Source of the DNA: an uncultured Phycisphaerales bacterium | GTDB taxonomy: Bacteria; Planctomycetota; Phycisphaerae; Sedimentisphaerales; Anaerobacaceae | Direction of reading: 5' to 3' | Length of the DNA: 64,000 bases | Assembly: GCA_963718665.1 (NCBI GenBank) | Contig: OY970359.1 | Location: forward strand, 960,001-1,024,000 | Shown here: positions 1 through 64,000 of the stretch, piece by piece | How the letters are laid out: each line of letters opens with the position of its first letter | Numbering within the stretch: position 1 is the stretch's first letter | Position numbers and translations under genes: made by a program | The notes under the pieces: model-generated | What the model saw: only the letters and a program-made list of their open reading frames with translations | Told to the model about the DNA's origin: nothing | Databases searched by the model: none

Positions 1-2
1 GG

Positions 3-374
3 CCCGAGTTCCTCAACCGCGTTGATGATATAATCGTCTTCAAGCCGCTATCGAAGGAGAACCTGCAAACGATAGTCGATTATGAGCTTAGCAAGGTATT
101 CAAACGGCTGACCGAGCACGGTTTCAAACTCGAACTGACCGACCGCGCCAAGGAATTCATAATCGAGAAGGGCTATAACCCTGAATTCGGCGCAAGACCT
201 TTGCGAAGGGCAATCGAGCATTACATAGAAGACCCGTTGTCGGAAGCTGTGCTGCGAGGCGAATTCAAGGGCAAAAACACCATCAAAATCGACGTGCTTG
301 ACGAAGACCATCTCAAGCTCGAAGGCGTTGAAGTGCCTCAGCCGGAAAAAAGCGACGAGAAGGCAGTCGTCTAA
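3..374 (+). CDS. ClpC/ClpB-family AAA+ chaperone, C-terminal end (partial, runs off window start)
   Basis: Frame from position 3 reads PEFLNRVDDIIVFKPL...GYNPEFGARPLRRAIE, stop TAA at 372-374. Not in the ORF track because the start is missing. Confidence 0.92.
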   Translation, partial: PEFLNRVDDIIVFKPLSKENLQTIVDYELSKVFKRLTEHGFKLELTDRAKEFIIEKGYNPEFGARPLRRAIEHYIEDPLSEAVLRGEFKGKNTIKIDVLDEDHLKLEGVEVPQPEKSDEKAVV

Positions 375-412
375 ATCGGAACCTGAACGTAAAACCTCGC
401 CTGAAAATACGC

Positions 413-874
413 TCAAAAGCGATTTTGAGGCGTCATTTCAAGCTCCATTTGGGTTTGCTGCGGCGCGAGAAGTTTGTCGAATCTTGCCTTGTCCATCCAC
501 TCGATACGGCCGTCATATCGAAGCACAATCACGCCCGTTTGATGAGAAAAAAGAGAATGATAATCCTTATTAACATAGGCAAGAATCGTTTCAGGCGGCG
601 AATCAATTGTTATCCACCTTGCCCGGTAGTTCAGATTACCGAGGCGGGGCTCCCCAGCAAAGGTTTTTATAATCCCGTCCACATACGATTCAGGCGGCAC
701 TGAACCGGTTTTCCCCCTGTATTCCGTGACCGCCTTTTGAAGCTGTTCCATCGCCCGCATCGCTTCGGAGCGATTCACCCAGTTTTTCAGCTCTATCATT
801 CCAAGAACTGCTGCGGCAGTAATCATGATTACCAATGCGAAATTTGTCAGAACCCATTTCTGTTGTCTGTTCAT
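413..874 (-). CDS. Hypothetical protein with N-terminal transmembrane helix
   Basis: 153-aa ORF, hydrophobic FALVIMITAAAVLGMI, 11 bp downstream of the rnhA-purN fusion. Confidence 0.7.
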   Translation of the reverse strand: MNRQQKWVLTNFALVIMITAAAVLGMIELKNWVNRSEAMRAMEQLQKAVTEYRGKTGSVPPESYVDGIIKTFAGEPRLGNLNYRARWITIDSPPETILAYVNKDYHSLFSHQTGVIVLRYDGRIEWMDKARFDKLLAPQQTQMELEMTPQNRF

Positions 875-885
875 AATCTACCCGT

Positions 886-1956
886 CTATTTTTTACCCTG
901 GGGTAAAACTTTTACTCGCCCGCCTTCAACAACCAATCTGCCCTCTGCGAACAACTGAATTGCTTGCGGATAAGCGATACACTCCTGTTCAAATACTCTC
1001 GCGGCCAGCGTGTCTGGCGTGTCGTCATCCTTCACGGGGCAGCACCGCTGAACGATAACAGGCCCGTTGTCGTATTCGTTTGTGCAGAAATGCACGGTGC
1101 AGCCGCTGACTTTGCAGCCGGCTTTCAAAACCGCTTCGTGAACATGATGTCCCCACATACCCTTGCCGCCGAAGCTTGGCAAAAGCGCGGGATGTATATT
1201 CATCACCCTGTTCTCAAACCGGGCAGGAATTTTCCAAAGGCAAAGCCAGCCGCCTTGCACAACAAGCTCGACCTTGGCGGCGACCAGCTCCCGTTCAATA
1301 CGTTTGCTGAACTCATTTATATCGGGATGGTCCTTTGTCCGAATGATTTTAACGTCTAAACCGGCGGTTTTGGCCCTTTCGACGCCGGCAACGGCTGAAC
1401 GCGAGCTTATAACTACAGCCACCTCGGCATCGAGCTTGCCCTGCCTGATACAATCAACAATGTTTATCAGCGTTGTGCCGCCCCCGCTTATCAAAACGCC
1501 GATACGCACGGGCTTTGCTTTTTTTGCTTTTTCAACCTTCATTTCAACGTCTTTTTTACCATTCATGGCGCGATTTACAAGTCCGTCGGCTTTTTTATTG
1601 TCCTCCCTGAAGATATGCCTGACCTGCCAGCTCTCGAATTCTGCAAGCATTTCGACGGCCCGGTCGAAGAGCGGCCTTATCTGTTCGCTTTTCACCTTGT
1701 ATTGACCATTGAGCTGCCTGACTAATAACTCGCTGTCACTGTAAACGGTGATTTGTCTTGCACCGAGAGACCTGGCCGCCTCAAGCGCCTTGTGAATAGC
1801 GGTATATTCGGCAAAGTTGTTGGTCGCTTCGCCGAGGAAAAATGCTTTGGCCTGTAATTGTTTTCCCCGTGAGTCAGTAAGCACAAACGCCGACGCGGCA
1901 GGACCCGGATTACCTCTGCTTCCTCCGTCTATATGAGCGATTACACTCTCCGCCAA
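886..1956 (-). CDS. purN: Ribonuclease HI fused to phosphoribosylglycinamide formyltransferase
   Basis: RNase H motifs IDGGSRGNPG, TNNFAEY, YSDSEL, REDNKKAD; PurN motifs VLISGGGT, NIHPALLP, GCTVHF, YDNGPVI. GGAGG RBS upstream. Confidence 0.9.
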   Translation of the reverse strand: MAESVIAHIDGGSRGNPGPAASAFVLTDSRGKQLQAKAFFLGEATNNFAEYTAIHKALEAARSLGARQITVYSDSELLVRQLNGQYKVKSEQIRPLFDRAVEMLAEFESWQVRHIFREDNKKADGLVNRAMNGKKDVEMKVEKAKKAKPVRIGVLISGGGTTLINIVDCIRQGKLDAEVAVVISSRSAVAGVERAKTAGLDVKIIRTKDHPDINEFSKRIERELVAAKVELVVQGGWLCLWKIPARFENRVMNIHPALLPSFGGKGMWGHHVHEAVLKAGCKVSGCTVHFCTNEYDNGPVIVQRCCPVKDDDTPDTLAARVFEQECIAYPQAIQLFAEGRLVVEGGRVKVLPQGKK

Positions 1957-2055
1957 TGTATTGCCTCCACAATTTACTTTGAATTGAGAATTTAGAATTT
2001 AAAACCCAGCCGACGTTTGTCTTTCTGAATTCTTAATTCCCAATTCTTAATTCGT

Positions 2056-2790
2056 TTACTCCTGCGTGGAACCGAGCACCAGTATTCGCGTGCAGTTGGC
2101 ACAGCGGATTATATCGTCCTTGGTCATAAGCTGGTTAACACACTCGTTGGTAACACCCATAAAGCATCCGCCGCAGGTATAAGCGCCCGTCCTGCCCTGG
2201 TTCTGTTCGATAACCGCGACCGCTTCCCCGTCGTATGTATCCGCAACGCGTTTGAAAATCTCCAGATGTTCAGCCGGCACGTGCGTGGCGGCCTCGTCCC
2301 ACTCTGACTGAATCTGGTCCGTCTCGGCTTCGTACTTGGTCGCTAATTGCTCCGACTCTTTGCGTATCTGTTCGAGTTTTCCTTTTTGCTCGTCAATCTG
2401 CTGCTGAATCTTCTGTATCTCGGCGTTATCAACCTCGATATCCTTCATCAGCTCGAGAATCTGCGACTCGATTTTGGAATTGTCTGCCCGCGTCGTGTTC
2501 AACTGGGTCAATACAGCCGCGTATTCCTTGTTGGTCCGGGCGGTATTTAGCGACGCTCTAAGCTTGGCAATATCCGCGTCGCGGGTTTTAAGCTCAAGCT
2601 CGAGACGGTCCGATTGGATCGTTGTGAGCTGAATTTCTTCTTTCTTTGCTTCGAGGCCGTTTTGAAGTGTGCGAATCTGATTTTCCTGTATGATGACGTT
2701 TCTTCTGCACCTGGCAAGCTTCGCTTTGGCCGCTCGAAGACGGTTCTCCACGCTCTGAAGCTTTATCAGCGCCTGTAATACCGAGCCCAT
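2056..2790 (-). CDS. Coiled-coil C4 zinc-ribbon protein (CT398/zf-RING_7-like)
   Basis: Long coiled coil, KEY motif, C-terminal CGGC...CANCTRIL. A common neighbour of RNase H genes. Confidence 0.85.
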   Translation of the reverse strand: MGSVLQALIKLQSVENRLRAAKAKLARCRRNVIIQENQIRTLQNGLEAKKEEIQLTTIQSDRLELELKTRDADIAKLRASLNTARTNKEYAAVLTQLNTTRADNSKIESQILELMKDIEVDNAEIQKIQQQIDEQKGKLEQIRKESEQLATKYEAETDQIQSEWDEAATHVPAEHLEIFKRVADTYDGEAVAVIEQNQGRTGAYTCGGCFMGVTNECVNQLMTKDDIIRCANCTRILVLGSTQE

Positions 2791-2930
2791 CTATTACCTT
2801 TCAAAATTGCACACCATGTATGTTCAGCTTTATAATTATGCGCGACTTCGTCGATTGCTGCAACCGGTTTTATGATATTTTTTTCGCCGGACATCACATC
2901 ACCCGCCAGTCCCAAATCGCCGAAGTCGGC

Positions 2931-3137
2931 TTAAAATTTCGCCTCGCCGCACCACCAGTCCTCGCCGGTAACCGGAAAGCCGCGATTCGATACCTCACAA
3001 AAGTTCTGATATACCCGCCCGGTAAAAAATACCGACGGCGGATACCTGCGGCATTCACCCCGCAGCACCTTTGCCCCCTGCTCTGCAAGCTGACTCCACC
3101 ACTTGCAATCCTTGCAAAATGTATAAGTGTGTTTCAT
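2931..3137 (-). CDS. Small Cys-rich hypothetical protein
   Basis: CKDC...GECRRYPP...FPVT..WWCGE pattern; GAAGAGG RBS before ATG. Confidence 0.65.
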   Translation of the reverse strand: MKHTYTFCKDCKWWSQLAEQGAKVLRGECRRYPPSVFFTGRVYQNFCEVSNRGFPVTGEDWWCGEAKF

Positions 3138-3286
3138 TTCCTCTTCCCGAAACGAAATTTCGCTATATTAATTTTTCAATCAAGCAGCAAAACACAAACT
3201 TGGGCGACTTAATTATAGGACTATTCCGGCGAAAAAAGCAATGGGGAACCAGGAAAATTCTTTTAAAACGCTAATAGTTTTTCGGC

Positions 3287-3637
3287 TTATGCCCGCAAAC
3301 CGCGACAGAGCAACTCGATGTCTCTGGCGACAATATCCGCTATTACCGGGTCGCCGGCAGCGTTAAAACCTTCTGAGAAGCCATATCTGCTTAGGAATGG
3401 CTTCTTTTCAGCCGGTGCGGAACCTCCAGGCCCTCTGCGACGCTCGGCGGTAAGCCGGCGATGTTCCACCATTATGTCTTCGGCAAGGTCAAAATGCGGG
3501 ATATCAGTATTACTAACGCCATCGCCTTTGCCCGCTGGGCCGGCAGTGCCTGGTATTATGTCCTTAGCCCGCAGAATATCCTGTATGCGAGAGGTTTTGA
3601 AGTCATCGGCTTGTCTGTCTTTTTCGGCCATTTGCAA
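3287..3637 (-). CDS. Hypothetical protein
   Basis: 116-aa ORF (IPHFDLAEDIM, IADIVARDIE); start uncertain. Confidence 0.5.
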   Translation of the reverse strand: MQMAEKDRQADDFKTSRIQDILRAKDIIPGTAGPAGKGDGVSNTDIPHFDLAEDIMVEHRRLTAERRRGPGGSAPAEKKPFLSRYGFSEGFNAAGDPVIADIVARDIELLCRGLRA

Positions 3638-3882
3638 TTTATCCCGTCTCTGCCAATTTATCTATTTTAACAGTCGGACAGGCAGGATTCAAGCGGGAAT
3701 AACCAAAAACGGGGTAATCTCTCGGGCAAAAAAATAAGGGCCTGCCCTTTGTAGCGCAACAAAAAAGGGCCTACCCTCCACGCAGGCCCTCGGATATTTA
3801 TCGGCTCTGGAATAATTGCTTAGCGATTTTTCGACCGATTTGACAGGTGACTTTATGGCTATCAATTATGAATCCGAAATTT

Positions 3883-5109
3883 TTAGCTGTTTTGTGCCGG
3901 GGCTAAGGAGAACTGGGCAAATTCGCCAAGGGGATAATCTTTCAGAAGGGTATTTATCTCGGCGACAGTAACCGCCTTAATCGCTTTTACGTCCTCTTCT
4001 ATTTTGCGATACCGGCCAAGATACATCCAGTTGGAACCCAGTACATCTAACCGACTCATAGGCAACTCGTTCTTTATCACCAGTGAGCTTAGGGCCTTGT
4101 TCTTGGCCTTGGTCAATTCGTCTTCTGTAACGCCTGTTTTCGTCAGGTCGGCAAATATCCTGCTTATGATTTCCATCGCTTTGGCGGTATTTTCGCTGCT
4201 GCAACGGATATATGTGTAATTTGCGCCTGTGCCGTCCATCGGTGAAAAACCCAGGGACGCCGTTTCGACTATCGCTTTATCGACAAGCTCCCAGAAAAAT
4301 CTCGACCCGACGTCATCGCCTACAATCATACTCAAAAGTGCAGCGGCGAACCGTTTATCGCTCTGTGCGCTTACCGACGGACTCATAAGGCAAACGTGTT
4401 CGCGAGAAAGGTTGGCTTTCTCTAAGCGTTTTTTGTCTCTTCCGCCGCGAGTATCTGTGATTTTTCTTCCCACTTCAAAGCTTTCCCATCCGGAGCAACC
4501 CGCCTCGATTATGTCGCGAATCGCCTCCCAGTCAAAATTGCCCGCGAACGCCGCGACCATATTATTCGGTGCGTATCGCTGAGAGAAATATCCACGCATC
4601 TGCTCAGCTGTCATCGCATCTATACAATCTTCGCTTCCGAGGACACTGTGCCCACAGGGATGCCCCGCGAAATAAAGCTCTCGGCACCTGTCCATAACAT
4701 CGAAACTGGGTATATCCTTATACCTCGCGATTTCTTCCTTGATGACATTTTTTTCCATGTTGAAATCTTCTGTGCGCAGTGCGGGCCTCATCATCTCTAT
4801 CCAGAGTTGCGTTATTTCCGCCAAGTATTCAGGCAAAACCGCAGCATAGTAAACCGTGTTTTCCTCGCCGGTTCCAGCATTACACATAGCCCCCACTTTA
4901 TCGAAGGCCTCGTTGACAGCGGCGTAACTGAGCCGTTCGGTGCCCTTGAAAATCATATGTTCGAGAAAATGTGACACGCCGTTGATTTTCAAATCCTCAT
5001 CGCGTGAGCCGGTCTTCACAAAAAAACCGACGGCGGTCGATTTGGCGCTTTTATTTACCTCGCCGATAACCGTCAGTCCGTTTTTTGATTTATGAATCTT
5101 AAATTCCAT
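3883..5109 (-). CDS. M16 (pitrilysin-family) zinc peptidase, catalytic subunit
   Basis: Inverted zincin motif HFLEH, EKNVIKEE, HPCGHSVLG. Confidence 0.93.
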   Translation of the reverse strand: MEFKIHKSKNGLTVIGEVNKSAKSTAVGFFVKTGSRDEDLKINGVSHFLEHMIFKGTERLSYAAVNEAFDKVGAMCNAGTGEENTVYYAAVLPEYLAEITQLWIEMMRPALRTEDFNMEKNVIKEEIARYKDIPSFDVMDRCRELYFAGHPCGHSVLGSEDCIDAMTAEQMRGYFSQRYAPNNMVAAFAGNFDWEAIRDIIEAGCSGWESFEVGRKITDTRGGRDKKRLEKANLSREHVCLMSPSVSAQSDKRFAAALLSMIVGDDVGSRFFWELVDKAIVETASLGFSPMDGTGANYTYIRCSSENTAKAMEIISRIFADLTKTGVTEDELTKAKNKALSSLVIKNELPMSRLDVLGSNWMYLGRYRKIEEDVKAIKAVTVAEINTLLKDYPLGEFAQFSLAPAQNS

Positions 5110-5116
5110 ATCTTTA

Positions 5117-6352
5117 CTATCCGACCTTCACTTCCTTCGGGCCAATTGTTACGACCGTAAAATCCCTGAAGCGATTTTCTCGCAGGAACGTCAGCACTGA
5201 ATCGACGCTTGTCTTGTCGATTGCTTTTTTGATTTCGTCGAGAGAGCGGACTTTACCGAGCATATAATAATCGCCCGCAATTGAGCCCGCCCTGCTGCTG
5301 GATGATTCGCTTTGCATAATAAGCGATGATTTCAGGCCGGCTTTGGCTCGCCCAAGCTCATCTTCGCTGATGCCTTCAGCAAGACGATTGAATTCCGTAA
5401 CTATCACGTCGTATGCCTGTTGCGCCTTATCCGGCGTCGTGCCGGTGTAACAGGCAATTCCCGCTGATTCCTTCATCGCGTGATATTGTGCGCCAACGGC
5501 GTAGCAAAGCCCGCGTTTTTCCCTGACCTCGGTAAACAACCTCGCACCCATCCCGCCCGACAGCACCGCTACGGCGATACGCGCGTTATAATAATTCTTG
5601 TCCTGCACAGCAACGGTCGGCGTCATAAGCCCGATATGCACCTGCGCCCCATCATTGGGAATATGTTTATAGCGTCCGCCAGCTGCACCTGTCTTAAGCG
5701 ACCTGAATCGTTTGCCGGTCTTCGCGCCAAATATCTTTTCAACCTGGCGCACAACCGCGTCAAAATCATATTTCCCTGCGACCGAAAAAATCATCTCAGC
5801 GGGATTGAATCTCTCGGCGATAATTTTCTTGGTCGTTTCGGGCGTAAGCGATTCGAGGTCCGCAATCTCGCCCGCGGTGCTCCTGCCTAACGGCTCCGGA
5901 TAAAACTGCTCGCGCAATTTCAGCATAACCTTATGCCCTGGGTCATCATCAAGCCCCTTTACTTCTTCGATTGCGAGCTGCCTGGCCGGGATAAACTGCT
6001 CATCCTCGAGTTTTGGGTTAAGTATTATATCGCCGTACAAATCAATCGCCGCAGCCAAGTTGCTCGCCTCCAGGGCCGCGCCGATTGAGATATTCGCGCT
6101 ATCGACTCCACCACCTGAACGCCGAAGCCCCAGCCCGTCGAGGGCGTCGCCTAACTGCCTGTTGTCCCTTTGGCCCGCGCCGCGGAATATCCAGTCGGCT
6201 ATCACATTGGCCGCCCCGCAGCATCCCGCGGGCATAACCGAAGCGCCGACAGGCAGCATAAAACCAAACGCCACCGACTCCACGGCTTCCATCCGCTCGC
6301 CGAGCAAAACAAGCCCGTTGCTCAGTTTATGTCTGTCGAGTTTTTGTTTCAT
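5117..6352 (-). CDS. M16 peptidase-like non-catalytic subunit
   Basis: RLFTEVREKRGLCY motif, lacks HxxEH, 7 bp from partner gene. Confidence 0.9.
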   Translation of the reverse strand: MKQKLDRHKLSNGLVLLGERMEAVESVAFGFMLPVGASVMPAGCCGAANVIADWIFRGAGQRDNRQLGDALDGLGLRRSGGGVDSANISIGAALEASNLAAAIDLYGDIILNPKLEDEQFIPARQLAIEEVKGLDDDPGHKVMLKLREQFYPEPLGRSTAGEIADLESLTPETTKKIIAERFNPAEMIFSVAGKYDFDAVVRQVEKIFGAKTGKRFRSLKTGAAGGRYKHIPNDGAQVHIGLMTPTVAVQDKNYYNARIAVAVLSGGMGARLFTEVREKRGLCYAVGAQYHAMKESAGIACYTGTTPDKAQQAYDVIVTEFNRLAEGISEDELGRAKAGLKSSLIMQSESSSSRAGSIAGDYYMLGKVRSLDEIKKAIDKTSVDSVLTFLRENRFRDFTVVTIGPKEVKVG

Positions 6353-6474
6353 ATCTCAATCCATTCCGCAAAAGTGCCGGAGATTGTAACCGCCATCAAT
6401 CCCTTTATCAATCATCAATCCTTACTCGCTTTGGCGTTGATATTATTTATCCAGGCCGGTATGCTCTTGGGCTT

Positions 6475-7083
6475 ATGGAAAAAATAAACGCAGTTATTTT
6501 TGACTGGGGCGGTGTCTTAATCGAGGACCCGGCGCCGGCATTATTCAAATATTGCGCAAATGCGCTCGGCGTCAGCGAAGAGCGATACGTAATCACCTTC
6601 GACATCTGTGTGAATGATTTCCAGACCGGCGCAATTACCGAAAACCAGTTCTGGATGAATATGACTGAACGCCTCAATGTGCCGATGCCCAAAGCCGCTT
6701 CCCTCTGGACGGAGGCATTCACCGCAGCATACAAACCAAGGCAGGAAATGTTCTCGCTGGCGTCCCGACTGCGAAGGGCCGGCTGCAAAACCGCAATATT
6801 ATCCAATACCGAAATGCCCGTTGTCGAAATTATAAATAAGAAAAAATACGACGCCTTCGACGTAACAATTCTGTCCTGCCTCGAAGGCACAGCCAAACCC
6901 GGAAGAAAAATTTACGACCTCGCTCTCACCCGGCTCGGTGTTCCGGCCGGACAAACCCTTTTTATCGACGACAAACCCGAGAACATCGACGGGGCAAAAC
7001 AGGCCGGGCTTCAAACAATTCTCTTCAAAACAATCGAAAAGTTAAAAAAAGACATAGCTGGATTTTTCCCGAATATTGTATAA
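6475..7083 (+). CDS. HAD-family phosphatase
   Basis: IFDWGGVL, ILSN, AKPG, FIDD motifs. Confidence 0.9.
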   Translation: MEKINAVIFDWGGVLIEDPAPALFKYCANALGVSEERYVITFDICVNDFQTGAITENQFWMNMTERLNVPMPKAASLWTEAFTAAYKPRQEMFSLASRLRRAGCKTAILSNTEMPVVEIINKKKYDAFDVTILSCLEGTAKPGRKIYDLALTRLGVPAGQTLFIDDKPENIDGAKQAGLQTILFKTIEKLKKDIAGFFPNIV

Positions 7084-7140
7084 TGGTCATAAGCCATAAT
7101 TAACAATAGCCACACCGAGAGTAAAAGGACGGGTAAAATT

Positions 7141-8142
7141 ATGTCGCACAAGATAACTCGTCGGGGCCTCATCGCCGGCTCAATCGTAGGAGCCGCCGGC
7201 TTTGTCGGGCTGGAAGAAAGAATCCTTTTGGCCGCAATGCAGGAGGGCGACCCGAACGCAATAAAACCGCCCCCCATAAATGCAGCCCAAATCCCCACAG
7301 GCAAACTCGGCAACCTTACAATCAGCAGGATGATTCTGGGAGGCAATCTCATCGGCGGCTGGGCACATTCACGCGACCTGATATATGTATCGAAACTGTT
7401 CAAAGCATATAACACCGAAGAGAAAGTATTTCAGACGCTGCATCTCGCGGAGCAATACGGCATCAACACTATCCTCATCGACGTCAGCCAGATGGACATC
7501 GTCAACAAGTACAAAAAGCAAACCAGCGGCAAAATCCAGATGGTAGTAAATGTCAAGCCGCCTGAAGAAAATCCGATTGCCAATATTGACGTGGCTGCGG
7601 ACAAAGGCGCCTCAACGATATACCTGCACGGCGCGGCCGGTGACACCTTCGTGAAACAGGGACATGTAGATATCATTTCGAAAACGCTCGAACACATACG
7701 AAAGAAGGGCTTGCAGGCGGGCGTTGGCTGTCATTCGGTTTACGTCCTGCAGCAGTGCAGGGATGTAAAAATCGAGCCGGATTACTGGGTAAAGACCTTC
7801 CACCACGACAAATACTGGTCGGCTCATCCCAAGGAAAAACGCGAGCCGTTCTCCGTTGACAGTAAACAATCCGACGACCACAATGAAATCCACGACAATA
7901 TGTTTTGTCTTGAGCCACAGGAAACAATCGACTTTTTCAAGACCGAGGAAAAACCCTGGATTGCCTTCAAAACGCTCGCCGCGGGCGCGATATTCCCAAA
8001 GAGCGGCTTCAAATACGCCTTTGAAAACGGTGCTGATTTCATCACCGTGGGTATGTTCGATTTCCAGATTGCCGAAGACACAGCCGCTGTCCGGGAAGTA
8101 CTTGAAAAAACAACGCAAAGACAGCGCCAGTGGCGCAGTTAA
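7141..8142 (+). CDS. Tat-exported aldo/keto-reductase-like protein
   Basis: Twin-arginine leader TRRGLI; ISRMILGGN and AFKTLAAGA motifs. Confidence 0.7.
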   Translation: MSHKITRRGLIAGSIVGAAGFVGLEERILLAAMQEGDPNAIKPPPINAAQIPTGKLGNLTISRMILGGNLIGGWAHSRDLIYVSKLFKAYNTEEKVFQTLHLAEQYGINTILIDVSQMDIVNKYKKQTSGKIQMVVNVKPPEENPIANIDVAADKGASTIYLHGAAGDTFVKQGHVDIISKTLEHIRKKGLQAGVGCHSVYVLQQCRDVKIEPDYWVKTFHHDKYWSAHPKEKREPFSVDSKQSDDHNEIHDNMFCLEPQETIDFFKTEEKPWIAFKTLAAGAIFPKSGFKYAFENGADFITVGMFDFQIAEDTAAVREVLEKTTQRQRQWRS

Positions 8143-8151
8143 AAATTTTAT

Positions 8152-8400
8152 TCACTTTTCCTTTTTATCCGGCTTGTCATCGACCTGCTTATCCGGCCCG
8201 ACGCCGAGTTTTTTCATAAACCTGTCCAGTACGGCCGTCTGCTTATCACTAAGAAACTTCCTGAAAAATAACATTCGGACGCCAATCAGTTCCAATCCAA
8301 TCAACGCGAGCCACGAACCGGGCGTCAGGGGAGTCAATAACGCGAAAACCCCATATATAATCAGAATTACGCCAATTACTTTTTTAATGATTGTCTTCAT
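8152..8400 (-). CDS. Small membrane protein
   Basis: Hydrophobic hairpin G..ALLTPLTPGSWLALIGL. Confidence 0.7.
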   Translation of the reverse strand: MKTIIKKVIGVILIIYGVFALLTPLTPGSWLALIGLELIGVRMLFFRKFLSDKQTAVLDRFMKKLGVGPDKQVDDKPDKKEK

Positions 8401-8481
8401 TTTGCCCGACGATTATAAACCAGCCCACGCAAACGGTCAAAGTTATTGCCAAACGACGCGGTTGTCACTATAAAAGGCGAA

Positions 8482-8901
8482 ATGAACCATCACCTGGCCA
8501 TTTTGAAAAAGCAGTATTTGGACGCAATACTGGCGGGACGCAAAACAATCGAGTCGCGTCTCTACCAGACAAAGCAGAAATGGCTTTCTCAGGTAAACGC
8601 AGGCGACAAAATCTTCCTCAAGGCAAGCTCAGGTCCCGTTATGGCGACGGCAACAGTTGACAAGGTGAAATACTTCGAAAACCTGACCGCCGGGCAAATT
8701 GCGGAAATGCAAAAGCAATACAATCAGCAAATCCTCGGCGACGAGCAATACTGGCGGGAAAAAGCAAAATCGCGATGCGGAATTCTCGTCTGGCTAAAAG
8801 ACATCCGGCCGATTCCTCATCGATTCATAAAAAAATTCGATTGGCGTGCCTGGGTTGTCCTGATGCCAAAAGAAAATTTCGGATTGCTTACCTATAAGTA
8901 A
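8482..8901 (+). CDS. ASCH (PUA-like) domain protein
   Basis: YLDAILAGRKTIESR (GxKxxExR) and GDKIFLK. ATG at 8482 preferred over the TTG at 8446. Confidence 0.85.
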   Translation: MNHHLAILKKQYLDAILAGRKTIESRLYQTKQKWLSQVNAGDKIFLKASSGPVMATATVDKVKYFENLTAGQIAEMQKQYNQQILGDEQYWREKAKSRCGILVWLKDIRPIPHRFIKKFDWRAWVVLMPKENFGLLTYK

Positions 8902-8906
8902 CCCAA

Positions 8907-9521
8907 TTAAAGAATCTTCTCAAGATAAGTCCTTAACGAACGAATGGCATTGCCTCGATGAGAAATGGCGTTTTTTTCTTCGGAGGTCATTTGGGCAACT
9001 GTTTTATTCGATTCCGGCACAAAAAAAATCGGGTCATAGCCAAAACCGTTCTCGCCCGCCGGCTTATCAATAATCAACCCCTCTAATTTCCCCGACATCT
9101 CAATCAAAACCTTTCCCGGGCTTGCTAAGCACAGGCAGCACATAAATCGAGCGGTCCTTTTTTCCTTTGGCACGCCCTCCAGCAGCTTTAAGACCTTGGC
9201 CATATTCTTATGGTCGATAAGTCCTCGATTTGCCTTTTTTGTGCCGTAAAATCTCGCGCTATTCACCCCCGGCTGTCCATCCAGTGCATCAATTACTAAT
9301 CCAGAATCATCCGCAAGAGTCCAAAGGCCGGTTACTTTGGCGTAGCCGATTGCTTTTTTGCGGGCGTTCTCGGCAAATGTTTTGCCGTCTTCCTCAATCT
9401 CGCCCACATTGGGAAAATCCGATAAGCCAACCCATTCGATATCGCCTCCGAGCATCTCTCGCAGCTCTTTGAGCTTCCCCGGATTCGTGCTGGCTACAAG
9501 TATCCTGCATCGGCCTTTCAA
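8907..9521 (-). CDS. rdgB: dITP/XTP pyrophosphatase (HAM1 family)
   Basis: ASTNPGKLKE, ADDSGL, GFGYDPIF, ISHRG. Confidence 0.95.
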   Translation of the reverse strand: MKGRCRILVASTNPGKLKELREMLGGDIEWVGLSDFPNVGEIEEDGKTFAENARKKAIGYAKVTGLWTLADDSGLVIDALDGQPGVNSARFYGTKKANRGLIDHKNMAKVLKLLEGVPKEKRTARFMCCLCLASPGKVLIEMSGKLEGLIIDKPAGENGFGYDPIFFVPESNKTVAQMTSEEKNAISHRGNAIRSLRTYLEKIL

Positions 9522-9532
9522 CTTCCCCCTCC

Positions 9533-10219
9533 TTACAACTTCTTAAGTCTGTCGATCTCGGCCTCAATCTCTTTCAGAACTTCCTTATTCGTAATTTCAT
9601 CATCAATGCTAAAAATAACAAATACTTTCCCCCCGTATTTTCGCTCAAACTCTCTAAAGCTTGCTTTCATTCTCTCCGAAGGTGAATAATTACCGAAATT
9701 TGCTTTGGCGGTTACGGGTTTTATTTGTATGCCAAATGCTTTCTTCCCGACGTAACCCAGATAATCAATATCTCCAGCATGGTCAAGCTCCGGTTCCGAC
9801 TCAACGAATTTGACATCTGAAAGCTTTTTCTCCAAAATTTCGGTTACAACAGATTTTTCTCTATAAAATCCGTCGTAGGTCCTTTTGATGGTTAGGTTGT
9901 AAATATAATCAATGCAATCCTGCAAAGTTAATTGCCTGAACGCTTCCTGCCACTCAGGAATAACAATCTCTGTGATTTTGACATATAATCTTTCACCAAG
10001 CTCCTCAAGTACTTTTTTTGTAATTTTTACAGGATTCTTACCGTCTGTATGCGCTTTTTCGAAATACCACTTTTCCCATTCCTCTATGGTTTTCGGTTGG
10101 CACTCCCTGATTAAAGCCATAACAGTCCCGACTTTGTTGGGCCTGGATAACTGATAGGCCTGACAAGCATAATTTAGCACTTTTTCTTTTTTGCCGAAAT
10201 TTTGCGAATAAGTTTTCAC
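9533..10219 (-). CDS. Type II restriction endonuclease, MjaI-like
   Basis: SRPNKVG, EWEKWY, RTYDG, and the nuclease-like motif DIDYLG...GIQIKP. Directly behind a methyltransferase. Confidence 0.75.
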   Translation of the reverse strand: MKTYSQNFGKKEKVLNYACQAYQLSRPNKVGTVMALIRECQPKTIEEWEKWYFEKAHTDGKNPVKITKKVLEELGERLYVKITEIVIPEWQEAFRQLTLQDCIDYIYNLTIKRTYDGFYREKSVVTEILEKKLSDVKFVESEPELDHAGDIDYLGYVGKKAFGIQIKPVTAKANFGNYSPSERMKASFREFERKYGGKVFVIFSIDDEITNKEVLKEIEAEIDRLKKL

Positions 10220-10224
10220 GCCTG

Positions 10225-11517
10225 TTACACTCCTATTCTTGCCAAATCCATAAACTTCCGTTTGTATCTAAAGTCCATATCAGTATCGATTGAAACCAGT
10301 CCTTGTTTAATCAGGTGAGCATTCAAGAAGGTCTTGTTCTGAAGATACAAGTAGCAAAGAAGGTGATTTTGGTCGTCATGCTTGATGGTATCAAATTTCA
10401 TAAAGACATTCTGTCCATTGGTCTTGTCTCTCAAGAATTCAATCGCCTCCCTATGCTTCTCCGGTTTCTCCTTCACACCCAGCAATCGAATCTTTAGACC
10501 ATCACCGACGACTAACTCTTCAGGTGAAAGCACCTCTCTGACGCGGCAGTATTTTTCTCTGTTATGGCTGCCATTATTGATTTTTGAGCCGAATTGGAGC
10601 TTTCGAGGGTCAACCTTTTTATCGAATTTTACCGGGTCTTTAAAAATATAAGGCAGTTTCTTTATTTCCTCTTTCCAGTCAACCTCGTCTTCCCTGTTCA
10701 TTGCAAGTTCGAAACCAACTTTATCATCGAAGAATCCTTTGTCCTTTAGGCCAAGTTTTTCTTTTATGATTGGAATATAATCGGCGTTTATCTCATATCC
10801 TATTGAATTTCTTCCGAGATTCTTCGCCGCCAGCATAGTTGTTCCACTGCCTAAAAATGGGTCAAGAACCGTATCGCCGACAAATGTGAACATCCTGACA
10901 AGACGACGAGGAATTTCTTCTGGAAACATAGCCAAATGCCCGCTCTGCTTTTCGCCAGGAATATTCCAGTGGCCGGCAAAATATTGGTTCCATTCCTCAG
11001 TTGTCATTTTGGATTTTTCTTTTATAGCATCACTGACAGTTGGTGAAATACCCTGCTTTTTGAAAATCAATATGAACTCATAATCAATTTTTAATATGCC
11101 GTTGCGGGGATAGGGAAAAGAACCCATTATTGTTGCGCCGCCTGTTGTGTTGCAGGTGGTAACTTTTTGCCAGATGACCGCTCCCATATAGTCAAAACCG
11201 ACCGTCTCGCAGAATTTGATTATCTCTGTACGTATGGGAATAACTTTGTATCTGCCGTAATAAACCGAACGGGCAAACTGGTCGCCGATGTTTATACAAA
11301 GTCGGCATCCCTTGTGCAAAACTCTGTTGCACTCGTTCCAAACAAGGTTGAGATTGTTGATGTATTCTTCGTAGCTATGGTCAAACCCAATCTGATTGCC
11401 GTTTCCATAGTCCTTTAACTGCCAATAAGGAGGAGATGTAACGACAAGATGTACTGATTCATCGGTCAACTCTGTCATTGACCGGGAGTCCCCAACTATT
11501 ATCCGGTGCTGGGTCAT
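10225..11517 (-). CDS. Beta-class N4C/N6A DNA methyltransferase with C-terminal thermonuclease (SNase)-like domain
   Basis: VTSPPYW, HLAMFP, VLDPFLGSGTT; C-terminal KIRLLGV...LLCYLYL...FLNAHLIKQGL. Confidence 0.88.
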   Translation of the reverse strand: MTQHRIIVGDSRSMTELTDESVHLVVTSPPYWQLKDYGNGNQIGFDHSYEEYINNLNLVWNECNRVLHKGCRLCINIGDQFARSVYYGRYKVIPIRTEIIKFCETVGFDYMGAVIWQKVTTCNTTGGATIMGSFPYPRNGILKIDYEFILIFKKQGISPTVSDAIKEKSKMTTEEWNQYFAGHWNIPGEKQSGHLAMFPEEIPRRLVRMFTFVGDTVLDPFLGSGTTMLAAKNLGRNSIGYEINADYIPIIKEKLGLKDKGFFDDKVGFELAMNREDEVDWKEEIKKLPYIFKDPVKFDKKVDPRKLQFGSKINNGSHNREKYCRVREVLSPEELVVGDGLKIRLLGVKEKPEKHREAIEFLRDKTNGQNVFMKFDTIKHDDQNHLLCYLYLQNKTFLNAHLIKQGLVSIDTDMDFRYKRKFMDLARIGV

Positions 11518-11521
11518 AATT

Positions 11522-12433
11522 TCAGCTCATCAGTTTCTTCACAAGCGCACGCTGGAAGTGCAGGCGGTTTTCGGACTGGTCAAAGATAATCGAATTAGGC
11601 GATTCGACGACCTCATCGGTAATTTCATAATCGCGATACGCGGGCAGACAGTGCATAATCTTCGCATTGGCAGGCGCTGATTTGAGAAGTTCGGCGTTAA
11701 CCTGGAAACCTTTGAAGGCCTTGATGCGTTTTTGCTTTTCGGCTTCCTGCCCCATACTGACCCAGGTATCGGTATAGACAACATCCGCACCGGCAACCGC
11801 TTCGGCAGGGTTATTGGTAATCGAAACACTGTCGGCCTTTATGCCGTTTGTTTTTTCGACGACGCCCCAGTCAAGCTCGTAACCCTTTGGCGAGGCGACG
11901 ACCAATTTCATATTGAATTTCGCGGCCGCAAAGGCAAGTGATTGCGCCACATTATTTCCATCTCCGATGAACGCGACCTTAACGCCCGACAATCGGCCAA
12001 GGTGTTCCTTTACCGTAAGCACGTCTGCCATCGCCTGGCATGGATGCGACAAATCGGTCAGAGCATTTATCACTGGGACCGTCGCGTATTTGGCAAGCTC
12101 GACAACGGTGTTATGCGCGAACGTCCGCGCCATTATGCCGTCAACATATCGGCTGAGCACCCGCGCCATATCCTTAATCGGCTCGCGTGCGCCGATGCCG
12201 CCCACGTCTTCGGGACGGATGAATATCGCGCTTCCGCCCAAATCGGACATCGCGACCTGAAAGCTGATTCGCGTCCGCAGTGAGGGCTTCTCGAAAACCA
12301 TCGCCAGCACCTTGCCCGCAAGGCAGACATCCCGCCCGCCGGATTTATAGAGCTTTTTCAGCGAGCTGCTCAAATCGAGCAGTTCGTTCAATTCTTCTGT
12401 CGAACAATCGCTTATGCACAAAAAGTGTCTCAT
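11522..12433 (-). CDS. argF: Ornithine carbamoyltransferase
   Basis: FEKPSLRTR, HPCQ, YTDTWVSMG, HCLP. Confidence 0.96.
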   Translation of the reverse strand: MRHFLCISDCSTEELNELLDLSSSLKKLYKSGGRDVCLAGKVLAMVFEKPSLRTRISFQVAMSDLGGSAIFIRPEDVGGIGAREPIKDMARVLSRYVDGIMARTFAHNTVVELAKYATVPVINALTDLSHPCQAMADVLTVKEHLGRLSGVKVAFIGDGNNVAQSLAFAAAKFNMKLVVASPKGYELDWGVVEKTNGIKADSVSITNNPAEAVAGADVVYTDTWVSMGQEAEKQKRIKAFKGFQVNAELLKSAPANAKIMHCLPAYRDYEITDEVVESPNSIIFDQSENRLHFQRALVKKLMS

Positions 12434-13611
12434 TTTGTCTCGCCCATAACACTATCAAGGATACTTATCGCCTCATCGATTTGCTCTTTCGTAACAATCA
12501 TCGCGGGCATAAACCGCAGCACGGTATTATTCGTGCAATTGATACGCAGGCCCCGCGCGAGGCACTTATCGACTATTTCAGCGCCCGGCGAAGAAAGCTG
12601 CACGCCAATCATAAGGCCTTTCCCACGGACATCTTTGATGATGTCGTACTTTTCGCCTAACTGTTCGAGTTTAAGTTTCGCGTATTCGCCCATCTTCACC
12701 GCGTTTTCGATAAGGTTATCTTCTTCAATCGCCTCGACGACCGCGATACCTGCCGCGCAGGCGATGCAGTTTCCGCCGAATGTTGAGGCGTGCTTGCCGG
12801 GGACCAATTTGGCAGCGAGTTCCTCTTTCGCCATCATCGCACCGATTGCCACACCGCCGCCCAGCGCCTTTGCCAGCGTAATAATATCCGGCTCAACATC
12901 ATTATACTGATACGCGAACCATTTGCCCGTCCGCCCCATCCCGGTCTGCACCTCGTCGAATATCATCACCGCGCCTTTTTCGTCGCATAACTGGCGAATC
13001 GCCTCGACGTATTCTTTCGTCGCGACGTTAATGCCGCCTTCGCCCTGAATCGGCTCAATCATCACCGCGCAAACCTCGTCGGTGAACGCCTTTTCGAGTG
13101 CGCTTATATCATTGTAAGGCACGTAAACAAAACCGGGCAGTAACGGCAAAAAGCCCTCGTGATACTTGGGCTGGGCTGTCGCCGTAACCGTGGCGAACGT
13201 CCGCCCGTGGAAGCTGCCCTCGGCTGTGATGAATTTGTATTTGCCCTCGGCTGTCGCCAGACGCGCCAGCTTCAGAGCGCCCTCGTTGGCCTCTGCGCCG
13301 CTGTTGCAGAAAAAGCACTTTCCCCCGAAGCCTCGCTCACTAATCAGTTTCGCCAACTGGCCCTGCTGTTCCGAATAAAATGTGTTATCGATATGCAGAA
13401 GCTCGCCTGCCTGCTTGCGAATCGCATCGACCACTTTTGGGTGGCAATGGCCTATTCCGCTGACCGCCCAGCCGGGGAACATATCGAGAATCTTGTTGCC
13501 ATCTGCGTCCCAGAGGTAGCAACCATCGCCCTTGACAATCACCCGCGGCAGCCGTTTGTAATTCGCGATTACGTATTTACTGTAAAGCTCTATTGTTTCC
13601 TGCGTAGTCAT
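12430..13611 (-). CDS. argD: Acetylornithine aminotransferase
   Basis: FCNSGAEANE, FHGRT, EPIQGEGG, FDEVQTG, LAKALGGG; lies between argB and argF. Confidence 0.93.
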   Translation of the reverse strand: MTTQETIELYSKYVIANYKRLPRVIVKGDGCYLWDADGNKILDMFPGWAVSGIGHCHPKVVDAIRKQAGELLHIDNTFYSEQQGQLAKLISERGFGGKCFFCNSGAEANEGALKLARLATAEGKYKFITAEGSFHGRTFATVTATAQPKYHEGFLPLLPGFVYVPYNDISALEKAFTDEVCAVMIEPIQGEGGINVATKEYVEAIRQLCDEKGAVMIFDEVQTGMGRTGKWFAYQYNDVEPDIITLAKALGGGVAIGAMMAKEELAAKLVPGKHASTFGGNCIACAAGIAVVEAIEEDNLIENAVKMGEYAKLKLEQLGEKYDIIKDVRGKGLMIGVQLSSPGAEIVDKCLARGLRINCTNNTVLRFMPAMIVTKEQIDEAISILDSVMGETK

Positions 13612-13641
13612 CTCTGTTTCTAAATTCTCCGTTCTAAATTC

Positions 13642-14517
13642 TTACTTCACTATCTCAGTTCCAACGCCTTTGTCGGTGTAAATCTCAAGCAAAAGCGAGT
13701 GTTCAATCTGCCCGTCTATTATATGCGCCTTTTTGACGCCCGCCTCAAGGGCGATTAAGCACGCCTCGACCTTGGGGAACATCGCATCGGTAATAATCTT
13801 CGCATCAATCATTTCCTTAATCTGCTGCTCATTCAAGCTCGACACCCAGCTATTGGGGTCTTTTATATCCCTGCGAATCCCGTGCGTGTCGCTGACCATT
13901 ACTAATTTCTCGGCATCGACCGCCGCTGCGACTTTACCCGCCGCGGTATCGGCGTTGACGTTCAGTGTCCCGCCGAACTGGTCCATCGCGACCGAAGCGA
14001 TTACCGGTATCGTCCCGTCCGCGCAAAGCGTCTTCAAAAGCTGGCCGTTGACTTCGGTAACCTTGCCTACAAAACCCAAATCGATTTTGCGGCCGTCAGA
14101 CCCATCGAGCCGTAACTGCTCGGCAAACAGCACACAACTGCTCAGCGTATGAAGCGCCATTGTCCGGCAGCCCAGCTCGCCCAGCACTTTACACACCGGG
14201 TCATTTACGCTGTGAACCAGCGTGTGTTCGACTATCCGCAGCGTCCGCTCGTCGGTATAGCGTCTGCCCTGGACCCAGACCGGCTCCAGCCCCGCCTCGT
14301 TCATCGCGCGGGTTATCGCCTTGCCGCCTCCGTGAACGATTATCGTCCTGATGCCGACCGTTGACATAAACGCCACGTCGGTCAGCAGCTTCTTTTGCAG
14401 ACATTCGTCGTCCAGAACGCTGCCGCCCAATTTCACCACCACAATTTTACCCCGGAACTTGCGAATATACGCCATCGCCTCAATCAGTCCCTGGGCCTTG
14501 GTAATAGCTTCTTCCAC
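13642..14517 (-). CDS. argB: Acetylglutamate kinase
   Basis: VVKLGGS, IVHGGG, GRRYT, NVNAD, LLLEIYTDKGVGT. Confidence 0.95.
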   Translation of the reverse strand: MEEAITKAQGLIEAMAYIRKFRGKIVVVKLGGSVLDDECLQKKLLTDVAFMSTVGIRTIIVHGGGKAITRAMNEAGLEPVWVQGRRYTDERTLRIVEHTLVHSVNDPVCKVLGELGCRTMALHTLSSCVLFAEQLRLDGSDGRKIDLGFVGKVTEVNGQLLKTLCADGTIPVIASVAMDQFGGTLNVNADTAAGKVAAAVDAEKLVMVSDTHGIRRDIKDPNSWVSSLNEQQIKEMIDAKIITDAMFPKVEACLIALEAGVKKAHIIDGQIEHSLLLEIYTDKGVGTEIVK

Positions 14518-14829
14518 GCCTTCGTCTCCAAATAAACCGGTGTGCGTAAAATTGTGAGTTTATTATTGCTGTGGGCACGCGTCAACTCATAATTTCAGCC
14601 AATATCAGTTTTTGGCTTCCGAAGCATACAATAACTCGACGATATGCACGAGCAGGATATCTCGCAGTTCTTTGATTCATTCACAATCGACGGCGTAAAA
14701 TAAATATAATCGCAATCGCATTTTGTCAAGTTGCATACTTGGCAGGACGCAGCCGTCGTTGCCGATGGAATACTTGATTTTCACGGAAATCCCGAACCTG
14801 TCGAACCGAACCGCGTATATGTTATGAAC

Positions 14830-14892
14830 GATGACCACGGGCTGCGGTAATTCTCTCCTCTCCTCCCTCCTGACCGCAGCCCAATCTTTTTA
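14830..14892 (+). ncRNA. Candidate small RNA / terminator hairpin A with CU-rich loop
   Basis: Perfect 10-bp stem GGGCTGCGGT (14839-48) / ACCGCAGCCC (14873-82), loop containing CTCTCCTCTCCTCCCTCC, followed by a T-run. Confidence 0.45.
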
Positions 14893-15044
14893 TAACTATC
14901 CAATCTTTAAGCGGTTATACGCGAACCTTGTCAGCCGCCCACAAACGCGAAGACGCCTTGAATGGGGTGATTTTTGGCACAAGATATTCGCAGGTAGAAT
15001 CGCAAAAAAGGCAAAAAAACCCGTATTTTTTCCGAAAATTTCCC

Positions 15045-15073
15045 TTGTCGAACCCGGCTGATTATGGTAGAAT
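15045..15073 (+). promoter_or_regulatory. Sigma70-like promoter
   Basis: TTGTCG-N17-TAGAAT with TG extended -10. No plus-strand gene follows before a terminator. Confidence 0.5.
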
Positions 15074-15079
15074 AATTCT

Positions 15080-15220
15080 ATTATTAATGTGAGGCGAGAG
15101 TTTGCCGAAAAGTTCCCACACCGATAGGCAGTATGCGCTGTTCTTTTTGATTTTTGTACCAACAACAGGGCTGGGATATCTCGCTTTCTCCCCTCCCTCC
15201 GACCCAGTCCTGTTTTTTTT
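15080..15220 (+). ncRNA. Candidate ~140-nt sRNA B ending in a CU-loop intrinsic terminator
   Basis: Promoter upstream. 12-bp stem AACAGGGCTGGG (15164-75) / CCCAGTCCTGTT (15203-14) with one G-U, loop containing CCCTCCCTCC, then a T-run. Confidence 0.5.
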
Positions 15221-15252
15221 CTGCGCCGAAATAGCCCTTTCTCAGCTTATTT

Positions 15253-16821
15253 TCAATAAATCCTATGTCCCGTTCTCGCAGTATGTTCGAAATTTATAAA
15301 GAAATATCGCAGGGCGTCAACTGGGTGGTCGTAAACACCGTCTTTTAGGGGTAATTCATCGCCAGCCGGCGTATCGGGATAGTGATAGCAGGTCAGTGCC
15401 TCGATAAGGCGGGCACATTGGGGCGAGACAATAAATCGGCTTTTGCCCGCGCCATCGCGTATCGCCCGGCGGATTGACTCGATGCCCTCGGCGATTCCGC
15501 TTCTGCGATAACGCACGTTGACACCAAGCGAACGCAATTCGCGAACCGCGCTTGTGCCGGTAACGTCGTTGGCTCCCGCACCCGCCGGGTCGCAAAACGT
15601 CGCGATAACTCGCGATTCACCAGTTGGGATTCTGGTCTTCAACTCAGCCGCATGAACATCGATTGTCGCACGAGTTCGCACGTATTCATCAATCACCCGC
15701 ACCACACCTTCGCTATCGACCTGAATCCACAGGCACACAAACGGGTTGGCGAAACCAAAATCCAACGAGCGATACAAAGGCAAATTCGCATCATATCCGA
15801 CGGGCCTGACATGAATTGCGGCATCGAACTGGTCAAAAACAACATTTTCAAGATTAGGTTTCAGGCACAGCATCTCTGCCTCCCAACCCGCCCTGCTGCT
15901 GCGTCGCATCTGCGTAATACAATCGTTTATTTTCAAATAGCCGGCTGCCTGTTTTGCCCTGCCCGCACAATCACCCCACAACGGGCACTGCGAACAGTTT
16001 CTGTCGGTGCATTTTTCGATTGTCTCCCAGACGCACCACTTGAAAAGGGGCGTGTTGGTTTTGGCAGCCGACGAGACGATTTTCTGCATAAGGCCGTATG
16101 GCTTGTGCATTGTGCTGATTGTTTCCATACCGGCGATAATACTGTCCGTGCTTTGCGTGGTAAATTTCGCGGCGTTGAAAACATCGTTATCAAAAAGCTC
16201 GATCTCATCACAGCGTAGTTTTTGAATGTGCTGGCCCCGAACACTCGCCTGCGATTGCGTGAGGACATCGACCGTCGAACCATTGCTGAATCGGCAGCCG
16301 GTTTTGCGAATTGGCTCTAAAAGAAACTTATCGAAGCCGAGTCGCAGAAAATCGGTGAGATATCGATACATCCTCCCCGCCTGTTCTTCTGAACCCGCCA
16401 ATATCCGCACCTGGCAATTGGGCTTGAAGACGCAATCCAAAAGCGTCGCAACGGCCGCAAGGTCGGTCTTGCCTCCGCCCCTATTCGCCCAGACGACGCA
16501 ATCCGCGTTTGTGGGCTTTTGGAATTTTACCGCAGAGCACGCAGAGTTCGCAGAGGTTATTTTTAATTGATTCTCGGCGTTCTCAGCGGCGAGTGTTTTT
16601 TTCTCTTTTATAAAGTCGCAGTTAAAGCTGTGCCAGAGATAATCCAAGGGGCTATTATGCTCTGTGCAAATCTGCATGTCCGGCACGTCAATCCCCAAAA
16701 AGACCTTGATGTAGTTTTTCAGGTCATTTTTTGTCGCGGGCCTTGCTCGTCTTAGCGATTCATACAAGCGGGAAACACTTTGGGTCTGCGCATTTACCGG
16801 CAGAATGATACCGTTAGTCAT
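15253..16821 (-). CDS. Phage terminase large subunit-like protein
   Basis: Walker A ANRGGGKT, VRGQ, Walker B LRCDEIE; RNase H-like nuclease motifs LDFGFANP, FCDPAG, DHPVDALRY. Confidence 0.85.
   Translation of the reverse strand: MTNGIILPVNAQTQSVSRLYESLRRARPATKNDLKNYIKVFLGIDVPDMQICTEHNSPLDYLWHSFNCDFIKEKKTLAAENAENQLKITSANSACSAVKFQKPTNADCVVWANRGGGKTDLAAVATLLDCVFKPNCQVRILAGSEEQAGRMYRYLTDFLRLGFDKFLLEPIRKTGCRFSNGSTVDVLTQSQASVRGQHIQKLRCDEIELFDNDVFNAAKFTTQSTDSIIAGMETISTMHKPYGLMQKIVSSAAKTNTPLFKWCVWETIEKCTDRNCSQCPLWGDCAGRAKQAAGYLKINDCITQMRRSSRAGWEAEMLCLKPNLENVVFDQFDAAIHVRPVGYDANLPLYRSLDFGFANPFVCLWIQVDSEGVVRVIDEYVRTRATIDVHAAELKTRIPTGESRVIATFCDPAGAGANDVTGTSAVRELRSLGVNVRYRRSGIAEGIESIRRAIRDGAGKSRFIVSPQCARLIEALTCYHYPDTPAGDELPLKDGVYDHPVDALRYFFINFEHTARTGHRIY
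16527..16593. repeat. 9-nt-periodic palindromic repeat inserted in frame in terminase
   Basis: CGCAGAG-cac-GCAGAG-ttc-GCAGAG...TTCTCGGCGTTCTCAGCG; related copy at 22882-22962. Confidence 0.7.
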
Positions 16822-16888
16822 AATATGCCTCCTAACTCCAGATGGGAAAATTAAAAATTTGTGATTTGAATCTTAACTAAACTTAGCT

Positions 16889-17320
16889 TTATTCCACATC
16901 GATTTTTTGGATGCGGGCAAGGTGTCGTCCGCCGTCGAAGGGGGTATTAAGCCAAAGCTCAACTATTTCCAGCGCTTCCTCAATCGCAATCATCCGCTCG
17001 CCCATCGACAGCATATTGGCGTCATTATGTGCCCTGCTCAGCCGGGCGGAACGCAAATCCCAGCACAAGGCACATCGCACGCCTTTGACCCTGTTGGCGA
17101 CCATCGCTTCGCCGTTGCCAGAACCGCCTAAAATAATTCCGCGGTCGTATTTGCCCGCGGCGACCGCCTTGGCCACAGGCCTCATAATATCGGGGTAATC
17201 GCACGGCTTTTCGGAATCCGTGCCGAAATCGTCAACCGTATGCCCCTTCTCAATCAGGAACTTTTTTATGATTTCCTTGTATTTGAAACCCGCCTGGTCG
17301 GCACCAATCGCTATCTTCAT
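16889..17320 (-). CDS. rpiB: Ribose-5-phosphate isomerase B
   Basis: IAIGADQAG, DYPD, GGSGNGE, ANRVKGVRCA, HNDAN, FDGGRH. Confidence 0.95.
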   Translation of the reverse strand: MKIAIGADQAGFKYKEIIKKFLIEKGHTVDDFGTDSEKPCDYPDIMRPVAKAVAAGKYDRGIILGGSGNGEAMVANRVKGVRCALCWDLRSARLSRAHNDANMLSMGERMIAIEEALEIVELWLNTPFDGGRHLARIQKIDVE

Positions 17321-17444
17321 CAATCGTATCCTTTCCGGTTAATTTATCAGACGGACGATTATAAGGCAAATCGCCCGCTGGCTCAAAAAATTTCTGCCGC
17401 ACCTATTTTGGCCTGTCGAAAACAAAACGTATATTTTAACTGGA

Positions 17445-17648
17445 AGAATGCCCCGCTCTGTTTTGGGAGGGTTCGGCTTGCCTCGCCGAAGGGTGCGGAA
17501 GCCGACAAAAGCTGCAGCCCAAAATGACTGCTGCGGCTTTCCCAGAACAGGGCGGGGTTGATGCTAAAAAGCTTTTCGTAAAGAGAGACGATGCCCTTTT
17601 GGAAGAAAGTGAGGGCGAGATCTTTGGGCCTGCGTCTCTCTTTTTTTC
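17445..17648 (+). ncRNA. Candidate ~200-nt structured RNA C (multibranch domain plus terminator)
   Basis: Stems 17451-68/17540-57, 17473-79/17499-505, 17508-18/17530-40, with three G-U pairs valid only on the + strand. Terminal hairpin 17580-96/17626-43 followed by a T-run. Confidence 0.55.
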
Positions 17649-17885
17649 GTTTCGCATCGTCCCCTCTACGCGATTCCCAATTCAGATTTTCTGTAAATCG
17701 TTCGCGATATTTTTTGTTTTTGCCGAACCTCGTCATATACTTTCTATGGAGGAAGCTGATGATGGGACCCGCGGGTCCGCGAGGCATCAGGCCTCAAAGA
17801 AGCTAAAAATAGAAGGCGATAATGTATAAGGGAGACCGCCCGGCAAATTAAATGAGCCATAAAGGAGCGTGTGTCTCCCTTCGGT

Positions 17886-18332
17886 TTATGCGCAATCAGG
17901 CGTCACCTGTTCCTGTTGTTTATCTGTGCTCGCCAAAGCCGATAATAATCTGCTGGCAAGTTCAGGCGGCAAATCTGGTAGCTTCTCAACTTCGGGTTGT
18001 TCGTCGGGGCTGGGTTCCGCTTTTTGCCGGAGATAATTTATAACGTCTAAGCAGGCCTTGCGAGACGTTTCCTGATTCTCTGAGCTGGTCAACTCCACTA
18101 ATTTGACGGCGGCCACATTAGCGAACCTCGCGATTATCAGCTCGCCTCGTCGATGAGCGGATTTGACTCGCCGGTCAAACTCACCCGCAAAATTCTCGTC
18201 GGCCAGCCATTTATCGTAAATGCGTTTGTTAATCCTGTGCTTTTCGAAAATCTGCTGTTCATCAAGCTCGCCCGCGAACAAATCCTCAATCACCGCGAGC
18301 TGCTTTCTTGTAATCCTCTTAGTGTTTGACAT
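17886..18332 (-). CDS. HTH protein, putative terminase small subunit-like
   Basis: N-terminal HTH (ITRKQL...IFEKHRINKRIYDKWLADENF) followed by a helical region; overlaps the ParB gene, upstream of terL. Confidence 0.55.
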   Translation of the reverse strand: MSNTKRITRKQLAVIEDLFAGELDEQQIFEKHRINKRIYDKWLADENFAGEFDRRVKSAHRRGELIIARFANVAAVKLVELTSSENQETSRKACLDVINYLRQKAEPSPDEQPEVEKLPDLPPELASRLLSALASTDKQQEQVTPDCA

Positions 18333-18972
18333 TTTCAGCCCCTAAAAATTTAGATGCTATTTCCGTAATCGCCGCGGCTCGACGCTGCGCCTTTGTCATC
18401 TTATTGCTCGATATTCGATTTTCGATGCTCGATAACGCTTCCTCGATAACCCCCTGCTGTTGCTTTGTCACGAAAAACACAAGCGGTATGGCAAACTGCT
18501 CCGCCTGGGCTTCGAGTGGCGCGATAGTCAGTTTCAGGTTTGTCAGCCGTTCAATCTGCTTGGCCGTCTGAGGGAGTAATTTGGCTAATTGGGCTGTCCC
18601 CATCCGCTCAGTAAGCTTTTTCAACAATTCGATTTTCTTCGCCGGCGTATCCGAGCCGGCCAACCGATTCAGCGTCGTCAGCAAAATGGCCGTCTGCTCA
18701 TCGTCCACGTCCCAGACAACGCAATCCGCCTCTTTACGCCCCAGTCGCTCCAGTGCTTTTACGCGGTGATGGCCGTTGATAATCTGAAATTTATCCGCCG
18801 TGGCGGAATGGCCTTTTTCGTCCGGATGAGGCCTGACAACAATCGGCTCATACAGCCCCGTCCGCTCGATATTGCGAACCAGCTTGCGAAACGTCGCATC
18901 ACTCATCACATTAGGATTATCGGGATGTGCAGTAAGCTTTGACAACGCTATCGATTTAATCGGTTCAGACAT
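18319..18972 (-). CDS. ParB/Srx N-terminal domain protein (phage-type)
   Basis: HPDNPN, GLYEPIVVRP, IINGHHRVKA, LNRLAG; AGGAG RBS. Confidence 0.85.
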   Translation of the reverse strand: MSEPIKSIALSKLTAHPDNPNVMSDATFRKLVRNIERTGLYEPIVVRPHPDEKGHSATADKFQIINGHHRVKALERLGRKEADCVVWDVDDEQTAILLTTLNRLAGSDTPAKKIELLKKLTERMGTAQLAKLLPQTAKQIERLTNLKLTIAPLEAQAEQFAIPLVFFVTKQQQGVIEEALSSIENRISSNKMTKAQRRAAAITEIASKFLGAENVKH

Positions 18973-19070
18973 TTTTTATTTCTCCTAATCAATGCATATT
19001 AATGAGTTAGCGAACGAGTAAAAAACAATGGATGCACGGGGAAGGGGCTGTCGCACTGCTCGTGAAGTCG

Positions 19071-21407
19071 CTACCACAGATTACTCTGTGAGACACCGTA
19101 TAATTTACAAATTTTATTATCTATCGAGCTTATCGTATTGGCACGATCGGCTCCTCTGGGGCTTTCATTTAACAACATTACAGTAAGATTTACCACCTCA
19201 TCAAATAACCGCTTATCCTGTTCATTTTGCGGGACAGGCATAGGAAATTCACGGAGGACGCTAACTCGGTAACAATACCAACCAGAACCTAATGTCGGCA
19301 TTCGTCGTTGAGCCCACATCCGGAATACTTTGCTGTTAAGAACAGCAAGCAAAAAATAAACGTTTAAAGCCTTTTCATCCGGGCATATAAGAATGACGCT
19401 ATTGTTACAGAAGAGCTGTCGACATCGGTCCATGGCAAAGCTGCCGCCGGAACTAACTACACTCCCAACAATTTTTGGGCTTTTAATGATGCCAGAGACG
19501 TCTTCGCTTCTAAATGCATACCACGGTTGTTTCCTTTTCTGTTTTCTATAGATAAGATAAGGTTCGCAACGTTTTAAGTATTTATATGTAAGAGGAAATT
19601 CCGTCCGTAACATATCTTCAGTGTACAGCTTTCCGGTCTCATCATAAGGAAATATGCACAGCGTTTCAGGTTCCGGTAAGGTATATTCTTTGATATGGCG
19701 TCCACGTAATATCGGCCTCAAAATCGAATGTTCAAATACAAATCCATCACCCAAGAAACGACTTTCGGCTAATACGGTTTTAGAAGTCAAGCATTCGGCG
19801 TTTTTTAACAGAAACACATTATCCGCCTCTGTAGCTGTTCCAAAGCAGATGCGGACAGGCAATTTGCCGAGAGGTAAACCCGTTGACTCGATTTTATACA
19901 ATAGGTTCACCTCGCTTTCAGAATCCAAAATCCAATTTTCTGAAGCACATGCTGTGGCAGGCAGATTACGAATTTGTAATGATGTGTCGTCGCCGAATTT
20001 ATCAATTCTGCTTAGTTTCCTGCGCAGACTTCCTTTCGCTTTAATAAATACATATTTTGTGGTATTTTTCTCAGCAGTTTTTTGAAGCATAATTACCGCA
20101 ATCTGAACCGTAGCGTTTTGATATAGCCTGCTATCTTCAAATTCCACAATTTCACCAACAGTACACTCCTCGGCAATCAATTGACGAAGCACACGACCGC
20201 TTTTGGATCGCAAAAATGTATTAGAAATGCTCATACTTAAGTAGCCCTGATTTGCTAATTGCTCGATCGATTTTTCAATGAAAAGCATGTATAGATCAAA
20301 CTGATCGGTTTTTGCTACTCTAAATCTGCGCTTATAATTTTCGACCTTTTCGCGGTCTGACTTATAAAGTTCCTGGACTCGGACAAAAGGCGGCCCACCA
20401 ATAATCACTTGGAATGCTTCGTTTTTCAAAGATTGCCCCGCAAGGAAATCCTCGCATCTAATATTTTCCTCGAGAGTCGGTATCCTCAGATTTTGAATAT
20501 CATCCCTGCTTACGCCGTTGCTAATATAAAAATCCCATATTGTCAGCAAAAGTAATCTGCGTGTTTGCTGAATTGCCCATTCATCAATGTCTGTGCCATA
20601 AATCATAGACTCCAAAAGATTGAGTGTTTTCTGCGGAGAGAGACGTTGCGGTCTTTTATTGTCATTATAATTGCTTTTGAGCCATTTCAGTAAGAAACGA
20701 ACTGTTGCGATTAAAAATGCTCCACAGCCACAGGATGGATCGAGAATTCGCAGATGTTCAACCTGCTCAAGAGCCAATTTGCGAAATAATTTCTCAAAAG
20801 TATGAAACACAATGTAATCTACCAGGGGTGCAGGTGTGTAATATACACCTCTGGCATGACGGTCTGAGTGTTTTTTGTGAATTTTTTTATCTGCAATCGG
20901 ACTGCTTAAGCATAACTGATAAAAATCACTCATAATAGTGACCGGCATTCGACATCCATATATGACTTCGGCCGTTTCCGATATTTTAGCAAGAGATGAC
21001 AAATCAACATTTTTTTGTGGCGCTACCCCTGAATCACGTAAATGCTCCGGATTAAAAACCGCTTTGAGCAGTTTGCATGATACGCGATTGTAAACTGCCT
21101 CACAAAGATTGAACGCTGTTGGTTTATTAGCAATTTTTAGAATTTCCTCAAGAGTTGGAATCGCCATATAATCTAACTGTTTAACAAAGCCAATAAGCAT
21201 AATTGTATGGATACATTCGTCAACCGACCGTTGGGCATTTTCCCTATCTGCCTCCTTATTAAAATCACCGGCCCATACCCACAGCAAATACTCTCGCCAT
21301 TTTTGAAGATAATCGAGATGACGTGCAACAATTCTATACGGAGGAGAAATCTGCTGTTCAAGTAAAGGTGGAAGAATAGCTCCAGATTCTAATAAATAGT
21401 CAGACAC
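19071..21407 (-). CDS. Gamma-class (Eco57I/TaqI-like) N6-adenine MTase homolog with target-recognition C-terminus and atypical motif IV
   Basis: GVYYTP, ILDPSCGCGAFL, IYGTDID, DLYMLFIE, YFLLAVLNS. Motif IV reads IIGGPPFV instead of GNPPY. Confidence 0.8.
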   Translation of the reverse strand: MSDYLLESGAILPPLLEQQISPPYRIVARHLDYLQKWREYLLWVWAGDFNKEADRENAQRSVDECIHTIMLIGFVKQLDYMAIPTLEEILKIANKPTAFNLCEAVYNRVSCKLLKAVFNPEHLRDSGVAPQKNVDLSSLAKISETAEVIYGCRMPVTIMSDFYQLCLSSPIADKKIHKKHSDRHARGVYYTPAPLVDYIVFHTFEKLFRKLALEQVEHLRILDPSCGCGAFLIATVRFLLKWLKSNYNDNKRPQRLSPQKTLNLLESMIYGTDIDEWAIQQTRRLLLLTIWDFYISNGVSRDDIQNLRIPTLEENIRCEDFLAGQSLKNEAFQVIIGGPPFVRVQELYKSDREKVENYKRRFRVAKTDQFDLYMLFIEKSIEQLANQGYLSMSISNTFLRSKSGRVLRQLIAEECTVGEIVEFEDSRLYQNATVQIAVIMLQKTAEKNTTKYVFIKAKGSLRRKLSRIDKFGDDTSLQIRNLPATACASENWILDSESEVNLLYKIESTGLPLGKLPVRICFGTATEADNVFLLKNAECLTSKTVLAESRFLGDGFVFEHSILRPILRGRHIKEYTLPEPETLCIFPYDETGKLYTEDMLRTEFPLTYKYLKRCEPYLIYRKQKRKQPWYAFRSEDVSGIIKSPKIVGSVVSSGGSFAMDRCRQLFCNNSVILICPDEKALNVYFLLAVLNSKVFRMWAQRRMPTLGSGWYCYRVSVLREFPMPVPQNEQDKRLFDEVVNLTVMLLNESPRGADRANTISSIDNKICKLYGVSQSNLW

Positions 21408-21501
21408 AATTTAATCTTTTTAAATAAGCATTAAAGTTGATGGCGTGAATTAATCCCTGTGTTTCCGGCCAATTAAAAATATCGCAGGCAATTGTTAATC
21501 A

Positions 21502-22671
21502 TCAGAGCACGCAGTTACAACGACCGATAGAGTCCTTCATATCCAAAGCATCGAAAACGTCGGTCTCTTCCAAACACAGACCGATTTGCAGTTTGGGCCG
21601 AAGTTTTTTTATTTTGTCAATGAGGTATCGATACACTTCGATTCTTAGTTTTACAGGGAAGCGCATTCTACCATCTTTCGATTTGCCCTTTTCGAGCATT
21701 TTTGAAATAGCGTTATTCTTCCCTAATTTTCTCTCGGTAAGCTGCAACGCTCCGAAGTAGCTGCAAATTTGCCCCAGCGTTATGCGTTCAAGCGGGACTG
21801 ATACTAAAAATTTCTCCAAAAAGCGTGTGTATATATTTTGCCACCCTTCTACGGGGATAATGGGCATTATAACGGCGCGTAAGGGATAGCCCGCATTTGC
21901 ACACTTCCGCATCGCAGCAATTCTTTCATCGGGCAAAGGCACGTTCGACTCGAACAAGCTGGAAATCTCACCGGGATTTAAGCTCCACGAAAGAATGGTG
22001 TGGCCGTTGTGGTCAAGGTCAAGCAAATTGTCCACATTGGCGCTTTTTGTCAATAGAGTCAGTTTGGCGTTTTTCTGGTGAGCAAAAAAAGGAATAATTA
22101 AGCGTGAATAGCCGGTAAGCGGGTCAATCGCCAAACCGTCCTGGAGTTTCCCCAAGTAGAAGGCCGCGGGTACGGTCAGTTTTGAAGCAATGCCTGCGAT
22201 TCGGTCAAGGATTTCAGCGATATTTACAAATATCTTTACTGTCGGTGAGAATTTTACGCCGGGCGTTCCTGCCAGATAACAATACCGGCAATCATAAGGG
22301 CAAAAGCTGTATGGCGAAAAATGCCAGTAATTGGGGCAGCCATTACCATCCTCGTCGCTGAACCTTAGTGCGCTTTTATGCACGCCGAATACAAGGGTTT
22401 TTTTGCCTTTATAGTGCGTTTCCAGGATATCCGGCCCGCCAATATCGAGGCGATTATGAGAGGTGCCGAATCTTTCGAGCACCCGGGCCTGAGGATATAC
22501 CTTACAAATTGCCTGAACAAAATCACGCTGTTGGACGGTCTGACAGCTGCCTTTAGTCAATACAATTGCATCAGGGGTAAAATAAGAAGCCCGCTTTGGT
22601 TGATAATCCCAACACGAATTCTTTGCTGAAAAAAGGTCAATCATAATTGAATTTTCGCGCTCTAAACTCAT
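21502..22671 (-). CDS. Radical SAM protein, spore photoproduct lyase (SplB)-like
   Basis: CPYDCRYCYL, LLTKS, TILSWSLNP, ERIAA, IGLCLE. Confidence 0.8.
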   Translation of the reverse strand: MSLERENSIMIDLFSAKNSCWDYQPKRASYFTPDAIVLTKGSCQTVQQRDFVQAICKVYPQARVLERFGTSHNRLDIGGPDILETHYKGKKTLVFGVHKSALRFSDEDGNGCPNYWHFSPYSFCPYDCRYCYLAGTPGVKFSPTVKIFVNIAEILDRIAGIASKLTVPAAFYLGKLQDGLAIDPLTGYSRLIIPFFAHQKNAKLTLLTKSANVDNLLDLDHNGHTILSWSLNPGEISSLFESNVPLPDERIAAMRKCANAGYPLRAVIMPIIPVEGWQNIYTRFLEKFLVSVPLERITLGQICSYFGALQLTERKLGKNNAISKMLEKGKSKDGRMRFPVKLRIEVYRYLIDKIKKLRPKLQIGLCLEETDVFDALDMKDSIGRCNCVL

Positions 22672-22692
22672 ATTGTCAAGACAAAGACATAC

Positions 22693-23521
22693 TCAGCCTG
22701 CATCCCAAATCCTCAATTCAACATTAGTATTTCGCCACATATAATACACGGGCCTGTCGGTTAGTTTATTGAGGACAAATCTTGTGCGTTCGATGCCGGG
22801 CTGCATAAGGCGTCTTTGGCCGTAACTTTGAAGGAATCGCGTCATCTCGCCATCAATAAATTGTGCCGCCCCGCATTTTATTTCACCGCCGAGATCGCAA
22901 AGACCGCGGAGATTATTTTTAACTATTTTTTTCTCTGCGTTCTCGGCGTGCTCTGCGGTAAAAATTGAATCGAGCTTCTGCTGGACAAGTTCCGCGTCAA
23001 TCAAATCCTGCTCATCTACGCCGACCGCACTAAACGCCTCAATCAATCGAACACACGATGGGGATATTGGCGCATCATATCGCGTCAATCCCGCCTTTTC
23101 AAAAAACGGGTTCGCCCTTCCCATCACCGCCAGCGCCTCAACGAAGGGGACATCCATAATCGGCATCGTCTCTTTGACTAAGCGAACCGCAAGCCCCAGC
23201 GAGCGAAACCTCGGCTCGATAATCACCCTGCTGATTGTGCGGATATTTTTGTTGATGAGCTTGAGACGCGTGCCCTTATCCAGCCCCGCGAAAATCCCGC
23301 CTGTCGCGATATTTCGCATCTGCGCCAGCCGTCGGCATCGAATAAACAATCACCCCCACGGTTTCGAGCTTCGTCGCCGTACGGAATTTACCCTTCAACG
23401 CAAAAATCGCCGCGTATGGCCCCATATTCGGCTCGCGGTAATGATAATGCGAAAGCGATTCGTAATCCGCCCTCGTCCCACGCACAATTTCGAGATTTCT
23501 CGCCACTGTGCACATTTCCAT
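22693..23521 (-). pseudogene. GNAT-like acetyltransferase split by an apparent 2-bp deletion at ~23323
   Basis: 5' ORF LSHYHYR...VGVIVYSMPTAG joins 3' ORF AQMRNIATGG...ISRVIIEPRFRSLGLA (acetyl-CoA motif A-like)...MGRANPFFEKAG. The frameshift may be a sequencing error. Confidence 0.75.
22882..22962. repeat. 9-nt-periodic palindromic repeat inserted in frame in the GNAT gene
   Basis: ACCGCCGAG...GCAAAG...GCGGAG-TTATTTTTAA...TTCTCTGCGTTCTCGGCGTGCTCTGCGGT; related to 16527-16593. Confidence 0.7.
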
Positions 23522-23537
23522 TTTTGCTTTTTCCCTT

Positions 23538-24185
23538 TTACTTTTTACTTTTATATGTGACTTCCGCTTCTCCTGAGAAGTTTTTCACCACCAGCACATC
23601 CGGCTGCAAATCCGCCAGTATGTCCTCGTGAGCCGACGCGAGGAAAAACGTAACGCCGTTGTGTTTCGCGAACCTACGAACGTTATATGCGATTACGCCC
23701 GCGGTGATGCGGTCCAGGTTGCTGCAAAACTCGTCTGCGAATACGAACTTCCTGCCCGACGCCAGCGCGCAGGCCAGGCGAAAACGATATTTCTGCCCTT
23801 CGCTTAAATTCGCCGGCGCATTCAGCATACAAAACACGTCGCTCAGCCCCGCATAGCTCAGCATCGATAATCCGTCAATCGTCCCCGTTCCACCCACGCA
23901 GTCAATCGCTGATTTATCCGCAGGCAAAGCTATCTGCTCGATTACGATTTTATCATCATCCGCTACCGCCGCCTGCATTTCCCGCAGCAGCACGCTTTTG
24001 CCCGCCCCCGAAGGCCCGGTTATGTAAACAATGTCCCCATCGTTTACCTCGACTGTGCATGCGTGCGTCGTGCGCTGACCTTTGAGCCGGTCGATTCCCA
24101 CGCCGAACATCCGCATCACAGTCGTAACGCGCTCGCTTTTTTGCGGATTAACCTCGAATTGTTTCGCCACAGAAAATTTACGCAT
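23538..24185 (-). CDS. Soluble ABC-family ATPase (no permease partner)
   Basis: Walker A GPSGAGKS, signature LSEGQKYR, Walker B VFADEF, H-loop ASAH. Confidence 0.88.
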   Translation of the reverse strand: MRKFSVAKQFEVNPQKSERVTTVMRMFGVGIDRLKGQRTTHACTVEVNDGDIVYITGPSGAGKSVLLREMQAAVADDDKIVIEQIALPADKSAIDCVGGTGTIDGLSMLSYAGLSDVFCMLNAPANLSEGQKYRFRLACALASGRKFVFADEFCSNLDRITAGVIAYNVRRFAKHNGVTFFLASAHEDILADLQPDVLVVKNFSGEAEVTYKSKK

Positions 24186-24188
24186 CGC

Positions 24189-24635
24189 TCAATCCTCCTT
24201 TACCTCGTCCCCGCGCTTATTCGGCACACTTGTCAGCCGCTGAATTTGTCGCATCGTCTTTCTCACCTGGTAATACGTAATCTCGTGCCTGTCGGCTATC
24301 TCCTTCATAGGCAATCCATCGACAAAATAATCTCTCGCCATTTCAATCTGCTCATTGCTGAATTTGTCCCGGTTGTGCAGGCAGGTAATGTATTGCCCGT
24401 CAAGAAGCCGGCGAACCAGCTTGTGAATCCTTCTGGCAACGTTCACCTCATTGACGCCCGCCAGCCGCGCCATTTGGCTCAATGTCCCCGACCCGTTCAG
24501 ATACATTTGCATCAAAGCCCCATCCCTGCCCGTCAGCAGTCCCGCCCTGCATCGCAGAAGGTCAATTCTGTCCGTAGCTTCTGTCTCTTCTCTGCTGATG
24601 GGATTAACTTTTTGAAACGCCCTGCTCCTGGCCAT
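24189..24635 (-). CDS. Tandem HTH / sigma region-4-like DNA-binding protein
   Basis: TLSQMARLAGVNEVNVARRI and LPMKEIADRHEITYYQVRK. Weak TTGACA-N16-TAAAAT promoter near 24899-24926 on the - strand. Confidence 0.7.
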   Translation of the reverse strand: MARSRAFQKVNPISREETEATDRIDLLRCRAGLLTGRDGALMQMYLNGSGTLSQMARLAGVNEVNVARRIHKLVRRLLDGQYITCLHNRDKFSNEQIEMARDYFVDGLPMKEIADRHEITYYQVRKTMRQIQRLTSVPNKRGDEVKED

Positions 24636-25136
24636 ATCACTTCTCCTTTCTCCTCACAATCCGAAATCAAAATTTATCCGCCTTCGGCGTAATTTACTTC
24701 ATCATTGGATATTTGATATTGGACATTGGACATTCAATTCCATCTTCTCACTTCTAACTTCTGCCTTACTTAACTTTGCATTTCGCATTTTGATTTTTGC
24801 TATGCTTATCCGCACTCCGTCCCCGTCAGGCGCCTTTCATCTTCTAACTTCTAACTTCTGCCTATTAGTTGTTATTTATCAACCTAACAACAACCATAAT
24901 TTTATATCTATCGTCTTAAATGTCAAATTGTTTTTAGTAAAAAAACGAAATATTTTTATTGTTCACTATTTATATAACAAGTGAGTTGCCAAAAATCCCC
25001 GTTTTTAGCCCAATAACGAGGATTTTCGGGGATTTACTTCAAGAAGGGGGCCAAGCAATTTTTTTTGTTCTTTGGCTTAATTTTCTTGTGAGTTTTAAAG
25101 AATGAACCCAGCGAGGGATTCTTTTTCAACCCAACC

Positions 25137-25655
25137 TTATGGCAGATGCACGGCCTTTGGCTCATCATCGCCCAGAAGCAATTGTTTGTCTTTTTTGCGT
25201 TTCCTGCGTGACATAAACCAAACACCTAAAAAGGCACATCCTGACAACAATAATGTGTAAAGAAGATGCCTTATACTTAGACGAATTAGTACAGCACTTT
25301 TATAATCCTGAGGGATATTTGGAATGCCTTCCAGAAAATAAATGATGAGGATAATAGTTACTAACAGAATCGCGAGTATTGTTGCGAGCATCCGATATTT
25401 CTTCAATACAAAGCCGATTAATACACCCATCAAAAGACCTGAAACTCCGATATTTATCTCGCTGGCCGCCTCGCTCCCGTAAATAATCAGCAATGCCTTT
25501 GTGTGACTATGCGCTGTCCCTGCCGTATCAATTGCAAGTATCGGTTGTAACAAGAGAACCAAAGACAATGGGATAAATATATACGCACACAATAACGAGG
25601 CGATTATCGCGACAACAACGCTTTTCGTTATGTCCCTGGCCTTCAACGATAACAT
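25137..25655 (-). CDS. Hypothetical membrane protein (about 4 TM)
   Basis: Hydrophobic ORF; ATG at 25655 with GGGAGG RBS. The longer GTG start in the ORF track lies within a repeat. Confidence 0.65.
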   Translation of the reverse strand: MLSLKARDITKSVVVAIIASLLCAYIFIPLSLVLLLQPILAIDTAGTAHSHTKALLIIYGSEAASEINIGVSGLLMGVLIGFVLKKYRMLATILAILLVTIILIIYFLEGIPNIPQDYKSAVLIRLSIRHLLYTLLLSGCAFLGVWFMSRRKRKKDKQLLLGDDEPKAVHLP

Positions 25656-25710
25656 TTTTCGCCTCCCAACAACGATTATGTAGCCTGCATAAAACGCCAA
25701 ACACCGCCTG

Positions 25711-25754
25711 TTTACCCCGTGAGATGATGCCACATCTCTATCTCACCGGGGTTT
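25711..25754. repeat. REP-like palindrome CCCCGTGAGAT...ATCTCAC(C)GGGGT
   Basis: Same arms at 33591-33630; half copy at 29722-29732. Confidence 0.75.
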
Positions 25755-25981
25755 ATGCCATTATAATCAGTTCCCGTTCCTTGTCCAATACACATTCCGA
25801 ACCCGCCTCGCTTCTATTGTCCGGCCTCGGCACGATAATTCTGAGAAGGAAACGTTGAAAATCAATCTTACTTTCCCTTGCCTGGCAGCCATAATAGAGG
25901 TAGCATTCTGTTTGTATCCGCTTACCTGCCCCCACGGCCACCCCTAAGGGGTGTGGGGGTAAGAAATGGCAGGGACAGAAT

Positions 25982-26458
25982 ATGGAAGGCAAAAAACCGT
26001 CCGATAGTGCCGTTGAGAGTAGGTATCTGTTGATGCCTCAGCAGGCGAATCCTTACGGAACCGCTTTTGGCGGGGCGATTGTGGCCTGGATAGACATGGT
26101 CGCGTCAATGGCCGCCCAAAGGCATTGCGGCAAAGAGGTTGTAACGGCAAGTATCGATTCGCTCTCGTTTAGAGAGCCGATTCGTGTCGGCGACCATGTT
26201 GTGCTGAAGGCCTCTGTTAATTACGTCGGCCATACTTCAATGGAAGTCGGCGTTCGGGTCATTCGCGAAGACCCTTACGACGCTAAACAGGTCATAGCTA
26301 CGACGGCTCATCTGACTTTTGTTGCGCTCGATAAAGATAAACACCCCTGTCCTGTGCCCCCGATATTACCCCAGACAGCGGATGAAAAAAGACGTTACGA
26401 GAACGCCAAGCTGCGTGTCCAGGCCAGGAAAGATTTGTTGACTAAAATCAATCGCTAA
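25982..26458 (+). CDS. Acyl-CoA thioesterase (hotdog fold)
   Basis: ANPYGTAFGG, VTASID, VGHTSMEVGV, LTFVALD. Confidence 0.93.
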   Translation: MEGKKPSDSAVESRYLLMPQQANPYGTAFGGAIVAWIDMVASMAAQRHCGKEVVTASIDSLSFREPIRVGDHVVLKASVNYVGHTSMEVGVRVIREDPYDAKQVIATTAHLTFVALDKDKHPCPVPPILPQTADEKRRYENAKLRVQARKDLLTKINR

Positions 26459-26634
26459 TACGTTCAATCGAGCCTGTCGAAGGGTTTTAATTCCGCGATT
26501 CCAACTGTCAGCTATACGCTGTCCGCTGAACGCTGCTTCTGCCCGCCTCTGCTTTACTGCTTGGCGTAGGTTTTTTTCGCCCGGAAGCGATTGTTGGCCT
26601 GTTTTGCGTTTCCTGCGTACCAAAAACCAACCAC

Positions 26635-27204
26635 CTAAAAAAGTAATTTTTTGAGCAGTTCCATCGGCATACCCATAACGTTGGTCATACTGCCCTCGAT
26701 ATGGTCAACAAAGGGGTCGTTGTCGCTGATGGAATACGCGCCGGCTTTGTCACGCCAGATGCCACTTTTGATATGCTTGGCAATCTGGGCATCCATCAGT
26801 TTTTTCGGATAAACAACCGTCGTTTCGGCTTCGACGATTTTCAGATTGCCCGATTTACAGACAAGGGCAAGGGCCGTGATAACCTTGTGGGGTTTGCTGA
26901 ACAGCGTTCGCGTAATCTCTTCGGCGTGCTTCGCATCACGGGGTTTGCCTATGATTTGTCCCGCGAAATCGACAACAGTATCCGCGCCGATGACAATTGA
27001 ATCAGGATGCTTTCGAGCGACGTCGTCTGCCTTGGCAAAAGCTAATTGTTTGGCGTATTCGACGGAAGTGATATTTTCAGTTGAGAAATTTGACTCGTCA
27101 ATCTGTGAGACGACAACGGTGAATTTGTAGCCCGCTTCGGCAAGGAGCTGTTTACGCCGAGGCGACGCCGATGCGAGAATCAGGGGTAAATGTTCAATGT
27201 TCAA
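26635..27204 (-). CDS. maf: Maf-family nucleoside triphosphate pyrophosphatase
   Basis: LILASASPRRKQLL, IGADTVV, IGKP, DKAGAY, NVMGMP. Confidence 0.93.
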   Translation of the reverse strand: MNIEHLPLILASASPRRKQLLAEAGYKFTVVVSQIDESNFSTENITSVEYAKQLAFAKADDVARKHPDSIVIGADTVVDFAGQIIGKPRDAKHAEEITRTLFSKPHKVITALALVCKSGNLKIVEAETTVVYPKKLMDAQIAKHIKSGIWRDKAGAYSISDNDPFVDHIEGSMTNVMGMPMELLKKLLF

Positions 27205-27229
27205 TATCCAGTATCCAATAATGAAGTGA

Positions 27230-28300
27230 TTATCTTAACCGCACCGAGTATGTTATCTTTTTGCAGAAGATAAGGTATTCCTTTTCGATTTGGTCATAAT
27301 CGCTGCCGATGTAATGCTCGAACAGCACCTTTCCGATTTCGCTGTTCCGTTCGATGGTTATCGGTATATTTCTGTCGGCGGCGATTTTTATATCCTCCGG
27401 GGATAAGGGCCACTGGCCATTGAAGCCGTCGAATAGCATATTTTGATATTTGCCTAAGCGTTTGCCGTAATCATCTTCACGAAGAAAACGGACAAGGGCG
27501 TACGCCTGGCTGTAAAAGGCAGCGACGGCCTCATCGTTTTCCACAACGACCTCGCCAGGGTTTAGCGATATGAGGGCCTTGAGAGGTATAACTTTATCTC
27601 TAAGAAAGGTCTGTTTGAGTGAGCCGAGGCGGTAGGCGTTGCGGTCGGGCGTAAAGGTGTAAAAACCCCTGTCGTATTCGGTTATTTCGAACTGCATCGC
27701 GATACCTTCATCGAGCCAGCTTGGCAGGCGGTATTTGAAAAGCCGCGAGTTGAACTGGTGCCAGCCCTCGTGGCCGAGAACCGAGAAGGTGCGCTCCCGG
27801 CCGATGTTATACGCCACGCACGACCCGTTTAAATAATAAGCCCCGGCTTTGATTTTGAGATACATCTGTGCCGCTGTGCCGGTGAAATCTGTTGTGAAGA
27901 CCTCCCACTGCTGACGATTAGCGAAGAGGTAAATGGTTAATGGGGCCGAGGTCTCGATTGGTCTGGGGAGCTGGCTTTCATAGCCGCGATAGGCGGACTC
28001 GACGAAGCCGGGGACCTGCGAGAGCATCAGCGGGTCAAGGAGGGTTGTGTAAATTTCATAATGAGCAGTATTGAGCTTGAGGCCCGTGCCGAACTTGCCT
28101 TCCCATAAGTCGATTGTCTTAAGAGTGGGGAGCTGTTTATTTTTCAGGTAGGCAACCATACCCGTGGGGGTATTTATGTCGCCGGCTAACGATACGCCGG
28201 CAAAACAAAATAAACCACAGATTGCCCAGATTGCCCCCGCCAATAGGCGAGGTCTCGCCAAAGGCATACAGATTGCCCGGATTACGCTGATTTTTTTCAT
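27230..28300 (-). CDS. DUF1570-like secreted zincin-motif protein
   Basis: Signal-like N-terminus; HEGWHQF, PSWLDEGIAMQFE, FYSQAYALVRFL. Confidence 0.75.
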   Translation of the reverse strand: MKKISVIRAICMPLARPRLLAGAIWAICGLFCFAGVSLAGDINTPTGMVAYLKNKQLPTLKTIDLWEGKFGTGLKLNTAHYEIYTTLLDPLMLSQVPGFVESAYRGYESQLPRPIETSAPLTIYLFANRQQWEVFTTDFTGTAAQMYLKIKAGAYYLNGSCVAYNIGRERTFSVLGHEGWHQFNSRLFKYRLPSWLDEGIAMQFEITEYDRGFYTFTPDRNAYRLGSLKQTFLRDKVIPLKALISLNPGEVVVENDEAVAAFYSQAYALVRFLREDDYGKRLGKYQNMLFDGFNGQWPLSPEDIKIAADRNIPITIERNSEIGKVLFEHYIGSDYDQIEKEYLIFCKKITYSVRLR

Positions 28301-28353
28301 ATCATATATACGTCTGACTGGTGTGCAAAACTCAACCTAATTCTGTGATTATA

Positions 28354-28914
28354 TCATATATCTTTGAAAGGTGCGCCGAAAACCTCGGCGGAGAAGAGGA
28401 ACACATCGGTTTTACTGTCCCTCCATGCGTCTTCAGGCAGGCCCGCCTTATGGGAACAGCAATAGGACAGAAATTCTTCTTTTGACCACCCCGTTTCCGT
28501 CGCCACCTGTGGAAGAAAACATCCCGAGAGATGGCCGCGTTTTATGTAAATGCCGTCAATGCCGAGGCGAAGGGAAAGCGGGTTGGCGGTTTTTTTCAGC
28601 GCGGAAAGGACCGAGATTTCGATATCGAGGTTGGGCAGGTCGTCGGGGGTAATCTGATTGTCGAAAAAGCGCGGGTCGCCTGTAGCGGATGCCTTTGCCA
28701 TTTCGACGACCATATTGACTAACGGCTTGTCGGCGACGAACTGGCCTATGCAGCCGCGAAGCTCATCGCCGGTTTTAAGAGTAACGAAACAGCCAAGGTG
28801 CGATGCGAGGTCAGGGTCATCGGCTTCAACTTTCGGAAGGCGTTTGCCCGTGATAACGGCTTCGACGGTATCGCGTGCGACTTTCAACAACGCGTGTTTT
28901 TGTTCTTCATTCAT
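28354..28914 (-). CDS. amrA: AMMECR1 / AmmeMemoRadiSam system protein A
   Basis: GCFVTL, LRGCIG, DPRF, EISVLS, FLPQVA, KAGL. Confidence 0.92.
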   Translation of the reverse strand: MNEEQKHALLKVARDTVEAVITGKRLPKVEADDPDLASHLGCFVTLKTGDELRGCIGQFVADKPLVNMVVEMAKASATGDPRFFDNQITPDDLPNLDIEISVLSALKKTANPLSLRLGIDGIYIKRGHLSGCFLPQVATETGWSKEEFLSYCCSHKAGLPEDAWRDSKTDVFLFSAEVFGAPFKDI

Positions 28915-29024
28915 AGTTAGTCGTTAGTCGATAGCCATTAGTCGTTAGTCATTGGTAGCAAGGCATTTGATAAGAGCCATTGTCATTTTGCCGATTTGTT
29001 CAGTTTCGTCTATCATAACATCAA

Positions 29025-29681
29025 TTATTCAGACGCGGACATCTTCTGTTTAATAAAGGCAATCGCACCCGGCATCAACGAAATGACAATGATGGCCATA
29101 ATGACAATTGTGAAATGGCTCTTCACAACGGGAATATTGCCGAAGAAATAGCCGCCGAGAACGAATGTGCCCGTCCAGGCAATCGTCCCGCCGATACTGT
29201 AAGCGAGGAACCGCCAGTAAGTCATTCTGCCTATCCCCGCGACAAAAGGAACGAATGTGCGGAAGATGGGCATAAAGCGTGCGATTACGACGGTCTTTCC
29301 GCCGTGCTTTTCGTAGAACCGATGGGTTTCATCGAGATGCTTTTTGCTGAGGATTCGCACGTTTTCCTTGTGGAAAATCTTCGGGCCTACCAGATACCCT
29401 ATCCAGTAATTGGTATTGTCGCCGCAGACCGCCGCCGCGAACAAAAGCGGCCACATAAAACGTATTTCGAGGACGCTGTCTTGCATCGCCGCAAGAGACC
29501 CCGCTGCGAAAAGCAGCGAATCCCCCGGCAAAAATGGCGTTACGACAAGCCCCGTCTCGCAGAAGATGACAATAAAAAGAATCAGATAAACCCATGCGTG
29601 ATACTGCGAGACGACCGTCTCGAGGGTCTTATCGAGGTGAAGAAACAATTCGATTAAATTAATAGTCGCTAACATTTCCAT
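29025..29681 (-). CDS. dedA: DedA family membrane protein
   Basis: FCETGLVVTPFLPGDSLLF, ARFMPIFRTFVPFVAG. Confidence 0.95.
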   Translation of the reverse strand: MEMLATINLIELFLHLDKTLETVVSQYHAWVYLILFIVIFCETGLVVTPFLPGDSLLFAAGSLAAMQDSVLEIRFMWPLLFAAAVCGDNTNYWIGYLVGPKIFHKENVRILSKKHLDETHRFYEKHGGKTVVIARFMPIFRTFVPFVAGIGRMTYWRFLAYSIGGTIAWTGTFVLGGYFFGNIPVVKSHFTIVIMAIIVISLMPGAIAFIKQKMSASE

Positions 29682-29721
29682 CCCCTAACAATATGAAAAA
29701 CCGGCCCTGTTGTCAACCTCG

Positions 29722-29862
29722 CCCCGTGAGATAACAGGTTAGCCCCCAGGTCTGCCTGGGGGCTTGTTTAGCCCGGCAACTTTATTGCCGGGTCATAAAA
29801 ATTGTAGAACTTCCTCATCCGTATTTAGCCCCGCCATCTCCGCCCTTGGCGAGTGGCGGGGT
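29722..29862. repeat. Cluster of REP-like hairpins each starting TTAGCCC
   Basis: Hairpins at 29739-62, 29767-92 and 29824-61, plus a CCCCGTGAGAT half site. Confidence 0.7.
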
Positions 29863-29870
29863 TACTTTTG

Positions 29871-30458
29871 TCATTTCTGCGAATGCGGAAAGTTTAATCG
29901 TGCGAATTGGCCATGATATTTCCTCGCAGCCGCATCGAATGCCTTTGCAGCGTCTTCTTCATTATCGAAATAGCCCAGCCATTTTTTCCCCTCTTTATGT
30001 TTGATTTGTGCTGCCCATTTGTTCATCTTCTTCGCGAAATGCACTCCGACAAATCGAGACGTAGTGTTTCTTCTCTTTGGCCTGTTACAGTTGTTCTGTG
30101 AATGTGTCGCCGGCCGCAAATTGTCCCTGCGATTATCCAGCCCGTTACAATTTATGTGGTCGATAAACAGGCCCGCTGGAGGATTGCAAATAAACCTGTG
30201 CATCGAGGTTAGTTTCGAATGACTGCCCGTCTCTTTGAAAAAACGCACGGCGTAAATACTGTCGAAGTCCTCTTTGATAATCCAGTCCAGCTCGTTTATC
30301 CGGTAAAAGTCCTTTTGGTCAACAATAGCGTATTTGTCTTCGCCCACATGAATCCTGCGAAACTCATACCCGTATTTGCGCCTTCGATACAACCTCGCCG
30401 GCCACGCGCAGATTTTATCTACCCAGTTCGGAACTTTAATTGTCATGCGAATCTTCAT
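29871..30458 (-). CDS. HNH endonuclease with C-terminal AP2 domain
   Basis: MHRFI...IDHINCNGLDNRRDNLR...SQN; TSRFVGV...WAAQI...LGYF..EEDAAKAFD..A. ATG at 30458 with GAGGAG RBS. Confidence 0.9.
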   Translation of the reverse strand: MKIRMTIKVPNWVDKICAWPARLYRRRKYGYEFRRIHVGEDKYAIVDQKDFYRINELDWIIKEDFDSIYAVRFFKETGSHSKLTSMHRFICNPPAGLFIDHINCNGLDNRRDNLRPATHSQNNCNRPKRRNTTSRFVGVHFAKKMNKWAAQIKHKEGKKWLGYFDNEEDAAKAFDAAARKYHGQFARLNFPHSQK

Positions 30459-30464
30459 AATTCT

Positions 30465-30511
30465 TCTCCTCTCGTAGCTTTGCGAAGACCCCGGACTACG
30501 ATCCGGGGCCC
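30465..30511 (-). repeat. REP-like element GGGCCCCGGATCGTAGTCCGGGGTCTTCGC...GCTACGAG
   Basis: Near-identical copy at 44209-44285 and a variant at 44319-44405. Confidence 0.8.
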
Positions 30512-31269
30512 AGAACCGCAGTCGGGGATCCACAAAAACTAAACACTAAAAACTGAAAACTCAAAACTATAGAGGAAGTCGAAGAATCGACTTCCTCTAT
30601 CCTATGGCGCAATCTTCGCGCTTTTGACGAAAACTAAGGGATTTCCTGATGGGGCCAAAAACGATAAGTCCTTATGAAATAAGGAGTAAAAAAATTTTAA
30701 GATTTTTGAATCTAAGGGTTTTCGACCTGCGCGAAAATGGATAACAGTTGTATCATACAACTGTTTGATACAAGTGTTTTATAGGACAGTTGGTATCCAG
30801 AATTTAAGCCGTTATAAGGAAAGATGTTATGGCAAAAATCGTGCCTGAAAAACACGTAAAAATTGGCCTAAAAAATGACCAAAAAACCACGCAAAAACAC
30901 AGAAGATTTTTGAGGTGCGAATCTGCAAGTATTGACAAAAACTGACTTTAACGCTGTTTTTAATGTACCCATATCGCCTGCTTTTCATGTCAAAAATTTG
31001 CGCCTTAGTTAACAAAAGTCGAACACGCCGAAGGCGGGCAATCCTCAACGAAGCATAACGAACAGAGTAAAATTACATTGAGGTATTGCGGCTTTACATC
31101 GTAGCATTGTTGGCTTACAATGAGGCATCGTAACCGGGCAAAAAATGATGATGTTGCCCGCAGTGGTGTCAAGAAGGATCGAGATATGGTCGGCTTCAAA
31201 AAAAGACGCAGTAAAAACAAACGCAAAATACGAGCAACAAAGCAATTACGAAAAAAGAAGAGGCAACAA

Positions 31270-32118
31270 ATGGAACAGCATGACCCGTACAAGGATTTCA
31301 CTAGTCGGCTGAAGTTGATGGCTAGTAAGTTTCCCGATCTCATCACGACCACACTGAGTAATATTTTTACCATGCGATTGATCGGAAATAAGACACACGG
31401 CGACCTCGCGGAAATCGCTATCGCTGAGTTTATTAATCAGTATATGTATGACTTTCGCTCAATCCATGTCGGCAAAGATCTTTACAGAGCTAAGTCCCGC
31501 GAGGAGGACATCACCATCATCAATGAGGTCACAAAAGATGAATTCCCCGTGAGTCTGAAAGCCTACGGAGATGGTCCACTGCAACTCTCAACAGACAAGC
31601 ATATGCGAATGTTTCCAAGACTCGAGAAAGAATCAGACAAAGTTACCGGGAAAGATAACATTGCGAAGATATTCAATGACCCCGCGTTTGAGGAATTCAG
31701 CCATATAAATGTTCTTCCGCTGATTTACAACGAAAAGAAACAGCGTTGCAATATTCTCGTCTTTGACTATGAGAGGGCAAAACAGCAAACAGCCCGCATC
31801 GTCAGAGAGAATGAAGGAAAGGGTAGAACGCACCCTGTATATAGATTCTACGATGGCGAAAACAAATATATATGCGAAGTGAGATACGGCGGTGCGTCGG
31901 CAAACGCGCTACAGCGCGGACTATGGACAAACACCAAGAACGGGCTGAATTATTTTGACAGCGTGACCAATGGATGGATTGATTACTCGCACAACAAAAT
32001 TCTTGTTCAATTGTTTTCTCACGCGCTTGTTTCGTCCAGTACTGGACATGAATCAGCTCTTGTGAAGATCAAAGAAGATATCGTACGACTTAAGCAGATT
32101 GCTGGAATCGAGAAATAA
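31270..32118 (+). CDS. Putative restriction endonuclease (unassigned family)
   Basis: HGDLAE...EEDI...VSLKAYG resembles a PD-(D/E)xK variant; TAATG stop/start coupling to the MTase. ATG at 31270 preferred. Confidence 0.6.
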   Translation: MEQHDPYKDFTSRLKLMASKFPDLITTTLSNIFTMRLIGNKTHGDLAEIAIAEFINQYMYDFRSIHVGKDLYRAKSREEDITIINEVTKDEFPVSLKAYGDGPLQLSTDKHMRMFPRLEKESDKVTGKDNIAKIFNDPAFEEFSHINVLPLIYNEKKQRCNILVFDYERAKQQTARIVRENEGKGRTHPVYRFYDGENKYICEVRYGGASANALQRGLWTNTKNGLNYFDSVTNGWIDYSHNKILVQLFSHALVSSSTGHESALVKIKEDIVRLKQIAGIEK

Positions 32119-33251
32119 TGGAAGAACTGGCACTAATTCCCGACATTGTTTTGGATGCTCCAGACACAGAGGGCATCAAGTATACTGGATCTAAGCTCAA
32201 ATTGTTGCCGTATATCTTGAATCTTGCCAAAAAGGTTCAAGCAAGAAGCGTGTTTGATGGATTCTCTGGAACAACCAGGGTTTCGCAGGCGTTTGCCAAA
32301 CGTGGATATCGGGTGATCGCTAATGATTGTTCTGTATGGTCGCAAGTGTTCGGTACCTGTTATTTACTGAATCACAAAAGTCCCTCGGAGTACCGAGATT
32401 TGATCAATCACCTGAACACTGTAACTCCTACGGATGGCTGGTTTACGCAGCATTACGGGGGCCTTCCAAATGGAGGATTATCCTCTCAAGTGGATGGGCT
32501 GAAAAAACCATGGCAAGTGAAGAATACAAGAAAACTTGATGCCATACGCGATGAGATAGATCGCCTTTCTCTGTCTCCCGTAGACAAAGCAGTGGCATTG
32601 ACAAGCCTTATTCTTGCGCTCGATAAAGTTGACAGCACGATGGGCCACTTCGTGTCATATCTTCGCGATTGGTCGCCACGCTCATATAACGACCTTATTT
32701 TGGATGTGCCGGCCGTTTTCACTACGACAGAGGAGAATCAGGTTTTGCAGGGTGACATCTTCAACATATTGCCCTCAGTTCAGGCAGACCTAGCGTATTT
32801 TGACCCTCCTTACGGATCGAGTAACGAGAAAATGCCGCCGTCCCGTGTTCGATATGCGTCCTATTACCATCCGTGGACTACGATATGCCTCAACGATAAG
32901 CCGCAACTCTTTGGCAAGGTTAATAGAAGAGTTGACACTTCAGACACGGTGGCCGGTTCGATCTTCGAGGAATTTCGGCGAAGCTCATCAGGCAGATTTA
33001 TTGTCGTCGAAGCCATTGAGCAGATGCTCAGAAGCGTGAATTCCCAGTGGATTATTCTTTCATACAGTTCCGGTGGCAGGGCAACTTCAGAAGAATTAAA
33101 TGATGCCATTGCTGCAAGCGGTAGAGTTCTTGTCGTTGAAGAAATTGACTACAAGAAAAATGTCATGGCGGGGATGAAATGGACAAATGATTGGATTCGT
33201 GACGCCGAAGAGCCACACCGTGAATTCCTCTTCTTGATTGAGAAGAAATAG
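32118..33251 (+). CDS. DNA adenine methyltransferase (D12/Dam-like alpha class)
   Basis: IKYTGSKLKL, FDGFSGT, AYFDPPY, ILSYS. Confidence 0.9.
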   Translation: MEELALIPDIVLDAPDTEGIKYTGSKLKLLPYILNLAKKVQARSVFDGFSGTTRVSQAFAKRGYRVIANDCSVWSQVFGTCYLLNHKSPSEYRDLINHLNTVTPTDGWFTQHYGGLPNGGLSSQVDGLKKPWQVKNTRKLDAIRDEIDRLSLSPVDKAVALTSLILALDKVDSTMGHFVSYLRDWSPRSYNDLILDVPAVFTTTEENQVLQGDIFNILPSVQADLAYFDPPYGSSNEKMPPSRVRYASYYHPWTTICLNDKPQLFGKVNRRVDTSDTVAGSIFEEFRRSSSGRFIVVEAIEQMLRSVNSQWIILSYSSGGRATSEELNDAIAASGRVLVVEEIDYKKNVMAGMKWTNDWIRDAEEPHREFLFLIEKK

Positions 33252-33410
33252 AATCCGTTTATTTTTGATATCCACTGCGCTTCGCGTTCAAATCCGCATT
33301 TTTGCTTTTTGCCTTTTGATTTTTGATTTATTGTTGTCTCACTTTACCAACTGTCCAATTGCTAACAGACCGTGTTTATCAGTATTAAAAACGCCATTTT
33401 TGGTCAAAAC

Positions 33411-33438
33411 TTGACTTTTGGCGAATCCCCCCTATAAT
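33411..33438 (+). promoter_or_regulatory. Sigma70-like promoter upstream of dnaG-rpoD
   Basis: TTGACT-N16-TATAAT. Confidence 0.55.
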
Positions 33439-33509
33439 ATAATGGCTCGATAACCCTTTTCTGATAATTCAGCTCCCCAATTTATTAGGGGGGTTTATCG
33501 TTTTACGAA

Positions 33510-33685
33510 ACTTGTCCGCCGTCTTTGTGGCGGATTACCCGCCTAAGGTGGGAGTGGACACGGACGGCCACTAAAATTTAGACACGGATTAACCCCGTGA
33601 GATAGTGAAGCGACATCTCACGGGGTGAACACAGATTTACACTGTTTGTTTTTTACTTTGTAATCTCTGTGTCCTCTGTGGCTGA
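33510..33685. repeat. Composite repeat region with REP palindrome nested in an ACACGGATT-type repeat
   Basis: ACACGGATTAAC[CCCGTGAGAT...ATCTCACGGGGTGAAC]ACAGATTT with AAC on both sides; also TCCGCC...GGCGGA at 33515-33534. Confidence 0.65.
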
Positions 33686-33738
33686 AAAATACGAGGCCTC
33701 AATGGCCAAACTTTTTTGGGGTATATAACACAAGCAAT

Positions 33739-35518
33739 ATGCCGACTTTTGACACAACCTTAATTTCGCGTATTCAGCAGGCCAATGACATTGTCGATGT
33801 CATAGGCGAGCACCTTTCGCTAAAACGCAAGGGACGCGAAATGGTGGGCCTGTGTCCCTTCCACGAAGACCATCGCCCAAGCTTCAACGTCAACCCCACA
33901 AAGCAAATCTTCAAATGCTTCGCCTGCGGCGCGGGCGGCGACGTCGTCAAATTCATCCAGATGCGCGAAGGCCTCTCATTCCCGCAGGCGCTTCATCGCT
34001 TAGCGGACCGCGCAGGAATAAAAATCGAACCCCTTCATCATCGCACGAGCATCGAGAATCGAGAATCGAGTATCGAGGCAGACCCCAACGAGATTGCTCG
34101 CGCCAACGCCTGGGCAGCCAAATACTTCGCAGCCAATCTAGCGCATCCCGAAAAAGGAAAAGACGCGAGGAAATACGTCGCCGAAAGACAGCTCTCCGAT
34201 GAGAGCGTCAGGAATTGGCAAATTGGTCTGGCCCTCGGCGCCGATAATGATTTATTGGCCGCGGCCCGGCAAAAGAAAATACCGGATAAATTGCTTTTGG
34301 CAGCGGGGCTTGTCGTCGGGGCCGGCTCATCGCTCTCCGATAAGTTCGTCTATCGCCTGATGTTCACTATCGCAGACGTTACGGGCAGAATCATCGCATT
34401 CGGCGGAAGGACGCTCACGGGCGAGGGAGCGAAATATATCAATTCGCCTACCACCGCGTTATTCGACAAGAGCAACGCGTTATTCGGCCTCGACCACGCA
34501 CGCCACCAGATGGTCTCATCCGATACGGGCGTCGTCGTCGAAGGTTATACCGATTGCATTATGGCGCATCAATTCGGCGTTTCAAACGTCGTCGCCACTT
34601 TGGGGACAAGCTTCACCGCGGGCCACGCACGCATACTGCGCAGATACGCCAAAAAAGTCGTGCTGCTCTTCGATAGTGACACCGCGGGCCTTGAGGCCGC
34701 AAACCGCGCTGGGCGTTGCGCTTAGTTCGCGAATCGATATCGGCATAGCAAGTGTCCCGCAGGGTAAGGACCCGTGTGATTTCCTCTTAGCCCAGGGCAA
34801 AGAGCCATTTGCGAAACTGATTGCGGATGCGACCGATGTTTTCGAGTTCAAGTGGACCCGCCTCAACGCCAATCTCGGCTCGCAACCCACAATCGCGGGC
34901 AAAAAGCAGGCGGTCGATGAATACTTAGACGCAATCGCCACCGCCATCAACGCGGGCAACCTCTCGCCAATCGAAAAAGGCCTCATCATTAACAGGGTAT
35001 CGAAAGTTATGTCACTCGACGCCAGAGAAATTCACAACGAGCTGAACCGCAGGGCCAGCCGGGTAAGGACCGCCTCATCATATTCCGGCGAGGCAAACGA
35101 GGCGCATGCACCCCTCGATTTAGGCGAAGGGCTTTCCGCGAACGCCCAGCGTGAAATTATTGAAGTGTTGTTGGCGCATCCGTCGATGTTTGACGACGTG
35201 AAAGATAAAATCTCGCCAGCGAATTTCGATATCCCGCCTCTGCGGCAAATCGCGCAGGCGGTTTTCCAGACGCTCGGTGAGCAACCGCGTGCGGCGTTGT
35301 CGGTTATGTGTTCAGCCGTCGAAGACACGCGAATCGCCGGCCTTATGACCACGCTCGAACACGAAGGCGCGGAAAAAGGAAACTTTACCAAGCGATTAGC
35401 CGACGCGCTGGCTGCGTTGGAACACACCGAACAACAGCGGGATAAAACCGCGGCAGGCAAAGGGGATTCTGTTCTGGATGCCTCCAAAGAAAACCGTCGC
35501 AACATGGGAATGATTTGA
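33739..35518 (+). CDS. dnaG: DNA primase, frameshifted at ~34707 (probable 2-bp deletion error)
   Basis: CPFH..CFAC zinc finger, FGGR, KYINSP, VEGYTD, FDSDTAG in the first frame; GKDPCD in the second frame. Restoring 2 nt gives ANRAL. Confidence 0.93.
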
Positions 35519-35553
35519 TTTTGTAATTTTAGAATTTTTTAAGGATACCGATA

Positions 35554-37395
35554 GTGGCGAAGAAAAAAGACACCCATAAGAGCAAAAATCAGGCCTCAGC
35601 CGATAAAATTCGAGCAGACGGGGCCTCACAGGCAAAACCGCAGACACCGGGCGATGCCGAAGCAAAAATCAAGGCGATGATTGAAAAGGGCAAAAAGAAG
35701 GGCTACCTCACTTATGAGGAAATGAACGCCGATTTGCCCGAAGACCTTGTAAGTCCCGCGCGATTAGATACGCTGCTGACTGCGCTGGATGAAATGGGCA
35801 TCAGTTTGATTGATGAAGCGGACGTCGATAAGCACGGCGCGCCCGCGGAAATCGCCGAGGAGGATTTCGAGCCGGTCGAAGCGGAATTGCCCATCGAGCC
35901 GGTCGCCGAAGAAGAGCCGGTCATCATCGAAGAAGATAAACTCATCGAAAAAGAGATTATCGAATCCGAGCCGAACCGAAGAATCGACGACCCCGTCAGG
36001 ACGTACCTCACGCAAATGGGCGAAATCCCCCTGCTCAACAGGGAAAATGAAATTTCGCTTGCCCGCAAAATCGAGGTTTCGCGAATGACCTTTAGGCGCA
36101 AAATGCTCGAAAACGATTATTGCGCCAAAAACTCCGTCGAAATCCTCCAGCAGGTTCAGCAGGGCGGCCTCTCCTTTGACCGGACAATGAAAATCAGCAC
36201 CGCCGAGAACCTCATCCGAAGCGTCATCAAAAAACGCCTGCCTCAGAATCTCAAGACCATCAACGCCCTGCTTGCGATGAACCAGGCCCTCTTCAAGGAA
36301 TTTCTCCATCTTGGCGATTCCCCCAAAGCCGTTCCCGTCCTGCGACGCCTTACGAGGAACCGCAGGCGTATCGCCACGCTCCTCGAAGAGCTTAGCTTGC
36401 GCACCAGCAGGATTGCGCCAGTCAAAGAAAAACTCCACGGAATGGCAGCAAAAATGCACCAGCTGCAGACCATCATCGCCATCGGCCCGACACAGGATTA
36501 CGTCAGAGAAGATATCGACGCGATGAAGCTGGAGCTTGCCGGCATTCAGGACCTCCTCTGCGAGACACCCGCCCAGCTTGACAAACGCCTCTACGTCATC
36601 GAACGCATCTTCGTCCAGTACGAAAAAACCAAGCGTATCCTCTCCAGCGCAAACCTGCACTTGGTCGTCTCCATCGCCAAAAAATACCGCAACCGCGGCC
36701 TCAGCTTTCTGGACTTGATCCAGGAGGGTAACACGGGCCTTATGCGGGCGGTGGATAAATACGAATACCGGCGGGGGTATAAATTCAGCACATACGCGAC
36801 GTGGTGGATAAGACAGGCGATTACCCGGGCGATAGCGGACCACGCGCGCACGATTCGAATACCTGTGCATATGATTGAAACGATGAGCCGGCTGAGGACC
36901 GCGGGCAAAGTGCTCACACAGCGACTCGGCAGAGAACCAACTATCGAGGAAATCGCCAAAGAAGCCGTGATGAGCATCGACGAGGCACGCAGGGTGCTGA
37001 AAATCTCCCGGCATCCTATCTCCTTAGACAGGCCCATCGGCGACAGCGAAGACAGCAACTTCGGCGACTTCATCGAGGACGACGCCGTCGATTCCCCTGT
37101 CTCAACCGCCACCCAGGCAATGCTAAAAGAAAGAATCGAGTCGGTACTCAAGACCCTGTCATACCGTGAACGGGAAATCATCAAACTCCGCTACGGTATC
37201 GGCGATGGCTATACCTATACCCTCGAAGAAGTGGGCAGAATCTTCAAAGTAACCCGCGAACGCGTCAGGCAGGTCGAGGCGAAGGCAATCAGGAAACTCC
37301 AGCACCCCGTCCGGGCACGTAAACTCGAGGGCTTCCTCGACCATAAAAATCAGGCGCCCATCCGGCCATTATCGAAAGATCTTGTTACGCAGTAA
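35554..37395 (+). CDS. rpoD: Primary RNA polymerase sigma factor
   Basis: [50 protein letters not shown]; follows dnaG. Confidence 0.96.
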
Positions 37396-37419
37396 ATGAA
37401 ATTGAGGTAAAGAGATCGT

Positions 37420-37552
37420 TCGTGCGCGCGTAGTCCGCTATCGCGCGGGTAATCGCCTGGCGAATCCACCACGTGGCGTATGTGCTGAACTTATAACCCC
37501 GCCGGTATTCGTATTTATCCACCGCCCGCATAAGCCCTGTGTTGCCCTCCTG
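37420..37552 (-). repeat. Inverted 133-bp partial copy of rpoD region 2 (36721-36853)
   Basis: Manual alignment gives 122/133 identical; 10 of the 11 differences are synonymous. Confidence 0.92.
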
Positions 37553-37860
37553 ATTGGGTTTGTGCCCCCGACTCCCTATCAGGAAGGGGCAGGATGGGTA
37601 AGGCCCTATAAATATGGGCTAAATGACACAGAAATCAGACCTAAGACGCCAGACGCCAGAAACAAGAGGCAGAGCCACAGGATACAAGGGGGTACATAAG
37701 GCGGATTTTTTATTTTTTTTTGTTTGATTTGGGGTGGGTTGTGGTATAATACTAACTTTACAGGGAGGATATCCCAGCGTCCCTCAGGATTATCCTCAAA
37801 TTTAAGAACAGTGAGGGGCAAAATTTTAGTTTGTGGTCCGCAAGGGCCAAAGGAGTTACA

Positions 37861-38064
37861 GTGAGTACAGGCAAAGTAAAGTGGTTTAACGGCAAAAAAG
37901 GGTTTGGATTCATTATCCCCGATGATGGCGGCGAAGAGCTGTTTGTTCATCATTCGGAGATCAAGATGAGCGGCTATGCCGACCTTAAAGAAGGTCAGGC
38001 GGTGCAGTTTGATATCGGACAGGGCAAAAAAGGCCCCTGTGCGGTCAACGTAGTGCCTCAATAA
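37861..38064 (+). CDS. Cold-shock protein
   Basis: GKVKWFN..KGFGFI...LFVHHS; GTG start after AGGAG. Confidence 0.95.
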
Positions 38065-38087
38065 TTAACCGAAAATTAAACCGGAAT

Positions 38088-38124
38088 AAAGGCCTCGTCC
38101 GAAAAGACGGGGCCTTTTTCTTTT
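38088..38124 (+). terminator. Intrinsic terminator after the cold-shock gene
   Basis: AAAGGCCTCGTC-cgaaaa-GACGGGGCCTTT followed by T-rich sequence. Confidence 0.8.
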
Positions 38125-38139
38125 AATTGGAAAGGCTGA

Positions 38140-39195
38140 TTATATCTTTTTGGGGAGATGAAAAGCTGCGATTATTCCAGCAGCTATTGATGCGAGGAGA
38201 GCAAATGTCGTAATTATAAATTTCGCCTTATCGGGTAATTGTGAATTTGATAGTGTCGTTATTGCCTGAGGAGCCGCCAATAATACTCCGATAAGGAGTC
38301 CAATAAATAAATTACGTACCCACATGCCAGATATTATTAATCGGACATCAAAGTCAAACTTTCCAATTTTATCACTGGATAGGTCGGAACCCCTAAAAAT
38401 GGATAACGCAGCATCCTCAGAAGTTGTCGTAGGAGCAGTCTGAATACGAACAAGTTTAACATCGTATCTTGAATTTACTTCCAATGTTGAATTGCTTGTT
38501 ATTGTAATTGAAGACGTTTCTGTCTGTAATCGAAAAAAAGCGTTACTTTTACCTTCAGAAGGGTGAAAATGATATAGTTCCATCTCATATGTCCTTGCTG
38601 GTTTTAATTTAAATGCTCCATATTCAAGCAAGACATTTTCCTCAGTGCATATGTCTCTAATTCCTTTAAAGATATAAAAGCATTTTTCGGCAACAAAGTC
38701 TGGCCTTTGGGCAACTTGCGTTACAATGCTCTCCCAAGTGGCAAGTTCCTTAGAAGATATAAGTGGAAATGGTTTATTTTCATCAATCTCAAAACAATAA
38801 CGACCGACAGGACGACCATCTTGTCCCCATGTTGGCACATCGTTGCTTGTGAACGTTCTTATTTCATTAGTAAAAGGTTCTAAATTTTCAGCATAAGCAA
38901 ATTCTTGTAGGCAAAGCCCCAATGTAACGGTGGTGCCGTGTATTTTTGCATCACTTATTAAAGCGAATCGACATGGTATGAGATCGGGCGTCTTACTCTT
39001 ATCATGCTGATCAATATAAGAAATCAATGTTCTACTGCCTTCACATGTCCCATTTCTGATTTTATCATGGACTTGGGGGGCAACCCATTTGAGATTATAT
39101 CGGAATTGGAGCCGCGATCCTTCTGGCATTGCCAAAGCAAGGATAATATCTTGTCTATATCTCTCTCTTGCACCTGACGAAAGACAAATGAACAT
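38140..39195 (-). CDS. Hypothetical protein with two C-terminal TM helices (putative effector)
   Basis: ATG at 39195 after AAAGGAG; N-terminal YRQDI..LA.P.G..LQFRY..KWV; C-terminal hydrophobic pair. Confidence 0.75.
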   Translation of the reverse strand: MFICLSSGARERYRQDIILALAMPEGSRLQFRYNLKWVAPQVHDKIRNGTCEGSRTLISYIDQHDKSKTPDLIPCRFALISDAKIHGTTVTLGLCLQEFAYAENLEPFTNEIRTFTSNDVPTWGQDGRPVGRYCFEIDENKPFPLISSKELATWESIVTQVAQRPDFVAEKCFYIFKGIRDICTEENVLLEYGAFKLKPARTYEMELYHFHPSEGKSNAFFRLQTETSSITITSNSTLEVNSRYDVKLVRIQTAPTTTSEDAALSIFRGSDLSSDKIGKFDFDVRLIISGMWVRNLFIGLLIGVLLAAPQAITTLSNSQLPDKAKFIITTFALLASIAAGIIAAFHLPKKI

Positions 39196-39244
39196 AAATA
39201 ACTCCTTTCTTTCGAGCCTTAACAATAAATAGCTGAATAATATT

Positions 39245-40351
39245 TTATAAAATGGAAAGTTGCCCAACCGAATCGAGAACCTCTCGGAATTTCTTAGTTG
39301 AGCCAAAGTCGATAGTCCATGTTGCCTTGCAACCTTCAGAATATTTCTCAGGATTATATTTTTTAGGTAATGCAAGGTAAGCTGTAACATCGGGCCTTAC
39401 ATAACAAAAAATGCATACACCCAATGATTGCATTTTAGAGCCCAAAGCAGAAATATATATTTGGAAATCAAGATTCCTATCTTTATATATTTGGTCTAAC
39501 ACTTTAATCGTTTCTTTATAATCGAAAGTACATACTTCCCTTGAAATGGTTCTTTCATCTATTTTATTAATTATGCGTAATATTGCCTTACGTTTTTCTT
39601 TATCTACTTTGTTCATATGCGGATCGCCAATTATCCAAATAATTTTCCCAGGTTTCCTTAAAATAGTTTCATCTATGTGTGTTATGATCGCTTTTGTTCT
39701 TTCCGGTTTGAAAGTAGTGAAGGCAATTACAAAAGGGGGATTTTCTCGAGTGCTACCGGGGTATTCAGGGCTTGGAATGACTTTGCCTACTCCTATAGAT
39801 ATTCCGAGTCCTTCTTCTGTTGTCCATTTTTCTGGTTCAGCATCGAATTCATCATTCGTGGGATGATAAATTGCTGCTTCCGAATATACAATCTTTAAAT
39901 CAATATCGTAATCAATTAAAGTTCGAATCACTGAAAGAATTAGCTTTGAAGAAAACACGCTAATGTCTAATAACACTTTAAATTCGCCATTGGACGGGCA
40001 AACAGTATTAAAAAATTCTCTAAACTGCCTTGTGAAGTCGTCGTCGTCGCAAGTAAAGGTTTTATATCTATCGGATTCTGTGAATTTCTTAATAGCACGT
40101 AATAGTCTTTGTTTGTTTGCTGCGTTATCTTCGGTGTTGGTTGAATATTCGAATACTACAGAATATTGACTATTGAACCCTTTTACTGTGGCAAGTTTTT
40201 CCGGTATGACAAGGCATCTTTCTTCAAATCCTAATGCAGAGATAAAAACATCAAATCTCTTTTCTAAAAACATCTTCTCACATTCTAAAGCTTCTATGTC
40301 TGGCAAACGGCTTAGAATATCGATAAATTCATTTTCTTTAATTCGTGCCAT
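39245..40351 (-). CDS. Hypothetical Rossmann-like (possibly CARF-related) protein
   Basis: ISALGFEERC, LDISVFS, YSEAAIYHP, ISALGSKMQSLG, YSEG. The fold assignment is inference. Confidence 0.6.
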   Translation of the reverse strand: MARIKENEFIDILSRLPDIEALECEKMFLEKRFDVFISALGFEERCLVIPEKLATVKGFNSQYSVVFEYSTNTEDNAANKQRLLRAIKKFTESDRYKTFTCDDDDFTRQFREFFNTVCPSNGEFKVLLDISVFSSKLILSVIRTLIDYDIDLKIVYSEAAIYHPTNDEFDAEPEKWTTEEGLGISIGVGKVIPSPEYPGSTRENPPFVIAFTTFKPERTKAIITHIDETILRKPGKIIWIIGDPHMNKVDKEKRKAILRIINKIDERTISREVCTFDYKETIKVLDQIYKDRNLDFQIYISALGSKMQSLGVCIFCYVRPDVTAYLALPKKYNPEKYSEGCKATWTIDFGSTKKFREVLDSVGQLSIL

Positions 40352-40362
40352 CGATTGTATCC

Positions 40363-42891
40363 TTATGTATCAAATAAAGATGATTGGTCTGGCTCTTTAT
40401 ACCTATCATATTCTTGCTGACATATTTCTTCTGGATTTGTTAAAAACTGCTTTAATTCACTCGTGTCCCACTTAAAGGCCCATGATTTTTTTAATCCGGC
40501 TCCAAATACTGGGCAATATATTCTTCTCAGTTGCCATCTCCAAGTTGGTCCAAAGGTCATGCGGCCCCTGCTTGGTTCCATCTCAATGAAAATTGACCGC
40601 CTTACAAGCTCCTTCATTAATTCTTGCTGTTCCTGGGCCCAATCTTCTCCGGATTGTCCTGGTATTTGATCGACTTCAATCCTTGTAGTTTCGAGCAAAC
40701 GACCATCATTCATTCTATTAGCTTCAACTAATAGTTTACGACATAAAGTGCCAAAATTAAGAATTATTTTATACATCTCGGTTCCACAGGGATGATAACT
40801 CTTAATTAGTTCAAAGAAACTTCTTGAGACGCTTTGTATTGAGCTATGTTGGGTATGTTTAAGTACACCATTCGTTGTTTCTTTTACAACGCCTCCCTCT
40901 TCAAATATACGGCGATATATTTCTAACAAAGCAGAGACATCTCCAGAGCAAATCTCGGCGATTGTCTCCAGTCCATGATATTGGTCTTTTCGTTTTTTAC
41001 CTTCTTTTAATGCTTCGCCAAGAGAGCTTTCTGAGTATTCGCTATGACCTATTATATCTTCAGCTTTTCCGGAATATAAAGCCAAATTCAGCCTATGATT
41101 TAACAAATCTGTGGCAAATTTTATGAGATCCTTCAAACGCCCTTTATCACTAAGATTTATGTAATATTGACCACAATCAACCTCTCTAAATTCCCTCGTA
41201 ACATCAGCAGTGGATAGTGTTTCGCCACTGAATTCCAGTACACGTTCCGCTCCATATTTCTCAGCGGATAATTTAAATACGTGATTGGCATTTCTAAACC
41301 AGATAATTGGATTTAATATTGTTTGTATGGGCAATGAAATCCGATGGATCGAAAAATCATCTAACAAGAAGACTATTTTTCTTTGTTTACAATAATCGAG
41401 ACTATTATTTAAAAGACCTGTCAAATCATTAAGAAAAGATTCTGGAAGAGTATAAGGAAGATTATATCCTCTCAAAAACTGATCATAGCAAGTATTCATT
41501 TCCATTTCAACAATTTCATGAAGATGTTCCAACGGCGTTACACCTTGCAATCGAAGCTTTTCCTCCGCTCTTAAATCCAATCTACTGGTTACGAAATCAA
41601 ATATCTCTTTTTCTTGAGTTTCCCCTAAACCGAACAATGTTTCTTTGTCTTTTCTTTGTGCAATAAGTAACAAAGAGTGAATTACTTCACGTGTAAGTAA
41701 TAGATTAAAATAGTGTATTATCTCTTTTTGAAACCTTTTGGCAATTACTTCTGATGTTAGGCAACCAAATCGATTGCTAAAATCCGCGCTACAGGAGATA
41801 TAAAAAGCAACGATGACGGAGTTTTTTATTTCTTCTTGGGATTTATATAGAATGGCCTTTAAGCTCATTCTTCTAAAAACCGTCGATTTACCGCATCCTC
41901 TTGGACCAGTTAATAAAACAGGATTAGGGCTTGTAACCTCTTTCACCCATGGACAGGAATCTGCGAAAAGCCTTACCAACAATTGATCACTTGCAATATG
42001 TTCAGCAGAAATATAATCGAAAGGATCATCAAGTTTTAATTCGATTTCTTTGTAAGGATGTAGCACTCTTGTATAAGCATTTTCAAACTGCCTTCGTACT
42101 TTAGAAGGTTCAAAAAGAGCCGCTTGTCTATCTTCATCTAACATCGAATTAATCAAAGGTTTAATTGTATCTCTAAACCTTCGCTCTTTAAATGATAACA
42201 TTTTTCTTTTTTTGTATGAATCAAAGAGCATTGCGTTATACAAGGCAATAAGATGATGACAAAACCATCCATGATCGTCTTTGTCTTTTGTTAGAGTGGC
42301 ATCATAAGATTTAACCGAACCAGTATCTATAATCTTTACTCCCAGTTCTTCGTGAAGCATAGGCGCAATCATTACATTGCCAAGGTGCAAATCGTCGTGA
42401 CGCAATTTCGCACGATCTCTTAAAATGGTGAGGGCGTCACACATCTGCTTGACATAATTACGTATGAAAGACGATGTAATTTCATTATTATGGATGTATG
42501 TCTTTAACGTTTGCCCCTCAACCCATTCTTCGATAAAGCATACGCATTTAATCTTTTTGGATTTCTTGCGCTTTCTGTGTAGTGGAAATTCAATAATATC
42601 TGCGTCATAGAAATGTGCAAAACATGAATATTTACTCAATGAGGCCGCCATTCTTGCCTCGTCAAGGTAAGACCGATGCAGGTAATCTTTATATGTGGCA
42701 AGTTTAATAGCTACATCTCTTCCATATTCATCTGTTCCTTTCCAAACAACAGATTTGACTCCATCCGTAGGTAAACATTCTTTTGGAAAATATTTTGATC
42801 CACGAACAGGTATCTCATCCCCAATAACTTCTCTTGAAGATAACAATTGTTTGTCCTTTTGGGACATTTCTATTTTAACTTTTTTGGCCAT
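40363..42891 (-). CDS. Ser/Thr protein kinase domain fused to ORC/CDC6-like (STAND-type) P-loop ATPase
   Basis: VAIK, EEWVEG, HDDLHLGNVM, IIDTG; Walker A GPRGCGKST, Walker B IVFLLDDFS. Confidence 0.85.
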   Translation of the reverse strand: MAKKVKIEMSQKDKQLLSSREVIGDEIPVRGSKYFPKECLPTDGVKSVVWKGTDEYGRDVAIKLATYKDYLHRSYLDEARMAASLSKYSCFAHFYDADIIEFPLHRKRKKSKKIKCVCFIEEWVEGQTLKTYIHNNEITSSFIRNYVKQMCDALTILRDRAKLRHDDLHLGNVMIAPMLHEELGVKIIDTGSVKSYDATLTKDKDDHGWFCHHLIALYNAMLFDSYKKRKMLSFKERRFRDTIKPLINSMLDEDRQAALFEPSKVRRQFENAYTRVLHPYKEIELKLDDPFDYISAEHIASDQLLVRLFADSCPWVKEVTSPNPVLLTGPRGCGKSTVFRRMSLKAILYKSQEEIKNSVIVAFYISCSADFSNRFGCLTSEVIAKRFQKEIIHYFNLLLTREVIHSLLLIAQRKDKETLFGLGETQEKEIFDFVTSRLDLRAEEKLRLQGVTPLEHLHEIVEMEMNTCYDQFLRGYNLPYTLPESFLNDLTGLLNNSLDYCKQRKIVFLLDDFSIHRISLPIQTILNPIIWFRNANHVFKLSAEKYGAERVLEFSGETLSTADVTREFREVDCGQYYINLSDKGRLKDLIKFATDLLNHRLNLALYSGKAEDIIGHSEYSESSLGEALKEGKKRKDQYHGLETIAEICSGDVSALLEIYRRIFEEGGVVKETTNGVLKHTQHSSIQSVSRSFFELIKSYHPCGTEMYKIILNFGTLCRKLLVEANRMNDGRLLETTRIEVDQIPGQSGEDWAQEQQELMKELVRRSIFIEMEPSRGRMTFGPTWRWQLRRIYCPVFGAGLKKSWAFKWDTSELKQFLTNPEEICQQEYDRYKEPDQSSLFDT

Positions 42892-44050
42892 GATATTTAG
42901 ATGCTTCGTTTATTGTTCTTTTCGCTTTTTTGAAAAATTTTGTCGATGAGAAATTATTCCAATCCGGCATTCTATCTGCTCTTGGTAAGGCCCATCTTTT
43001 TTTCCAATAGGTTAATAATGCTTCGAAAGGACGATTAAACGAGATGGCTCGTTTTCCATTATGAATAACATTTCTTAAATTTTTAGCCAGAGGAAACAAA
43101 TAAAATTCCCTTTTGATGCCATGGCACTCAAATGAGGGTAATCCTAATCGGCTGAGGCCAAGACTAAGAAGTCTGAGCTTTCTTGACGGGCCATTGCCAT
43201 AACCTCTGGCAATATCAATCCCTTCGCGTTCCAAAAAAATAAGAAGTTCTTCATATAATTTTTCGGGGATATGAAACGACCCCGTTCCCTGCGTATATCC
43301 CAGACAGTCAGCTACAATTTCGCCATTATACTTCAGGCGATTATAAAGGCTACTTTTCCCAAAAGCACTGGTTGTAGTGATAAATAAAAGTTCGGGTTTC
43401 AGCGTCTGTTTTTTAATAATTGATATATAATTGGCATATCTATTTTTGTATGCTTCTCTCACTTCATTGGCTGTTAAAGCAAGAGCGACCATTTTCCCAC
43501 CCAGAAGTTCGTTATAAGGCGGAAGCGCTCCTACTCGTTGAGCATGCATTGATTTGTTTACCCATAAATCTAATTCACTATTGGGAAGGTTAAGTGCCTT
43601 ATCCCGAACAGACATTTTTAGTATGGGACTCTGTAAAGAAATCAAACCAAATGGGCAATCGTGTTTTTTATCCCATAAGAGAAACCGCAGTTGACGTCCA
43701 TAAGGATGCTGGTATGGAATGCTCCACCAGACAAAATTCCACCAGCGAAATATAATCTCCTCAAAAGACTCTGGTTGCACTTCACGTAGTTCCAATTCAA
43801 TTTGTTCAGGGATTATATCTTTCCCATCTCTATTGTATGATCTGACCAAATTAAAGTGTTGCCGTAAGAAATTCGAGTGCAAAGCAATTTGTTCAATCTT
43901 CGCTTTCCTCTGCATCCTTCTGAGAGTGTTTTTGCTGTAACCGGCAGGTCTAAGATGTGGATTGATTTTAAAACCATAATTCTTTAACGCAGCAAGAATT
44001 TTGTTTCGTAGTTTCGCCTTACCAACAATTTTCTTTTTTAGTTCTGCCAC
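42875..44050 (-). CDS. DUF4338 / Druantia DruA-like protein
   Basis: GRQLRFLL, SVRDK, GALPPYNELLGGKMVAL, TTTSAFGKSSLYNRL, GYTQGTGSFH. Confidence 0.8.
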   Translation of the reverse strand: MAELKKKIVGKAKLRNKILAALKNYGFKINPHLRPAGYSKNTLRRMQRKAKIEQIALHSNFLRQHFNLVRSYNRDGKDIIPEQIELELREVQPESFEEIIFRWWNFVWWSIPYQHPYGRQLRFLLWDKKHDCPFGLISLQSPILKMSVRDKALNLPNSELDLWVNKSMHAQRVGALPPYNELLGGKMVALALTANEVREAYKNRYANYISIIKKQTLKPELLFITTTSAFGKSSLYNRLKYNGEIVADCLGYTQGTGSFHIPEKLYEELLIFLEREGIDIARGYGNGPSRKLRLLSLGLSRLGLPSFECHGIKREFYLFPLAKNLRNVIHNGKRAISFNRPFEALLTYWKKRWALPRADRMPDWNNFSSTKFFKKAKRTINEASKYHGQKS

Positions 44051-44165
44051 TGCCCCTTCCTTGCCATATTATCTTGAACTAACCTGCGGGTTCTGCGATG
44101 TTTATCCTTCCATTGTCCATCAAAGGTGGTAAGGAGTCAAGGGCGTGCTTCGCGAGAAAGTTGAA

Positions 44166-44405
44166 AGTCGATAGTGGTTAGTCGATAGTCGTTAGTGTTT
44201 AGAAAACTGGGCCCCAGATCGTAGTCTGGGGTCTTCGCCCGCCTTCGTTGACACTATGGCGGGTAAACTGCGCTACGAGGAGAACTTTGGGGGGCTGAGG
44301 GCAGTATAAAGAGCAATACCCCCGCAGTTTTGCTTCGCAAAACTAAGCGCAGGGGTCTTCCCCCTTCGCCAAGGGCTACGGCGGGACAGGTCGCTGCGAT
44401 ACGAG
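44166..44405. repeat. Heptamer repeat plus two REP-like elements carrying nested palindromic insertions
   Basis: AGTCGAT/AGTCGTT units, and the host element GGGGTCTTCGC..GCTACGAG interrupted at ~44239-68 and ~44361-92. Confidence 0.75.
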
Positions 44406-44503
44406 AAAACTACTTGTTGCGGGAGCGAATTTGTGGTATATTTTACTTTTCGAGTAACTTGTTAGTGGGGTTTCAACTCGCTTAATACGCTGTATCAGGA
44501 GAA

Positions 44504-45601
44504 ATGAAAATGAAGAACGGAAGAACGAACTTAATAGCTGGTATCATTGTTTCCGCATTGGTTTTGCAGGGCTGGTTTGCAAGTCAGGCGATTGGTACGC
44601 AGGCACCCGCCTCCAAACCTACGGCTGAAGTCAACGCGGTGAATCCGCAGGTTAAGGCCAAGCCACAGGCAGCGGCTGAACCCAACGGGCCGCCGCCCAG
44701 ACTTGTCTTCGAGCAGCCCACCCATGATTTCGGCGCGGTTGCCCCGGGTTCTTTTAATCCCTGCAAGTTCAAGTTCGCGAACAAAGGCGCGGGGGTTCTC
44801 AAGATAAGCGACGTTACCAAGACCTGCGGCTGCACCGTTTTTACGCTCGACAAGAAGGAATACGCTCCCGGAGAGCAAGGGGTGATTGACGCCGGATACA
44901 ACGCCGACAAGGGCAGCGGCGTCAGGACGAGACATCTTTATGTTATGTCGAATGACCCTGTTGACCCGCGAATAGAGTTGACCATCAAGGCGTCTATCGC
45001 ACAGAAGATTGTTTACGAGCCGGAGAAACTGGAATATACGCTCAAAGGCGAAAAGGCCGGGACTATGGATTTGACCCTGCGAAGCGTCGATGACCAGAAT
45101 TTCGCGATTACCTCGTTCGGCTCCACCGATGACGCTGTCTCAGCGGATTTTGACCCGAACAAGAAAGCTGTAAAATTTATTCTTAAGACCAGGGTGGATT
45201 ACAATAAAATGGCCGCCAACAACAGCGGGCAAATAGAAATTAAGACCAGTCATCCGGAATGCCCCACGGTTAACGTGCCTTTCAGTATTTTACCGAGATT
45301 AAAGGTTGACCCGCCGGCCATCAATATACTCAACGCTGAAGCCGGGAAAGCCACCGAACGGGAAGTATGGCTGCTCAATAATTACAACGAAGATTTTGAA
45401 ATCGCCTCGGCGACATCCAGGGAAGGTATCATAAAAGTTCTCAGCCAGGAAAAAGTCGGAACCCGTTACAAGTTTAACCTTTCGGTGCTCCCTCCGCCGA
45501 CAGCAAACCAGGCGAAGATGTTTACTGATACGTTCACGATAACCACGAAAGACGGCGAAAAAGTAGAAATTGTCTGCCGTGGTTTTTATCAGCGAAAATA
45601 A
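44504..45601 (+). CDS. DUF1573 domain secreted protein
   Basis: Signal peptide; HDFG...FKFAN.G...LKI..V.KTCGCT...PGE.G.I...V.SNDP. Confidence 0.85.
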   Translation: MKMKNGRTNLIAGIIVSALVLQGWFASQAIGTQAPASKPTAEVNAVNPQVKAKPQAAAEPNGPPPRLVFEQPTHDFGAVAPGSFNPCKFKFANKGAGVLKISDVTKTCGCTVFTLDKKEYAPGEQGVIDAGYNADKGSGVRTRHLYVMSNDPVDPRIELTIKASIAQKIVYEPEKLEYTLKGEKAGTMDLTLRSVDDQNFAITSFGSTDDAVSADFDPNKKAVKFILKTRVDYNKMAANNSGQIEIKTSHPECPTVNVPFSILPRLKVDPPAINILNAEAGKATEREVWLLNNYNEDFEIASATSREGIIKVLSQEKVGTRYKFNLSVLPPPTANQAKMFTDTFTITTKDGEKVEIVCRGFYQRK

Positions 45602-45629
45602 AGGCAACATAAACAAAACCGTGGCGGTA

Positions 45630-47051
45630 ATGACGGGGAAAATAGTTGCTATCTGTCTGATAGCTGCGACAACGGTGCTCGCGGCGCCAGGTTCGGGTAC
45701 GACACTGCAATCTCAGGTTTCTTCAGAGCAGGCTGCTCGGCAAACTATTACTATTTTCTTCACGAGTAACGAGCTTGGCGCGATGCAGCCATGCGGCTGT
45801 TCGGGCGGGCAATTAGGCGGCCTTGACAGACGATATACTGTTTTTAATGCGGTAAGCCCTCAAAACCGTCTCATCATTGATACCGGCTCACTGGTCGAGG
45901 GGGCAACCGACCAGGACCTGATTAAATTCGGCATTATTGTGCAGGCATACACGCAGCTCGGTTACAACGTAGTCAATCTAACCGGGCAGGATATTCTCGT
46001 CGCTCGCGAGGCGGGATTTCTCGATGGTCTCAGTTCGGCCTTCAATTGTATAACTGCCGGCAGCTCCGATGATATAAAAATGCCGGCCAAATTCACCAGG
46101 ACATTTACTTTGAACGGGTCATTTGTTGAAGCGGTCGTTGTTGCCGTGGAAACCGAGGACCAAATTACACGGCTGCCTGACCTGCTGGCGTCGTCCGCGG
46201 GGTCGCCCCTGGCGGTGAAAATCCTGATTCTCAACCAGGCCGACGCAAAAACAATAGCGACCGTTTCGGAAATGAATCTCGTCGATTTGCTGATAGTTCC
46301 TTCGCAGGCCGACGAGCCGACGCTCGTTGGCGACGCCAATAACAGCCCATTAGTAATATCGGCGGGCCGGATAGGCAAATACGTCGGCAAAATCCAGGCA
46401 AGATTTGACAGAGCGAGACAGAAACCTCGATTAGCGTTTTCTTCGGTGCCGGTTACGGAAGATATTGTGCAGTATCAGCCGCTTGTTGAGCTTTATAAGG
46501 ATTACCAGCGATTAGTCAAAGACGCCAATTTAATCGAAAGGTATCCGCGTTTTGTCCTGCCGGACAACCTCGAATACGTCGGCTCGAAATACTGTAAACT
46601 ATGCCACGACTACGAATACGAGAAGTGGATGACAAGCAAGCAGGTTTTCATTTCCGGACTAGATAAACAGGCGTCGCCGGACAGCAGACACGCCGGGGCC
46701 TTTGCCGCACTCGAAAAGGTCGGCTCAGAATACGACCCCGAATGTATCATTTGCCACGTTGTGGGAATGCAATACCAGACCGGCTATGTCTCACCGGCGA
46801 AAACACCTGAAATGAAAGACGTCGGCTGCGAAAACTGCCACGGTCCCGGCTCAGAGCACCTCAGGTCGCTGGGCGCAATCGAAACTGCCGGCCCAATTTC
46901 AACTTGCAGCGACTGCCATACCGCCGAGCAGAGCGGGGAATACGCCTCCAACCAGAAGCAATACTTCGAGAAAATCGTACACTGGAGAGAGCCGGTTTCG
47001 ATGGTCAGGGTCAAAGAACCTAACCAACCCGCAAAACATAACATTCGATAA
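45630..47051 (+). CDS. Tetraheme cytochrome c (c554-like) with N-terminal metallophosphoesterase/UshA-like domain
   Basis: CKLCH, CIICH, CENCH, CSDCH; N-terminal PCGCSGGQLGGL and IDTG; signal peptide. Start uncertain. Confidence 0.8.
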   Translation: MTGKIVAICLIAATTVLAAPGSGTTLQSQVSSEQAARQTITIFFTSNELGAMQPCGCSGGQLGGLDRRYTVFNAVSPQNRLIIDTGSLVEGATDQDLIKFGIIVQAYTQLGYNVVNLTGQDILVAREAGFLDGLSSAFNCITAGSSDDIKMPAKFTRTFTLNGSFVEAVVVAVETEDQITRLPDLLASSAGSPLAVKILILNQADAKTIATVSEMNLVDLLIVPSQADEPTLVGDANNSPLVISAGRIGKYVGKIQARFDRARQKPRLAFSSVPVTEDIVQYQPLVELYKDYQRLVKDANLIERYPRFVLPDNLEYVGSKYCKLCHDYEYEKWMTSKQVFISGLDKQASPDSRHAGAFAALEKVGSEYDPECIICHVVGMQYQTGYVSPAKTPEMKDVGCENCHGPGSEHLRSLGAIETAGPISTCSDCHTAEQSGEYASNQKQYFEKIVHWREPVSMVRVKEPNQPAKHNIR

Positions 47052-47278
47052 CAAATCCTTTGTCAGGTTTTTCAACAGCCGCGGAACGGGCATTTATGCC
47101 CTTTTTTTGCTGAAAAACGATGTTTTATAGGACGGTCGCCCCTACAGTTTAACCTTTCTTTTTAGCTTCAGAGAAACCCTGAATCGGCTTCGATAAATCA
47201 GCCAAAAGTCCGGTGCGTAAAGTCAGAAAATGCGGAACTTTGGGGTGATTTCGTTGTCTAATTTAGAGTGGTTATTTT

Positions 47279-50200
47279 ATGCCTGAACCTGCTGGAAATA
47301 TGTGTTTACGGCGGATTGAGGTCGGGCCGGAAAGACAAGTAATGAGAAATATGGAGCGAGCTATGGGATTAAAGCTGAGACCCGCCGGTTGGATTAGCAA
47401 ATTCGGTTTAATCGCGGTCGTAATTTTTGTGGGGTTAGCGCCTGTGGTGTCTTCGCCGGCAGCGGATATGGCTTCACCCAATGAGACGACCATACCCAGT
47501 CCCGACAGATACAGGGCATTTTTACTCAAGTACATCTCGCCTCAGCAGGGCAAGCAATTTCTGGTCGATGCGAATATCACTAATATCTCCCAGGTAAGCG
47601 ACTCCAATACGCTGCTGGTTACGGCGAAGCCCGATGTTCTTGTCAAGGCGGCGGCTTTGCTGGCTATGGTGGATTCACGCGAAAAGTATGCCGTGAAGGT
47701 CTTGCTGCCCGCTTCTGATGCGAATCGGATGCCGTCTGCGGACGAAATGGCTGCCGAAATCGGGAAAATATCCATAGGAACATTTTATAATATACCCGGC
47801 GGGACCGGGTACAAGGCGATTATTGATACCCACGAAGATAAGCTTATTGCTATTGCCCCGGTCGCGGTTATGGATAAGTTTGTTGAGTATGCCGACGTGG
47901 TAAAGCGAGCTGGCACTCTGCCCGACCTTGAGGATGGTCTTGCCTCTGGGGCCGTTGCGGAATCAGGCCCGGCTGCTCCTGATAAAGCGTTCGACGAGCT
48001 TCTCGACTCCATATCCAAAGCTGAAAAAAATCCCAAATCGAGCAATACCGTAAAACAAAAAACCTCACCCAAAGCAGAGAACGTCGCAATACCCCCAAAA
48101 CAGGCGGCTAAAAACGATAAAAAACTAACAGGCAAAGAGAAAAAGGCCGCTGAGCCAAACCTTGAAACAGCGGCGTCGGTGGAGCCAAATAATGAGGAGA
48201 AAGTTCAAAATCAATACGAGCCCATTTATGCCGTCAATGCCGATGAAACTCTCGAGCTTGCGCTTCCCGAAAAGCTCAAAGTCATCGATTTGCTCGACCT
48301 TATTGGTAAATATCTGAACCTCAATTATGTGTACGATGAGAGCAAAATAAAGACCATGGAGGTCAGTTTGAAGGTTCAGGGGCCAATCAAGGTAAGAGAT
48401 TTATACCCGCTTGCCGAATCAGTGCTGAAGTTTACCGGCCTTGCTATGGCCCGCAAGGGTAATCTGGTCACAATAGTCCCTATCGCCGACACTCTGGAAA
48501 TAGACCCCGCCTTGATAGAAACCGACAGCGGCCAGGTTAAGGCGGGCGACGTTGTAGTAACCCGTGTTTTCCAGCTTAACTATATCGATACCGCCAGCGC
48601 CAAGGCACTGCTTGAAGGTATGAAACTCGGTGCGGTAACGGAAATAGCCACGCGGGGAACGATAATTGTTACCGGCTACGCATACCGGATGAACCGTGTG
48701 GAACAGCTTCTTGATGTTGTCGATAAGCCGGGCAACCCAAAGCAATTCAAGTTCCGGCAGTTAAAATACACAATGGCCAGCACGCTTGCCCCGAAGATTA
48801 AGGCACTCGTCGAGCAACTGGGCGATATGTCGATTTCGATAGGCGTAACACCCGCGGCCACTACGCCTCAGCAGCCAAGGCGTCCTTCTGGTGTTCGCCA
48901 GCCGACGCCTCAGCCGACACCGGCAGCGACAGCCGGTTCCACAAAACCGTCGATATATCTCGACTCCGACGAAAGGACCAACCGTATTTTGATGATAGGG
49001 CAGGAGGAAGAATTGGCCGTTGTTGAGAAACTCATCGATACTCTTGACATTGCGCAGCAGGATATCCGTTCACTGCGGGTGTACGAAATCCAGCACGTTG
49101 ACGCCGAAGAGGTAAGAAAGAAGCTTGAAGAGCTTGGCGTTATTGGCCCCAGCCGAACGAGCACGGGCACATCCGGCAGGATTACCTCAAGAACAGCAAC
49201 GCCTGGTGCACCCGGGCAGCCGGCCGCATCGCCGACACCTGCCCCGGCTGTGAGCGCAAGTCCGGAAGGGGAACTGCCCACCGAAGAGATGCAGGTGGTG
49301 GTCATAGAATCAACCAACTCGCTTATGGTCAACGCCTCGCCTGAGCAGCACGCATTAGTTGCGACTATTATTTCTTATGTTGACAGCGAGAGCGAGCAGA
49401 AGTCGATACCTTACAAGGTTTACCCGCTTCAAAATCAGTCGCCTGACCATATCGCGGAGGTTCTCAAGAAGTTACTCGAGGACGTTATCAAAGATAAAGA
49501 AGGCAAAATAGAAAAGGTCGTGAAGAAAACCGAGGATGAAATCATTGTTGTCCCCGACGCCAATACTTTCTCGCTGATAGTTTACGCGAACAAAAAAAAT
49601 CAGGACTGGGTGGCTGATTTGATAAAAACCTTAGACAAAAGAAGGCCTCAGGTTCTTATTGACGTAACACTGGTCGAAATTACAAAAGCAGACTCGTTCA
49701 ACCTCGACCTGGAAATGGCCACCAAGATCCCACAAATGATTCCTGGCGGGAATATGGATTTTCTGCCCGCTCTGATAGGAGGGGCAGGCGACCCTAATAC
49801 TTTTCTGAAGAAGCGTTCAGTTGAAGCGTATGTTTCAGGAGGTCAGGCCCAGGGTTTTTACAGCGACCAGCACATCCAGGCGCTTCTTACTGCGGTACAG
49901 TCAAAAAACTATGGCCGTGTTCTGGCTAAACCCAAAATCTTAGTCAATGACGGGCAGGTCGGCGTAATCAAGACCGCCGATACCGTCAACGTGCAACTAA
50001 CCAGCGGTGCCGTCGTATCGAACGGCGTTACCGTCCCGGGGAGCACCAGTTATCAGCCGTACAATGACGGTATAACGCTTACCATTCAGCCCAACATAGG
50101 CGAGGGCGACCTGCTGTTGCTTATTGTCAAGCTCGAAAGGTCGGATTTCGTTAATGTGACTGCCGGCCAAATAACCCCCCCCGATACAACGTCGAGCACT

Positions 50201-50554
50201 ATTGATACAACAGTAACGGTTCCAAACAACAAAACGATAATTCTGGGCGGTCTGCTGAAGCTTAACCAGACCAAAGGCGGAAGCAAGGTTCCGTTGCTTG
50301 GTGATATTCCTCTTGTGGGCACCCTGTTTCGCAACACCAGCGACTCGGTTAACGATAATAAACTGTATGTTTTTGTAAAAGCCAACATCCTCAGGCCCGA
50401 GATGACATTGGAAGGGTTGTCCGAGATAGAGAAGATTTCCGAAAGAAATCGCGCCGCGTTTGAGAAAAACGAAGAGGAGTTTCAAAAGTACAATGATGTG
50501 CCTGGGATAAAGCCCACGCCGGTGGACCCGGAAAAGGTGCTTGACGCAGAGTAA
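47279..50554 (+). CDS. gspD: Type II secretion secretin
   Basis: DERTNRI and STNSL N-domains, RPQVLIDVTLVE, KVPLLGDIPLVGTLF. True start is probably downstream. Confidence 0.9.
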   Translation: MPEPAGNMCLRRIEVGPERQVMRNMERAMGLKLRPAGWISKFGLIAVVIFVGLAPVVSSPAADMASPNETTIPSPDRYRAFLLKYISPQQGKQFLVDANITNISQVSDSNTLLVTAKPDVLVKAAALLAMVDSREKYAVKVLLPASDANRMPSADEMAAEIGKISIGTFYNIPGGTGYKAIIDTHEDKLIAIAPVAVMDKFVEYADVVKRAGTLPDLEDGLASGAVAESGPAAPDKAFDELLDSISKAEKNPKSSNTVKQKTSPKAENVAIPPKQAAKNDKKLTGKEKKAAEPNLETAASVEPNNEEKVQNQYEPIYAVNADETLELALPEKLKVIDLLDLIGKYLNLNYVYDESKIKTMEVSLKVQGPIKVRDLYPLAESVLKFTGLAMARKGNLVTIVPIADTLEIDPALIETDSGQVKAGDVVVTRVFQLNYIDTASAKALLEGMKLGAVTEIATRGTIIVTGYAYRMNRVEQLLDVVDKPGNPKQFKFRQLKYTMASTLAPKIKALVEQLGDMSISIGVTPAATTPQQPRRPSGVRQPTPQPTPAATAGSTKPSIYLDSDERTNRILMIGQEEELAVVEKLIDTLDIAQQDIRSLRVYEIQHVDAEEVRKKLEELGVIGPSRTSTGTSGRITSRTATPGAPGQPAASPTPAPAVSASPEGELPTEEMQVVVIESTNSLMVNASPEQHALVATIISYVDSESEQKSIPYKVYPLQNQSPDHIAEVLKKLLEDVIKDKEGKIEKVVKKTEDEIIVVPDANTFSLIVYANKKNQDWVADLIKTLDKRRPQVLIDVTLVEITKADSFNLDLEMATKIPQMIPGGNMDFLPALIGGAGDPNTFLKKRSVEAYVSGGQAQGFYSDQHIQALLTAVQSKNYGRVLAKPKILVNDGQVGVIKTADTVNVQLTSGAVVSNGVTVPGSTSYQPYNDGITLTIQPNIGEGDLLLLIVKLERSDFVNVTAGQITPPDTTSSTIDTTVTVPNNKTIILGGLLKLNQTKGGSKVPLLGDIPLVGTLFRNTSDSVNDNKLYVFVKANILRPEMTLEGLSEIEKISERNRAAFEKNEEEFQKYNDVPGIKPTPVDPEKVLDAE

Positions 50555-50592
50555 CCGCGGGAAAATGTTAAAGCGGTAATCGTGAAACGTAA

Positions 50593-52293
50593 ATGAAAGA
50601 GCTTTTAATACAAACCGCGAAGCGGACGGGTATAGTTGACGCCGAAGTTCTGGCCAAATTTCTGGAGGAAAGTTCCGCGGGCCAACGCATCGACGAGGTG
50701 TTGCTTGACTGTCCCAATTTTACCGAGGAGCAGGTTCTGCGTTTGTTCGCGGCGGCGCTGGGAAACGAATTTTTTTCCGAGATACCTGCCAAGCAGGTGC
50801 CGCCGGAATTTATCCAGTCCGTCCCTGCGACATACGCCCAGCACCATTCATTGATTGGGATAAAAAAAGAAGGGGACAACGGCGAGCTGATCGTTGTGCT
50901 TTCCAAGCCATTAGATATTGCCGAGCTCGATAACATATCGAAGATGACTGGTATGTCTGTTCGAGCGGGAGTTGCCACGCGTGCCGCCATAACTTCGGTT
51001 ATCGATGTTGCATACGAGCAGCGGACGACCGTGATAGATGAGGTGGTAGAGGAGCTGGATTCGCAAAATATCGACCAGCTTGCCGATGAAGTAGCCGGCT
51101 CGGACGACCTGCTGGACGTAGTTAATCGTCCGCCCGTTATCCGATTAGTCAATGACGTTCTTTTTCGCGCCCTTCAGTTGAGGGCAAGCGATATTCACGT
51201 TCACCCATACGAGAACAAAATACAAATTCGCTACCGTGTTGACGGTATTCTATACGACACTTTAAGCTTGAACCGCAACGTCCTGCCGCTGATTGTTTCG
51301 CGTATAAAGGTTATGGCCGGTATGGACATAGCCGAACGAAGAATGCCGCAGGACGGGCGATGCAGCGTCCGCCTGGGCCAGCGGGAAATTGACCTTCGCG
51401 TCAGCACCGTCCCCACAAGTTTCGGTGAACGATGCGTCCTGCGTATTTTGGACAAAAGCTCAGGCATACTTACGCTGAATCAACTCGGACTTTGGGAAGA
51501 TGACCTCAAGAGATTTGATACGCTGCTGAATCGCACACACGGCATCATTTTCGTAACAGGCCCGACGGGCAGCGGCAAAAGCACCACGCTTTACGCCTGT
51601 CTCAACCGCATCAATTCCGCGGAAAAAAACGTTATGACCGTCGAGGACCCAATCGAATACCAGCTCGAAGGCATAAGCCAGATGCAGGTCGCCAGCAAAA
51701 AGGGCGTTACCTTTGTTAATGCGCTGAGGCACATTCTGCGACAGGACCCCGACGTGGTAATGGTCGGCGAGGTTCGTGACGCGGAAACAGCGAGAATGGC
51801 GATACAATCATCCCTTACGGGCCACTTAGTTTTCAGCACCCTTCACACCAACGATTCGGCAGGCGCGATAAGCAGGTTGCTGGACCTGGGCGTGGAGCCG
51901 TATTTAGTCAGCTCTTCACTGATTGCCATAATGGCACAGCGGCTACTACGAAAGGTCTGCCCAGATTGCAAAAAGGAATACAAGCCGGCGCCTCACGAAC
52001 TGAGAGAGCTGGGGCTTGGAGATTTGTCTTCGCAGCCCATATTTTATATCGGCGCCGGATGCGACAAATGTTTCCAGACCGGCTACCGGGGCAGGACGGG
52101 TATTTATGAGCTGATGCTGGTTAACGAGGAGATACAGAATCTCATTTATCAAAGAACTACCGCCGGAGCAATAAAAAAGTTCGCGCTGGATGCGGGATTA
52201 CAAACGTTGAGAATGGACGGCGCTCGCAAGGTCCTCGCGGGAACAACGACTATTTCCGAGGTGCTTAGAGTTACTCAGGCCGATGTGATATAG
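50593..52293 (+). CDS. gspE: Type II secretion ATPase
   Basis: ASDIH, PQDGR, GPTGSGKSTT, LRQDPD, TGHLVFSTLH, CPDC/CDKC. Confidence 0.95.
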   Translation: MKELLIQTAKRTGIVDAEVLAKFLEESSAGQRIDEVLLDCPNFTEEQVLRLFAAALGNEFFSEIPAKQVPPEFIQSVPATYAQHHSLIGIKKEGDNGELIVVLSKPLDIAELDNISKMTGMSVRAGVATRAAITSVIDVAYEQRTTVIDEVVEELDSQNIDQLADEVAGSDDLLDVVNRPPVIRLVNDVLFRALQLRASDIHVHPYENKIQIRYRVDGILYDTLSLNRNVLPLIVSRIKVMAGMDIAERRMPQDGRCSVRLGQREIDLRVSTVPTSFGERCVLRILDKSSGILTLNQLGLWEDDLKRFDTLLNRTHGIIFVTGPTGSGKSTTLYACLNRINSAEKNVMTVEDPIEYQLEGISQMQVASKKGVTFVNALRHILRQDPDVVMVGEVRDAETARMAIQSSLTGHLVFSTLHTNDSAGAISRLLDLGVEPYLVSSSLIAIMAQRLLRKVCPDCKKEYKPAPHELRELGLGDLSSQPIFYIGAGCDKCFQTGYRGRTGIYELMLVNEEIQNLIYQRTTAGAIKKFALDAGLQTLRMDGARKVLAGTTTISEVLRVTQADVI

Positions 52294-52305
52294 GGATTTT
52301 CGGTT

Positions 52306-53523
52306 ATGCCAAGATATACATATACAGCGATAGCCGCAGACGGGAAAAAAACCAAAGGGACTATAACAGCCGAAAGTCCTTACGCCGCCCGCAAACAGTT
52401 GCGCGTTCGCAACATTCATCCGACCGCAGTAACCGAGCTTGGCGCGGCTGAAGAGGGAAGGTCCGTTATCGCATCAATTTTCAGCAGAACGAGCAAAAAG
52501 AACCTAATCGACTTCACCAGGCAAATGGCCACGCTTATCAATTCGGGCATAAAGCTGACAGAGGCGTTGACTGTGCTGACGATGCAGTCACCTGACCCGA
52601 GATTCAAGGCCGCCCTTTCGGATATCCGCGACCGCGTGATTACGGGCGAATCGCTGACCGACGCTATGAAGGATTACGACGAGTATTTCGACATAATTTA
52701 TGTCAGTATGGTACGAGTGGGCGAGGTTACCGGGTCGCTGGGGCCCGTATTCGCCACCATCGGTAATTTTATGGGCAAACGCCAGAAGGTTGAATCGAAA
52801 ATCATTACCGCTATGGTATATCCGGCGATTCTTATGCTGTTCGCCCTAGTTGTTATTATTATTCTTACCACATTTGTCATCCCCAAAATAGGCGCCCAGC
52901 TTGTGGCAGCCAAACAGGAGCTACCCTGGATAACCAAGCAGTTAATGAACGTAAGCTACATTATGACAAGCTGGTGGGTAGTGCTCGTAATCGCAGGTAT
53001 AGTGGCGGCTATCTGGGGGATAAGGCGGTTCTTCAAGACACCCCGCGGCGCGTTTATGCGGGATAAATTCATTTTGTCGCTGCCGGTATTCGGGCCGCTT
53101 ATCAAGCAGAGAGTGGTTTCGCGTTTCGCATCTACTTTGTCAACGCTTCTCGGTTCCGGCCTGAGTATGGCTGAGTCGTTCCGTGTTGTCGGCGAGGTCA
53201 CGGGCAACACATTGATGAAACGGGCTATTGACCAGGCGAGAGAGAGAATTCTCGCCGGCGCGGATATCGCGACACCTTTGCGCGACAGCGGGGTTATTGA
53301 CCCGTCGATAGCCCATATGGTAACAGTGGGCGAGAAAAGCGGCGAGCTCGAGACGATGCTCAAAAACATTAGCGATTCGCTCGAAGAATCAACGGATATT
53401 GTCATCGAACGGATAAGCGCGGCCGTAGAGCCGGTTGTAATTGTTTTTATCGCGGTAATCGTAGGCATCATCGCCCTTGCGATAATGATGCCGATTTTGA
53501 AAATTTCGCAAATGGCTATGTAA
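52306..53523 (+). CDS. gspF: Type II secretion inner-membrane platform protein
   Basis: FTRQMATL, GEVTGSL, AMVYP, GEKSGEL, VEP. Confidence 0.93.
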   Translation: MPRYTYTAIAADGKKTKGTITAESPYAARKQLRVRNIHPTAVTELGAAEEGRSVIASIFSRTSKKNLIDFTRQMATLINSGIKLTEALTVLTMQSPDPRFKAALSDIRDRVITGESLTDAMKDYDEYFDIIYVSMVRVGEVTGSLGPVFATIGNFMGKRQKVESKIITAMVYPAILMLFALVVIIILTTFVIPKIGAQLVAAKQELPWITKQLMNVSYIMTSWWVVLVIAGIVAAIWGIRRFFKTPRGAFMRDKFILSLPVFGPLIKQRVVSRFASTLSTLLGSGLSMAESFRVVGEVTGNTLMKRAIDQARERILAGADIATPLRDSGVIDPSIAHMVTVGEKSGELETMLKNISDSLEESTDIVIERISAAVEPVVIVFIAVIVGIIALAIMMPILKISQMAM

Positions 53524-53539
53524 AAAACTGGAGACATTT

Positions 53540-54004
53540 ATGACTACGAAAAAATCACGCTCATATTTCCGCGGCGCCGGGCGCCGTTACGCCGCATTCA
53601 CGATTATCGAGGTTATGGCCGTAATTGTGATTATCGGCATCCTGGCGGGTATTGTTGCCGTCAACGTCGTCGGAAGAATTGACAAGGCGCGAGTTATCTC
53701 CACCAAAGCCAATCTCAAAATGCTCCACAGCGCCGTTATTCAGTTCAAGCTCGACACAGGCCGATACCCAACCGAAGAGGCCGGCCTGCAGGAACTTATC
53801 GAGCAGCCCACTGACGTTACCGGCTGGAACCCCGGCGGTTATCTCCAATCAACATCGCTGCCAAAAGACGCATGGGGACACGATTTCATTTATCAGTTAT
53901 CACCCGAAAGCGGCAAAGCATTTGTTATTATCAGCTATGGAGCTGATGGCGAAGAGGGCGGCGAGGGACTCAACGCCGACCTTTACAGCACGGATGCCGA
54001 TTGA
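53540..54004 (+). CDS. gspG: Major pseudopilin
   Basis: AFTIIEVMAV, FKLDTGRYPTEE.GL..L, PKDAWG, SYGADG. Confidence 0.93.
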   Translation: MTTKKSRSYFRGAGRRYAAFTIIEVMAVIVIIGILAGIVAVNVVGRIDKARVISTKANLKMLHSAVIQFKLDTGRYPTEEAGLQELIEQPTDVTGWNPGGYLQSTSLPKDAWGHDFIYQLSPESGKAFVIISYGADGEEGGEGLNADLYSTDAD

Positions 54005-54624
54005 CAGAGGACAGAAAACGGATGACAGAGGACAGAAGACAGACGACAGATAACAAAGTCGGAAGGACAGAATTCCGTCCTCAGTCATCCGTCTTCCGTC
54101 ATCGGGCGTTTACGCTGGCGGAGGCGATGGTCGTCATCGTTATCATTTCGCTGCTGATAATGATTGCGGCAACCAATCTGAATGGAGTCATTACCAAAAA
54201 TTCCTTTAAAGCCAAAAGTCAGGGGCTTATCTCCGCCCTTGAGGCCGCGGTAACAAGCGCCGGCCAAAGTAACAAAAGATACGAAGTCATTATTGATATC
54301 CCGCAGCAGAGCTATCTTCTGCGTGAGATTTCATCTTCCAATCTGGCCGACGTTCTTGATGAAGAAATAATCGCCCAGGAGGATTTCGGCTACAACTGCA
54401 GGATTTCATACGTTTTGTTTGACGACGGGCAATATACAAACGAGGACAAGGCGAAGTTCCGGGCGAGCCGGGCGGGATGGCAGTTCGGCGGCATAATAGT
54501 GCTTATCGATTCTGACGGGCAGAGCTGGTCGATTATTGTTGACCAGCTGAGCAATATCGTTCGTTTGCAGGAGGGTGAAGCGCAAATCGTCTGGCCAAGG
54601 AGTAAAGATGATCTGCCGTTCTGA
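54001..54624 (+). CDS. Minor pseudopilin (GspH-like)
   Basis: AFTLAEAMVVIVII. Start is 54001 (TTG) or 54022 (ATG); the leader is built from heptamer repeats. Confidence 0.8.
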   Translation: MTEDRKRMTEDRRQTTDNKVGRTEFRPQSSVFRHRAFTLAEAMVVIVIISLLIMIAATNLNGVITKNSFKAKSQGLISALEAAVTSAGQSNKRYEVIIDIPQQSYLLREISSSNLADVLDEEIIAQEDFGYNCRISYVLFDDGQYTNEDKAKFRASRAGWQFGGIIVLIDSDGQSWSIIVDQLSNIVRLQEGEAQIVWPRSKDDLPF

Positions 54625-55510
54625 AAACAGAGGACAGAGGACAGAAGACAGAAGACGGCTGACCGTTCTCCGTCCTCAGTCCTCCGTCTTCCGTCATCGG
54701 GCTTTTACGCTGGTAGAAAGCATGGCCTCAATTACGCTGCTGGCGTTTATCGGCATAAGCGTGTGGGTAATTCTGGGGCGATGCACGGCTTCCGCGGCAA
54801 ACTCGGTTCAGCGTATGCGCGCCTTTGAAATAGCCCGCGAAAATATGGAAAAGCTACTTGGTTTGGATTCCGTTCAGGAAACGACCGAATACGGCACAAG
54901 CGAAAAATTCCCGGACATCCGCTGGCAGACCACCGTCGAGAGTTTTTATGAACCGGCGACATCGCAAATGTGGGTGCGGGCGGTCTGCTCGGCGGAATAT
55001 ACCGATACATCCGGCGAGCCCCAAAATGTCGAGTTAACCAACTGGCTTACCAAGCTTAGCAATACGCAGATGGCGCAGTTGACGCAAAAGTCGGAACTTC
55101 AGAAACAACAGATTGCCAAACATATTATCGCGACCGAGGAGCTTGCGGCGGAATTTGCCGGCGTTACTGTCGAAACCATAAGGCAGTGGGTAAAGAACGG
55201 TATGCCGATGACGGAGGCAGGCGAATATCTTAAGCCCTGGCTGGACCTGTACCTGCAAACCGATGGCAACCCGACGGACGAGGATAAGCAAAGCACATTG
55301 ACAGAATATCCGGAATTGTCAATTACGAGGCCGAAGAAAGCGACTGCGGACAAGACGACAACACCAACACCGGATTCGCAGAACCCAGAGGAGTCCGGGT
55401 CGCAGGCGCAGCCGGGCACCGACTCATCAGGCACCGAACCGACGGCTCCGAACGATAATATAGACCCTGAGCTGAAGAAACAAATAAATGATTTATTGCG
55501 CGGCTCTTAG
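54608..55510 (+). CDS. Minor pseudopilin (GspI-like) with C-terminal HTH-like segment
   Basis: AFTLVESMASI; later AAEFAGVTVETIRQWVKNGMP. Confidence 0.75.
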   Translation: MICRSENRGQRTEDRRRLTVLRPQSSVFRHRAFTLVESMASITLLAFIGISVWVILGRCTASAANSVQRMRAFEIARENMEKLLGLDSVQETTEYGTSEKFPDIRWQTTVESFYEPATSQMWVRAVCSAEYTDTSGEPQNVELTNWLTKLSNTQMAQLTQKSELQKQQIAKHIIATEELAAEFAGVTVETIRQWVKNGMPMTEAGEYLKPWLDLYLQTDGNPTDEDKQSTLTEYPELSITRPKKATADKTTTPTPDSQNPEESGSQAQPGTDSSGTEPTAPNDNIDPELKKQINDLLRGS

Positions 55511-55529
55511 CGAGCAGTTTGTAACCGAT

Positions 55530-56375
55530 ATGGAATCAGTGAACAATAAAACGTGTTCTTATAAAGGGGCTTTCACGCTCGTGGAGATACTTGCCGCCCT
55601 GACCGTTGGAACAATGGTTCTGCTGGCGGTTCTGGCTTTATATAACAGGGGGCAAAGCGGCTCAGCCGCGGTTATGAACAAGCTGGAAAGCACTCGCCTG
55701 CCTCGTGAGGTTTTTCAGCGAATAGCCGAAGACCTCGACCGGGTTGCCGGGGGAGGTCAGGGGATTCAAATTGATATTTTAAACAAATTGCAGGACGGTT
55801 TATCCGCCGCAAAACTGGAAATATTAAGGCCGATTTACGACGGCAAAGACCAGCAGCAAACGCTTGAAAAAATTGTCTGGCAAAGCAGCACTGACCCGGA
55901 AAGCGGATTGCTAACCTTGTATCGAAGCCATTCCGGAATCGCGATGGAAGACGCACTGCTCGATAACCAGAAAGAACCGTGGCAGCGAGAGCTTTTTGTG
56001 CCTATTTGCAGTGGTATAACTTTTTTCAAAATCGAAGTTCCCAAAGACGAAAACGAAGTGCCATTAGACCGGTGGACGGAAGGTATTCCGCCGGTGGTCA
56101 GGATTACAATGTCATTTGCTCAGCCATATAAGACGGTAAGCGGCACCTTTGACGTTCCCGAAGAGGAAAAGATTGTTCGCACTATTGCTGTTGACAGGAC
56201 CCGCATGCCGACATTTACCATACCTTCGCTTGATGCCAACCAGGCCGCCGATGCCAACGGGTCAGGCGATGCCAATAACCCGGCAGATACAAATACGCCG
56301 GCAGATATCAATACATCAGCAGGTGCCAACAGACCAATAAGAACTGCGACGATACAGCAACGTGAAGATGTGTGA
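55530..56375 (+). CDS. Minor pseudopilin (GspJ-like)
   Basis: GAFTLVEILAAL, RIAEDL, position in the cluster. Confidence 0.78.
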   Translation: MESVNNKTCSYKGAFTLVEILAALTVGTMVLLAVLALYNRGQSGSAAVMNKLESTRLPREVFQRIAEDLDRVAGGGQGIQIDILNKLQDGLSAAKLEILRPIYDGKDQQQTLEKIVWQSSTDPESGLLTLYRSHSGIAMEDALLDNQKEPWQRELFVPICSGITFFKIEVPKDENEVPLDRWTEGIPPVVRITMSFAQPYKTVSGTFDVPEEEKIVRTIAVDRTRMPTFTIPSLDANQAADANGSGDANNPADTNTPADINTSAGANRPIRTATIQQREDV

Positions 56376-57711
56376 GAATGATTTTATGAACGGTAGTTTG
56401 CAAAATCACGATAGCCGAACCACATCAGAGGCCGAACCGTCGGTTCGTACAAGCGGGATTGTGCTTCTGATAACAATGTTAGTACTGCTGGTTCTTGCGA
56501 CGCTTGGATACACTTTAGCCAGCCGGGTGGCTTCTCAGCGGCACAGGGATAGTTACATCATCGATTACACCAACGCCTGTTACGCCCGTGATTCGGCGTT
56601 AAAATACGCATTGGCCGCATTGGAGGACCTTAACGACCTTAAGTTGATTTCCCGTCCCAATGAGCCGGATTTTTCCGACCTTTTCCATCTCAGCGAGGAG
56701 GAGTATAGCCAGTTGATTGAACAATGGGCAATGGAACTTGCCAAAAAACAATCAGAAGGTGAAAGCAACGATGGAAATACGCCCCCCCCTATGTCTGTTC
56801 TTGAAGCCAACGACTCGAACGGGAAACACACGGCTGATTCGAATTTAGCCGAGCCAAACGATAGTAACAATATAAAGATACGGGGTCCTTATGGTCCGTC
56901 CTGGCCTTTTGTGACGGAGCCGGTGGAATTTGATATCGGCTCGACGCACATAAAAATTGAGACCGAAGATGAAAACGCGAAATATCCTGCCGGGTGGGCC
57001 ATCATCGATAATGAAAAAGTCCAGCGTGAGTCACAGGCGGGCATGCAGACCTTCTTTGAGTGGATGGGATACGATTCCGACAGGATAAAAACCGTCGGGG
57101 ACCAGTTGAAGCAAATAGCTTCAATAAAACCGTTCAAGGTTGAGTTCAAGCCGGTTGTACAAAGGGTACCCATAACAACCGAAGTTCAAAATCCCGCCAG
57201 GCGAGGCGCAAAAACGAAGAGAACCGTTTATAAGACGGCAGAGGTTTCACCGACGGAATCTATGGTTGTTCAAACCAGAGATTTTTCGGAACTCTTCCAC
57301 AGCTCCCTGCTCGACCTGCAAATACTCGCCGAACCCACAATTATAAGTGAAACCAGAAAAGAGTCGGCGATGAAGTATATGGGATTATGGGGGGCGACCC
57401 AGGTTAATATAAACTCGGCGCCCAGAAATGTGCTGGAAGCCGCATTTACATTCGGAGGCGATGCCCAGCAAATCGCCGACGGAATCATACAAAAGAGGCG
57501 CGAAAAGCCGTTCGCAGATATTGATGCGGTTAAAAAAGAGCTGTTCCAGTTTTCCGACTCAATCGAGAAATGCAAACCATATATCACCACGAGCAGCAAC
57601 GTGTTTTCGATACACGTTACAGCGGCAAGCGGCGTGGCAAAGGTCTCGGCAGTCGTGGTTGTGATGAAAAATGGCGGCAAGATTCAAAAGGTCGCTGTTT
57701 TGAGCGGGTAA
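56362..57711 (+). CDS. gspK: GspK-like pseudopilin
   Basis: GIVLLITMLVL, EDENAK, VNINSAP..VL, A..I...R..KPF. Confidence 0.8.
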   Translation: MKMCENDFMNGSLQNHDSRTTSEAEPSVRTSGIVLLITMLVLLVLATLGYTLASRVASQRHRDSYIIDYTNACYARDSALKYALAALEDLNDLKLISRPNEPDFSDLFHLSEEEYSQLIEQWAMELAKKQSEGESNDGNTPPPMSVLEANDSNGKHTADSNLAEPNDSNNIKIRGPYGPSWPFVTEPVEFDIGSTHIKIETEDENAKYPAGWAIIDNEKVQRESQAGMQTFFEWMGYDSDRIKTVGDQLKQIASIKPFKVEFKPVVQRVPITTEVQNPARRGAKTKRTVYKTAEVSPTESMVVQTRDFSELFHSSLLDLQILAEPTIISETRKESAMKYMGLWGATQVNINSAPRNVLEAAFTFGGDAQQIADGIIQKRREKPFADIDAVKKELFQFSDSIEKCKPYITTSSNVFSIHVTAASGVAKVSAVVVVMKNGGKIQKVAVLSG

Positions 57712-57786
57712 ACAGCGCGGCGGATAGCGTAAAATTCACTATACGTTATACGTCGGAGGTTAAACGCAGTAAGGAGCCGACTTAAA

Positions 57787-59277
57787 GTGCAAACTGGGAA
57801 TTTTTTGGGAATATATCTGGCCAAAGACCGCGCGACGGTTGTTTGTCTGGACGTGCAGGGCAGTGAGAGAAAGCTCGTGGGGTGTTTTAGTGTTTCGCCG
57901 GAACAGTCCGAACAGCCGACTTTCCAGGCGCTGGCCCAGCGCATCGCGGCCGTATGCGCCGAAAGGCAGATTAAATTTACTGAGGCGGCGGTTGCCCTGG
58001 ACTGCGCGATGTTTATGCAGCACAGTATCCACAGCGAATTCTCCGACGTCAGGAAAATCACGCAGACGGTTCACTTTGACACGGAAGAGGCCCTCGGCAC
58101 CGACGCGACGGACGTCGCAATCGCGTTCAAAATAAATTCGACCGACCAGACCGGCGCGGACATCAGCGCCTTCACGGCGCAAAAACAGATGCTGTCTGAT
58201 TTGCTCGGCGCGCTGCAAAGCAACAACATAGACCCGTTCAGCGTGGAACCGGACGTGAACTGCCTGGCAAGGTTTGTCTGCCAGAACGCGTCTTTGTCTC
58301 CCGACGTTCGCCCGTTGTTCGCATTTTTGTCCCGGAGAAACGGCTATTTTATCTCGCCAGTTTCTTCGCCCTGGCAGGGGATATCTCCGACGCCGGCAAC
58401 CTCGATGCGAACGTTCCTTCTGAGTCCCTCGCAAAACAGGAATGAGATGCTGACAAAGCAGTTTTCAATGACCACCGCGCTGCTGCAACCAGCCGGGACA
58501 GTGAATTGTCTCGAAATTTTTGATACCACAGATTCGGTGAGCTGCGACGACATCGCTAAAAAAATTACTGTTGAGACCAATCGTATTGACATAACAGGGT
58601 TGGCGAAATTATCTGCCGAGAACCTCGCGGACTGTCCCGATGCCGTCGAATTCGCAATCGCTTACGGTGCGGCGATTGCGCAGCTCGACGGGTCTCACGG
58701 CACCAATTTCCGCGGCGATTTTATGCCCTACCAGGGCAGGAAGATGCGTTTGCAGCAGACGCTTAAGTTTTTTGCGGTTGCGGCGGTCATTCTTATGTTC
58801 GCCGTCGGACTATACGGCCTGATGCAGGCCCTGCAGTTCAACAAATATAGCGCCCAATTGCGGGCGAAATTTGCGAAGGATTTTCCAGCGGTAATGTTCG
58901 GGGAGAAGATGCCTGGCAAAACAAAAGAGGCGACGAGAAAAATCTCCACGGCGCTACGGCGTATCAAGGAGGCGCAAAAGGGCTTTTCTCTTACCGGTGA
59001 AGAAGCCGTCGCGGCCAAACTTGTCCTTGTGCTTCAGGCGTTGAACAAGTGCGCCGCGACCACTGGCCTTAATATCGAGACCGTTTCCATAACCGACAAG
59101 ATGATTACAATCAACGGCGACACGTCCAGCCCGAACAATACCCTGAAGATGTTCGAGGCCCTCAAGCAGACCGGCTTGAACGTTCTCCAGCAGCGCATCA
59201 GCACCGACGGCGGCCGCAGCACCTTCGGCGTAACGGTTGAACCCACCCCAACAAAGCAAGGCGGAGGCAGCCAATGA
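57787..59277 (+). CDS. GspL/PilM-like protein
   Basis: Actin-like N-terminus (FLGIYL), AYGAA, single TM helix, position in the cluster. Confidence 0.7.
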   Translation: MQTGNFLGIYLAKDRATVVCLDVQGSERKLVGCFSVSPEQSEQPTFQALAQRIAAVCAERQIKFTEAAVALDCAMFMQHSIHSEFSDVRKITQTVHFDTEEALGTDATDVAIAFKINSTDQTGADISAFTAQKQMLSDLLGALQSNNIDPFSVEPDVNCLARFVCQNASLSPDVRPLFAFLSRRNGYFISPVSSPWQGISPTPATSMRTFLLSPSQNRNEMLTKQFSMTTALLQPAGTVNCLEIFDTTDSVSCDDIAKKITVETNRIDITGLAKLSAENLADCPDAVEFAIAYGAAIAQLDGSHGTNFRGDFMPYQGRKMRLQQTLKFFAVAAVILMFAVGLYGLMQALQFNKYSAQLRAKFAKDFPAVMFGEKMPGKTKEATRKISTALRRIKEAQKGFSLTGEEAVAAKLVLVLQALNKCAATTGLNIETVSITDKMITINGDTSSPNNTLKMFEALKQTGLNVLQQRISTDGGRSTFGVTVEPTPTKQGGGSQ

Positions 59278-59782
59278 AAGACATAAAAGAAATATATAAA
59301 AACCCGATGTTTTATTACATGCTCGTTCCTGCCCTGGCGGCGTTTTGGCCTGTGATTATATGGGGTGTTTACCTTCCCGGCGCCGCGCAAACTATAATAA
59401 CGACGCGGAGCAGTATCAGAAGTCGCAACCGCTGATGGAGGAGCTTATCGCAGCCGACCCGGAGCGTCTGAACGCAACCAAGGGGAAAGAGGCGTCAGCC
59501 GGATTCGACTACGCGACCGCCGTCCAGAAGGCCGCTGAATTCTGCTCAGTTTCCGCCAACAACTATAAACTGTCTTCAGGCGTGATTCTTAAATCCGAAG
59601 GGCAGAAAACCCAGTCCGCCAACGTTTCGCTGAAGGGCGTAGAAATAGCAAAGGCCGCCAGGTTTCTGTCCTCGATACAGCAACACTGGTCAGGCCTTCA
59701 ATGCACGAAGATAAACTTCAGAAAAAACAAGGGCCAGCCCGACGCATGGGACGTTGATTTGACGTTCAAGTATTATTATTGA
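59274..59782 (+). CDS. GspM-like protein, frameshifted at ~59385 (probable 1-bp deletion)
   Basis: ATGA overlap with gspL; N-terminal TM (MFYYMLVPALAAFWPVIIWGVYLP) continues in another frame as ANYNND...WDVDLTF. Confidence 0.65.
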
Positions 59783-59844
59783 TGGCGGGTTTAAAATCGG
59801 ATGTTGGGTGTTCGACGTTATAATTGATTGACATTATTTTTACA

Positions 59845-59886
59845 TAAAAAAAGCCGAGGCCTGCTTTTTCAAGCAGGCCCCGGTTT
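59845..59886. terminator. Terminator between convergent T2SS and PEP-CTERM genes
   Basis: A-run, then GGCCTGCTT-tttc-AAGCAGGCC stem. Confidence 0.7.
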
Positions 59887-59922
59887 AATACTACTTTGTA
59901 ACCTTTGCTTTGCCAGCAGAAA

Positions 59923-60573
59923 TTATTTCTTCCTGCGAATCAAAGCAAGACCACCGAGACCGAGCAGCGCCATTGTTGCCGGTTCGGGGGTGCACAATCT
60001 GAGGTTGTCAAAATAGAAAACAGCCGAACTTTGCTGGCCATCGTTCGAATAGACGTTCAGGATGGGGAATATTTGCAGCCAATTCGGAGCAACACCCCCC
60101 AGCGATGCAACAATACTGGCAATACTAACTTTCATGGTATCCATGTCATCTTGTCCAGACAAAGCGCTATACCAGCCGCCTGCCATAACATTGGATGTCT
60201 GCGTCCAGCTAATACCGCCGCCCTGGATGGCAAAGTCCATATTAAATCCAGCATCGCCCGTCCAATCTGCATTAAACGTTGTGACGTCCATCTCAATATA
60301 CGTGCTCTGCATGAAAGCATTCGCAAAGGACGGGATATCCATTTCGCCGACGAAACCCCAGCCAACGCCCGCAACGACGCCGAGGCTCAATAACCCATCT
60401 GAATTGCCAACGGTTTGACCGCCGACAAGCGTCGGACCCCAGCTATTCAAACCATCTATGCCACCGTCTTCCCAGCTTGTAATTTGCGCTACAACAGGAT
60501 CAGTAGAATAGGCAGCATAGGACGTCGAGGCAAGAGCTAACACTAAACAAACAGAAACTATCAATTTACTCAT
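59923..60573 (-). CDS. PEP-CTERM sorting domain protein
   Basis: Signal peptide; TPEPATMALLGLGGLALIRRKK. ATG at 60573 after GGAGGAG. Confidence 0.92.
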   Translation of the reverse strand: MSKLIVSVCLVLALASTSYAAYSTDPVVAQITSWEDGGIDGLNSWGPTLVGGQTVGNSDGLLSLGVVAGVGWGFVGEMDIPSFANAFMQSTYIEMDVTTFNADWTGDAGFNMDFAIQGGGISWTQTSNVMAGGWYSALSGQDDMDTMKVSIASIVASLGGVAPNWLQIFPILNVYSNDGQQSSAVFYFDNLRLCTPEPATMALLGLGGLALIRRKK

Positions 60574-60857
60574 ACTCGTACTCCTCCTTCTTCGATTGTT
60601 ATCACTTTCTTCGCTCGTTAATCCTGGCAACAAGCCAGAATTTCGTTGTTCTCGACAAACTCACTCTCTACTTTGCTTTTATCTCGAACAACAACAAGCA
60701 CTACAGTTTGACTTTCACCTTTTACAACCTTGTGCTTGCCTAACGTTAAATAAAGCGACAACTTCTTCACTTCATTTATTCACTTTTCAATTGGCTGCAC
60801 CCTCCTCTCACGAGGGAGCCATATCTACACACGTATGTGGTAACTCTTTACAATAGT

Positions 60858-60888
60858 GAGAATACCACATTTGCCGCCTATATGTCAA
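60858..60888 (-). promoter_or_regulatory. Sigma70-like promoter of PEP-CTERM gene 1
   Basis: TTGACA-N18-TATTCT with TG extension. Confidence 0.5.
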
Positions 60889-61052
60889 GAGAAATTATTA
60901 TAGGATGCAAAAAAAGTTATAGGTCTCGCTATGTTGCGTAACTACTGTATTATCAAGAAGTTATGCGACGCAGCATTGCTGTTAATTTGGGTAATTTTTA
61001 TTATTCCGTAAAATGTCAGTATCAATACTGAAACGCTATCTCTGTTTCCACA

Positions 61053-61090
61053 AAAAACAAGGGCCTGTCTCGTTTGTGGGACAGGCCCTA
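61053..61090 (-). terminator. Terminator of PEP-CTERM gene 2
   Basis: AGGGCCTGTC...GACAGGCCCT stem with a T-run on the - strand. Confidence 0.7.
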
Positions 61091-61115
61091 TCATTGCTTA
61101 TTGTCTCAGGCCCGA

Positions 61116-61643
61116 TTACTTTTTCCTGCGAATCAAGGCAAGACCGCCTAAACCAAGCAGAGCCATTGTCGCCGGCTCAGGAGTTAACTTCAGGTTGTCG
61201 AGGTACAAAACATACTGTGTATTCTGGCCATCGTTTGAATAACTGTTCTCGATAAGGAATATTTGAACCCAATTGCATGAAGAACCCGGCTTAAGCGCAC
61301 TGTAATCAAATGTGGCCGTAATCGTCCTGTCACCGTCGGCAGAGTTCCACCAGGGAAGAACATCATTATCCTGGGTCCAGGAAATACCATCACCCTGAAT
61401 GGCCCAGCCCATATTGAAGCCGGAATCGCCTGGCCAATCCGCCGTCAATGAGGTGACGTCAATACTTATTTTTGAGTTGGCCGCGAAATCGGCAGCACTG
61501 ATGTCTAGTGGGCCGATGAATCCCCAGCCGATTGGCCCCACAACTGGCCCGCCCGGGTAGGGTTCGGGAGGAATAATTATATTGCTGTAGCCGGTTGAGA
61601 CAAGGAACAATATCAAACAAACAGAAATGAATCCTCTACACAT
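61116..61643 (-). CDS. PEP-CTERM sorting domain protein (paralog)
   Basis: Same C-terminal tail as 59923-60573; shared WGF.G..DI, DVT...ADW.GD.GFNM, YSNDGQ. Confidence 0.92.
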   Translation of the reverse strand: MCRGFISVCLILFLVSTGYSNIIIPPEPYPGGPVVGPIGWGFIGPLDISAADFAANSKISIDVTSLTADWPGDSGFNMGWAIQGDGISWTQDNDVLPWWNSADGDRTITATFDYSALKPGSSCNWVQIFLIENSYSNDGQNTQYVLYLDNLKLTPEPATMALLGLGGLALIRRKK

Positions 61644-61745
61644 AATCTACTCCTCCTTCTTCATTAGGTACTCACCCTTTTCCTTATTTTACTGAGTTAC
61701 CCCTGCTCTCTATCAGGGATATATTAACTCATCATTACTCAATCA

Positions 61746-61775
61746 ATTTTAACCACCTTATTCGCTAAATGTCAA
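61746..61775 (-). promoter_or_regulatory. Sigma70-like promoter of PEP-CTERM gene 2
   Basis: TTGACA-N18-TAAAAT. Confidence 0.5.
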
Positions 61776-61938
61776 GAAAATTATAAGACGAAGCATTTTT
61801 TTTGGGGGGGGCAATGTTGCTATTGTATAACCGTAGTATTACCAATGGGTTATGCGTGATAAAGGCGCAAATAAAATTGTCTGTTTTGCCGGCTAACGGC
61901 ACCAAAATTATCTTGCTTTAAGGATTATTCTGCCCGGT

Positions 61939-64000
61939 TTAATCCTGAGGGTAAATAATAATCCTGTCGTGAATAATTGTTACCAGGTCGGCCTTGCCGT
62001 CGCCTGTAACATCGGCAACCTTCATTTGTCGCGGCTCGACGCCTGCCCCTTGTCTGCCTTCGCGGTAGGTCTTGTCTTCGAATGTTTTGAACCGCATCGC
62101 CGGGACGGGTTTGCCTGCCGAATCGAGAGTCAGTATTTCGATATGATTATGTTTGTATTCGACCATTATAATGTCGGTCCTTTTGTCGCCGTTGATATCG
62201 CCGGTGGTGAAATTGCCGTAGGCACCGTCCTTTATCTTTGTTTCATAGCTGAATTTCTGTTCGAGCCGATACCGATTTGTTTTGGCTCCGGGCGGGATAA
62301 CAAGCCCTAATTTTTCGCCGTCGAACAGCAGGATATCATCAGGCCCGCCGCCGGTGAGGGATGCGGTTAACATTTTGACGCCCGATGCCGGGTTCCAGGT
62401 TCCGACGTCCAGCTCTTTGTCGAAGCGGAATGTTTTATCTGTATCCTGGGTAAGAATCTGGAGCCGGCCTTTTTGACCATCCAATAATAATATCGCTTTG
62501 CTGTCTTTTGCGCCGTCAACTTTCATCTTTGCCTCGGCGACAGCCGAAATACGATTCTCTGCGCTCTTGGCGTTATACTGGTCAAGGACTGTCCACTCTC
62601 CGTTTGCGAATGTCATACTTCTGGCGAAATTGTTCTGAGCTACCAAAAGCTCATCACCCGGCTTGCCGTCAACGCCAGCCGAGTAAATCGAGCGAAGGGT
62701 CGCCTCTTTTATCAAGCTGGTCTGTGCCTTTGGGGAATCGACGACCTCGAATTTTCGTTTTTGGGTCTGGCGAACAAGGATGGGCAGCTCGTATTTGACA
62801 AATATAAGCACATCTTTTAAACCATCGTGGTCAACGTCGATGACCTTTATACCCTGCGGATTCGTGGCAAGCTGCGGAAGCTCGACGGCGAGGGTATCGT
62901 TGGCGTCGGCTTTTGCAACATTATAGATTATCCGAAGCGACCTTGTGTCGGACTGTGAGCGGGAGACATATACACAATCAACTGACTTGTCGCCGTCTAT
63001 ATCGCTTAATTCCATAGCAAGCGGCTCACCTGTCAAATCGACGGCCTTCGGGAAGGTCAATCGTCCCGACTCGAATTTACTTATGCCGATTGTTTTTTCC
63101 TTGATGCTCAACACGCCGAGTTCGCTCTTACCGTCGCCGTCAATGTCGGCAGCTGATAAAGCGTCGGTATCTGCCAGGCACGGGAATCTTGCCGGTTCCG
63201 CCAGTCCTACGCCTGGTATTTGCCTGTACAACACGAGTTCCGCCGCACCGGGGTCGCTGATTACGACGTCCGCGAGTTTGTCGCCGTCAAAATCGCCGAC
63301 TACGAGGTCTCGCTTTTCGCTGCCCTGCCCTGCGGCAAGAGGATAAAACAGCACGGGCCAGTCATCGCTCTGCGAGTTGTCCGCGACCAGTTTATAGCAC
63401 ACCAGTCGTCTGCTTATAGCGTCAATCGCAACTATATCCTTACCTTCTTTGCCGCCCATATCAGCAAGCTCCAGCACCAGAGGCATTTCAGATAACAGGC
63501 GCATTTCGGGTCCCAACTGGCCATTTTTCTGCCCGAGGCGGACGTGGATGGGTCTTTCGGCGTCGTCGGTAACAAGCAGCAGGTCGTTTATGCCGTTGCC
63601 GGTGAGGTCGCCGACCTCGGCACCGATGATTCGAGCCGTAGCCGGATACTTGACCGGCTCGCTGAGAGAGCCGTCTTTTTTCTGCAGCAAGACGTATATG
63701 GCGTCTCTGCCGACCACAATCAGGTCTTTTCTGCCGTCGTTGTCTATATCCGCACAGATAAGGGCATTCTCATTAGGTAAGGCATCGTCGATATTGATGC
63801 GTTTCACCGGCTGCCAGGTTAATGTTTTCGATTTGTGTTTTTCCTTTTGCGGTTTTTGTAACAATATATACAGGCCTCGCGGTTCGCCGTAGTATGCCAA
63901 ATCAATCAGCCCGTCGCCATTGAGGTCGCCGGAAACCATACTGTATATCCGCTGCGAGACAGGCACGGTTTGCCTGGCAAATCGGCTCGGACCTACCAGG
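61939..64000 (-). CDS. FG-GAP/VCBS repeat protein (5' end beyond window)
   Basis: Repeated GDLNGDGLID, DIDNDGRKD, GDFDGDKLAD, ADVTGDGKAD motifs. Confidence 0.9.
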   Translation of the reverse strand, partial: LVGPSRFARQTVPVSQRIYSMVSGDLNGDGLIDLAYYGEPRGLYILLQKPQKEKHKSKTLTWQPVKRINIDDALPNENALICADIDNDGRKDLIVVGRDAIYVLLQKKDGSLSEPVKYPATARIIGAEVGDLTGNGINDLLLVTDDAERPIHVRLGQKNGQLGPEMRLLSEMPLVLELADMGGKEGKDIVAIDAISRRLVCYKLVADNSQSDDWPVLFYPLAAGQGSEKRDLVVGDFDGDKLADVVISDPGAAELVLYRQIPGVGLAEPARFPCLADTDALSAADIDGDGKSELGVLSIKEKTIGISKFESGRLTFPKAVDLTGEPLAMELSDIDGDKSVDCVYVSRSQSDTRSLRIIYNVAKADANDTLAVELPQLATNPQGIKVIDVDHDGLKDVLIFVKYELPILVRQTQKRKFEVVDSPKAQTSLIKEATLRSIYSAGVDGKPGDELLVAQNNFARSMTFANGEWTVLDQYNAKSAENRISAVAEAKMKVDGAKDSKAILLLDGQKGRLQILTQDTDKTFRFDKELDVGTWNPASGVKMLTASLTGGGPDDILLFDGEKLGLVIPPGAKTNRYRLEQKFSYETKIKDGAYGNFTTGDINGDKRTDIIMVEYKHNHIEILTLDSAGKPVPAMRFKTFEDKTYREGRQGAGVEPRQMKVADVTGDGKADLVTIIHDRIIIYPQD

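Follow-up and report, generated by a model that had tools for sequence, protein, structure and literature searches.

A candidate DNA-modifying writer and two separable gene modules in a variable defence slot of an uncultured Phycisphaerales bacterium

Four minus-strand genes (A to D) of an uncultured Phycisphaerales bacterium, lying at 38140-44050 of the 64,000-nucleotide stretch of DNA analysed here (the window), raise the question of whether they form a single defence system, as a preliminary description proposed, or a looser association of parts. We argue that the cassette consists of a candidate DNA-modifying writer, gene A, and two separable modules, one formed by genes B and C and the other by gene D, and that it is not one obligate four-gene system. 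The features concerned are:

42875..44050, minus strand: gene A, a DruA/DUF4338 protein with a GNAT fold, predicted DNA-modifying 'writer' (391 aa, GTG start)
40363..42891, minus strand: gene B, a Ser/Thr kinase fused to an ORC/CDC6-like AAA+ ATPase (842 aa)
39245..40351, minus strand: gene C, a tandem CARF (CARF6) protein without an effector domain (368 aa)
38140..39195, minus strand: gene D, a PUA-like N-domain, an Ig-like domain and two predicted membrane helices (351 aa, ATG at 39195)
38088..38117, no strand: 12-pair terminator-like hairpin at the left edge of the variable slot, flanked by gene D and the cold-shock gene, which converge
44112..44140, minus strand: promoter-like site 5' of gene A (consensus match only)
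44150..44410 (approximate), no strand: REP-like interspersed repeat cluster, right edge of the variable slot

The cassette and its slot

The physical description of the locus stands. By open reading frame coordinates the four genes are co-oriented, A and B overlap by 17 bp, and the B-C and C-D gaps are exactly 11 and 49 bp. The reported AT-richness relative to the flanks is pronounced, the cassette's GC content of 36.8% being at or below that of all 2605 sliding 5.9-kb windows of the genome (mean 49.2, sd 2.3). Both edges are where they had been placed, with the hairpin by the cold-shock gene on the left and, on the right, repeats that have 33 further BLAST matches elsewhere in the genome; in the same-genus comparison, homology to relatives stops at about 38125 and restarts at 44364-44412. 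The domain calls (DruA, kinase-ATPase, CARF-like and two-helix membrane protein) are likewise supported by Pfam, PADLOC and the hydrophobic helices. No terminal repeats or att-like duplication were found around the cassette. The promoter-like site is not significant alone, since a scan returned 25 such sites against 19.2 +/- 5.0 in shuffles, a count that is not above chance. A 416-aa frame given for gene D by the ORF tool was rejected as over-extended: homologues start at Met 39195, and as the best relatives align from this residue, we place the start at the ATG there.

Comparison of the region in ten same-genus genomes reveals that the slot has variable content. In the three closest genomes (flanks 91-93% identical) the two flanks enclose 4-8 kb of other DNA. 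Two of these stretches hold type I restriction-modification (R-M) systems, which differ from each other, and the third holds an 835-aa GHKL/MORC-looking protein; in the remaining seven genomes only the left flank is matched. Gene B is matched in one of 23 other genomes of the genus, that copy being 3' of a methyltransferase and 5' of a CARF gene. As the slot of the three closest relatives holds other DNA and gene B is so rare in the genus, the slot has been recently filled, and from these sequence comparisons the cassette appears to be a mobile occupant of a defence slot. A single-protein scan detected no relatives of gene B in viral contigs, a gene D DNA motif had no match in viral contigs, and among 72,556 plasmids there was neither a B (E<=1e-15) nor a D (E<=0.01).

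The cassette had been described as part of a defence island and distinct from Druantia, and both points agree with the swapping of the slot with R-M systems and with the content of the genome. Two DruE1 queries gave no tblastn match at E 1e-4 in the 2.61-Mb genome (94.6% complete), two DruD queries found nothing there, and PADLOC matched no DruB-D model on the four genes, so membership of type I Druantia is rejected. That the cassette has a role in defence is very probable.

Three other features of the region and slot deserve mention. A type II R-M pair (31120-33251; PADLOC REase_II E 4.5e-138, MTase_II E 2e-165) lies about 5 kb from the cassette. Directly past the stop codon of an upstream sigma-factor gene there is a 133-bp inverted copy (37420-37552), 92% identical to 36721-36853 of that gene; the copy may be left over from a rearrangement or be able to base-pair with the mRNA. 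In a close relative, the slot is occupied by the 835-aa ATPase, judged GHKL/MORC-like by eye, together with a 195-aa gene (L139:7894-10909); the former matches no Pfam or PADLOC model and the latter no Pfam model, and the pair is a candidate for an unknown defence system.

The kinase-ATPase/CARF6 pair and its writers

Gene B matches the ORC-CDC6-like Pfam family PF24389 (E 5.9e-44) and PADLOC model CARF6--CARF_STK_AAA (E 5.6e-38), and its P-loop, GPRGCGKS, has an arginine inside. The kinase residues K63, E78, H165, D167, N172 and D189 are kept in 74-76 of 76 aligned sequences, and Walker A and B, R331, R566 and R600 in all 76, a count that for R331 is partly by construction, its motif having seeded the scan, though this residue is also invariant in an independently found set. 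Gene C matches PADLOC CARF6--CARF_CARF_CARF (E 3.1e-17) and a second CARF6 model (E 1e-14); it contains an internal duplication (E 5e-4) and has no sequence relative in PDB. The expectation that PADLOC would return an orphan DruA alone was therefore right as to DruA1, which was matched, but not as to B and C, which match CARF6 models.

These matches also bear on novelty. A kinase-AAA+-CARF combination with an arginine in the P-loop has been predicted as a family (Makarova 2014, PMC4012209), so that the core of the cassette, in the light of the accessible part of that paper and of the PADLOC CARF6 models, cannot be called undescribed as it had been. Genes B and C resemble the CARF6 family in Ser/Thr kinase, AAA+ with P-loop arginine, CARF domains, their order and HMM matches, but CARF6 is a fused protein with an N-terminal Zn ribbon and a C-terminal wHTH, whereas here two genes are separated by 11 bp and the N-terminus of gene B has no cysteine pairs and thus no Zn ribbon. 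The accessible part of PMC4012209 mentions neither a DNA-modifying partner nor a D protein, both of which are found here; a literature search on CARF6 returned no relevant paper.

Do B and C act together? A model of their complex scores 0.61, the best of three controls scoring 0.00; the score mark is reached by 116 of 157 solved complexes and by 2 of 215 mismatched pairs. Model runs share at least 92% of their contacts, partner pLDDT is at least 83, and the modelled interface takes in the P-loop residue R331. The model supports binding of gene C to gene B's ATPase. Identities of B and C are also more tightly correlated than those of A and B (0.83 versus 0.63).

For a survey of loci, we kept the best 80 of 130 confirmed relatives of gene B, 79 of which hold the B frame, the other being cut at a contig end. 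Within these best 80, which come from Bacteroidota, Planctomycetota, Chloroflexota, Actinomycetota, Proteobacteria and archaea, C is directly 3' of B in 73 of the 79 loci, and the other six end no more than 266 bp from a contig end. A writer is beside the pair in 73 of the 79, and takes one of three forms: DruA (46 loci), a short DUF4338 protein (11) or an N4/N6 DNA methyltransferase (16). The six loci lacking these three writers comprise two with another methyltransferase adjoining B, one with the same methyltransferase cluster about 3 kb off, two that are truncated and one with none. Methyltransferase loci form one clade of the B tree and short-DUF4338 loci two groups, so the writer swaps represent a few events, not 79 independent ones. 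DruA and the pair occur in 13 layouts on either strand, DruA often lying on the strand opposite to B-C. Still among the best 80 of 130, D is present in 16 of the 79 loci, all of the DruA type (16/46, against 0/33 of the others, including 0/16 of the methyltransferase type), and these are scattered at several separate places in the B tree. DruE occurs in one of the 80 loci, where the pair adjoins a complete type I Druantia. No cyclase was identified among the recurrent neighbour clusters of B (unclustered neighbours having been scanned in part), and this makes a cyclic oligoadenylate produced by the locus unlikely as the CARF ligand.

Some variants were encountered in the surveys. Variant B genes with an N-terminal Zn ribbon (L178:8186-12354 and L189:2090-4717) occur with a divergent D, and in both loci a membrane-like gene of 180-189 aa sits between DruA and the CARF or kinase gene. 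B, C or D is split by frameshifts in six loci (L003, L009, L012, L025, L053 and L059), through decay or assembly error. Four unrelated genomes carry a gene for a ThyX thymidylate synthase within the B-C-DruA locus or directly next to it; that of L014 is placed between DruA and B:

L014:9150-9971; L018:15178-16200; L020:15128-16063; L050:13662-14597: ThyX

Gene D and its neighbours

Gene D is composed of a PUA-like (YTH/EVE-type) N-domain at about residues 1-160, an Ig-like domain at 170-291 and a C-terminus of two predicted hydrophobic helices, the membrane helices, at 292-344. Matches to the N-domain are modified-base readers, among them THYN1, the structure of which has been solved bound to methylated DNA; the PUA-like assignment is of moderate strength. 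No Pfam family is common to 120 aligned members, an Atlas search gave no useful match (0.79, unnamed), PDB sequences and the EVE profile gave no match, and Foldseek recognised the Ig domain alone. The family amounts to 591 unannotated representative proteins. Literature searches found neither the D family, nor its architecture, nor a DruA-D link, though supplements to the papers on Metis and PUA-Calcineurin-HAD discussed below may list D-like architectures, and they returned nothing relevant on Mom and YunG together. Within the scope of these searches, what appears to be new is the family of D, with its domain make-up and its link to DruA/Mom writers; the B-C core belongs to an already predicted family.

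A single-protein scan of contigs for D gave nothing. Loci were instead obtained by a metagenome scan with a D-only DNA motif, which yielded more than 119 matches; 80 were fetched, and 58 of these hold D by HMM. The sample is partial, as similar motifs recover between roughly one third and three fifths of a set of 150 known relatives. A DruA/Mom-family gene is present in 35 of the 58 loci, in 24 of them no more than 600 bp from D. The 35 comprise 20 with DruA (short and long forms), five with a short DUF4338 protein and ten with a third family, which lies directly 5' of D, carries a C-terminal YunG-like domain and belongs to the Mom family: six of seven scanned members pass the Pfam Mom cut-off, the seventh being truncated. 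The association is tighter where at least 2 kb of flanking sequence is available on both sides, with a DruA/Mom gene in 19 of 21 such loci (15 of 17 after clustering D at 80%); one exception is a type I Druantia locus whose druA could be outside the DNA retrieved, and the other contains YunG and an McrC-like gene. Of the controls, 22 loci in which no D was scored, a single one contains DruA, with the beginning of a D gene 15 bp past it, at the end of the contig.

Gene B, on the other hand, is found in 7 of the 58 D loci (3 of the 21 well-flanked ones), so that 51 contain D without it. With D confined to 16 of 79 B loci and most D loci devoid of the kinase, the proposal of a four-gene system fails, and we reject an obligate unit of this kind. 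The associated expectation of co-occurrence fared better: it holds across phyla and far beyond chance, but for modules, not for a fixed four-gene unit. Four D genes came from an HMM search that covered 401 genomes of another order, three in B-C-D-DruA loci (two already known) and one by a YunG-like gene near a contig end; D was not found in 400 other genomes of its own phylum.

Other neighbours of D recur. True type I Druantia adjoins it in three loci, and stand-alone YunG in eight (as well as in two B loci); NurA-HerA and MORC-type ATPases are also recurrent. Nucleotide-cleaning enzymes comprise HD/YfbR deoxynucleotidases in six loci (four of them near-duplicates), a MazG-like enzyme in one and a HAD enzyme in one (L159, 3' of D).

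The candidate mark and its readers

What does the writer do? Gene A matches Pfam DruA (E 9e-65) and PADLOC DruA1 (E 3.6e-83 over 10-381) and is a full-length homologue of the type I Druantia protein, which there accompanies DruBCDE, whereas DruA here is used by other modules. Its predicted structure adopts a GNAT fold; phage Mu Mom ranks among its best matches, and protein/tRNA acetyltransferases are structurally as near to it as Mom is. Gene A is longer than Mom, is cellular, and has no direct sequence match to it by BLAST or profile (including Mom profile PF25680). The short DUF4338 subfamily aligns clearly with gene A (91%, E 1e-6) and weakly with Mom (E 0.019 over 154 columns; Pfam Mom E 1e-4 and 3e-5). 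From the predicted fold, we hold the Mom-like call with moderate confidence. The closest viral-model relatives of the fold are uncharacterised giant-virus proteins (Faunusvirus E 2e-16, Yasminevirus and Dasosvirus).

PacBio sequencing could call another N6 adduct m6A. According to the accessible text of 10.1101/2024.04.14.589459, type I Druantia, which lacks a methylase domain, puts on host DNA a mark at CAGCTGNC that PacBio calls m6A; Mom, in the accessible part of PMC13219725, moves glycine from Gly-tRNA onto adenine in dsDNA. The swapping of DruA with methyltransferases beside B-C, its swapping with the Mom family beside D (in ten loci) and the Druantia mark are three lines unrelated to each other, and together with the fold they make DruA a likely DNA writer. 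It had been suggested that DruA might act as effector downstream of the kinase; its replacement by DNA methyltransferases and its Mom-like fold argue for DNA marking instead.

A precedent for reading such a mark is Metis, in which, from the available text (10.1101/2025.11.05.686725), m6dAMP freed when a phage causes the genome to be degraded is sensed by a PUA-like domain, the basal level of this signal is removed by a HAD enzyme, the effector of type II is transmembrane, and a type III that brings its own modifying enzyme is predicted. PUA partners in the PUA-Calcineurin-HAD paper (10.64898/2026.01.15.699771) include hypermodified-adenine synthesis, and its main text, in the part available, mentions no GNAT, Mom, Druantia or transmembrane protein. 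With type II Metis the cassette shares a predicted transmembrane part, the two helices of D, and the D N-domain, with its moderate PUA-like match, may correspond to the Metis sensor. In contrast, MisC has three helices and, in the available description, no PUA domain, where D combines PUA-like, Ig and two helices; Metis has a methylase writer, for which a Mom/DruA GNAT is the candidate here; and the MisB HAD phosphatase of the Metis operon has no counterpart in the cassette. We compare D with Metis at the level of architecture and probable mode of action, and do not place it among the members of that system.

Since a membrane-anchored PUA-like protein tracks writers and is sometimes adjoined by cleaners, in parallel with Metis, D may be a tripwire for an acylated adenine nucleotide, that is, a candidate modified-nucleotide sensor and membrane effector. 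DruA, as a Mom-like GNAT enzyme, would acylate adenines of the host chromosome; phage-driven breakdown of the chromosome would free marked nucleotides, which D would take up in its PUA-like pocket, whereupon its membrane helices would bring about death or arrest of the cell, in the way that Metis responds to m6dAMP. B and C would form a separate complex, the tandem CARF lying, in the model, across the ATPase site, which might sense the same mark, either on released fragments or by its absence from incoming DNA, and switch the kinase on to halt the cell. We consider this complete scheme, a Metis-like tripwire keyed to acylated adenine with B-C as separate reader, to be evenly poised between right and wrong. 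The window holds no nucleotide-cleaning enzyme, which counts against it, and gene linkage fits a free nucleotide, a DNA-borne mark or guarding of the enzyme alike.

More tentatively, the scheme may be generalised, a step we find possible but doubtful. DruA and cellular Mom-like enzymes would write a private acyl-adenine mark serving as a plug-in hub for unrelated modules (DruBCDE, kinase-ATPase/CARF6, PUA-Ig-2TM, NurA-HerA and MORC ATPases), with D as membrane tripwire for acylated nucleotide from chromosome degradation, YunG-like thiol hydrolases as erasers of the signal, and CARF6 as a CARF independent of any cyclase, which would turn the kinase on upon binding modified DNA breakdown products. 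The cassette and its relatives tie the activity of DruA, the methylase-less Druantia mark and the CARF6 ligand to one question. If true, this would mean a new cellular DNA hypermodification, a widening of modified-nucleotide sensing from methyl to acyl marks, and a self-contained writer-reader form like that predicted, in the available text, by the Metis authors.

One alternative is exclusion of unmarked DNA. In BREX type 2/Pgl and MADS, single loci combine an enzyme that modifies DNA with an ATPase and a Ser/Thr kinase, and the cassette resembles them in having a candidate DNA modifier, an ATPase and such a kinase; CARF and PUA-TM parts are not known from either. By analogy, the writer would mark host DNA, the ORC/CDC6 ATPase and CARF would scan DNA and react to unmarked phage DNA, and D would respond to presence or loss of the mark on DNA polymers rather than to released nucleotides, or else would guard the writer protein. 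Acceptance of any writer by B-C fits this, as do the action of ORC/CDC6 ATPases in modification-linked systems (PMC10853773), the solution of THYN1, a match of D, on methylated DNA, and the partnership of DruA with a DNA helicase in Druantia. However, the cassette contains no nuclease or PglZ-like gene, no Brx/Pgl model matches the four genes, and MAD6 matches are at the generic level of the kinase domain only; moreover, a membrane-anchored reader seems better suited to a diffusible ligand, and cleaning enzymes by D fit free nucleotides. We therefore regard self/non-self exclusion as rather unlikely.

A single cascade would run from detection of a phage protein by the ATPase, through phosphorylation of a partner by the kinase, to an effector that is either D or DruA, the latter in the role of toxic protein or tRNA acyltransferase. 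This would make sense of the tight operon, the intact kinase and ATPase motifs, the structural closeness of gene A to protein/tRNA acetyltransferases, and the 4TM effector-like gene 5' of B in one A-B-C locus (L044). The cascade sits poorly with the 51 of 58 D loci (80 of more than 119 fetched) that lack B, with DNA methyltransferases in the gene A slot, with the frequent placement of A opposite B-C and with the looser tracking of A with B than of B with C, and is improbable. The genes might instead be independent island passengers, or have a non-defence role in epigenetic or stress signalling, their grouping being due to hotspot clustering; the searched literature holds no experimental defence data on CARF6 or D, the 13 layouts vary, and the partners also adjoin NurA-HerA, MORC ATPases and Druantia. 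The proximity of D to DruA/Mom genes (within 600 bp in 24 of those 58 loci), the control in which the one DruA found is followed 15 bp later by D, and the exchange of the slot with R-M systems render such clustering very unlikely.

Returning to the tripwire, three recurrent arrangements can be set beside it. A Mom-YunG fusion, D and an HD or MazG-like nucleotidase form a three-gene unit without kinase or CARF, a candidate for the simplest writer-reader-cleaner system. Stand-alone YunG, with conserved Cys, His and Asp, adjoins D, often with a long DruA, and is possibly an amidase that takes off the acyl mark. NurA-HerA type pairs recur by DruA-family genes with B-C or D, and could be the source of a nucleotide signal, or effectors. 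The loci are:

L157, L164, L170, L174, L179, L187, L200, L204, L214, L219: Mom-YunG/D/nucleotidase unit
L155, L160, L167, L195, L201, L208, L210, L224, L016, L029, L302: stand-alone YunG
L002, L010, L011, L030, L158, L180, L202, L226, L227, L150, L162: NurA-HerA type pair
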